From positions 960,001 to 1,024,000 of the forward strand of contig CM000150.2 in the NCBI GenBank assembly GCA_000004695.1: a stretch of DNA of 64,000 bases, given 5' to 3'. The DNA is from Dictyostelium discoideum. Lineage: Eukaryota. This document shows positions 1-64,000 of this stretch, in pieces (position 1 is the stretch's first letter; every line of letters begins with the position of its first letter). The notes under the pieces were generated by a model, which saw only the letters and a program-made list of their open reading frames with translations, was not told the origin of the DNA and made no database searches. The position numbers and the translations under genes are program-made.

Positions 1-403
1 AAATGGTAATGAAAACTATTCAATTTCCCTCCCATCCGACCCAACTGGTAAACCATTAGATATGGGTGATATTGAGAACATTGGTTCAATTGTATCTGAA
101 ATCTTTTCAAATCAAAGCAAATACTCTGGTGTTGTAGTACCATTTTCAGGTGACGCTTTAACTGGTCCTGAAATTGCAAATACTTTCTCAAAAGTAACTG
201 GTAAAACTGTAACATTCAATTTCATTCCACCATCTGTTTACCGTACCTTTGGTTTCCCAGGAGCCGACGAAATGGCTTCAATGTTTGAATACTACAACGA
301 ATTTGGTGCATTCAATGATTTAGATAAATCAATTGCTTCAAAAATTACAAAACTTACATCTTTAGAAGAATATTTAAAAAAATCTCAATTTAAATTAGAA
401 TAG
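1..403 (+). CDS. NmrA-like family protein (PadA-like NAD(P)-binding Rossmann protein), 3' portion only; the 5' end lies upstream of the window
   Basis: The open frame runs from position 2 to the TAA at 401-403. The translation ...PEIANTFSKVTGKTVTFNFIPPSVYRTFGFPGADEMASMFEYYNEFGAFNDLDKS... matches the C-terminal region of NmrA/isoflavone-reductase-like proteins. Confidence 0.6.
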   Translation, partial: NGNENYSISLPSDPTGKPLDMGDIENIGSIVSEIFSNQSKYSGVVVPFSGDALTGPEIANTFSKVTGKTVTFNFIPPSVYRTFGFPGADEMASMFEYYNEFGAFNDLDKSIASKITKLTSLEEYLKKSQFKLE

Positions 404-959
404 ATGTCTTTTATAAAAAAAAAAAAAAAAAAAAAAAACTTACTAAATAAAAGATTTAATCTTTATTTCATTTCCAAATATTAATTTTTAAACTAATAAA
501 AAAAAAAATGTTCAATACATTTTAAAAATCTAACACAATTTTTATTATAAATAATCATTAATATCGATATAAAATAATAAATTAATTGATAGCTTAATTT
601 GAATGTAGCGACATATATATCTTTCAAAGTTATTGTGTAATCTTGGTGGTAGTTATTATTGCTGAGGGGGTTAACATTAAAGTGTGAATTTTTTTTTTTT
701 TTTTTTGTGATTGAATTTTGAGGTTATTAGTGGTGGGAGTGGTTAAATATAACACATAAAAAAAAATAATAATAAAAAAAAAATAAAAAAAAAAAAAAAT
801 TTTAACATACCATTATCTAATTGTAATTCATTTATTTGGTGGGGGTATAAAGTCGTTCTTTTTATATTGTTGTAAAATATTCTATTTATAAAAATTTTTT
901 GTTTTATTTTAATTTTTTTTTTTTTTTTTATTTATTTTAAATTCTATTTGTAATTTTAA

Positions 960-991
<32 letters not shown>

Positions 992-1151
992 CTTATTTTC
1001 TTTTTTATTTATTTTAAATTCATAAAAAAAAAAAAAATTATTTATGTTTAAAAATTGATAATTTTAAATTAACATTATTTATTTATCAATAAAACTGTAT
1101 TTTTAAAACTCTAAAAAAAAAAAAAATAATAAATAAATAAAAAAAATAAAA

Positions 1152-1401
1152 ATGATAAAAATAATTTATTTAATTGTATTATTAGTTTTATTATTTAAAA
1201 ATAACCATATTATAATAAAAGCAGATGATTGTCCTTTTCCTCAAATTCCTATAAAAACTCTTTCTGGTACTTGGTATGACGATCCTGATCATGCATCATG
1301 TGGTTTCGAAAAATTAACAGGACCATTAGGACCTGGTAATCGTTTGGTTGTTGCATTAGGTTCCAAATTGTTCGACAAAGGTATTTTTTAAGATTTTAAG
1401 A

Positions 1402-1451
<50 letters not shown>

Positions 1452-2309
1452 AATAATTAATTAATTTTTAATAATTATTTAGGGGCAAATTGTGGTCAAT
1501 GTTATGATGTAACCTCACCATTTAATAATAAAACTATTACAGTAATGGCGTATGTATATATATTATTTTATTGTTATTAAAAATTTTATTTTTAAAATAT
1601 TCAATTTATTAATAATTTTATTATTATTAATTATAGAACTGATAGTTGTCACGATGCAGGAGTAATTATTTTTTTTTTTTTTGAAAAAATATTTGTATAG
1701 AAAATATAAATTAATTTTTTTATTTTTTATTTTTTTTTTAATATTTCAAAGTATTGTCAAGCAGATAATCACTTTGATTTTTATAAAGAAGCATTTGATT
1801 TATTAGGTTCTCCATCAGGTGTAATTAGTGGTAATAGTGGACTATCATATATTAAAGTTCCATGTCCAACCTATGGTAATGTTAAAATTATGATGAAAGA
1901 TGGAAGTAATGAATTTTGGACATCATTTTTAATATTTAATTCTAGAATTTTAATAAAACAAGTCTCAATAAAATTATCAAATAGTCAGCAATTTATTGAC
2001 TTAAATAGACAACCACAAGGAAATTATTGGCCATCTACAAATATGGTATCTGGTGAATTTGAAGTTAGAATTGAATCAATTGGCGGTGAATTCATTTATG
2101 TTAAAATTCCATCAATTGAGAGTAGAAAAATTTATGATACTGGAAACCAATTTTCAGCTGATGGTTGTGTTGGTAATAAATATGATCCATATGCTCCATT
2201 TCAAATTACCTCTAATTCAAATAATATATTACCACCATCATTATATATTATTTTTTTAATTTCAATATTATTTTTAATTATTAATAATATTTTTTCAAAT
2301 AAATATTAA
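1152..2309 (+). CDS. Expansin-like protein (DPBB domain plus C-terminal expansin/CBM-like domain), with signal peptide; 4 exons
   Basis: Exons are about 1152-1380, 1483-1549, 1637-1661 and 1752-2309. Donors are GTATTT, GTATGT and GTAATT, and acceptors are AG. Spliced protein: MIKIIYLIVLLVLLFK...CPFPQIPIKTLSGTWYDDPDHASCGFEKLTGPLGPGNRLVVALGSKLFDKG/ANCGQCYDVTSPFNNKTITVMA/TDSCHDAG/YCQADNHFDFYKEAFDLLGSP...VPCPTYGNVKIMMKDGSNEFWTSFLIFNSRILIKQVSIKL... A hydrophobic C-terminus suggests a GPI anchor or TM segment. It is a paralogue of the next gene. Confidence 0.8.
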
Positions 2310-2449
2310 AAATAAAAAATGAATTAAAAATAATCGTAAAAATAAATGTAGGTTTTTTTTTTTTTTTTTTTTTTTCTTTTCTTTGCAAAATCTGATCCCT
2401 AAAAAATTTGTTTTTATTTTTCAATAAGCACATTGTTTTTTTATTTCTG

Positions 2450-2484
<35 letters not shown>

Positions 2485-2632
2485 TTGAAAGTAAAAGATT
2501 AAATATCTTGCCAACTAATTTTTTTTATTGTAAAAATAACAACAAAAATGAAACCTTTTCTTTGTGACCACAAAACGAGTTTCAAAATAATTATCTATTT
2601 AAAAAAAAAAACAACTACCCATCGATTATTTG

Positions 2633-2664
<32 letters not shown>

Positions 2665-2845
2665 AAAAATTCTTTTTAATCAAAAACAAAAAATTAGATA
2701 TTTTTTTTTTTCCTACACTTTTATTTTACTTTTTTTTTTTTATTTATTTTATTTTATTTTATTTTATTTTATTTTTATTTTTATTTATTTATATTATTTA
2801 TTTATTTTTTTTATTTTTTTATTTATTTATTATTTTCATTAAAAT

Positions 2846-3926
2846 ATGAAAACTTTTGTATTATTTGTAATATTATTATGTTTAACATTTTTATCAATTT
2901 CTAAAAGTGAAACATGTCCATTTTCACAATCATTAGTTAGTGGTGCATCAGCAACTTACTACACTGATCCAAATGCAGGTAATTGTGGTTATGAAAATCT
3001 CATGGGACCTCTTGGACCTGGTAATTTATTTATTGCTGCCCTTGGCCCAAATCTCTACAATAATGGTATTTTTCTATTTTATTAAAATTTTGAAAAAAAA
3101 GTTAAAGAATAACCACTTAATTACTAACAAAAATTGTTTAAATTATTATTTTTATTATTATATTTTATTTTTAAAAAAGGAAAAAATTGTGGTCAATGTT
3201 TTAACATCTCATCACCTTATACCAATAGATCAGTAGTAATTATGGCGTATTCTATCATTTATTTTATTTTATTTTTTAATTATTAATTAAAAAAGTTTGA
3301 AATAATATTAATATAAAAAAAAAAAAAAAACAATTTTTTTAAAATTAATTAGTACAGATTCATGTCCAGATTCAGGTTATTGTCAAAGATCATCACATTT
3401 TGATCTTTCAACCCAAGCATTTGATGTTTTAGGTGCACAATCGATTGGTGTATTAGAAGGATTAACTTATTATAAGGTACCATGTGGTGTTAATGGTAAT
3501 GTTAAAATTATGATGAAAGATGGTAGTAATGATTATTGGACAGCTTTTTTAATTTATAATTCAAAAGTAACAATTAAAGATGTCTCTGTAAAGATAACTG
3601 GTAAATCTACATATACAAGTTTAACTCAAAGTTCTTACAATTATTGGATTTCTCCAAATATGGTCCCAGGATCATTTGATGTTAGAATTGAATCTGTTGG
3701 TGGTGAATTCATCTATATAACCATTCCAAAGGTTGAAAGTAGAAAACAATATGAAACATCAAGTCAATTCAGTGTTGATGGTTGTGTTGGAACACCCTCT
3801 GGTCCATCTGGTGGTTTAGGTAGTCCATCAACTGGTGCTAGTATTGGTACTCCATCTGATGCTTCATCATTAACATTATATGCATTATTTTCTTTAACAA
3901 TTTTATTTTTAGTAATGTTAAATTAA
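2846..3926 (+). CDS. Expansin-like protein, tandem paralogue; 3 exons
   Basis: Exons are about 2846-3065, 3180-3246 and 3353-3926. Protein: MKTFVLFVILLCLTFLSISKSETCPFSQSLVSGASATYYTDPNAGNCGYENLMGPLGPGNLFIAALGPNLYNNG/KNCGQCFNISSPYTNRSVVIMA/TDSCPDSGYCQRSSHFDLSTQAFDVLGAQSIG...VPCGVNGNVKIMMKDGSNDYWTAFLIYNSKVTIKDVSVKI... The first two intron positions and phases are the same as in the upstream copy. The upstream copy has one extra intron. Confidence 0.8.
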
Positions 3927-3938
3927 AATTAATAAAGT

Positions 3939-3990
<52 letters not shown>

Positions 3991-4383
3991 TTTTTTGAAT
4001 AATATTTATAACTTGTATATGAAATTATCTATATCGACCATATATCTATTGGTCTTAGATAATATCTTTTCAAATAAAGTATAAAAATAAATAAAAAAAT
4101 ATTAATTTTCATTTTTTTAATAAAATAATTATTTACAATTTATTTTTTTAAATATTTTTTTAAAAAGACTGATATAGATAATTTCAAACACTAAAATTAA
4201 CCTGGTAAATTTTATATTCGGATACAATGGAAAATATCTAAATTTATTTTTTTTTATTTTTTTTTATTTTATTTTTTTTTTTTATTTTTTTAAATTTTCC
4301 CATTGCCAGTTTTTTTATTTTTATTTTATTTTATTTTTTTATTTTTATTTACATTGCTCAAAATACCACCAATTTTCAAAAAA

Positions 4384-5467
4384 ATGAAATTTTTAATTAC
4401 AATTTTATTATTATGTATTATAAATTTTGTAATTGGTGAAAATAATTTATTATCATCATCATCTTCAATAATTCCAAGTGAATGTGGAAATCCAAATTAT
4501 CAAAAATTAGAAAGTTATATTAATGGATTAGTTGGGTCTTATGGATACTGTAACGGTACAGAATGGGGTGTAACAGATTTCAAATCATTTTCAATTTTAA
4601 GTGAAAATTCTCAAAATTCTCAACAAACAGCATCAACAATTAAACTTTGGGTATTATTATCAGTTTTTAAAGATATTGAAGCAGGTTTATACACATTAGA
4701 AAAACAAATTGAATGTTCAACTGGTCTTATCACTGTTGAACAATGTATTGCTTTAATGATTGGTGTATCTGATAATTGTGCAACCTATTCATTAACTGCA
4801 TTAACTAAAATTGAATCTGTAAATTCTGTAAGATATTCATTTTTTTTAAATTTTAAAAAATAAAAAAAAAAATAATAAAATATTAATTATTTATTTATTT
4901 ATTGAAATATAGTTATTTTCAGAATTAGGAATGAATGATAGTCAATTTATTGAATGGTGTTTTTCAACATGTGTTGGATATAGTGATCCATGTCCAAACG
5001 TTTCAGGTGGTTCAGGTAATAATGTGTTAAGTTCACATGATGTTATCCATGGATTAACACTTTTACATCAAGGTTCAATTTTAAATCAAACAATGACAGA
5101 GATGACCTATAAATATTTATTGACTGCACATGGTTGGCAACCAATGATTGGATATTATGTTCCAGCACCAGTTGCCCATAAATCTGGTTGGTTACCAGCT
5201 GATGAAGGTTTTGACCCATTCACTGAAAATGATGAAGCCATTGTTTTCTCTGAATGTGGTGATTATGGTGCTTCAATTATGATCACTAGAGATTGGTCAA
5301 ATCCACAAGAAGATACAATCGCTTTAGAATTGGGTGCTTTAATTGGAAAATATATTTATTGTACAATGGTACCATTTGGTAATACAAATGATGGTGCTTC
5401 ATGTTCTTATATTTTATCACAACCAATTCCAACACCATCTTGTACTTCTTCTTCCTCTTCTTCTTAA
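4384..5467 (+). CDS. Secreted class A beta-lactamase-like serine-hydrolase-fold protein; 2 exons
   Basis: Exon 1 is about 4384-4827 with donor GTAAGA. Exon 2 is about 4913-5467 with acceptor ATATAG; an alternative acceptor at 4922 is out of frame. There is a signal peptide, MKFLITILLLCIINFVIG. The SxxK motif appears as ASTIKLWVLLSV (compare TEM STFKVLL). The SDN motif appears as IALMIGVSDNCATYSL. The KSG motif appears as HKSGWLPADEG. The catalytic Glu166 equivalent was not identified. Confidence 0.7.
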
Positions 5468-5527
5468 AATTAAAATTCAAAAATAATTATAATTTTCATA
5501 TTTCCATGTTTTCCGAATCGATTGTCG

Positions 5528-5560
<33 letters not shown>

Positions 5561-5648
5561 GAAAATAAAATAAATCCCAAAAATAAAAAAATAATAAAAA
5601 AAAAAAAATAAAAAAATGTTCGTTTTTTTTCACTCGAGTTTCGTTTCG

Positions 5649-5703
<55 letters not shown>

Positions 5704-5757
5704 CAAGATATTGTAGAAAAAGCAATAATTTGATTTTTATTTATATATTTATTAAAA

Positions 5758-7822
5758 ATGCCAGCAATTAAATCAAATAAATCAACAGCTTCTGCTTTAG
5801 AAACTACATCAAAAACCACTACTAAAGTTGTTTCAACTGGTTTACCATTAGTAAATAAAGAAAAAGCAATTGAAGCAATCAATGCTCTCAATAAATATTT
5901 CGAACAAAAACAATTAACAGAACCATTAAATATTTTAGAAGAAAATAAAAAAATCTATATAACTTTTGAAACTGATAAATACTATCATAATAGTTTATTT
6001 AAACCACATCATATGTAAGTTTTTTTTTATTTTTTATTTTTTTTATTTTTTTATTTTTATTTTTTTTTTTTTTAATTACTAATATTAAATATCTTTTTTT
6101 TTTATATATATATAGAGTTGCACCACATAAAATTGGTGAATTATCAGAAAAAAGAACATTAGTTATTATTGAAGGTGGTAAAGTAGATGCAATTAATTTA
6201 AAGACTAAATTAGTAGATTTAGGATATACTGGTGCAGTTGATGTTCTTTCAATGAAAGAATTCAAAAATGAATATGTCACAAAAGAACAAATTATTAAAG
6301 TTAGAAAAACATATGATGAATTTGTTGTAGATAATTTTTATAAACAAAAAATTCAACATAAATTTGGTAAAGAATTTCAAAATTCACCACAGTATGTATA
6401 ATATTTTTAGAAAAATGATCAATTATTATTATTACTATTATTATTATCAATTCTAATAATATATTATTATTATTATTTTTTTTTTTTTTAAAAAATAGAT
6501 CACCAAAACTTTCAATAATTGATCAAAAGAATCCAGTTGAATTAATTGAAACATTAAATAAACTTGATAGAATGGTATTGGTTAGAAGATTTACTGAATT
6601 ATTTTTCACACTTCCAGTTGGTACATCAGATTTACCAGTTGAGCAACTCATTGAAAATGTTGCATTCATTGTAGGTGAAGTTTCTAATAAATTACCTGAA
6701 AAAATTAATTCAATTCAATCACTTTCAATTGCTGGTTCAGATATTAGTTTACCATTTTATGTAAATGTTAAAGTACCATCAAATCTTTTATTCAATTCTA
6801 AAGAAAATAAAGTTGAATTAAATCCATTAGCAATACAACAAGAAAATAATAATAATAATAATAATACATCAGAAGAATCAACAACAAATACTACTACTAA
6901 TACCAAATCAAATAAAAAGAGAACAGAACCAGAATCAGAAGAAAAAGAACAAGAACAACCAATTAAAGAAAAACCAAATAAAAAATCAAAAACAACACCA
7001 GTTAAAGAAGTTAAATCAACACCAGCTGCTGTTGTTGCTAAACCAACTACACCAGTTAAAGAAGTTAAAGAAACACCAATTAAATCAAAAACACCAGTTA
7101 AAGAATCAACCCCAGCTGTCGTTGCTGCTGCTGTTGCCGCTAAACCAACTACACCAGCTAAACAAGTAAAGGAAACACCAATTAAATCAAAGACTCCAGT
7201 TAAAGAATCAACACCACAAGAAACCACCACTCCATCTAAACCAACTAAAACTCCAACCAAAGCAACAACCACCACCGCCGCCCCAAAAGAAGTAGAATCA
7301 ACTCCAGTTAAAGAAGTCAAACAAACTCCAGCCAAACAAGTTAAAGAAACTCCAGTTAAACAAGTTAAAGAGACACCAGTTAAACAAGTTAAAGAAACTC
7401 CAGTTAAACAAGTTAAAGAAACTCCAGTCAAAGAAGTCAAAGAAACCCCAGTTAAACAAGTTAAAGAAACTCCAGTCAAACAGGTTAAAGAAACAGTAAA
7501 AGAAGTTGCCGCTCCAGTTAAAGAAGTTAAAGAAACCCCAGTAAAAGAAGTTGCTGCTCCAGTTGCTAAGAAAGTTACTAAAAAAGCAGCCGCTGCTCCA
7601 GTTGAAGTTGCTCCAGTTGAAGCTGCACCAGTTAAAAAAGTTGTTAAAAAGGCTACTGTTGCTGCTGCTCCAGTTGAAGCTGCTCCAGTTAAAAAAGTTG
7701 TTAAAAAAGCTGCTGCTGCTCCAGTTGAAGAAGCTGCCCCAGTTAAAAAAGTTGTTAAAAAGACTGCCACCACCGCCACTGCTACTGCTTCAAAATTAAA
7801 AAAACCAATTGAAAAGAAATAA
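5758..7822 (+). CDS. Ribosomal L1 domain-containing protein (RSL1D1/Cic1-like nucleolar protein) with a Lys/Pro/Val/Glu-rich repetitive C-terminus; 3 exons
   Basis: Exons are about 5758-6014, 6116-6391 and 6499-7822. Donors are GTAAGT and GTATGT. Acceptors are TATAG and AATAG. The segments KAIEAINALNKYFEQKQ...IYITFETDKYY, LVIIEGGKVDAINLKTKLVDLGYTGAVDVLSMKEFKNEY...YDEFVVDNFY and DRMVLVRRFTELFFTLPVGTSDLPVEQLIENVAFIVGEVSNKLPEKINSIQSLSIAGSDISLP are collinear with conserved blocks of human RSL1D1. The C-terminal 300 aa are low-complexity KE/PV/A repeats. Confidence 0.75.
7330..7500 (+). repeat. In-frame tandem 24-nt repeat encoding (ETPVKQVK)n, about 7 near-identical units plus degenerate flanking units
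   Basis: The unit gaaactccagttaaacaagttaaa recurs. Flanking degenerate copies read TPVKEVKE and AAPVKKVVKK. Confidence 0.8.
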
Positions 7823-8116
7823 GTTAATAAATATAAATAAATAAATAAAAAAAAATAATAAAAAAAAAAATATAAATAAAAAAAACATTTAAAAATTAAA
7901 ATATTTGTGATCAGTTTCGATTCATTTTCTGATAAACAATTTAAAAAAAGATTTTTCTTTATATATCAATTATTAAATTAATTCGATCTCAAATGAGTAA
8001 TGTTTGATACTTTTAATAAATATTTATTTTAAATTTAATCAGATTATAATATTTTTATTGTTTTTTTTTTTTACACTTTTTTTTCATTTTCCGCCCACCT
8101 AAAATAATTTATTTAT

Positions 8117-8357
8117 TTATTTTTCTAAAAAATTGTCAACATAAATTTTTCTTAAATTAATTGAAAGATCATGAATTGGTAAACCGGTGACATTATAAAA
8201 ATCACCATTAATTGATTTTATAAAAGATGCTGCTGGGGTTTGTTGGATGCCATAAGAGCCCGCTTTATCCCTAGGGTAAAAAAATAAACAAAAAAATAAT
8301 AAATAATAAAAAAATAAAAAAATGTAAAAATAAGAATTAAATAATTATTTCATTAAT

Positions 8358-8397
<40 letters not shown>

Positions 8398-8896
8398 ACA
8401 ATGGTTTGAAATTGTCAACATAATAATTAATTAATTCAGGTGATAATTGATCAAACTCAACATTTGTTAAAGTGTAAAAACTAGAGGATCCTTTAGAATT
8501 TGTATTTTCATTAAAAAATTCAATATGGACAGCTGTGCAAACGGTATGAATTTTACCACTTAATAAAGTTAGCATGGATTTAGCTTCTTCTAATGATTTT
8601 GGTTTTTCGAATATTTTATTATCATATACTACAATACTATCTGACCCAATGATAATATTTGGTTGTTGATTTTGTTCTTTTAATTGTATTCCAGCATGAA
8701 TTGCTTTTAATTTTGCATTCTCTAAACAATAATCATAAACTGATTGAAATTGACTTTTATCTAAATCTTCCTTAAATTTTGATTCAACAATTTCAAATTT
8801 TACACCCAATTTACCAAGGTATTCAATTCTTCTTGGTGATGTTGATGCTAAAATTATCTTTAATTTATTAAGTTTGACCAAAATGTCTAAAATCAT
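8117..8896 (-). CDS. Maf-like protein (septum formation Maf / nucleoside-triphosphate pyrophosphatase family); 2 exons
   Basis: Exon 1 is 8896-8400 and exon 2 is 8270-8117, on the minus strand. The minus-strand donor GTAAGG lies at 8399-8394 and the acceptor CCCTAG at 8276-8271. The Maf signature reads [31 protein letters not shown]...[21 protein letters not shown]. The recovered C-terminus [35 protein letters not shown] matches the Maf GxGxxFIexIxGDyxnVmGLP tail. Confidence 0.8.
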
Positions 8897-9316
8897 TTTT
8901 TTTATTTTTTATTTTTTTCTTTTACACTTTGAAAAAAAAAAAAAAAAAAAATAAAAAGGCTTTTTCAAAAAAAAAAGTTTTTTTCGTGGGATTTCAATTA
9001 ATTTTTTTTTTTTTTAATGTAAAAAATCTTTTTTATTTTTTTTATTTTTATTTTTTTTTTTCCCATATATTTTATCAAAACTCAAACCAAACAAAAATAA
9101 ATTTTAAAATAAAAATAATAATAATAAAAAAATAGTGTGTGAATTATAAAAATAAAACTATTGAAAAAAAACTATTGTTTAAAAAATAGATTAAAAAAAA
9201 AAAAAGAAAAGAAAAGAAAAAAAAATAAAAAATAAAAAATCATTTGATCAATTTGATTTTTTTTTCTTTTTTTTTTTTTTTTATTTTTTTTTTTTTTTTC
9301 TTTTTCGACCAACATT

Positions 9317-9359
<43 letters not shown>

Positions 9360-9999
9360 CTAGTGTATTATTATAATAAAAGATATTTATTTATTTATTT
9401 TTAAACATAACAGTGTATTTATAAATAATTTGTATTCTAGTCTAAATAATATTAATCAATAACAGTATCCCAACACACTAAAATTTCATCGTTAATATTA
9501 ATTTATAATCAACCAACGTCCTCTAATTTTAGAGAATAAATTCGATACTATTTGTACTTTTATATTAAAAAAAAAATAACAATAATAAAAATTAATAAAA
9601 ACAAATAATAGATAAGAATAATAAAAATAATAAAAATAATAAAAATAATAATAAAAAAAACAATAAATACCCCAAAAATAAATTATTATTGTTTATTATA
9701 ATTTAATCGGACACATTTTCATTACATCTCACAAAAAAAATTAAAAATCCACAGTTTTGTGATTAACCCCCTCCCACTCTCACCCTTGCTATATTATCAT
9801 TTCCCACACTCTGTTATCATAAAAAAATTGAGTGGGTGCAGTTAAAAACAACAACAAAAAAAAATAAAATAAAAAAAAAAATAAAATAAAAAATAAAAAA
9901 TAATAATAATAATAGAAAAAATAGAAAAAAGAACTCACTAAGAACTCACTCCATCTTGTTTTTTTTTATTTTTTTTCTTTTTATTTTTTAAATTTATTT

Positions 10000-10036
<37 letters not shown>

Positions 10037-10056
10037 AAAAAAAAAAAAATAAAAAC

Positions 10057-10072
10057 TAAACGGTACCGTTTA
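10057..10072. promoter_or_regulatory. Perfect 16-bp palindrome TAAACGGTACCGTTTA embedded in poly(A), about 140 bp upstream of the RhoGEF start codon; possible transcription-factor site
   Basis: Direct reading. It is the only G/C-containing element within about 300 bp of homopolymeric A. Any function is inferred. Confidence 0.25.
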
Positions 10073-10138
10073 AATAATAATAATAATAATAATTTTTATA
10101 TAATTAAAAATAAAACAAATCAAATCAAAACAAATCAA

Positions 10139-10181
<43 letters not shown>

Positions 10182-10208
10182 ATAATAATAATTATAATAA
10201 ATTAAAAT

Positions 10209-11231
10209 ATGGCAAATCAAAACCCAAGACCAATTTTAAAGGGCACAAAATCAAATTTTACATTGGTACATAATATAGGAAATGTATCGGATGAAAAAGT
10301 TAAAGAATATTTAAAAACAGAAATATTAGTCAAAGAATGGATTGAAGAAGTATTACAAATTAAAATTAAAGAGAGTTTATCTGATGCTTTGAAAAATGGT
10401 ATTGTTTTATGTTATTTAGCAAACGCCATTCAAGATAATATTGTACCAACTATCACAGAAAAATCCAGATTAGTAAATATTTCCATTATAAACTTTTTTT
10501 TTTTTTTTTTTTTATTTTTTTATTTTTTTTTTTTAAAAAAAGAAATAATAATAATAACACATATTAATATAAGTTTATTTCTATTTTTATATGTATATAT
10601 ACATATATATATTTTTTTTAAAATTTTATTTTAAAATTTTATTTATTGTATTTTAATTTTTTATTTATTTATTTTTTTTTTTTTAAAAAAAAGGGATTAG
10701 AATTTAAAAAAAATATTGATTTCTTTTTATTAGCATTAAAAGATTTAGGATTTCCAAAACAAAAATTATTTAAATTAAATGATTTATATGAAGGAGAGAG
10801 TATAGTCAGAGTTGTTGAATGTTTATCACAATTATCAAAATTTGCATGCCAACATAAAGGATATCAAATTCCAATGAAATTAACACCAACATCAACACAA
10901 CCAATTAAATTACCAGTGGGTGAACATTTAAATCATTTGAAATTACAATTATCACAAATTAAAGAGTATACCATGGATAAATCAAATTCAAATCAGCCTC
11001 GAATGGGTACAGCAGTCTTGAAGGCTAAAATGGCATTATTAGCTGGTAACTCTATTGATTTTGCTAAATGTGAAAGAGGTTTCATTAAATTTCAAAGTTT
11101 ATGGAGAGGTTTTAGAGTTAGACAATTTGTTAAACATATGAGTAAGTTTTATTTTATATTCTATATTTTATATTTTATATTTTATATTTTATATTTTATA
11201 GTAGTGGTAGTAGTAATGGTAATTAACTAAA

Positions 11232-11297
<66 letters not shown>

Positions 11298-12432
11298 AAT
11301 AGAACGTGAAGTTGCATATAGAGAAAAAGTTATACAAGAAATTTTAAAAACTGAAGAAGATTATGTTAAAAATTTAAATATTTGTATTAAAGGATATATG
11401 GAACCATTGGTTAGTAGAGATGTAATTACAAAGGATCAACAAAAGTTAATATTTTCAGATATTCAAATCATTTATAATTTTGGTAATAAATTTTTGGATC
11501 AATTGAGAAATCGTTGTGGTAATAATTGGAGAGTTTATCAAAAGATTAGTGATTTATTTTTACAGATTTCAGCATTTTTAAAGGTTTATACAAGTTATGT
11601 TCAAAACTATAATACTGCATTGGAGACATTGGAAGAGTTGAAGAAAAAAGATAAACAATTCATTCAGGTTTTAAATGAACAAAAAGAGTCTCAACAAATT
11701 AATGGAAAAGATATAACTTCATTTTTAATTCAACCAGTTCAACGTGTACCACGTTATTATTTACTTTTGACCGATTTGGTGAAACATACTTGGGAAGATC
11801 ATCCAGATTTGAAACCATTGGTTGGTGCCGCTGAAAAGATTAAAGATGTGGCTGCCTTTTTAAATGAACGTAAAAGGGAGGGTGAAAACTTTCAAAAGTT
11901 TACAGAGATTCAATCAATACTCGTTGGTAAAGTACCACAATTATTCACTCCATCACGTCGTTACATAAAACAAATCTCATTCAATCCTACTAAAAAACAT
12001 GAAATTATGGTTTATCTATTTAATGATTTAATTGTTTATGGTAAAGTTATGAAAGGTATTTTTAGTGGTGGTGGCGGTGGTAGTGGTGGTGGTGGCAATA
12101 ATAATAGTAACACTGGTGGTGCTGCAGGTGGTAGTCAATATAGTAATTATAATAATAACAATAATAACAATACCACTATCAATGAAAATAGAAAAGTTAA
12201 ATATCAAGGTATGATAGAGTTGGTAACTTGTGTTGTGGTTGATGATAGTCATCCATCACCATCAAGTCATTTGGATATTCGTTCAAACGATAAGGATAAC
12301 CTCTTATTGTTAACAATTATCTCAAAGAATGAAACTGAAAAAAATAATTTAAAAATTGAAATTAATAAATTAATTAGTAATATTCATGAAAATCAAAGAT
12401 CAAAAGAACAAAAAATAATAGAAAATTCTTCA

Positions 12433-12471
<39 letters not shown>

Positions 12472-13782
12472 GCAGTAGAAAATATACCAGAGCCAACGAT
12501 CGAACAACAATTATCTGAAAGAAAGAAAATTATGAAAAGAGTTGAGTCAAATAGTATTAATTCAACTGCCACCACAACTGCTACTACTACCACCACTACA
12601 ACAAATACAAGTATAAATACAAATACAACATCAACCACACCAATTAACTCACCATCACGTAATAATAGTAGTAATAACATAAACATCGTACCACCAACAT
12701 CTCCAGAGCAACAACAATCAATACCAGTTAGTTCATTTATAAGCTCATTATTTAATAAAAAGAAATCATCATCATCATATAATGCTACTTTATCACCAAA
12801 TAAAGTGGAAAATAATACACCTATATCAGATTCAGAAAGTAGCGGCAATACATCACCTCAATCACCAAGTTCATCACCAACAACAACAACAACAACATAT
12901 GTTGATGAATCTGAAAAATCAAGTCCAAAAACTTCAAGAAAAAAGAAAGCACAATCAATTTCTATGTCACCAACTAATACACCAACAACACCACCACCAC
13001 AATCTGAAGATACCAATAATAGTAATGATAGTAGTAGTAATAATAATAATGCGGAAATACAAGAACCACCAAAAGAAAAAGGTAGACCAAGATCAAAATC
13101 AACCTCACGTTTATCAAGAATAACAGGTGTTTTAACATTAAGAAAAAGAAAAACTCAATTAGTTGATGAATCTCAAATTCCAACTAGTGATGACGAAGGT
13201 CAAACATCTCCAACATCTCCTTCCAAATCTTCGATTGATTTATCACAATCACAACATAATCCAACCCCACATTCTTCATCATCGTCATCATCACAACAAG
13301 ATGATTCTTCTTTGGCATCATCAATTTCACCATTATCAATTTCTACACCAAATCCAATTCCAGTTACAGCCTTAGCCTCTACCACTACTACTACCGCTAC
13401 TACTAATAATAGCACCACCTCAAATACTGCATCACCAAATTCATCAGCAACAACTCATCGTTTATCCTCATCATCAACTAATCTTTCAACAAACAATAAC
13501 GAGTGCGAACCTTCAAATAATAAGGCTGGTTCATCAACTTCAGATTTACAATCACCAACATCATCATCATCATCACCATCATCATCAACAGCAACAACAA
13601 ACAATCTATCATATGAAAAAATAATAGCTCAAAAAAGTTTAGGTGAACTTGACCCTTTAAATCTTGAAACTTATTTATCAAATGCTGATTTTAAAAAACT
13701 TTTTGGAGTTGAACGTTCAGAATTTTTAAAATTCCCAAAATGGAAACAAAACCAAAAAAAGAAAGATCTTAAGCTATTGTAA
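10209..13782 (+). CDS. Rho/Rac guanine-nucleotide exchange factor with N-terminal calponin-homology domain, IQ motif, DH (RhoGEF) domain, PH-like region and a long Ser/Thr/Asn-rich low-complexity tail; 3 exons
   Basis: Exons are about 10209-10472, 10694-11141 and 11303-13782. Both donors are GTAAAT/GTAAGT. The CH domain reads EWIEEVLQIKIKESLSDALKNGIVLCYLANAIQ.../GLEFKKNIDFFLLALKDLGFP. The IQ-like segment is FIKFQSLWRGFRVRQFVKHM. The DH domain runs EREVAYREKVIQEILKTEEDYVKNLNICIKGYMEPL...IFSDIQIIYNFGNKFLDQL...FLIQPVQRVPRYYLLLTDLVKHT. An (ATT)n microsatellite sits inside intron 2. Confidence 0.8.
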
Positions 13783-13834
13783 AAATAAAAATAAAAATAA
13801 AAAAAAAAAAATAATAATAATAAAATTAAGGAAA

Positions 13835-13836
<2 letters not shown>

Positions 13837-13870
<34 letters not shown>
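13837..13870. repeat. (TA)n dinucleotide repeat in the 3' flank of the RhoGEF gene
   Basis: Direct reading. Confidence 0.9.
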
Positions 13871-13877
<7 letters not shown>

Positions 13878-14098
13878 CATGATATTATTTGCGCAGTTAT
13901 TTAATATAAAACAAATAAAAAAAAAAAAAATTTATTAAAAAAAAATAATTTGTGTTCTAAAAATATCTTTTTTTTTTTACATTTAACATTGTTAATAATA
14001 AAAATTTTTTAATGTTTTTTTTAATTTTTTTAATTTTTTTTTTTACATTTTTTTTTTTTTTTTTTTAATCATAAAAAAACAAAATTAATAAATTAAGG

Positions 14099-16408
14099 AT
14101 GGAAGAAAATTTAATATCATGGATTTTAAAAGAAGGTGAAGATATTTTTATTAGAGAAAGAATAATAAAATCAATAAAAAAGATATCAGATAGTGGTATA
14201 CATATTACAATTGAATCACTTTTAAAATTTTTAAATAAAAAATCAAAAACCATTTTTTTAAATGAAAAAGAAATTGATTTTAAAGAATCATTAAAATTAG
14301 AAATTGAAAATAATGAATTATTAAGTCAGTTACAATCATTGTTTGAAATGTATGAAAATATAAATACAAATATAATTTGTTGTAATTTTGTTTATAATCG
14401 CACACATTTAATATTTAAAAAACATATTAAACAAGTAAACAATGGTTTCAATTCAAAAAATCGTACCACTGAAAATAGTCAAATGAAAACAGAAATGTTG
14501 GATTCAAAATCCAATATATTAGATTCTTGTTTTCATATTATTGATAACAATAAAAATTTGTTAATTAAAAAAGATACATTATTAAAAAATAATAACAATA
14601 ATAGTGGTAATTTATTTTTAAAAATTTGGAGAAATATAATTATTAGAAATGAAATTTTAAAATATATGAAATTATTTAAAATTCATCAATTTAAAATGAT
14701 ATTTTCATCAATTTCCAAATTGGATGCATACCCTTTTAAAGAATATCTATATAATGTACAATTGGAAATTGGTGGTGGTGAAAGAAATAATGAAGTTTTC
14801 AATTACCAACATGAAACAATGGAAATAAATGATTATTTAGAAAATAATTTACCAGATTCAATATCAGTATTGAATATTATTGATTTAAATAAAGAATTTA
14901 GTAATGGTTATTGTAGATATATCAGACCTTCGTCAATACCTTGTTCTGTAAAAGTATTGAACTTTATAAAACAATCTGACTACTTAAAATCAACAAAATT
15001 TTGTAACTTGATCCAATTTAAAAATAATAAAATCATTGATAATAGTAGTAATAATAATAATAATAATAATAATGTATTTTTAGAGAATGAAAAGAGTGCA
15101 TATGTAATAAGTAATAGTGAACAATTGATACCTTATGGAGTTGATTATGTGAATTATGAATTTAATTTAGAGGAAAGATCATTTAGCTTTATAACATTTA
15201 ATAATTTACCAAACACTGTAAAAACATTAGAAATTAAAAGAAAGTTACCATCGAAATTGTCTTTGGATTTTTATGAAGACTCAATATGTTTATTACCAAA
15301 TACAATTAAGGAATTATCATTTGATTTGGTATCAATTTTAAGACCAAATTTTTTACCAGAATCAATCACTGAATTATATTTAGGTAATGCACATAATGTT
15401 TATACAAATGATGAATGTTTGATTGAAAAAGGTATATTACCACCACAATTGAGAAAACTTAATCTTGGTGGATATTCAAATGAAATTAGAGAGGGTATAT
15501 TACCACCAACACTCACAAGTTTAACATTATGTACTACCTATAAAAAACCAATTAAACCAGGTTGTTTACCACAATCTTTACAATATCTTTCTTTTCAAGG
15601 TGATGTTGTTACTGCTACTAATCAAAAGAGTAGTAAGGATGACGAATTTTCAAATAGCGAATCATCATTTTCAATTTCATCATTATTTTCAATAGTTAAT
15701 AATTTAATATTTAATTATAATTTAAAACTACAATACGAGTTCCTTATTGAAGGTTCAATTCCAATTGGGCTAAAAACATTAAAACTTTCAAGGAATCAAC
15801 CTTATCAAGATATTCTTGTCAAAGGTATACTAACACCATCTCATAGCTCTTTAACAAGTATTTCAATATTTGATTTTAAACCACTCCAACTTCATGGTGA
15901 AAGTGTATCAAGTATGAATCAAAAGAATAAAGAAAAACTTCAAAAATTAAAAACACAATTTTTTATACCATCATCTGTAAAAAAGTTTGTTGGCTCAATT
16001 GATGATTATTGCCATCCAGAAATAATACGATTTTTACCATTTACAAAGGTTAAATTCTTTAGCTTCAATCCACAATTCCAAGAGTTTTCAAAAAGTGTTA
16101 AATCTCTTTATTTTAAATATATTTTAAATTTTAACCCAACAGCATGGCCATCAAACGCAGTTACATCTCTTACTTTAGACGGTCATAATATAGATGGTTT
16201 AGGTTTCTTTCCACAGTTTTTAACATTTTTAGATTTAACAAATGATATCTTTTTCTCAATGAGTAATGTACCACTTGATACCTTTTTTCCCTGTTTGAAA
16301 ACCTTAATATTAAGTAACTTGTTTCATGATGAAATTGATATTGAATCTTCATTTCCAAATCTAATAACCCTTGTTGTTGGAAATGCAACACCCAAATTAG
16401 TTTTACCC

Positions 16409-16445
<37 letters not shown>

Positions 16446-16591
16446 CTAATTTGAAAGAAATTATTGTATTCAACACAAATATCCAATTTATAAATGATAA
16501 TATATTAAAACTTCAACCTTTTATAAAAATTTTTAATCATTCTATAAAAAAAAAGAATTTAAAGAATTTATTTTTATCAAAAATTAAATAA
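14099..16591 (+). CDS. FNIP-repeat-containing protein (Dictyostelium FNIP / LRR-like repeat family), paralogue B; intronless
   Basis: 830-aa ORF. It carries the FLKIWRNIIIRNEILKYM motif. There are many about 22-aa repeats of the form LP-x-(S/T)-(I/L)-(K/T)-x-L-x-F, for example LPNTVKTLEI, LPNTIKELSF, LPPQLRKLNL, LPPTLTSLTL and LPQSLQYLSF. A (ACA)n poly-Thr tract lies near the C-terminus. Confidence 0.8.
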
Positions 16592-17537
16592 ATTAATATA
16601 AAAGTAATTATAATTTTCCAAATTTTTTTTTTTTTATTTTTTATTATGGTAAAGTTTTAAAACTCTATTATTTTTTTATTCTCAAAACAACTCACAAAGT
16701 ATCATTAAAAAAAAAAAAAAAAAGATTTTCTAAAAAAAAAAAAAAGATTATAAGATCTTTTAAAATATTTTTATCCTATTTAAAAAATTTCTAAAACAAT
16801 TATGGGTTCAATATTTGGTTTTTTAAAAGGATTTTTTTTTTTAATAAAAAAAAAAAGATTCTAAAAAATTCATATCCTTTGTACTTTTTAAGGAATTTGA
16901 TTATCAAACTGTTTTTTTATTTTTTTTTTTTATAAATTTTTAAGTAATCAATTGATTGGTCAACAAAATTTTTTTATGATAATCATTTTTTAAAAAAAAA
17001 ATCTTTTTTTTTATTTTAATTTTTTTTTAATTTTTTTTTTTTTTTTTTTGACTTTTGATGTCTGGCGATTAAAACTATGGTTTTTTTTAGGTCAGATTTT
17101 TGTCTTTTTTTTTTTTTTTTACGAATTTTTTTTTTCCCCACCAAAAAGATCTTTTTTTAATCTTTTTTTTTATTTTTTTTTTTTATTTTTTTTCCTCTTT
17201 TTTTTTTTTTTTTTATAATTTTTTTTTTTCTTTTTTTAATTTTTTCTTTTTTAATTTTTTTCTTTTCTTTAACATCACCATTGTCCCAGCCTCAATACCT
17301 AAGATTATAATTTATAATTTATATTTTATTTTCATTAAAATTTTCATATTAAAAAAAAAAACAAAAAAAAAAAAAAAAAAAAAAAAAACCAACTCAAATC
17401 AAATCAAATCGAAGAAAAAAATAAAAAAAATAAAAAATAAAATAAAATTAAATAAAATAAAATTAAATAAAATAAAAAAAAAAAAAAAAAAAAAAATAAA
17501 ATAAAACAAATCAAATCAAATAAAATAAAACCAACAA

Positions 17538-17680
17538 ATAAAATAAAATAAAATAAAATAAAATAAAATAAAATAAAATAAAATAAAATAAAATAAAATA
17601 AAAACAAAAACAAAAACAAAGACAAAAACAAAAACAAAAACAAAAACAAAACAAAAACAAAACAAAAACAAAAATAAAAA
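17538..17680. repeat. (AAAAT)n of about 12 units followed by (AAAAAC)n-like repeats immediately upstream of FNIP paralogue C
   Basis: Direct reading. The top strand is purine/C-only. Confidence 0.85.
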
Positions 17681-17721
17681 TAAAAATAAAATTAAATAAA
17701 TAAAATAAAAATAAAATAAAA

Positions 17722-18270
17722 ATGGAAAGAGGTTTGGTTGAATGGTTATTACAAGAAAGGGATAGTGTAGTTTTGGATAATTTAAAAATTTTATCAAATC
17801 ATGGTTTACATATTTCAATTGATTCATTAAGATATAGTAAGTTTTTTTATTTTTTTATTTATTTTATTTTATTTTATTTTTCTATAAAAATATATTAATA
17901 TTATTTTCAAAAAGTTTTATATGGAGATATTGATAAAGAAAAATTATACTATGGGTTATGTGAAGGCCTAATAACACATTTACGTAATTCGTCACTAAAG
18001 GAGCTACTTAAAACTATACGTGATGAAAAATCTGATATAGTATATAATTTTAAACATCCAGCATTAAGTAAAAATGTGGATCCAATTGTAAAAGGTGGTA
18101 CAGCATTACTTCAAGATTTCCCACTTTTAAAAACATTAGATATTATTAGAAATAATAGAATGTTATTAATAAAAAATAGATCTTTAGATTATCAACTAAA
18201 ATATATCCAATCAATTTATAATTATAAATATGGAAATAGAAAAAAATTTAATTTTAATAATAATAATAAT

Positions 18271-18354
<84 letters not shown>

Positions 18355-20295
18355 AATAATAGTATTATTGTTAATATTGATAATAATAATGATAATAATA
18401 ATGAAAAAAATATAAATTTAAATGAAAATGAAAAAGTTGATAATAGTTTATTATTTTTTAAAATTTGGAGAAATATTATTATAAAAAAATGTATAATTTT
18501 AGAACTTGGTAGGATTAATAATCATTATAAAAAGAAATTTACATTTAATTCAATTGAAAAATTTGATGAATATATATTTAAACAGTATGTAACACATTTG
18601 GAATTTATTTTTTCATCCGATGAAAATGAGGATTTAATTGCTGAAGAATTAAATGATTATTTAGAGTATAAATTACCACCAAGTGTTACAATATTAGAGA
18701 TAAATGGTGGATTTAATAAATATATTAGACCATCATCATTACCATCGACAATTTTGAAATTAAATTTTAATAGAGAAAATTTCGAACCTGGTGTTAAAAA
18801 AATAGGTTTAAATGTTCCAGTTGGTTTTGCAAATTTAAATACACTTTTTGATGATTTGAATCCTGTGAAAAAATTAATTTTTCCTGATAATTACAATTCA
18901 AAAATTTATCTAGATTCTATACCAGAGGGGGTGGAAATTGTTGATTACAGATCAATCTTTTTAGCAAGAAGCCCAATTGATATTAAAATGTTTCCAAAAT
19001 CTTTAAAATCGTTATATATTTTTAGACAAATTGATTCCACAGTATTTCCAGAAGAAAAGTCAATTTTACCACCAGTGGAAAAACTTTACATTAGAAACCT
19101 TTCTCTTACGACTGTTGGAATTTTACCAGAAAGTATAACTCACCTTGAAATTGAATGGCCATATTCAACATTCAATATGAATAAAGTTAAGAAATGTTTC
19201 TTTCCACAACAATTGAAAAAATTAAACCTAAGTGGTTATTATAATGAAATTGGTAAAGGTGTTTTACCACCAAATCTCACCCATCTAACAATTTCAGTTA
19301 ACCACATCAAAACCATTGAACCAGGTTGTTTACCAGATTCTTTAAAATATCTATCATTCCAAGGTTACCAAAAAATAAAAGGAAAAGAAATCTCTAAACC
19401 ATTCAAAAGAAGTCAACCAGTTCTAGTTAAAGGTTCACTTCCAACTGGATTAACTACATTAAAATTATCAAAGTATCAACTTCATTTGGATATTTTAGTT
19501 AAAGGTGTAATTACAAAACATCATAAATCCTTAACTAAAATTTCAATTTGTCCAAATTATATATTTGATTATAAAACTGATTATAAAAAACCAATTGAAA
19601 ATTTAGGTGATAGAATTTCACATTTTTTGAGAAAAAAATCAATTCTACTACCATCAGTTAAAAAGTTTACATGTAAAACAGTTTTAAATTATCCTGAAAT
19701 GATTTTAATTTTACCATGTACTCATATTAAGATTTTACCGTCTATTGGCGGTACTGGTTATCAAAATTCTTTAATATCAGATACATTTATAAAATCTTCA
19801 CATTCTAAATGTGTCTATATATCACTACCAGATTCATTCAATGCAAATTTAACTAGTAAATCTTTTCCAGAAACTTTGACTACTTTAAAATTTGAAGGTA
19901 GATATAATACACCATTCCTTCCAAAAGTTTTACCAAATTCTTTAAAAAATTTAATATTTGATTGTGAAAAATCAAATTATAATTATGATCTTTCAAATTG
20001 TTTACCAATTGGTTTGAAATGTTTAGCTTTAAGTCCAAATTATAGTGAACCTTTAAATTTTCAAACACATTTACCAGAATTGGAATTATTGGTAATTGGA
20101 AATTCAAATCCTTCAAATATTATATTAAATGAAAATCAAATGATATCAAAATTAAAACTTATAGTTGTATTTAATTCAAACAATCAATTTTTAAATAATA
20201 ACAACCATTCTGAAATCTTTTATAATCCAATCTTAAAAATTGTTAAACCAACACAACTAAAATCAATTTTAAATGAATTTTCCGATAATAAATAA
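17722..20295 (+). CDS. FNIP-repeat-containing protein, paralogue C; 2 exons
   Basis: Exon 1 is 17722-17836 (MERGLVEWLLQERDSVVLDNLKILSNHGLHISIDSLRY) with donor GTAAGT. Exon 2 is 17915-20295 with acceptor CAAAAAG. It carries the FFKIWRNIIIKK motif plus repeats such as LPPSVTILEI, LPSTILKLNF, LPPNLTHLTI and LPDSLKYLSF. The C-terminal block LLVIGNSNPSN is shared with the other paralogues. Confidence 0.8.
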
Positions 20296-20558
20296 TTTTA
20301 TTTTTATATATTAGTTTTTTCCATTTTTTTTCTTTTTTTTTTTTTACTTTTATTTTTATTTTTTTGAAATTGTGTTGTATCTTTTATTTTATTGATTGGG
20401 GGTATGATTGTTTTTTTTTTTTTATTTTTTTTTTATTTTTTTTATTTTTTTTATTTTTTTTTTATTTTTTTTATTTTTTTTATTTTTTTTTTATTTTTGT
20501 TTTTTTTTTGAAATTAAAGTGGTTTCATATTTAATTTTTTAATTTTTGTTATTGGTTG

Positions 20559-20602
<44 letters not shown>

Positions 20603-20834
20603 AACAAGCAAACAATAAAAATAATAATATTACTTGGATAAGTAATAAAAATTAAAACAATCTATATCAATTTAAATTTCTAAAAATATCTAAAAAAAAA
20701 AAATAAATAGTCATCAAAAATTAAAATTAAAAAAAATAAAATTTAAATAATAATTTAAAAATAAAATTTTAATGTTAATTTAAAAATAAAATTTAAAAAA
20801 TAATTATTAATAACAATAAAAATATAAAATAAAA

Positions 20835-21020
20835 ATGGAGAAAATATTATTTTCTTGGATTATAAGTAAAAATGATATTGAAACAACAAATTCACTTAAA
20901 ATTATTAGTGATAATGGTCTTTTTATTACAATTGAATCTTTAGAAAAATTTTTTCAACCATTTTTGTCACCTTTAAATCGTAAGTTTATTAATCTTTTTA
21001 ATTTTAAAAAAAAAAAAAAA

Positions 21021-21067
<47 letters not shown>

Positions 21068-23272
21068 AATATATTAATTTAATTAAAAACTAAAATTTTA
21101 GTTTTTGAAAATGATACTCAAAAAGAAAAAAAATTAAAATATGGTTTAAAAACAATTGAAATAATGAATTTATATGAAATGTTAAAAAATTTAATTACAA
21201 CTAATAGAGGAAAAAAACCAAATAAAAATTATTTTGTTTATAGTTTTAGAGATCCAATGTTTAATGAATTATTAAATGATTATAATACACCATCATCAAA
21301 TGTTACAAGTTTACCAATATTTATAATATGTTTAGATATTCTTAGAAATAATAAAAATCAATTAATTAAACCAAAATTAGAAAATTCAAAAACAATAATT
21401 ATAGCGCCACCAACACAAATTATTTCAAAAAATGATAATAATTATAATAATAATAATGAAATTGATAATTCAATTCCATTTTTTAAAATTTGGAGAAATT
21501 CAGTTTTAAGGGGTGAAATTATTTCAGAAATTAAAATTTTAAATAATCATCTTGGTAAATTTACATTTTATTCAATTAATGAAATGGAAAAATATAAATA
21601 TAAAAATTATTTAAATCATGTTGTATTGGATTTTAAAAAAGTAATGGATAAAAACCTATTTAGATATGAAGGTGATATGTTTAATAATTATTTTGAAAAT
21701 TGTTTACCACCTTGTATTAAAAGTTTAGAAATAAATGGTGGTTTCAATTTCTTTATTAAACCATGTTCGTTCCCAACATCATTAACATATCTTCAATTTG
21801 AAACTGATAGAAATAATAATAAAATTGGGGAAAAGAATGTAATATTAAATTATCCAGTAAATAATCAATATTTTAAAAATTTTAAAAATTTAAAAATTGT
21901 AAAATTTGGTGAAGATTTTCATTCATCAATTAATGAAAATTCAATACCAGAAGGTATTAAAAATGTTGAATTTAAAAATGATTTTTCAGATTTCCTACTA
22001 CTAAATTCAAATATTTTCCCAAAAACATTAAAATCTCTAACTATTGGTAGTAGTAATATAAACAAAAGTAATACTAATAATTATGATACACATGGAAAAG
22101 AATCGTCATTGTATTTACCAAAAACAATTACTTCATTGAATTATTATGGAAATTCAATTTTACCAAATTTATTTTTAAATGAGAGTTTAACAAGGTTGAA
22201 TATAAAATGGCCAAAAAATCATTTAATTAAAAAAGAAAATTTCCCACAAAGGTTAAAATATTTAACACTTGAAGTTGGTAAAGATAAAGATATTAAAAAA
22301 AATTCATTTCCTACATCAATTATAAAGTTAAAATTATGTAATTATAATAAAATAATTGAACCAGATGTTTTACCAAAGAATTTAGAATACCTTTCATTTA
22401 AAGACACAATTTCAAATAATCGTATACTATTGAAAAAGTATCAACCAACTTTAATAAAAGGATCTTTACCAATAACTTTAAAAACTTTAAAACTTGGTGA
22501 ACATCATTTATATATGGATGTTTTAATCAAAGGTGTTTTAACACCATCACACACAAACTTAACAATATTATCAGTTGTTATTAGAAATCCAATAGATTAT
22601 AAACTATCTTCGCTATCAAATATTTTAAAGGTTGAAAATGATATAATGGAAAGATCAATAAAATGGAGAAAAAATAAATTCATTCCAGAATCTTTAAAAT
22701 TAATAATTTGTAAAACCAATTTACAATATCCATTATTGTTTAATCTATTTCATAGTAGTGAACCTAATAATAATAATAACAATAATATTGCGGGAATTCC
22801 AACAATTGTTAAATTGGATGAAGATTGTAGAGATGATATAACACCAATTTCAATGGTAAAATCATTAACATCTTTAAAGTTAAATGATTCATTTGATAAA
22901 ATAATCTACATTACTCAATTACCAAATTCATTATTGCATTTAAATTTTGGTTGCACAAATTCAATTTTCACTAAAAACATCATTACAAATTCAATACCAA
23001 TAGGTTTAAAAACATTAATATTACCCCCATTTTTTGATGGTTTATTAAATATAGATGAACATTTCCCAAATTTAGAAATATTAGTAATTGGACTTTCAAA
23101 CCCATCAAATGTACTCTATGATCCTTTAAAATCTTTAAAATTAAAATTTGTTTTTGTTTTCAATGAAAATAATAATTTTTTATTTAATCATAAATATAAT
23201 AATATTAAAACAATACTTGAACCAATATTAAAAATAATACCATTAAAACAATTTAAAAAAATTAATAAATAA
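20835..23272 (+). CDS. FNIP-repeat-containing protein, paralogue D; 2 exons
   Basis: Exon 1 is 20835-20979 (MEKILFSWIISKNDIETTNSLKIISDNGLFITIESLEKFFQPFLSPLN) with donor GTAAGT. Exon 2 is 21102-23272. It carries the FFKIWRNSVLRGEII motif plus repeats LPPCIKSLEI, FPTSLTYLQF, LPKNLEYLSF and others. The C-terminal block is ILVIGLSNPSN. Confidence 0.8.
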
Positions 23273-23480
23273 TATTTACAAAAAAAAAAAAAAAAAATAA
23301 AAAAAAAAAAAATATATTACAAAATTTAATAAATAAAAATATTTAAAAGTTTATTTCTTTTTCTGAATAAATGAATTATAGAGGAAAAAAAAAAAAAAAA
23401 AAAAAAAATATTTCTTAAAATACACCAAAAAATAATAAAATTTTTTTTTTTTTTTTTTACAGATTTAATTTATTAATTTA

Positions 23481-24122
23481 TTAATTTATTAATTTATTTA
23501 TAAAAATTAAAAATAAAAGTGATAGAATTGCCAATGTATTAATTGAAATTGAAGATGTTGATGAATCAAATTTTGAACTAATTGGACATACTACTCTAAT
23601 TTCATTATTATTAAATTTATTTAATTTTTTATCTTTACAATTTATTATTAATTCATTTTTTTTTGATTCTTTATAATTCTTTTCTTCATGAAAATTTTTA
23701 AATATTTTATTCTTATTTCTGTTAACTTTTTCATAACATTTTGAATTTTCAAATAAATTAATTATATATTGATTACTACCATTATTTTTATTTTTATTAT
23801 TATTATTATTATTATAATTATTATTAGGTATTATGGGTGTTGTTGAATTTGATGATATGAATATTGATTTATATGGACATTTTTTAAAGGGTGATTTGAT
23901 TTTGGTACATTTTCCATATGGTACTAATATTGATATACAATCTTTTATAGTTACATCAAATCCATCCTCATCTTCATAATAATTTATTGCATCATGATTT
24001 TCTTTTTTATTATTATTATTTTTTTGAATTTCTTTAAATGGTGAATCTTTTTTAATTGCTAAATTTACATTTATTAAAAAAAATATTATAATAAAATTTA
24101 ATAATAAAATTTTGGTTTTCAT
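23481..24122 (-). CDS. Hypothetical small secreted/GPI-like protein (Cys-containing, Asn-rich)
   Basis: 213-aa ORF with N-terminal signal peptide MKTKILLLNFIIIFFLINVNLA. The C-terminus TLAILSLLFLIFINKLIN is hydrophobic. No recognisable domain. Confidence 0.45.
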   Translation of the reverse strand: MKTKILLLNFIIIFFLINVNLAIKKDSPFKEIQKNNNNKKENHDAINYYEDEDGFDVTIKDCISILVPYGKCTKIKSPFKKCPYKSIFISSNSTTPIIPNNNYNNNNNNKNKNNGSNQYIINLFENSKCYEKVNRNKNKIFKNFHEEKNYKESKKNELIINCKDKKLNKFNNNEIRVVCPISSKFDSSTSSISINTLAILSLLFLIFINKLIN

Positions 24123-24392
24123 TATTAAATTTGATATTGATTAAAAAAAAAATAAAAAAATAAAAAAAATATAATTAAGAAAAAAAAAAAAAAAAAAAAA
24201 AAAAGTGGGGTGATTAAATTTTTTTTTTTATATTTTTTTTTAAATTTTTGGTTTTTTTTTTTTTCTTTTTTAAAACAAAATTTTATTTTTTATTTTATGA
24301 TAATTGTTTCAAAAATAATAATGTTTTTTGTTTTTTTTTGGTGGTTCACAAATAATTGATTTTTTAACCACGAGCGAAATTTTCAAATTATT

Positions 24393-24424
<32 letters not shown>

Positions 24425-24536
24425 TCAATAATATTTGAAATAAAAAAAAAAAAAATATCTAAATGCTTGTCAAAAGTCAAAAATTCTTTAATAGTAACAC
24501 TTTAGATATTGAAAAAAAAAAAAAAAAAAAAAAGAA

Positions 24537-25044
24537 ATGTTTGTAAATTTTAAAAAGATTCAATCATATATTGCATATGATTTATATGATAATAATAAGA
24601 TTAGAGAATTTGTGGATAGTTTAAAACAAGAAGAATTGGATAACTATATAATTTATCAATTTGAAGTTGATGATGCAACATTACTTCAATTAGAAAAAGA
24701 AGAATTAGAATTGACTCAATTAGTTCAAGAGCAATATATTGATAAAAAAGATTTCTCATTTTTAAATAATCATCATTTATGGATAAAATATCAAGATCAA
24801 GATTTCATAGTTAATGAAATTAAAAATCCAGAAAACAATAATAACAATAACAATAATAATTTTTATTTAAATTGTTTTACAATTAAAGGAACTGAAAATG
24901 AAATTAAAAAAGAATTAAATTTAAATGATAATGATAATGAAATAAATACATATGCAACATTTTCAATAACCAGATATCATTTTAAAATGCCTCAAAAAAT
25001 TGATTTATATATTGATTGTGTTATAAATTATGATAATAATCAAA

Positions 25045-25093
<49 letters not shown>

Positions 25094-25406
25094 TAAATTC
25101 TCATTATATGGTCATGTTAAATGTCAAGCAAAAGATTATAGTGAACTTTTATTATTTTATATTTTATATAATCAACCAAAACCACTCAAACCAAATATTA
25201 TAAATTATCTTTTATCTTTAAAAAATAATGATAATAATAATAACGATAAAACAAATCCAATCAATAAACTTCAATCACCAATTTCAAATGAAACTATTTT
25301 ACAAACTCCAAAAGTATTTGATGAAGATCCACTATTTAAATTTATTCAAAAAGGTGAAAATTCTCAAAACTCTTCTTCAAATTCCTCATTTTGTTCAATA
25401 AATTAA
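24537..25406 (+). CDS. Hypothetical protein with Asn-rich low-complexity inserts
   Basis: 289-aa ORF. The non-repetitive segments look like real coding sequence. No recognisable domain. It could have extra exons. Confidence 0.45.
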
Positions 25407-25547
25407 AATTATTAAATTATAATTTTGGAAAAAAAATAAAATAAAATAAATAATTAATTAAAAATTAAAAAAAAAAAAAAAACTTAACAATTGCAACTAA
25501 TAAATAATTAAAAATTAATTTTTTTTTTTATTAATTAATTTTTATTT

Positions 25548-25596
<49 letters not shown>

Positions 25597-25706
25597 CATG
25601 TTAATAATAATAATAAAAATAATAAAAAGAAAAGAAAGAAAGAAAAGAAAAAAAAAAAAAAAAAAAATGGATACTCTTCTTTTTTTATAGGTGGTAAAAA
25701 TATAAC

Positions 25707-26657
<951 letters not shown>

Positions 26658-26679
26658 CTTCGGTTGCCAGAATTAGATT

Positions 26680-26742
<63 letters not shown>

Positions 26743-26993
26743 AGGTGAAAAAAAAAAAAAAAATGAAAAAAAAAAATTTATAAATCTCATACCATAATTT
26801 GGCAACAATATACCGCCTCTTAATCACACAAAAAAAAAAAAATAAAAAAAAAATAAAAAAAAAAAAAGAAAAGAAAAGAAAAGTTTAAAAAAGAGGGAAA
26901 ACATAAAGAATAAAAAAAATACTATTGATTATTTTATTTTTTAATATTATTATTATTATTATTATTACCTATGTATCATCAAAATATTTTATT

Positions 26994-29266
<2,273 letters not shown>

Positions 29267-29771
29267 AATAATAATAATAATTAATAATTAATAATTAATA
29301 ATAAAAATTAATAATATTAATAATAATAAATAATAAATCAAATGAGTAAACAATATCTATATAATAATATTAAACATGTACATAATACAATAAAAACGAG
29401 ACTCCAGTTTGGAAAAATGAATTATTTTAATCAAATAATTTAATAATAAAAATAATAATACAATATAAAAACTTATATAATAAAAAAAAAACTAAAATGC
29501 AAGATATTTATTTATATTTATTTAAAAAATAAAACTGGGAAAAAAAAAAAAAAAAAAAAAAAAAGAAAATTCAAAAAAACAGAACAATGATTACATTCAT
29601 TTTTTTTATATTTTATATCATTTTGTGTATTTTTGAAAATGTGTTCTATTTTTATAAACTAAATTCATATTAAAAATAAATAAAATAAAATTATTGTTAA
29701 AAAATTAAAAATAAAAAAATAAAAAAATAATAAATTGAATGTTAAAAAATGAAAAATAATGAAAATGAAAT

Positions 29772-29808
<37 letters not shown>

Positions 29809-29850
29809 CAGTTTATCAACAAATAAAAAAAAGAAAATATATATTAAGTG

Positions 29851-30708
29851 ATGAACAAAAATGAAGGAATAAAAAAAACAATTAAAGATGATGAGGAAGA
29901 TAATGATGATGATATAGAATTTGTTGGTTTACATCGTATTGGAGATGATAATAATAATACAAGTACCAATGATATGACAAAAAGTTATGATGCATCAGAT
30001 GGAGGTGTATTTTTAGATGACTTATCACACTCAGATATTCAATTCAATGATCAACAAAGACACGATTCAGATTCAGAATTACAAGTTCAAAATTTATTAA
30101 ATGAAAGAGAACAACACCACCAACAACAAGACAATGATTTTGGCGATAGGATGCTTGATGATGATATTGATGAAAACAATGATAGACAAGAAATAATTGA
30201 TTCAAATAATATTTATCATTCAAATTTAAAAGCATATAATCATAGTGAAAATATTAAATTACCAACATTTAGTGGCAGTAGTAATAATAGTAATAATAGT
30301 AATAATAATAATAATAATAAAAACAATGATGTAGATTATGATATTGATGGTGATCCTATTCCAAGCATTGAAGGAATTAATAAAATTAATAAATTAGGAA
30401 TTGCAGATGATCTTAATAATTATGGTTTAGATGATTATGTTGAAAATATGGATGTTCCTCCTCCTTCCTCTTCTTTTAAAAATAAAACTACAACTACAGC
30501 AACCACTACAACTACAACTTCTATTTCGAGTCAAAATGATAATTATCAAATAATAGATAGTAAATATGATCCTAAAACTACAAATTTATTTAATACTCCT
30601 ATTGCATTAAATAAAATTATGATTTTCATTAAAGGCGTTGTAATGTATAGATGTAGATTTATACAATCAACTTTATCAAAACCAATGTATGTATATAAAT
30701 ATCATTAA
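29851..30708 (+). CDS. Hypothetical acidic Asp/Asn-rich protein; the 3' end may continue into further small exons
   Basis: 286-aa ORF. The first ATG lies one codon after the GTG the ORF track used as start. Downstream in-frame coding-like pieces at about 30783-30897 (...QQKRVQELAFVLLEQKGNIQFIKHDRFILSL, ending in a GTATGT donor) and about 31010-31048 suggest alternative 3' exons. A possible GTAATG donor sits at about 30640. Confidence 0.4.
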   Translation: MNKNEGIKKTIKDDEEDNDDDIEFVGLHRIGDDNNNTSTNDMTKSYDASDGGVFLDDLSHSDIQFNDQQRHDSDSELQVQNLLNEREQHHQQQDNDFGDRMLDDDIDENNDRQEIIDSNNIYHSNLKAYNHSENIKLPTFSGSSNNSNNSNNNNNNKNNDVDYDIDGDPIPSIEGINKINKLGIADDLNNYGLDDYVENMDVPPPSSSFKNKTTTTATTTTTTSISSQNDNYQIIDSKYDPKTTNLFNTPIALNKIMIFIKGVVMYRCRFIQSTLSKPMYVYKYH

Positions 30709-31452
30709 TAAATAATAATAGGTCAAATATATACACCCTTACTCTTTATTTATTAACCAAAAAAAAAAAAAAAAAAAAAAAAAAGTGATTTAAAAAATGA
30801 ATCTCAACAAAAAAGGGTTCAAGAGTTAGCATTCGTTTTATTGGAGCAAAAAGGAAATATTCAATTTATAAAACATGATAGATTCATCCTTTCATTAAGT
30901 ATGTATTTTACTTTTTTTTTTTATTTTTTTTTTATAAAAACTTTTACCGTAAAACAACAAATACTAACATATCTCAATTATTATTATTATTATTATTATT
31001 ATCATCAGGAATTCATTCAAAAAATTCATACAATGATAAATTTATAATTTCAAATCAAAGAGATGAACCTATGAAATTTTGTAGAAATAAATTCACCTTT
31101 ATAATACAACGTTTGTGAAGAAGAAAAAAAATAAAATAAAAAAAAAGAAAGAAAGAACTAAATATACTTTCCTTTAATTTGTACATAATATATATTTTTT
31201 TTTAACAAAATTTACATGTTGCCTTTATTTATTTATTATTATTACTATTATATTGTTTTGTTGTGTTGTTGTTATTTTTATTATTGTTATTGGGTGGTGT
31301 TGAAATTCTTCCAAGTTTTTTTTTTTCTTTTCTTTTTTTTTTTTAAGTAATGCTGATTTATTATAATGACAATATTTGGTAATGGTGGTGGTGATGACGA
31401 TGATGATGATGGTGGTGGTGCGGTTTTATATATTTATGAATGGATAATTTAT

Positions 31453-32043
31453 CTATAAAATACTCTTGGAACTAGTCATACCAAGTCTATGCTCCATAGA
31501 TGTATGTAATTGTGGTAATGGTGCTTCTGATGTGGCTGGATCTGTAAGTTTAAAAATATTTATTTTTTTATTTGTTAATTTATTTATTTAGTATTTAATA
31601 TTAAATAATAAAAATATATATATAAATAAAATTAAAAATAAATAAATAGGCAAAAACTTACCACAAAGATAATCACCAAAATCGAAATCTTCATCTAAAC
31701 CTAAAATTGTTTCTAAACCAACCATTGAACTTTGTAAAGTTGGTAATCTTTTAAATTGTGAATAAATTTGTTTTTCAATTTCATTATTCATAACCATATG
31801 TGTACCAAAAACATTTTTCATTGCAAAATTTTTTAATTTTATTTCTGTTTTACCTTGCTAAATTAAATAAATTAAATTAATAAATAAAATAAATAAAAAA
31901 ATAAAAAAAAAAAGTGTCCAGTATATATTGTAACAACTTACATCTAATTGAATACTTTCAACTGGATGTGATAATCCTTTAACATTACTTGATTCATTTC
32001 TTAATGTTGGTAAATCCAAATCTTTTTTTACAATAGATTGCAT
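31453..32043 (-). CDS. Proteasome maturation factor POMP/Ump1 homologue; 3 exons
   Basis: Minus-strand exons are 32043-31933, 31857-31662 and 31541-31453. Both donors are GTAAGT. Acceptors are TTTAG and TTACAG. Protein: [99 protein letters not shown]/(G)[22 protein letters not shown]... This is collinear with human POMP (...NFSTLRNIQGLFAPLKLQMEFKAVQQVQRLPFLSSSNLSLDVLRGNDETIGFEDIL...DPSQSEVMGEPHLMVEYKLGL). Confidence 0.8.
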
Positions 32044-32498
32044 TATTTATATATATGTGTAAATATATTTGTATGTATTATTATTATTTAATAAAAGTGG
32101 GAGAGTTTGATGAAATTAAAAAAAAAAAAAAAAAAAAATTTATGAAAAAAAAAAAAAATTAAAAAATTAAATAAAAAAAAAAAAATTAATTTGATGCACT
32201 TCACAACCCCAAAAAAAAATTAAAATTTTTTTTTTTTATTTTTTTTTTTTATTTTTTTTTTTTTAATTTTCTTTTATTTTTTTTTTAAAAATTAATTTAC
32301 TTTTTACAAACTTAATTGAATTGATCAAATATCTTTAACCTATTTTGGAATTAAAAAAAATAAAAAAAATACAGATAAAAAATAATAAAACATATCACAA
32401 GTATCTATTAAATAAATAAATGGTCAAATTACTTATAAATTAAATAAAATTGGATTGGTTTATTTATTTATTTTTTATTTTTTATTTTTTATTTTTTT

Positions 32499-34469
32499 TT
32501 AATATCTATTTAAATGTAATGAACCATTTAAAACTTTAATATAATGATAAAAACGATTAATATCAATTTTATAAAGGAATTTAAAATTACTATTAAAACA
32601 AGATAACATTGTTATTGATTTTGGTAATGATTCAATTATTGGACAACCAGAACCAACTGAAATTGATTTTATGGATGATGGTAAACTTGATTCATTTAAA
32701 ATTTGAGTATAATTTATACCAAAAGAGATTGATTGTAAATTTGAAGGTAAATTAATTGAATATAAAATTTGATTATACTTTTCACCCAATCGAATTGATT
32801 CCAATCTATCTGGTAAAATATTTGAACTATTATTAAATACTTGATCATAACAAGCACCAAATTTAATTGATTTTAATTTTTTACTTGGAAGTGTACCCCT
32901 TGGTAATTGTTTATTAAAACGGTATCCAAATTCCAAATATTCAATACTAGATGGAAGAGAACCAACCAATATCTCTCTATTGAAATTAAATCCAAATATT
33001 AATGATTCCAAAGAATTTGGAAGTGCGCCTAATTCAATTGGTTGGTCGAAATAATAACCAAATTCAATTGATTTCACTGAGTCTGGTATGAAACCAGGTT
33101 CGATAATTTGATCGAAATAATGATTTAATTTTAGCTTTCTAACTGATTTAGGAATTTCACCGAAATTGAAATTATCACAAATTAACTCTTCCAATGATTC
33201 TGGTAAAATATTTGTAGTACCACCACCACCATCATCATCCTCTTGTAATACAGATTGGTTGAAATCTAAACCAAACTGAATTACTTTTACTGATTTTGGA
33301 ATTACATCTTTTTCAATTACCTTATTAAAATCGTGGCCAAATTTTAAGGATGTTAAAGATTCAGGTAACGATCCTTTAACCAATGGTGTATTAAATTCAT
33401 ACCCAAATTGAATATGTTTCAATGATGTTGGTAATACATTTGGTTCAATTGGTTTATTGTAGGAATGGGATAATTCTAAATTTTCAATAGAGTTTGGTAA
33501 AATTCCTTTGGTGAATTGGTGATTGTAATTATGTCTAAAATAAAGTTTCTTTAAATTTAAAGGTAATGAACCAACTGATAATTTTTGATTAAAGTAACCA
33601 AATGTTAAATTCAATAATGATTGTGGTAAAATTCCAGGTGGTAAATCCATTTTAAAATGGCCATCGAATGCAAGTGTTTCCAACCCCTCTGGTAAAGAAT
33701 TTTTTAAAATCTCTTGATTGAATGCGTGTCCGAAATAAAGCTCTTTTAAAGTGGCTGGTAATGTATTACATTCTATGGTACTGTTGAATGTGTCTCCCAA
33801 TTTCAATACTTCCAAACCGTGTGGGAGAACACCCACTTTCAATTCTTGGGAATATTTCCACCCAAATTGTAAATATTTCAATTTTTCCGGTAGTACACTT
33901 CCCGACCCAATTGGAAGGTCATAATATTTGCCAAAGGTTAACGAAGTTATTGAGTTTGGGAGTGCTCCCTCTTCAATGACCTGGTTCCACGAGTCACCAA
34001 ATTTCAAAATGGCCAAATTCGATGGCAGCATTCCTTGGGTAATCGGTTGATTAAAGTAGAAACCAAATGAAAGACTTGTAATATTTTCAGAGATTGAGCC
34101 AATTCTAATCATTTGATTGAATCTAAAATCGAAGTTTAATGATGATATAGACGATGGTATTTGTGATGGTACAACTTTATCATATTCATATTTTTCACTA
34201 TCCACATCATATATTAAATCCTTTAAATAATCTTTATATTTAAATCCTTCCAATGATTCAACATTAAACTTTCTTTGATAAAAATGAATTGAATATAAAC
34301 GAAGATGATAAAAAATTTCACCTCTAATAACTTTATTTCTCCAAACTTTAAAAAAAACTTTTTCATTTTCATTACAATTATTTAATGGTATAATTCTTTG
34401 TATTGGTTCTTTAATTAATGAATAATCTTTTAATATTTTTTTTGTTAAATTATTAATTATAATTTCCAT
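32499..34469 (-). CDS. FNIP-repeat-containing protein, paralogue E (inverted orientation; classical FNIP repeats); intronless
   Basis: 656-aa ORF. It carries the VFFKVWRNKVIRGEIFYHL motif. About 20 tandem ~22-aa repeats follow the pattern F(G)xxFNQ(x)(I/L)xxGxLPxSLxxLxFG. Confidence 0.85.
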   Translation of the reverse strand: MEIIINNLTKKILKDYSLIKEPIQRIIPLNNCNENEKVFFKVWRNKVIRGEIFYHLRLYSIHFYQRKFNVESLEGFKYKDYLKDLIYDVDSEKYEYDKVVPSQIPSSISSLNFDFRFNQMIRIGSISENITSLSFGFYFNQPITQGMLPSNLAILKFGDSWNQVIEEGALPNSITSLTFGKYYDLPIGSGSVLPEKLKYLQFGWKYSQELKVGVLPHGLEVLKLGDTFNSTIECNTLPATLKELYFGHAFNQEILKNSLPEGLETLAFDGHFKMDLPPGILPQSLLNLTFGYFNQKLSVGSLPLNLKKLYFRHNYNHQFTKGILPNSIENLELSHSYNKPIEPNVLPTSLKHIQFGYEFNTPLVKGSLPESLTSLKFGHDFNKVIEKDVIPKSVKVIQFGLDFNQSVLQEDDDGGGGTTNILPESLEELICDNFNFGEIPKSVRKLKLNHYFDQIIEPGFIPDSVKSIEFGYYFDQPIELGALPNSLESLIFGFNFNREILVGSLPSSIEYLEFGYRFNKQLPRGTLPSKKLKSIKFGACYDQVFNNSSNILPDRLESIRLGEKYNQILYSINLPSNLQSISFGINYTQILNESSLPSSIKSISVGSGCPIIESLPKSITMLSCFNSNFKFLYKIDINRFYHYIKVLNGSLHLNRY

Positions 34470-35735
34470 TTTTTTTTTTTTTTTTTTTATTTAATTTTTT
34501 ATTTTTTTTTTTTTTTTATTTAATAATTAATTATTTTTTTATTTTGTTTTATTTACAAGATTTTTTTATTATTATAATTATTATTATTATTTATTATTTT
34601 TATTATTATTTGTTCTTTTTTTTTTTGATTTTTAAATATAAAAAAAAAAAAAAAAAAAAATTAATTAATCAACTTTAAACGGAAATGAAAAAAAAAAAAT
34701 AAAAAAAAAAAAAAAATATTTAAATAATAAATTAAAAAAAATAAAAAAAAAACCTAATAACGAATCCAGTATTCGTTCCGGTATTAAAAGAAAATAAAAT
34801 TTTCCATTCAATTTTCTGTGTATTTTCACATAGATAATTCCCCTTTTTTAATTTTTTTTATTTTTACATTGGATTTAAGATTTTCCAATCTATCTATTTA
34901 CTAAAACAATTTAAAGAAAACAATTAAAGATTCTTAAGATCTGAAAAAAAAAAAATTTAAAAAAATAAAAATAAAATTAAAAATAAAAATAAAAAAAATA
35001 AAAAAATAAAAAATGAAAAAAAAAATAAAATTAAACAAAAAAAAAAGAATTAATATGGTTAAAATCTGTGGTTTGGGTTTGATTTTTTATTTTATCGAAA
35101 GATTGTGTTTTAATAATTTTTTTTTTCTTTTTTAATAATTAAAAATATAATGGAAAAAAAAACCTAGTAAAATGTTAAAATATAATTAATTATATTAAAT
35201 TTTAATAAAAGTTTGTAATTCTATTTTATAAATTAATAAAAACTATTACAAAATAAGATTAATAATAACAAAAAAATAAAAAAAATAAAATTTATAAAAT
35301 TTATAAAAAAATGAAACTTATTATAAAAAAAAAAATGGCATTTTTTATTAAAATTTAATTAATACTAAAAAATAAGAAAATATATTAGAATTTTTAAATT
35401 TTATTAAATTAATTTTATTTTTTACCTTCGTTAAAATTTATTTAATACTAATAATATAATAAAATTTATTTATTACTAATAAAATTTATTTAATACTAAT
35501 ATTTTATTTTTTTTTTTTTTTGGATACTTTTATTTTTTAAATTTAATGACCTCTGAAAGAAAATTCCCGAATCTGGAATTCCATTTGATATTTTCCTTTA
35601 CTATTATTATAATTTAAATTTTATTTTTAATTTTATTTTTTTATTTTTTTTTAAATTTTTTTATTTTTTTTTTAAATTTTTTTATTTTTTTTTTTTTTAT
35701 TTTTTATTTTTTTTTTCATTTTTAAAATTTCAAAA

Positions 35736-36244
35736 ATGGAAAAAGAAGAATCAACAAATAAAAATAATGAAAATATACAAAGTGAAAATGAGATAAATAA
35801 AATTGATAATAAAAGTAATACAGAAAATCCAACAATAAAATGTATATTTAAAAAACCAAACAAACAAAGAAATATAAGGAAAAGGTCAGATGATTTAATA
35901 TTAAACACATCAAATAATGCGGATGAAGAAGATGAAGATGGCAATGAAGAAAAAGATAAAAAGAAATTAAAATCAAAAATAAACCAATATACAACAAAAC
36001 AAGATGTAAGTTCTCTCTCTCTCTCTCACTTATCACATCCACATTTAATATATATATATATATAACTTACTAACTATATATTTTAATAATACCATATAAA
36101 TATATTATATAGAAAAAGAATGAATTCTCATATGATTCATCAGGCAATGCAGGTTCGTCAATTAATTCAGCAGAATTATCATCAACACAATATATGAATG
36201 AAGAGGAAGAATTTAAAAAAGAAGTTGTATTATCATCATCTAGA

Positions 36245-36288
<44 letters not shown>

Positions 36289-36910
36289 TAACATAAGTAA
36301 TAGTGAAGGTAGTGGTGGTAGTGATAATAATGATGATGGAATTTATAGAGGTATGAAATCATACTCTACATTTGTTGAAAAGAAATCAGATTTAACTTAT
36401 AAAGGTGGTGGTGTTAAAGCAGGACCAATGAAAACATCAACTACCTTTAAACTATCGAATAGAATTGATCATCAACCTGATGTATGTAAAGATTATAAAC
36501 AAACTGGTCAATGTACATTTGGTGATGCTTGTAAATTTTTACATGATCGTAGTGATTATAAATCTGGTTGGCAAATTGATAAAGAATATGAAGAAGAACA
36601 AAAACAAAAAAGATTAAATAATATTAATGGTATAAAAAATAATAATAATGATAATAAAAACAATGACGATGACAAAGAACAACAACAATTCCCATTCGCA
36701 TGTTTTATATGTAAAAAACAATATGTTGATCCTGTTCAAACAAAATGTAAACATTTCTTTTGTGAAGATTGCGCATTAACTCATAATAGAAAAAATAAAA
36801 AATGCGCATTATGTGGCGAACCCACTTTAGGAACATTCATAACACCACCAAAGAAGATTTTAGATCAATTAATGGAAATTTCCAAATCACATTTTAAAAA
36901 TCAATCATAA
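35736..36910 (+). CDS. Pre-mRNA splicing factor Cwc24 / RNF113-type protein (CCCH zinc finger plus RING finger); 2 exons
   Basis: Exon 1 is 35736-36005 with donor GTAAGT. Exon 2 is 36113-36910. The C3H1 zinc finger reads CKDYKQTGQCTFGDACKFLHDRSDY. The RING reads CFICKKQYVDPVQTKCKHFFCEDCALTHNRKNKKCALCGEPT. The linear order matches Cwc24/RNF113A. Confidence 0.85.
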
Positions 36911-37152
36911 CATTATTATTATTATAATTATTAAAATAAAATAAAATAAAATAAAATAAAATAAAATAAAATAAAATAAAATAAATTTAATGTAAATTTA
37001 AAATATTTATTAATTTAATTTTTTTTTTTTTTTTAGAAAGTCTTTTTATTTTTTTTTTTATTTTTGTTTTAAATTTCAAGGATAATTTAAATTTTTATTT
37101 TTGTGGTTTAGGCAAATTGTGGTGAATTTGATTTTTTTTTTTTTTTGAATTG

Positions 37153-37183
<31 letters not shown>

Positions 37184-38659
37184 ATTTTTTTTGATAATAG
37201 TCACCGAAACAGTGTAAATTTCAATGAATTTGAAATAGAATTTATTTTATTCCGGAATTTATTTCTTTTTTTTTTTTTTTAAATGAATAATAAAAATTTA
37301 GAATTATGGTATTATGTCGTAATTAATCCTGGTTTTTAAAAAAATTTGTTAAAATAAGGATTAAATTTGAAAAAACAAGAAAAAATTATTAGTAGATTTT
37401 AAAGATGAGGTTAAAATTGTGATTTTCAATTTTTTTTTTTTTTAAAGTAATAATAAAAAAATTATTATTAACAAATATTGAAGTGTTTAAGGGTAGATCT
37501 ACTACTAATTTTATAATTTCGTTATTATTATAAAACCATATTATTAGGTTAAAATATATTAATATTATAATGATTCTAAATTTGCTATTTTAATGGTAGA
37601 TTTCTTTTTCTTAAAATAGAAAATTTAAATTCAATTAATTTATTTCGAAACAAACACTGGGGGGGATTGGGGGTAAAAAATTTTCGTCTTTTATTGTTTT
37701 TGTATAGATTTTAATAGATCCGCGCATAAAAATTTTAAAAAAAAATTCAAAAAAAATAAAATAATTCTAAAAATAAAAAAACTCAATTTTTACCCCGAAA
37801 ACCAATTTTGATGATCAATATCCTGGCACGACATAGTGTTGATATAAACATCATAAAATTTTTTTTTTTTTTGAAAATTTTCTTTGTGAATTTAAAAAAT
37901 AAATCTAAAAAAAAGAGATTTGTTCATTTCTCACAATCAGGAATAAAAAGAAAAAAATAAAAAATTTGGGGTGCTTCTCAAGGGTTTTTTTTTTTTTTTC
38001 ATAGAATCTGTATGTGTAGTGACCATTGCAAGAATAATTAATTAAAAATTTTTGATTAAATTATTTAAATTTATTTTTTTTTTACTTTTTATTTTTTTTT
38101 TTTTATTTTTTTTTATTTTTTTTTTTTCATATTTAAAAGAAAGATTTTTTTTTTTTTATTTTTTTTATTTTTTTTTTTTAAACAATCAAAAAAATAAAAA
38201 AAAAAATAAAAAAAATAAAAATAAAAAAAAAATAAATTTTTTTAAAAAAAAAAAAAGTAAAAAAAAAAAATCTTTTTTTTTCTCGCCTCAACCAACTACA
38301 TAAATACACACACCCATCACAAATACACATATAAAAGAGATATTTTCTGAATACGATTTGGTATCCAGTTTTTTTTTTTTCGTTTTCATTATATTGTTTT
38401 TTGTTTTTTTTTTTTTTTTTTTTTTTTGTAACATTACTTTTCTATTTTTTTTTTTTTTTTTTTTTTTTTTGTATATTGTAAAATACTTTTTATATCACAT
38501 TTTATCGAAAAAATCATTTATAGCATCACACCTTTTTATAGTAAAATTATTTTATTTCCAATTATTTTATTTCAAAAAAATAAAATAAAATAAAAAAATA
38601 AAATAAAAATAAAAAAATAAAAATAAAATAAAACCTGTACCATTAAAAATAATATTAAT

Positions 38660-38711
<52 letters not shown>

Positions 38712-38951
38712 TTGTAATAATACTAAATAATACCAAATATATATATAATAACAAATATTTATACAAACCATACCAAAAATTAAAAACGCGAATTAATAAT
38801 AATTATAAAAAAAAATAAAATAAAAATATTTACCCAATAATTATTCATTTTTTGGATATAATAACATCAGCGCATTTCATATTAAAAAAAATAAAAAAAC
38901 CTAAATAATTTTTTTTTTTTTTTTCTATTTATTTATTTATCTATCTATCTA

Positions 38952-38982
<31 letters not shown>

Positions 38983-39363
38983 GTATACTTGTCGATTCCA
39001 GTAAATATTTCGAAATTTGTGTGTTTGTGTGTGTGTGCTACTGTAGTAATAAATAATAAATAATAAATAATAAATAATAAATAATAAATAATAATAATAA
39101 TAATAATAATCATAATAATAATAATAATATAATAATAATAAATAATAACAACAGCTAATACTCTACATTTAATTCAATAATAGCTAATATAAACAATTTC
39201 TTCTTTTCTATTTATTCTTTTCTTTTTTTCTTATTTATTATTATTTTTTTTTTTTTTTTATATATAAAATCAAACCCTACTATTTTTTAATTTATAGCCT
39301 AAAATAGTAAATTGTAATATTACTTCAGATTTTATACCTCATCAAATATCAATAACAATAAAT

Positions 39364-39404
<41 letters not shown>

Positions 39405-39576
39405 AAGAAAAAAAAAAAATTATTATATTTAGCTTTTCCCAAAACAAACAAAACAAAACAAAACAAAGTATAATAAAAACAAAACAAAAATAATAATAAT
39501 TTAAAGTAAGTCTTTTCATCTACCAATGTCATTTTATTTTTGATCATCAAATTTTTATTTTTATTTTTATTTTATT

Positions 39577-39607
<31 letters not shown>

Positions 39608-40412
39608 TTTTTAAAATCTCATCTTTGTCTCTTTTTTTATTTTATTTTATTTTTATTTTTTTTATTTTTATTTTTTTCTTTTTTGATTTATAAAAATTAA
39701 ATAGTTTCAAAAAAAAAAAAAAAATTTTAATTTAAAAAGCATGTGTCAAGTAAGATTCACACAAAGAAATCAATTTTCAAAAAAAAAATAAAAAAAAAAT
39801 AATTTAAATAATAATAAAAAAAAAAAAAAGGAGATACAATCACCAACCCCCAAAAAAAAAAAAAAATTATTATATCTACTTGGTGTAAATTCAATTAATA
39901 ATCACACTAAAAAAAAAATAAAAAAAAGGGAAAAAAAAAAAAAAGGAAAAATCACCTGTATAAATGACAAATAGGTGGTTCAAAAGAAAAACAAAATATT
40001 ATTTATTGTAATTATTTCAATTCCACACACACACACACACACCTTCACATTGTGTTTAACAATCACCAATCTATGAGCGGATGATAATAATAAAAAAAAA
40101 AAAAAAAAATTAATAATAATAATAATAAATTAAAATAATAATAGTAATACTGTTAAAACACACCATTATAGATTTTAAAAACAATAAAAAAAATAATGAT
40201 AATAATTAAAATAAAAAACATGTTGCATTCATATTTTTTATTTTTACACAAAATTAACAATAATGGCAAAATTTTACTACCAAAATTGGTGTGGTTTTTT
40301 TTTTTTTTTTTTTGGAAATAATTATTTATAGGTTTATTTAATTGGCTATTGTATTTTTATTTATTTTATATATATTTGTATAAGTGGTTGGGATTTTTTT
40401 TTTTTTTTTGTC

Positions 40413-40447
<35 letters not shown>

Positions 40448-40526
40448 TTTCTTTTTTTTTTTTTTTTTTTTTATTAGGGATTGATACATTCACATAATAA
40501 CCACACCCACTAATTCACATTGATTT

Positions 40527-40572
<46 letters not shown>

Positions 40573-41075
40573 TATTCCCAATTATTTTTTTTCTTATTTT
40601 TAATTTATTTATTTAATTAATTTTTTTAAAATTATTATTGTTAATAAATTATTATTATATCATTATTATTACTTTTTTTTTTTTTAAAAAAATTATTATT
40701 ATTATTATTTTTTGTATATGTTTCATTAGATCAAAACCATAAAATTCGGTTGATTTTATACATTTTGTCATATTTTCCAATCATATAATTAAATAATTAA
40801 ATAATTAAATAAATATAAATAAATAAATAAAAATAAATAAATAATAAATAATAATTTAATTTTTTTTTTATTTTTTTTTTATTTTTTTTTTTTAACAGGA
40901 AATTAATAATTTAAAGGAATCACAGTCAATAGGTTTGTATACTTCAATAGTGGGTTAGAATACTCATTTTCGTCATAACTATCATCATTATTTATTATTT
41001 TATTATTTGTTTTGTTAATTATGTCACCACAAGGGGCACTCATTTCTATTTAAATTATTTGTTTTTATTTTTATT

Positions 41076-41114
<39 letters not shown>

Positions 41115-42856
41115 CTTCAATAATCACACTAGGCCACACCGGTTTGGGGTGCATTTATTTTACCACACTTTTTTTTTTTTTTTTTCCTTTTTTAAGTGAT
41201 CATATATATTATTATTTTTTTTTTTTTTATTTTTTTTTTTTTTTTTGGGGGTGATTAATCTTAAAAATTAAATTTTTAAATTTTAATTTTTTTTTTTTTA
41301 AAAAAATTTTTTTTTTTTTAATTTTTTAAATTGGTTGGTTTTTCACTTCAATTTAAATTAAAATTAATTATCATATTTTTTTTTTTTTTTTCTTTCCAAA
41401 TTTGTGTTGTGTGTGAAAATAAAAATAAAAATTAAAATAAAAATAATAATAATAATAATTGTAATTGTAAGAAAATCATTCAAACCAACATCATCATTCA
41501 AACAACACCAACACACTCCTCCCATTTGATATTATTATTTTTAATAATAATAAAAAAAAAAAAAAAAAAAAAAAATAATAATAATAATTTAATACGCTCG
41601 CACAATTGTGTGTTTGTGGGTTTTAATTTTTTTTTTTTTTCTATTTTTTTTTTTTTTTTAAAAAAATATAAAAAAAAATAATAATTGCAATACTATTTTT
41701 TTTTTTTTCCTTTTTGTGTGAAGTAATAATAATAATTTTATTTAATTAAATTTATTTTATTTATACGTTTATTAGGGTTAGTGGTTTATTGGGTGAATAA
41801 TTAGTAGGAGTGGTCATTCACATCATTTAAATTTAATTTCCCAAAAAAAAAAAAAAAAAAAAAATAATTGGATTTTGTGTGGCCATTTCATATAAATTCT
41901 CATTCACAGTGTCACCAAATTCAATTGACTTTATTAACACCCCATATATATCACCACACAAATACCACACCCTTTCACACACTTACTCCCTAATATTGTA
42001 TGTAATTAATAATATTATTGTGATTTTTTAAAATTATATAAAACAAATATATTATATTTTTTATTTTATTTTTTAAAAATATAAATTGTTTTTTTTTTTT
42101 TTAATTTCTTTTTTTTTTTTTTTTTAAAACAATTTTTTAAACATTTATATAATTAAAAAAAAAAAAAAAAAAAAAATATAAAAAAAAAAAAAATATAAAA
42201 ACAAATTTGTTATTATATTTAATCTGTTCATTTCATATTCATATTCAATGTTTTATGTCAATATTATTTTAATATCTACAAAATTAAATTATCTGACCAT
42301 AATTTAAATTTTAATTATCCAATCACATTATTTCAGTTTTTTTTTTTTATTTTTATTTTTTATTTTTTTATTTTTTTTTTTTTTAATTTTTTTTTATTTG
42401 GTTGACATTTAATAATTATACAATTTTGTTTCCATTTTATTCTCCACTCACAAACATTCAATATCACTCACTCCCACTTATCTATCAATTAAAGAGTGGT
42501 GTTAAGATTTTAATTTCTAATCATCATTTTTTATTATTTTTATTTTTTTTTTGGTTTTTTTATTTTTATTTTTTTTTTTTGAATATTTATTTTAAAATAA
42601 TATTTTTTTTTTTTTTTTCCTAATTAAATTTATTTATTTATTCAATTAAATTTAATTCAAACCAATTGTGGTTTTTTTTTATTTATTTTTTTAATTTTTA
42701 AATCTATTAAAAAAAAAAAATATTTTAAAATTATCTCTAAAAAGTATTTCATACAAATAATTGTAAAATTAATTTTATATATGTATTTGCTCATAACCAT
42801 AAAAGCAAAAATATATTAATTAAAGATTACGATCATAAATAAATTCACTCACTACC

Positions 42857-42905
<49 letters not shown>

Positions 42906-43244
42906 AATAAAAAATAAAAATAAAAATAAAAATAAAAATAAAAATAAAAATAAAAATAAAAATAAAAATAATAATAATAATAATAATAATAATAATTAAT
43001 AATAACCGTTTGGGTTTTAATTATTAGATTACTTGGCCCTTCTTTATTTTAAATTATTTTTATTATAATTTTAATTATATATATATTTTTTATTTTTTGG
43101 TTATATTTAAATAATTTAAAATTTAAATTTTAAATAAAAAAAAAAATAATAAATACTAATTCAAATTATTTTTTATTTTTTATTTTTTATTTTTTATTTT
43201 TTTTATCTCTTAGAATTCTTACTTATACAATATATTTATATAAA
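36911..43244. other. Gene-poor AT-rich region of about 6.3 kb upstream of the Myb gene, with no long ORFs
   Basis: Six-frame ORFs here are only poly-Phe/Ile/Lys artefacts. Scattered non-AT islands occur at about 37290-37340, 37650-37700, 37790-37850, 40020-40040 ((CA)n), 40930-41050, 41130-41170, 41500-41530, 41590-41630 and 41880-41990. Confidence 0.6.
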
Positions 43245-46160
<2,916 letters not shown>

Positions 46161-46337
46161 ATCATATTTCACCCCACCAATCTTCCCAAACCATTAAATT
46201 TTTTTTTTTTTTAACTTTGTTACTAACCAATCGATCATATTTATAGTAAACTAAAAACAAGTCATTTTTTTAACGTTATTAGCGCCAAATCATCAAATTA
46301 AAATAAACCCTATTTATTATAAACAACTTTCAAGAAG

Positions 46338-46369
<32 letters not shown>

Positions 46370-46555
46370 AACTTCATAAAAAAAAAAAAAACCAAAAAAA
46401 AAAAAAAAAACTTTGTAAATAATTCACACCAACAATGATTGATATTTGCGCATTAAATCATTTAATACTTTTTTCGAACCAACAATAAGGAAATATTATT
46501 CAACAAAAAAAAAAAAAAAAAATATTGTAAAAAAAAATTAATCAATTTTTTATTT

Positions 46556-46600
<45 letters not shown>

Positions 46601-47047
46601 AGATATATAGAATTAATTGTAAATAAAATAATATAAAAATAATATTTGAAATGTAATGTTTTTTTCCATTTCTCTTTTTTTCATTTTTTATTTTTATTTT
46701 TATTTTATTTCTCATTTTTTTTTATTCTAAAATTAGAAACCTCACATATTTTATTAATAATGTTATTATTATTATTTTTTTTTTTTTTTTTTGAACCTTG
46801 TGTCCCAATATTCTCTTAAACAATTTATTATTTTTATTATTTTTTTTTTAAAAAATAATTATTTTTCTTTCAACTTTTTCTTTTTAATTTTTTTTTATTT
46901 TATTTTTTTTTATTTTTTTATTAATTAAAAGTCTAAATATTACCCCTTCTATTTTTTATTAATTAAAAACATAAATATATAAATCAACCATTATATTATA
47001 TATATATATATAATTTTTTTTTAATATTATTTTTTTAAAAAAAAAGA

Positions 47048-49918
47048 ATGATTAATTCTTTTAAAAAATTAATTATTCTTATTTCATTGGTGATTATTTT
47101 ACTTTCATCGAATAATATTTTCATAGATTCATTTAAAATTCCAGTTAATCAAAAAAATGTTAAATCAAGTGGTGATTCATCATATCAAATAGGTGCCGGT
47201 ATTTATGATATCACTGGTAAGTATAATTTATAATGTCAAAAGATAGTTTTTAAAATATATTTTTTTTATTACAATTATTAATTTTGGTTTTCTCTTTTAC
47301 TCAACACAAAAAAAAAAAATAAATATATAGGTGCAAGCGCTGAAGGTATTTAAGAAAAATTTTGATGACCCCTTTTTTTCATAGAAATACTAATCATTAA
47401 TTAAAATTTATTATATTATCATATTAATTGTATCATTTTTTTTATTTTATATTTTTAAACTAAAAGTTAATTTAATGGGTTATGCTAATCCACTTCAAGT
47501 TGGTGCAGGTAAATAATAATTTTATTTTCAATTGAATATATTTTAATATTAATAAATACTAATTAAAATAAAAAATAATAACAAAGGTATTCATTTTCGT
47601 CAAAGAGCACGTGCCTTTGTTTTTGTAGATTCAAATGGTAATAGAGCTGTATATGTTAGTACTGATTCATGTAAAGTATTATTATTATTTTAATTATTTT
47701 AATTTAAATAATAAGAGGGACAAAAAATAAATCTTTTATATTAATTATTATTATTTTTTTTTAATAAATTATTATTATTTATTAAAAGGTATGATTTTCC
47801 AAGAAGTTAAAATTCATGTGGTTGAATTGCTACAAGATATTTTTGGACCAAATGTTTATACAGAGGCAAATGTATTATTAAGTGGTACTCATACTCATTC
47901 TGGTCCGGCTGGTTTTTCACAATATGCACTTTATGGTATTACATCATTAGGATTTTATAAAAAGAATTTCGATACAATTTGTAATGGTATAGTTCAAGCA
48001 ATTGTTAAAGCTCATAAATCTGTTCAACCTGCAAACATGTTTACTGAAACTGGTGAATTATGGAATACAAATATAAAGTATGTGTTTATATATTTTAATT
48101 AATAAAAAATTAAATTAACATTTTAATATTTAAATTATATATAAAAAAAAAAAAAAAAAAATAGTCGTTCACCTTTTGCATATGATAATAATCCAGAAGA
48201 AGAAAAAGCAATGTACGATTCAAATGTTGATAAAAATATGACAGTACTTAGAATTGAAGATATGAATGGTAATCCATTTGCTGCAATTAGCTTTTTCGCT
48301 GTTCATTGTACTTCAATGAATAATACAAATCACCTGATCTCTGGTGATAATAAGGGCTATGCAAGTTATCTTTGGGAAAAACAAGTAAATGGTCCTGGAA
48401 CTGCTGGTAAAGGTCCTTTTGTAGCGGCATTTGGTCAAAGTAATGAAGGGTATTTATATATTATAAAAATTAAAAAAAAAACTATATTTTTAAAAAAATT
48501 ATTAATAATTTATAAATTTAAAAATATAGTGATGTATCACCAAATACTCGTGGACCAACATGTAGAGACGGATCACCATGTGATTATAAAACAAGTACAT
48601 GTAATGGAAGAAATGAAGAATGTTGGTCATTAGGACCAGGTAAAGATGGTGATATGTTTGAATCAACACAAATTATAGGTGGAAATCAATTTAATAAAGC
48701 ATTGGAATTATTTAATAATGCAAGTATTCAAGTTAGTGGTCCTGTTCAATATAGACATTCTTGGGTACAATTTACAAATGTTTCAGTGGAACCACCATAT
48801 AATAGTGGTGTTGATAATGCAACTACTTGTAGAGGTGCAATGGGATATAGTTTTGCTGCTGGTACAACCGATGGTCCTGGTGCATTTAATTTTGTTCAAA
48901 GTGATAATAATACATCTGGTAATCCATTTTGGAATTTCATTGGTGACTTTATTGCAAAACCAACACCAGATCAAATTAGATGTCAATCACCCAAACCAAT
49001 TTTACTTGATGTTGGTATGGTTGAACCAATCCCATGGGTACCAGATGTTATGCCAATTCAAATTGTAACTATTGGACAAATTGTATTGGTTGCTGTACCT
49101 GGTGAATTTACAACAATGTCTGGTAGAAGATTAAGAAATAGTGTTAGAGAAATCATTGGGGAATCAATTGAAAATCCAATTGTTTTAATTGCTGGTCTTT
49201 CCAATACTTATTCTGGTTATATAGCAACATTTGAAGAATATCAAGTTCAAAGATATGAGGGTGGTATGTAATTAAATAATTTTAATATATAATTATAAAT
49301 ATTTTAATTAAAAAATTATAATAATAATAATAATTATAATAATAATAATAATAACATTTAAATTAAATTTAAAAATTAGCATCAACTGTTTTTGGTCCAC
49401 ATACTCTTGGTTCATATATGCAAGAGTTTGGAAAACTTGCACAATCAATTGTTGATGGAACAACAGTTCCTGCAGGTCCAACTCCAAGAAATTTAACAGG
49501 TCACACACTTTTCTTTTTACCACCAGTAATTGTAGATGCCGCACCAGATTTTGATGATTTTGGTGAAGTTTCAATTGATGTCAATCTTAATTATTCAGTA
49601 AATGAAACAGTATCATGTGTTTTTTATGGTGGTAATCCTAGAAATGATTTTATGATTGAATCATCATTCTTATCAGTTGATTTATTGACAGGTACAGATC
49701 AATGGACAACAGTTTTAGATGATGGTGATTGGGATACAAAATTCAAATGGAAAATGCACGATTTAGGTTTTTCTTTAATTACTATAGAATGGGTTATTGC
49801 TCCAGATACAACACCAGGTACTTATAGAATAACTCATAGTGGTTTTGCTAAAAAGAATCCTTTCTCTTCAAATTTAACTCCTTATCAAGGTATCTCAAGA
49901 AATTTTGTAGTTCAATAA
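47048..49918 (+). CDS. Neutral/alkaline non-lysosomal ceramidase (ASAH2 family), secreted; 8 exons
   Basis: Exons are about 47048-47216, 47331-47345, 47467-47508, 47587-47670, 47789-48077, 48165-48449, 48530-49263 and 49380-49918. The N-terminus carries a signal peptide. The spliced product is collinear with human neutral ceramidase. Its blocks include YQIGAGIYDITG/ASAE/VNLMGYANPLQVGAG/IHFRQRARAFVFVDSNGNRAVYVSTDSC/MIFQEVKIHVVELLQDIFG...LSGTHTHSGPAGFSQY...NIN/RSPFAYDNNPEEE...SFFAVHCTSMNNTNHLISGDNKGYASYLWE...GPFVAAFGQSNEG/DVSPNTRGPTC...MSGRRLRNSV...YEEYQVQRYEG/ASTVFGPHTL... The second exon is only 15 nt and the third is 42 nt. Confidence 0.85.
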
Positions 49919-50097
49919 AGTACTTTATATTTTAGATTATAAATAAATAAATTAGTTTTTAAAAAAGGAAATCTGATTAAAAATTTTTTTTTTTTTTTTT
50001 TTAATTTTCAAATTAACTTTATTTTTGGCGTAGATTTTTTTAATTCATTTTTAGAACAAGGTAATTTAATTTGTTTTTTTTTTTTTTTTTTTAATTC

Positions 50098-51858
50098 CTA
50101 TTTCATTTCTTTAATTGGAACAGAATCTAACCAAAGATTATGAAGTGTATCGAAAAGCTCTTTAGTTACGCTAACTTTGTAAGGAGTTGGATTACTATTA
50201 CGAAGATGATCCTCTCTAACTTTAGATATTTGTTGGAAACAGTATTCTCTAATATCATTTAATGCTGGTAAGGGCATTGTTAATTGACCTTTTTCAAAAA
50301 CTATATGATGTAATTTTTCGATTTGAACTGGTGTTACGATGACTCTTTTTTGTTCTTCAAATGGATGTAAACATAAAACCTTTTTACCGACTTGTGGAAT
50401 TTGTTTAGAACCATCTTTGATCATATCATTATCGTCAACTAAAAGGTCAACCAATGGGTGACCTTCAGAACCAAATAAACGATAGGCTGTTTTTCTACCT
50501 GGAAGTGTGATTTTATTTGCCTCTTGTGATAATTTAATACGTGGTGAACCATTGATTTCTACCAATTTATAAACACAACCTAGAGCTGGTTGTGCTTGAC
50601 ATGTTACCAAATTTGTTCCAATTGCAAATACATCAATTTCATGACCTTGTCTATTCAAAGCAATGATGGTTGGTTCATTTAAATCATTTGAAGCAACGAT
50701 TGAAAACTTTTCAAAGTAATCGATTTTGAATTGTTCACCAATTTGTTTGAATAATTTTCTAGATGCTTTGGAGAGATAAGAAAGATCACCACTATCTAAA
50801 CGAATACCAACAGCTTTGTAACCCAATTGATGTAATGCCAATGCCACACAAATGAAATTTGGAACACCCGATGCCAATGTATCGTATGTATCAACCAAAG
50901 CTACTAAACCATTTGGAAAAGTACGTGCATATGCAACAAAAGCAACCAATTCACTGAGATTTGTTGCTGTGTAACCCAATTCATCTCTATACTTTTGACT
51001 CATCTCTAAAAGATTGTGAACATTTCCATTTGTATCCTTGATAGATGCATCTAATAATTCATCAGGGCCACTATAGTTGGTAATGAATGAATGAGCATGG
51101 GTACCTCTAATTGGAATGCCAAAGAAACAATGTGCTAAAACATTGGATGTGCCATCTGCTCCACCCAAATAACTATAACGTGATGCAGACATTGCACCAT
51201 CTGGACCCTGTGCCCTACGTAAACCAAATTCCAACATAACTTTTTCCTTACCAACAGCCAAACGGTGACGTGCTGCATTAGTTGCTACCAAACTTGCAAA
51301 ATTAACCAAACATAATAATGTAGTTTCAAATAATTGGCACAAGATCATTGGTCCTTCTACACGAAGTAGTGGCACTCTTGGAAATACAACTGAACCTTCT
51401 TTCATTGCATATAAAGTGACAGATGAGGAATCCAATTTCGATAGGTAATCTAAAAACTCTTGTTCACAATCTGGTATCATCTCTTTAATGAAACCAACCT
51501 CTTCTTTTGTATAATGGAAATCACTAACGAATCTAATTACTTCCTCTAAACCTGCAAATACTGTAAATTCACCTCCAAATGGTGATTTTCTAAAATATAA
51601 ATCAAATACTGCTGGTATTTCATGTCTATTATTCTTCCATAATGAATAAGCCATTGTAATTTGATATAAATCTGTTAATAATGGTGTTACAAATCCATTC
51701 AATGGTTTAATCTTATCTTTTGATTCTTGATCTCTATAAACATAATCAACTGTTGTTGCTCTTTTTAATTCTCTAATTTGATTTGATGTTGCACCTGTTG
51801 TGGATCCATTCTCACTGTATCCATTTTCAGTTTTCTTTAAATTTTTAAATATTCGCAT
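50098..51858 (-). CDS. naprt: Nicotinate phosphoribosyltransferase (NAPRT)
   Basis: 586-aa uninterrupted ORF. NAPRT hallmarks include DLYQITMAYSLWKNNRHEIPAVFDLYFRKSPFGGEFTVFAGLEEVIRF, GTHAHSF and VGIRLDSGDLSYLS. Confidence 0.85.
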   Translation of the reverse strand: MRIFKNLKKTENGYSENGSTTGATSNQIRELKRATTVDYVYRDQESKDKIKPLNGFVTPLLTDLYQITMAYSLWKNNRHEIPAVFDLYFRKSPFGGEFTVFAGLEEVIRFVSDFHYTKEEVGFIKEMIPDCEQEFLDYLSKLDSSSVTLYAMKEGSVVFPRVPLLRVEGPMILCQLFETTLLCLVNFASLVATNAARHRLAVGKEKVMLEFGLRRAQGPDGAMSASRYSYLGGADGTSNVLAHCFFGIPIRGTHAHSFITNYSGPDELLDASIKDTNGNVHNLLEMSQKYRDELGYTATNLSELVAFVAYARTFPNGLVALVDTYDTLASGVPNFICVALALHQLGYKAVGIRLDSGDLSYLSKASRKLFKQIGEQFKIDYFEKFSIVASNDLNEPTIIALNRQGHEIDVFAIGTNLVTCQAQPALGCVYKLVEINGSPRIKLSQEANKITLPGRKTAYRLFGSEGHPLVDLLVDDNDMIKDGSKQIPQVGKKVLCLHPFEEQKRVIVTPVQIEKLHHIVFEKGQLTMPLPALNDIREYCFQQISKVREDHLRNSNPTPYKVSVTKELFDTLHNLWLDSVPIKEMK

Positions 51859-52280
51859 GATTATTAATAAAAATAAATTTAATAAAAAAAAAAAAATATA
51901 AAAAAAATAATAATAATAATAAAATTTAGGTAAAAAAATAATAATAATAATAATAATAAAAGTTAGATATTAATAATAAAAAAAAAAAATAAAAAAAAAA
52001 AAAAAATTTACCTTTCTTTTAAGTGGTGTGTTGGATTGGGACATTTAAAATCTGAATTTTAAATTTTTTTCTTACGGGTTTATCTGTTTTTTTTTTTTAT
52101 TTAATTAATTTTTTAAGAGCAATGATTTTTTTTTTTTAAAAAAAAAAAAAATTAAAAAAAAATAAAATTAAAAAAAAAAAAACAAAAAAATAAAAAAATC
52201 TTTTTTTTTTTTTTTGAAAATATTTTTTTAATTAAAAAATAATTCTTTCCAAGAAAGGCGAAGAATTTTTGGAAAGGGTT

Positions 52281-54444
<2,164 letters not shown>

Positions 54445-54658
54445 ACTAAAAATAAAAATTAAAATTAAAAAAAAGAATGCGAAAAAAAAAAAAAAAAAAC
54501 GAGTATTTTTTTAATTTTTATTTTTTTTAAATGTGAAAAATATGGGGTGAAAAAAAAAAAAAAAAAAACGAGTATTTTTTAATTTTTTAATTATTTTTAA
54601 TATTATAATTAATATTTTATTTTTATTATTTTTATTATTTTTATTATTATTACTATTT

Positions 54659-55216
54659 TTAAATTTGTGAATTTGATAAGAAAGTTCTTTCAGATGGTTT
54701 AAGATTTCTATCTTTTTTCTTTAATTGAATTGTTTTCTTTGGATCACCTTTAGTTGGTGGTGTATCATATAAAAATGGAATTAATGGCATTTCTTTATCT
54801 GTTTCAATTAATAATGCGATTTTTCTGAGATCTTCTGGTAATTCCATAACTGCATCCCATTGATAATCTAATTTCTCTCTTTCTTCTCTTTCTTTTTCTT
54901 GTTTGAGTTCGTTACTGTATGCGGTATAATTGTAGTTAATTAATCTTAATCGTTTCTCTTCATCACTTTCATTTTTGTCTGCAAATTCTGGACGTTTAAA
55001 TAAAACTTGGAAACGTTGTATAATCTTTTGGTAAGATGCTTTTGACACTTTTACATCATATTTTTCACTAAGATCAACACCTGTATCCTCTTCTTCTACT
55101 ACTTTTTTACCGCCCCTTTTAACAACTTTTGCTGCATATCCACAAATAAATTGTTGTTGATTTGCTTGTTTACTTGATAAATTTACAATTGATCTACAAG
55201 TTTTAATTGATAACAT
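54659..55216 (-). CDS. Hypothetical 185-aa basic/acidic protein, possibly mitochondrial (N-terminal presequence-like)
   Basis: ORF MLSIKTCRSIVNLSSKQ... followed by a charged coiled-coil-like middle and conserved-looking ...MPLIPFLYDTPPTKGDP. No confident family call. It may have additional exons. Confidence 0.45.
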   Translation of the reverse strand: MLSIKTCRSIVNLSSKQANQQQFICGYAAKVVKRGGKKVVEEEDTGVDLSEKYDVKVSKASYQKIIQRFQVLFKRPEFADKNESDEEKRLRLINYNYTAYSNELKQEKEREEREKLDYQWDAVMELPEDLRKIALLIETDKEMPLIPFLYDTPPTKGDPKKTIQLKKKDRNLKPSERTFLSNSQI

Positions 55217-55523
55217 TCTGTATATATATTATATATTAAAAAATCGTCGACAAATATTAAAAAAATAAAAAAAAATTAAAAAATTAAAAAAAAAAAAAAA
55301 ACAGTGAAAAAAAAAAAAAAAAAAAAAAAAAAATGAAAAATAAAAAAAAAAAAAAAATAAAATTTTTTTTATTTTGCATTTCCAACAACACCTATCTTCA
55401 TGTTTAAAGGAATTATAATATCTTTTTTGTTGGAATTAAAAAAAATAAAAAATAAAAAAAATAAAAAATTGAAAAAGGAAAAAAATAAATAAAAAAAAGA
55501 AATGTTTATAGATTTTATTATTA

Positions 55524-55559
<36 letters not shown>

Positions 55560-55823
55560 TAATTTAATATATCATACAAATTAAAATTAAAAAAATAAAA
55601 AAATAAAATTAACAGATTTATGCCACGCATTTTAAATAAATTAAATTATTATCACTCTTTTTTTTTTTTTTTTTTTTTTAAAAATCTAATAATTTTTTTA
55701 AATATATATATATGATTAAAAATTTATTAAATAATGGTGTCAAAAAAAAAAGCTTTCCTTGTTTACGTTTTTTATTTTTTTTATATGATCATTTTACAAC
55801 TCTTTAAAATTTTATTTTTAAGG

Positions 55824-56551
55824 ATGATCCCTCAATTCCAAGAAGAAGAAGAAGAAGGTTTTAAAACTAAACTTTTTATTAAAAATGAAAAAAAAAGAAA
55901 TGATATTTATATTGTAAGTTTTTTATTAATATTATTATTATTTGTAAAAACTAAAATTAATTCTTTTTTTTTTTTTTTCACTATTAATAGTTAATTCATT
56001 CACCAAAATTATGTGGTAGTTTAAGTTTATCAAAAAAATTTGAAGAAATTGTAAATATTGATAGTGGACATTATTCAATTTTAATTGATATTGAAGGTGA
56101 AACTGAAAATTCAAAAAATCCAATTGGAATTGAATGTCATTTAATAAATGAAAAAAAAGGTACAGGTTTAAATTCAATTAATTTAATTTTAAAACAAAGA
56201 TTTAAAAATCAATATCCAACATCCACAAAGAAAGCGATTTTAGTTGGAAAATTAAATGAACAGTTTGAAAGAAGGGGACAATATTTTAATTATTTAGAAA
56301 ATTCATTTCAATCATTTATTGAATCGAAATTAGGAGATCATCATCATCATTCAAATTCACCATCATCATCAACAAAAAACAATAATAATAATAATAATGA
56401 ATTTATTAATTGTCATACATTTGCAAAATATTTAATTGAAGAAAAGTTTAAATTAAAATGGCCTTTAAATATAAATATGGTTGAAGATGAATATCCATTT
56501 TTAAGTTCTTTAACAAATGCTCAAAAGGAAGCTGAATTAATATCTTGTTAA
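55824..56551 (+). CDS. Hypothetical conserved-looking protein, 2 exons; not reported by the ORF track because exon 2 has no ATG
   Basis: Exon 1 is 55824-55913 (MIPQFQEEEEEGFKTKLFIKNEKKRNDIYI) with donor GTAAGT. Exon 2 is 55991-56551 after a TTAATAG acceptor. Exon 2 reads LIHSPKLCGSLSLSKKFEEIVNIDSGHYSILIDIEGETENSKNPIGIECHLINEKKGTGLNSINLILKQRFKNQYPTSTKKAILVGKLNEQFERRGQYFNYLENSFQSFIESKLGDHHHH...EFINCHTFAKYLIEEKFKLKWPLNINMVEDEYPFLSSLTNAQKEAELISC*. It is a 187-codon open frame with non-repetitive composition in an otherwise stop-dense, AT-rich setting. Confidence 0.55.
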
Positions 56552-56918
56552 ATTTAATAGTTAATTTAAAAAAAAAATTTATTTATTTATTTTTTAAATT
56601 TATTTTTAAAAAAAAAAAAAAAAAAAAAAATTTAAATAAAATAAAATAAAATTTCCACCCTGTCAGATTTGTTAAAGGTATTATTTTCATGCAATTGACA
56701 AAAAAAAATGAAAAAAAAAAAAAAATAAAAATATCTAAAACTTTTTTTTTTGTTTTTTTTTTTTTATGTTTTTTTTATTTTTTTATTTTTTTATTTTTTT
56801 TTATTATTTCTTTTCATTTTTTTATTACGAACCACACACGAGCCCCATTAACCTAAATAAATATATTTTTATTTTTAATCAAAAAAAAAAAAAAAAAAAA
56901 ATCTTTTTGTGTGTGTGT

Positions 56919-56952
<34 letters not shown>

Positions 56953-56993
56953 TATAGAAACATTTTCAAATAATAATAATAATAATAAACAGT

Positions 56994-57585
56994 ATGAAAA
57001 CAGACGATAAATATGCAAGATTAGATAGTGGTAATTTATATGATGATGATAACGAATATTGTAGTGTTGTAACTACTACACCTGAATTATCATCTATAAA
57101 GGAAGGATATTGTCCTGTAAAAAGTAGTAGTAATGTTATACAAAATATTGCAAGTGATCCAAATAAATTCCCAACAAGTTTTCCATTCATACTTGGTAAT
57201 GAAATTTGTGAAAGATTTTCATTCTATGGTATAAAAACAATTTTAATATTATATTTAACAAATTATATGGAATATAGTGATGATAAATCAACTGTAATAT
57301 TACATTCATTTAATTTTGTTGCTTATTTATTGTAAGTACTAAATTTTAAAATAATTAAAAATAAAAAACATAAAAAATAAATAACTAACTTTTTTTTTTT
57401 TTTTTTTTCCCAAATATAGTCCAATATTAGGTGCATACATCGCAGATGCAAAAATTGGTAAATTTAAAACCATTTTAATTTTTTCAATTGTATATGTACT
57501 TGGTAGTATAGTTTTATCAGTAACATCAATTGATGGAGTTGTTGGTGAAAAAGGAAATAGATCGCCTATTGGGTGAGTAATTTTG

Positions 57586-57643
<58 letters not shown>

Positions 57644-59162
57644 ATAACAAAATTTTAACTTTTTATTATTTTTTTATTTTTTATTTTTAATAATAATTAG
57701 AATTATAATTGGATTAGGATTAATTGCAATGGGTACTGGTGCAATAAAAAGTAATGTACCAACATTTGCAGGTGATCAGTTGAAGAGTAATCAAGGTAAT
57801 TTATTAGAAAGATTATTTCAAATATTTTATTGGTGTATAAATTTGGGTAGTTTAGCATCAACACTTTTAACACCAATACTTAGAAAATATGTTGGATTTT
57901 GGTTAGCATTTGGTATACCATCATTCCTATTAATATGTTCAACTATTATATTTGTAATTGGTTCGAAATTTTATGTTAAAAGAGCAGTCTCTGAGAGTAT
58001 TTTATGGACAGCTTTGAAAATTATGGCATTTGCAATTAAGGAGAAATTTAAAATACTAAAATCAAGATATAAGAGGAACTCAAGGGGTATGTTGTATACG
58101 AATCCTTATACATCGATCAGTGGCACTAATTGGATGGACCTTTCGAAAATTGAATATGATAGTCAATTGGTTGATTCGATAAAGGCGGCTATGAATGTAC
58201 TGTTGGTGTTTATCCCATTACCTTTTTTTTGGTGCATGTTTGATCAAACTTCCTCGAGATGGACTATTCAAGCGGCACAATTAAACACTTGTCTATTCAA
58301 TAATGGTAAAAGTGTTTGCATAGAACCTGAACAAATTCAAGCACTCAATCCATTATTCATTATGGTTTTCATACCAATTGTTGAGTTTACAATCTATAAA
58401 CCTTTAAAACATTTTGGTTTCAATTTAAAACCATTAATTAAAATGTCAATTGGTATGATCCTTGCTGCAATTTCATTTTTAATTGCCATGTTTTTACAAA
58501 TTTCAATTGATAAATCAATTAAAAATAATAATATTATAAATAATAGTATTAGTAGTAGTGGTGGTGGTAGTAGTTTTAGTATTGGTAGTGGTAGTGATAT
58601 TATTGATAATAATGATATAAAGAGTAATTTATCAGTTTGGTTATTGTTTCCACAATATTTAATTATAACGATTGCAGAGATATTAATATCGATACCAGGA
58701 TTAGAGTTTGCTTATGCAAATGCACCATCATCAATGAAATCAATAATTATGTCTGGTTGGTTATTGGCAATATCAATTGGTAATATATTTGTAGTATTTG
58801 TAGTTGATGGTATATCATTTAGTAAACAGTGGGCTGAATTTTTATTCTTTGCAAGTGTTATGTTATTCTTTACTTTTATATTCATAATTTTATCATACAG
58901 ATTTAAACCAACTGATATATCTGTAACACAATATTCTGATGATCTTACCCATTTAAAAGAATCTTTATCAAATTCAATGTTTTTCAGTGGTGGTAATAAT
59001 AATAATAACAGTAATAATAATAATAATAATAATAGTGATACAAATAGTGATTATAATAGTAATAATAACAATAATAATTTTGGTGTAACGATATTAACTG
59101 ACCAAGATAATTTATATGATGAAGATTATGGATCTATAGAGTTGGAAAATAATTTAATTTAA
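56994..59162 (+). CDS. Proton-dependent oligopeptide transporter (POT/PTR2, SLC15 family); 3 exons
   Basis: Exons are about 56994-57331, 57420-57572 and 57701-59162. Donors are GTAAGT and GTGAGT. The POT signatures are FILGNEICERFSFYGIKTILILYL and GLGLIAMGTGAIKSNVPTFAGDQ (PTR2 motif GTGGIKPNVxxFGADQ). There are multiple TM helices. The C-terminal tail is Asn-rich. Confidence 0.85.
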
Positions 59163-59864
59163 TTTAATATATAAATATATATAAATTTTTTTTTTTTTCT
59201 TTCATTTTTTTTTTTTTTTTACCTTTTTTTTAAATTTAAAAAATTAAAAAATAAAAAAATTATTTGTAAATAATCAAAAAAGTAAAAATAGAAAAAAAAA
59301 ATATAATATAAAAATAATTATTTTTAATAAAAGATTTAACTACTAATGATAAAGGAAAAAGGAGAATTGTTGTTGACAATAAAATAAAATAAAAAAAAGT
59401 AGAATATAAATAAATCTATTAATAACTTTTTTTATTTTTTATCTTTATTTTAAATTTTATTTTTATTTTTAATTTTTTTTTTTTTAATTTTTTTTTTTTT
59501 TTATCTACAGATTTGTTTGTTCAAATAATTTAATAAATAATAAATAAAATTTGAAAAGGTAATTTTTAAAATTGAAAATGGTAACATTAAAAACTGTAGG
59601 ATATCGTAAAATTTTATTTTATTTTTTTTTTATTTTTATTTTTTTTTTTATTTTTTTTTTTTCAATCATTTTTTTATTTCAGATGAATTTTAGATATCTA
59701 AAATTCATGTTGTTTTTGATGACTATCCCAAGATTATCATGATTAAAAAAAAAAAAAAAATTAAAACTTTCAAATAAATTTCAATCCATCGCGTTTCAAA
59801 ATTAGCTTTCACAAAAAAAAAAAAAAAAAAATGCAAAAAAAAAAATAAAAAAAAAAAATAAAAT

Positions 59865-59895
<31 letters not shown>

Positions 59896-60422
59896 TCACA
59901 AAATTTTTTAATTATAATTGAATAATTTTTTAAACTGCCCAATCCATCCAACAACAAAAATAATATCGAAAAAAAAAAAAAAAAAAAAAATTATATACTT
60001 TTTGGAATAACAAACAACTTATTGATTATTAATTTGTTTTTTGTAACCTAGTTAACTATCAAATCAAAAATTATAATAATAACCTCACCACAAATTACAA
60101 AACAATTTATAAAAAAAAAAAAAAAAATAAAATTTTTGTGGGTTCTGTTTTTTTTGCTTGTTTTTTATTTATTATTATTTTTTTTTAATTTTTAATTTTT
60201 TTTTTTTTTTTTTTTTTTGTATTAAATATCACCAAAAAATAAAAAATAAAAAATAAAAAAAAAAAAATAAAAAAATTTAATATATTAAATTAATAGTAGT
60301 AATAATAATAATAATAATAATAATAAATATATATTTTATTTATATTTATATATATATATTTTAATTTTACCAAAATAATAAATAATAATTTAAACAATTC
60401 AAATAAATAAATAAATATAAAA

Positions 60423-62127
60423 ATGATAAATCAACAATATATGGACATTTTAAAATTGCCATTAGAGTTATTAGAAAAGATATTTAAATTTTTAGAACAG
60501 AAATCATTATGTTCTACATCATTAGTTAATAAACAATGGAATCATACAGTAAATTTAGTTTGGCATACTATAGATCTTTCTAAATCACATAGTCATTTCA
60601 CTCACTTGGCCTCAAAAGTGAAATCTCTCTCAAAAAATAATAAAGGTGGCAAAAAAATAAGAGTACTCGAAACAATATGTAATAATTTAGTATCAAACAA
60701 TGGCTTCTTAATACCTCCACTCTCTAATAAGAATAATCCAATCTTTAAAAAGAATTATAATAGTAGTAGCAGTAGTAACAGTAACAGTAACAGTAACAGT
60801 AGTAGTAGTAGTAGTAGTAGTAGCAATAATAGTAATTATATAGAAAATAACAGAGAAATAGTACCGATAGAAAATAATAATAATATAATAGAATCAAATA
60901 ATGAAAAAGAATTTATAAAAGATAATTTAAATTTACAATTTTATTATAATAATGATAATGAAAATAATAATAATAGTAAAAATTATAATAATAGTAGTAA
61001 TGATAATGATAAAGAATTAACAGTTGAAGAAATAATATTTAATAAAAAACAATTAAAAAGTAATGGCAGTAGAAATAAATTAGAGAAAGAGATTGAAGAT
61101 AGAATTGAGAAAAGGATGGACCACTTTTTTAAATCAATTTGTAATAGATTTCAAAGGGTTGAAGTTTTAGATTTATCAGGTTGTACAGATTTAAAAATGG
61201 ATTCAATAATGTTATTGGTTAGATCATTTTCACAAACTCTTAAAAAGTTAACTACACGTCGTTGCAAATCCCTCTCAATTACAGATGAAAGATTCTCACA
61301 AATCTTTCAATATTGTAAAAAGTTAACAACACTATCGTTGGGTGAAATGCCATTAATCGGTGACCAAACCATCACCCAACTTTCAATCCACTGTCCAAAT
61401 TTAGAAGCATTAGGCATTGCAAGATGTATAAATATTACTGATAAATCAATAATTACACTTTCAAAAGCATTAGTACAATATCAAGCAAAGAATAATAATT
61501 CAAATTCAAATTCAAATTCAAATAATAATCCAAATAATAATAATAATAATAACTATAGTAAATTAAAAATCATTGGATTAAATCATTTATCACATTTGTC
61601 GGATGAGTGTATATTAATGTTGGGTTTAAGTTGTAGTAAAACATTGAATATATTTAGTGTTTGCAATTTGGTGAATTTAACAAGTGATACATTGTCAAAG
61701 ATATTTTTAAATTGTACGCAATTGGGGTCAATTGATTTATCGGGTTGTGTGAATGCTGATGATACCGTATTGGAATCAATCGCTATGAAATGTGGTAACC
61801 TATTCCAATTAAATATTAGTAGACTACCAAAGGTGACTTCATCATCATTGAAATTGGTCGCTCAACATTGTAAATTAATCAGACTACTATTCATAAGTAA
61901 AACAATGGTAGATGATGATTGTATAGTCTATTGTGTTGATAATTTAAATTTATTGGAAGTTTTATTCGCAAGTCATTGTTCAAATTTAACTGATGTATCA
62001 ATTAAATCAATACTTGACCTTGGAACTGAAAGATTATCCTCAATGATTGTTAATTTTTCATCATGTATAAATATTTCAACTTCATTAATATCAATTTTAC
62101 AATCATTTACAAAGCCAACTCCAAATC

Positions 62128-62168
<41 letters not shown>

Positions 62169-62453
62169 TATAATAGTAATAGTAATAATAGTAGTAATGG
62201 AGGTAACAATAATAATAATAGTAATAATAATAATAATAATAATAATTATAATTATGGAGGTGGTAGTGGCAGTGGTAGTAATAGTTACACCAATAATTTT
62301 AATAGCAATGACCACTATAACAGTGGTAGTAATAGTAGTGGAAGTAATATTCATGGTGATAGTTTATATAGTTGTCAAAGTAATCACAGTAGTTATAATA
62401 GTTTTCGTAATAATCATTTAAGTAATATTATTGATGAGATTGAATTGACTTAA
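60423..62453 (+). CDS. F-box/LRR-repeat protein (FBXL-like) with Ser/Asn-rich low-complexity inserts
   Basis: 676-aa ORF. The F-box reads LPLELLEKIFKFLEQKSLCSTSLVNKQWNHTVNLVWHTIDLS. Cysteine-containing LRRs follow (LDLSGCTDLKMDSIMLL, ...LGIARCINITDKSIITL..., IDLSGCVNADDTVLESIAMKCGNL..., FASHCSNLTDVSIKSI). Confidence 0.8.
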
Positions 62454-62828
62454 TATATTACATTAAAATAAATAAAATATATAGTTTTTTTTTTTATACA
62501 AAAAAAAATAGTTTGAAAAAAATTATTTTATTTTATTTAATTTAATTAAATAATATGTTTATTTATTTTTATTGGCTATTTTTATTATCTCTTTTTATTT
62601 TATTTTATTTTATTTTATTTTATTTTATTTTATTTTATTTTATTTTATTTCCTAATAATTTATTCCTCAAACAAATATTTGATCAAAAAAAAAAAATTGA
62701 AAAAAAGTAAAAAAAAAAAATTAAAAAAATATTTTCACATTTTTTTATTAATTTTTTTTTTAAAAATTGTGAAGTGCACTAAATCAATTTTTTTTTTTTT
62801 TTTTTAAATTAAATTTTCATTTTTTTAA

Positions 62829-63978
<1,150 letters not shown>

Positions 63979-64000
63979 ATAATTATAATTATTATTTTAT

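Follow-up and report, generated by a model that had tools for sequence, protein, structure and literature searches.

In class A beta-lactamases the omega-loop pair Glu166 and Asn170 activates the water that carries out deacylation. Two bacterial proteins of the same fold do without the glutamate. PBP-A (Tll2115 of Thermosynechococcus elongatus), a cyanobacterial class A-fold enzyme, has been shown experimentally to be a DD-carboxypeptidase and DD-endopeptidase, and when a glutamate is introduced into it the activity still falls orders of magnitude under that of the true enzymes (PMC11189452). LRA-5 (PDB 8EO5), a class A beta-lactamase 'precursor' from an Alaskan soil metagenome, has neither Glu166 nor the deacylating water and a beta-lactamase activity that is biologically insignificant, and it becomes an efficient beta-lactamase after just the changes Y69Q/V166E (PMC12777564).

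Dictyostelium, a bacterivorous amoeba, already has other serine enzymes of bacterial type with a link to peptidoglycan that set a precedent, namely a Peptidase S13 (DDB_G0271902; PF02113), which stands on a published list of Dictyostelium horizontal gene transfer (HGT) candidates, and the LACTB-family class C-like proteins (PF00144), which have been discussed in print as possible murein-digesting enzymes. Both belong to families other than PF13354, the family of the gene described here, DDB_G0267848. This gene and its fold label are already present in RefSeq, UniProt and dictyBase; it is absent from the published Dictyostelium HGT candidate lists and from the analysis of LACTB homologues, and a literature search that included the Dictyostelium secretome and lysosome proteomes found no study of its protein or of the orthologues.

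Gene structure and residence in the genome

The gene lies on the plus strand of the window, by which we mean the whole 64-kb stretch of D. discoideum DNA that was analysed (base composition 79% A+T). It occupies positions 4384-5467, with the ATG at 4384 and the stop codon at 5465-5467, and is built from two exons:

4384..4827, plus strand: exon 1, codons 1-148 of DDB_G0267848; the spliced translation equals XP_647353.1/Q55G30
4828..4912, plus strand: spliceosomal intron, 85 nt, phase 0, GTAAGA...TAG, 5.9% GC
4913..5467, plus strand: exon 2, codons 149-332 plus the stop codon

The open frame is kept by only two GT..AG combinations, which use the donor at 4819 or at 4828 and differ by three codons, and the model with the donor at 4828 yields a protein of 332 amino acids that agrees at every residue with that of D. 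discoideum AX4 (XP_647353.1, EAL73377.1, Q55G30). The coordinates and the junction 4827|4913 of the original prediction, an earlier model-made reading of this DNA, were therefore exact. In the window the gene is flanked by expansin-like ORFs at 1890-2309 and 3510-3926 and by a ribosomal-L1-family gene from 5758, after which comes a Maf gene on the minus strand (8396-8896); since this neighbour order is the same, the gene can be identified as DDB_G0267848. No paralogue of it was found within the 64 kb. For part of the analyses a 98% identical sequence, P0001, stood in for the spliced protein.

Several features mark the gene as a long-standing resident. The intron sits at the identical site and in phase 0 in D. 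purpureum (64 nt) and Cavenderia fasciculata (60 nt), in all three species after ...VN[S/A/E] and before [L/V]F..., and D. purpureum and Cavenderia represent the two major branches of Dictyostelia. The ribosomal-L1-family gene adjoins the orthologue in D. discoideum, D. purpureum and C. fasciculata, with a conserved order that runs from the expansin-like gene through DDB_G0267848 and the ribosomal-L1-family gene to Maf. Codon usage is fully host-like (GC3 10.8%; the exons are 30% GC). These three lines of evidence agree with the earlier claim that this is a resident gene and not contamination. Contamination or a pseudogene as the source of the sequence is ruled out by the intron, the synteny and the codon usage together with the invariant catalytic residues and the transcripts described below.

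Vegetative cells contain transcripts of the gene in low to moderate amounts (AveExpr 3.58 log2 CPM). On exposure to Klebsiella pneumoniae its transcripts went down about 2.4-fold (logFC -1.28, adjusted P 4e-8) in the one dataset found, and this lack of induction is mild evidence against a dedicated feeding role. A 1107-bp contig from a public sequencing run carries a full Polysphondylium-type orthologue that is continuous across the junction, the absence of the intron being what is expected of spliced mRNA.

A class A fold

Assignment of the protein to the class A beta-lactamase/PBP fold, which the original prediction had made from short motifs, was confirmed by profile and structural comparisons. 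The Pfam family PF13354 (Beta-lactamase2) scores 121.4 bits over residues 63-271 (cutoff 22, E = 4.4e-35) and spans profile positions 4-213 of 214, so the motif alignment has the profile support that had been asked of it. The protein shows the two-domain class A fold. Profile-profile comparison (hhalign) of the family with TEM-1, KPC-2 and CTX-M-15, whose reference sequences were checked and are 100% identical to the annotated plasmid genes, gave a probability of 97.4% with the three motifs in register. An AF2 model made from a 120-sequence alignment reached a pLDDT of 91.9 and a pTM of 0.88; it replaced a first model from a 10-sequence alignment (pLDDT 68.8, with the KxG region below 50). LRA-5 was the top match in the structural comparison, BlaB and BlaR1 were also among the neighbours, and TEM-1 aligned with the model at a Foldseek TM of 0.76-0.78. 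Weak PDB sequence matches to chloroplast light-harvesting proteins cover a short AH..G..P.D.GFDP stretch only, and we discount them as coincidental, given how clear the fold and profile results are.

An intact acylation site and an altered omega-loop

The active site could be laid out against TEM-1 in Ambler numbering as follows:

4633..4644, plus strand: S84-T-I-K87 (SxxK), the nucleophilic serine and the general-base lysine, equivalent to Ambler S70 and K73
4768..4776, plus strand: S129-D130-N131 (SDN), Ambler 130-132, invariant across the family and aligned to the SDN of TEM-1
4955..4972, plus strand: W163-C164-F-S-T-C168, the omega-loop equivalent, with C164 in the Glu166 column and C168 in the Asn170 column
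5177..5188, plus strand: H237-K238-S239-G240 (KxG, strand beta3), Ambler 233-236, with H, K and G invariant
5189..5236, plus strand: enlarged beta3-beta4 loop, W-L-P-A-D-E-G-F-D-P-F-T-E-N-D-E, bordering the active site

The three hallmark motifs that had been reported (STIK, SDN and HKSG) thus stand in the expected order. No residue of the acylation machinery (S84, K87, S129, D130, N131, K238 and G240) varies within the eukaryotic family, even as far from Dictyostelium as Clastostelium and Gefionella, and there is hardly any change among 110 prokaryotic relatives; SxxK itself is unchanged in all 11 eukaryotic sequences and in 109 of the 110 bacterial relatives. One of the three motifs needs rewording, since the K-S-G named in the original prediction is present in D. 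discoideum but is not a family-wide feature: residue 239 (Ambler 235) is glutamine in 9 of the 11 eukaryotic sequences, which read K-Q-G, and serine in D. discoideum and its closest relatives only.

The omega-loop sets the protein apart from the canonical enzymes. The earlier reading had found no obvious equivalent of Glu166, and the column indeed holds Cys164 in two independent alignments, one by hhalign and one by MAFFT (--add onto 120 relatives). This alignment is supported by PBP-A, whose L158, published as the counterpart of Glu166, lines up with C164. MAFFT places C168 in the Asn170 column, where the hhalign placement is off by a few residues with no conserved asparagine there. Both cysteines are unchanged in 11 of 11 eukaryotic sequences.

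Two further changes reshape the surroundings of the nucleophile. Only 45 residues separate SxxK from SDN, compared with 60 in TEM, KPC and CTX-M and 61 in PBP-A, and this deletion of 15 residues removes the 104/105 wall of the active site. On the opposite count, the beta3-beta4 loop is about 6 residues longer than in TEM and CTX-M, its WLPA and TENDEA segments are invariant in the eukaryotic family and Ambler position 237 is an invariant tryptophan; the loop may well participate in substrate binding.

Compared with TEM, KPC and CTX-M, the protein thus shares the fold and the aligned residues S70, K73, S130, D131, N132, K234 and G236, but has Cys for Glu166, Cys for Asn170, His for Asp233 and 15 residues fewer before SDN, and the pairwise distance between these enzymes and the amoebal clade is saturated. 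With PBP-A it shares a non-acidic residue in the Glu166 column (L158, corresponding to C164) and a histidine before KxG (Ambler 233, corresponding to H237) where class A enzymes carry aspartate. The two are about 20% identical; PBP-A has K-T-G whereas the amoebal family has K-Q/S-G, and the amoebal protein adds 12 conserved cysteines, a putative eukaryotic signal peptide and an intron. From LRA-5, to which it is about 21% identical, it differs in having invariant cysteines at both Glu166 and Asn170 and in the deleted 104/105 region.

The NCBIfam equivalog model for class A beta-lactamases (NF033103, bla_class_A) scored 23.9 bits against a cutoff of 200, and the omega-loop Glu166 and Asn170 that define these enzymes are both absent from the protein. 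Because the omega-loop glutamate is missing it is probably not a true beta-lactamase, as far as its sequence allows this to be judged, and the doubt already voiced on this point in the original prediction appears well founded.

Secretory features

The N-terminus agrees with the eukaryotic signal peptide that had been proposed:

4384..4437, plus strand: putative signal peptide, residues 1-18, MKFLITILLLCIINFVIG before E, with small residues at -1 and -3

The protein has a single hydrophobic segment over its whole length (residues 3-17, mean Kyte-Doolittle 3.05), followed by V-I-G|E, and an N-terminal hydrophobic segment is common to all full-length orthologues. The mature protein would have a pI of 4.24, with 12 conserved cysteines and four N-glycosylation sequons. 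Taken together, the putative signal peptide, the cysteines, the sequons and the low pI point to adaptation to the secretory pathway, and we infer a secreted or endolysosomal, disulfide-rich product. No transmembrane or signalling domain was found attached to it.

Prokaryotic relatives and the predicted activity

The closest non-eukaryotic sequences are prokaryotic PF13354 'serine hydrolases' (P0025, P0026, P0027, P0029 and P0031) that are 26-32% identical over the whole domain. They come from uncultured prokaryotes and are uncharacterised as proteins. With the amoebal family they share ASTIK(L/I)(W/F)V, a short SxxK-to-SDN spacing, a conserved tryptophan with which the omega-loop begins, VAHKxG and ND(A/E)(G/A)IV; they differ from it in being without the cysteine set and in a spacing of 35 rather than 45 residues, and cell-wall hydrolases of several domains occur among them. 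In P0025 the domain is joined to an NlpC/P60 domain, and its gene overlaps, in an operon, one that encodes SLT and Peptidase_M23 domains, while P0029 is fused to a Peptidase_M14 domain and its gene follows nine T4SS-pilin genes. These fusions and loci place the two in a context of cell-wall cleavage. Those relatives that could be checked are prokaryotic: one lies beside mfd on a 110-kb contig, another is annotated as 'MAG: serine hydrolase [bacterium]', and their cluster mates include Nitrolancea and a Woesearchaeota MAG. Word-indexed searches returned few prokaryotic relatives, and a GTDB scan with four bacterial sequences found no more than one genome of moderate closeness, that of a Thermomicrobiaceae MAG (34% identity). 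Taxonomically the nearest relatives are mixed and comprise unclassified MAGs, Thermomicrobia (Nitrolancea and the Thermomicrobiaceae MAG) and a Woesearchaeota MAG.

By analogy with these systems, our best reading, to which we give a probability of about 0.5, is that the product is a PBP-A-like DD-peptidase acting on murein stem peptides. We favour it because the deacylation residues are lost, because PBP-A and LRA-5 provide precedents and because the relatives occur in the context of cell-wall hydrolases. In the NJ tree described below PBP-A does not group with the amoebal clade but clusters with other bacterial sequences, so the analogy is one of shared active-site features and not of orthology.

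On this DD-peptidase reading, an ancestor of the social amoebae would have taken the gene from a prokaryote and passed it on vertically, keeping the acyl-transfer chemistry. Ser84, activated by Lys87, would attack the D-Ala-D-Ala-type bond of a peptidoglycan stem peptide, or equally a beta-lactam, while Ser129, Asn131, Lys238 and the beta3 strand (Gly240) would position the substrate and make the oxyanion hole, and an acyl-enzyme would form. Acyl-enzymes with beta-lactams would be long-lived, as in penicillin-binding proteins, because two invariant cysteines replace Glu166 and Asn170; those with peptides would be resolved in the way known from DD-carboxypeptidases and DD-endopeptidases, PBP-A among them. 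The biological role may then be to trim or un-crosslink the murein of ingested or neighbouring bacteria. For the product we thus infer the substrate and a role in feeding or defence as well as the secretion.

An alternative that we consider unlikely is that the scaffold was re-purposed after the transfer as a serine hydrolase, esterase or amidase with a substrate other than peptidoglycan, which could be an endogenous or environmental ester or a compound containing a D-amino acid. A different, non-murein substrate of this kind might indeed explain why 15 residues are missing before SDN and why the beta3-beta4 loop is long, but the short spacing and the long loop also occur in prokaryotic relatives from cell-wall-hydrolase fusions and operons, and every residue for acyl transfer of the D-Ala-D-Ala type has been kept.

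It is more doubtful still that the protein is a non-catalytic or very slowly turning-over binder, a secreted protein that would sense muropeptides or beta-lactams, or bind them as a lectin, in the manner of the BlaR-type sensor domains. Loss of the deacylation machinery favours long-lived complexes, and BlaB and BlaR1 are among the structural neighbours; however, the strict conservation of the acylation residues across very distant species indicates selection on the chemistry, and a sensor would here be without a transmembrane or signalling domain.

A working secreted beta-lactamase with Glu166-independent deacylation, which would destroy fungal or actinomycete beta-lactams and so protect, for example, food or symbiotic bacteria, has in its favour the class A fold, the intact acylation residues and a soil habitat in which amoebal exposure to beta-lactams is plausible, but we hold it to be improbable given the low bla_class_A score, the invariant cysteines in the Glu166 and Asn170 columns, the saturated tree distance to the canonical enzymes, the near inactivity of LRA-5 (the nearest solved structure, likewise without Glu166) until V166E is introduced, and the failure of an added glutamate to bring PBP-A near the true enzymes.

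Distribution and origin of the family

Single-copy orthologues with 55-98% identity were found in D. citrinum, D. dimigraforme, D. firmibasis, D. purpureum, Polysphondylium violaceum, Tieghemostelium, Cavenderia, Heterostelium and Acytostelium, and the family is present in all sampled dictyostelids. Synonymous sites are saturated at the available orthologue divergences. At 43-48% identity, remoter members were found in the protosteloid amoeba Clastostelium recurvatum, in one EukProt transcriptome and on two environmental contigs, and a homologue in the same identity range was found in the malawimonad Gefionella okellyi, from a transcriptome only. Since this transcriptome was made from a cultured bacterivore, the Gefionella sequence is possibly a contaminant or the result of a second transfer. 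Among 1.84 billion representatives, an exhaustive HMM search recovered five eukaryotic-type clusters only (E < 1e-107), the next match standing at 2.5e-25, and it gave no family member for Physarum, Acanthamoeba, Entamoeba, animals, fungi or plants. The distribution is therefore narrow (dictyostelids, Clastostelium, possibly Gefionella and a few others), not that of a eukaryote-wide family, which the original prediction had named as the outcome that would count against bacterial acquisition.

The phylogeny was built by neighbour-joining, a distance method, from 76 sequences aligned over 257 columns, with 100 bootstrap replicates. All 100 replicates unite the eukaryotic sequences in one clade, with the dictyostelids at 99% and a branching among them that roughly matches the species tree, and in this tree the clade branches from within the prokaryotic radiation. 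Most often it is paired with a sister group of 12 prokaryotic sequences, the fusion proteins among them, exactly so in 41% of replicates and in about 55% when minor variants are counted. Nesting within the bacterial class A beta-lactamases, for which the earlier reading had proposed to look, was not what the tree gave: the clade sits in a divergent, uncharacterised branch of PF13354. The broader suggestion of a bacterial origin is nevertheless plausible, with a single eukaryotic clade among prokaryotic PF13354 proteins and a sister group supported at 41-55%.

An ancient transfer from a prokaryote to an amoeba is thus a plausible and, from the sequences compared, the most economical account of DDB_G0267848. 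The transfer would predate the dictyostelid radiation and probably also the split from Clastostelium. The competing view, that of an ancient eukaryotic gene, vertically inherited or derived from an endosymbiont and then lost from almost all lineages, could draw on the close homologue in Gefionella, which is far from Amoebozoa, and on the lack of a nameable donor lineage, identity to any prokaryote being at most 32%. We nonetheless find it very unlikely in view of the five clusters and the wide gap that follows them, the nested position of the eukaryotic clade in the NJ tree and the bacterivore culture from which the Gefionella sequence was obtained.

Discussion

The product of DDB_G0267848 is a eukaryotic member of an already known kind of protein. 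Tentatively, it may also represent a distinct eukaryotic class A-fold family, in which Cys-x-x-x-Cys takes the place of Glu166 and Asn170 and six disulfides are formed, acting as a secreted or phagolysosomal DD-peptidase that dismantles or senses murein; this larger proposal is possible, and we advance it with some doubt. The cysteine pair of the omega-loop might also render this active site sensitive to redox state.

That bacterivorous eukaryotes borrow cell-wall-degrading enzymes from their prey is established, and we know of no class A-fold, PBP-A-like enzyme described among those so acquired. If the DD-peptidase reading is true, the protein would be the first eukaryotic peptidoglycan hydrolase with a class A fold and, with murein as its substrate, a tractable part of the killing and digestion of bacteria by amoebae, in a model organism friendly to knockouts. 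Were beta-lactams hydrolysed instead, the gene would constitute a eukaryotic reservoir of resistance activity in soil, although the sequence argues against this. The family offers a natural example of a beta-lactamase scaffold evolving away from antibiotic hydrolysis, and it is relevant to the transition from PBP to beta-lactamase that has been studied with PBP-A and LRA-5.

Genomic neighbourhood of the beta-lactamase-fold gene

Upstream of the beta-lactamase-fold gene DDB_G0267848 lie tandem expansin-like ORFs whose C-terminal regions are closely alike, and the second of which is presumably expl1 (DDB_G0267846):

1890-2309 and 3510-3926 (+), expansin-like ORFs sharing MMKDGSN[E/D][F/Y]WT...

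The 695-aa dictyostelid gene model P0023, retrieved from EukProt, proved to be an erroneous fusion of an expansin-like gene with a beta-lactamase-fold gene, which shows that the two genes adjoin in that species too.

Downstream is a ribosomal-L1-family gene, and very long homopolymer runs, which are typical of intergenic DNA in Dictyostelium, flank the genes:

6572-7822, especially 7025-7764 (+), ribosomal-L1-family gene region with a long Lys/Pro/Val/Glu/Thr-rich C-terminal extension
895-1015, 3943-3988, 5535-5616, 5649-5703 and 9257-9357, A or T runs of 46 to ~120 nt

Between the beta-lactamase-fold and L1-family genes, an A run and a T run stand back to back. Tandem repeats with lengths of 24, 57 and 102 nt encode the C-terminal extension of the L1-family protein as VKETPVKQ-type units, and a spurious 340-aa ORF spans these repeats on the reverse strand.

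Homologues and resemblances beyond the dictyostelids

Residues 220-259 of the DDB_G0267848 product (VAHKSGWLPADEGFDPF, 5126-5245) weakly matched large chloroplast LHCI proteins (PDB 9vfj; E 3e-4 to 0.02) at their repeated AH.tGe.PaDrGFDP motifs, a likeness that we rejected as chance motif resemblance.

The prokaryotic relative P0029, in which the PF13354 domain is fused to Peptidase_M14, comes from an unclassified bacterium, where it lies in an unusual locus:

L025 1-4986 (MAG GCA_030647365.1), locus of the M14 and beta-lactamase-fold fusion protein

The gene for P0029 follows nine small genes for T4SS_pilin (PF18895) and a single gene of the bAvd/23S_rRNA_IVP family, which is connected with diversity-generating retroelements.

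Two short 'hypothetical proteins' from a JGI metagenome, P0028 and P0066, carry eukaryote-type ISISDNCAT and HKQG segments, and each is recorded on a 2162-bp contig; they are probably a single intron-split gene of an uncultured protist, miscalled as two prokaryotic ORFs. P0024, from the EukProt Gefionella okellyi transcriptome, is full-length and belongs to the amoebal family, with 43% identity, the same cysteine pattern and HKQG. Its recorded source is a malawimonad, distant from Amoebozoa, and its presence there may be due to contamination of the culture, to a second transfer or to a broader ancient distribution.
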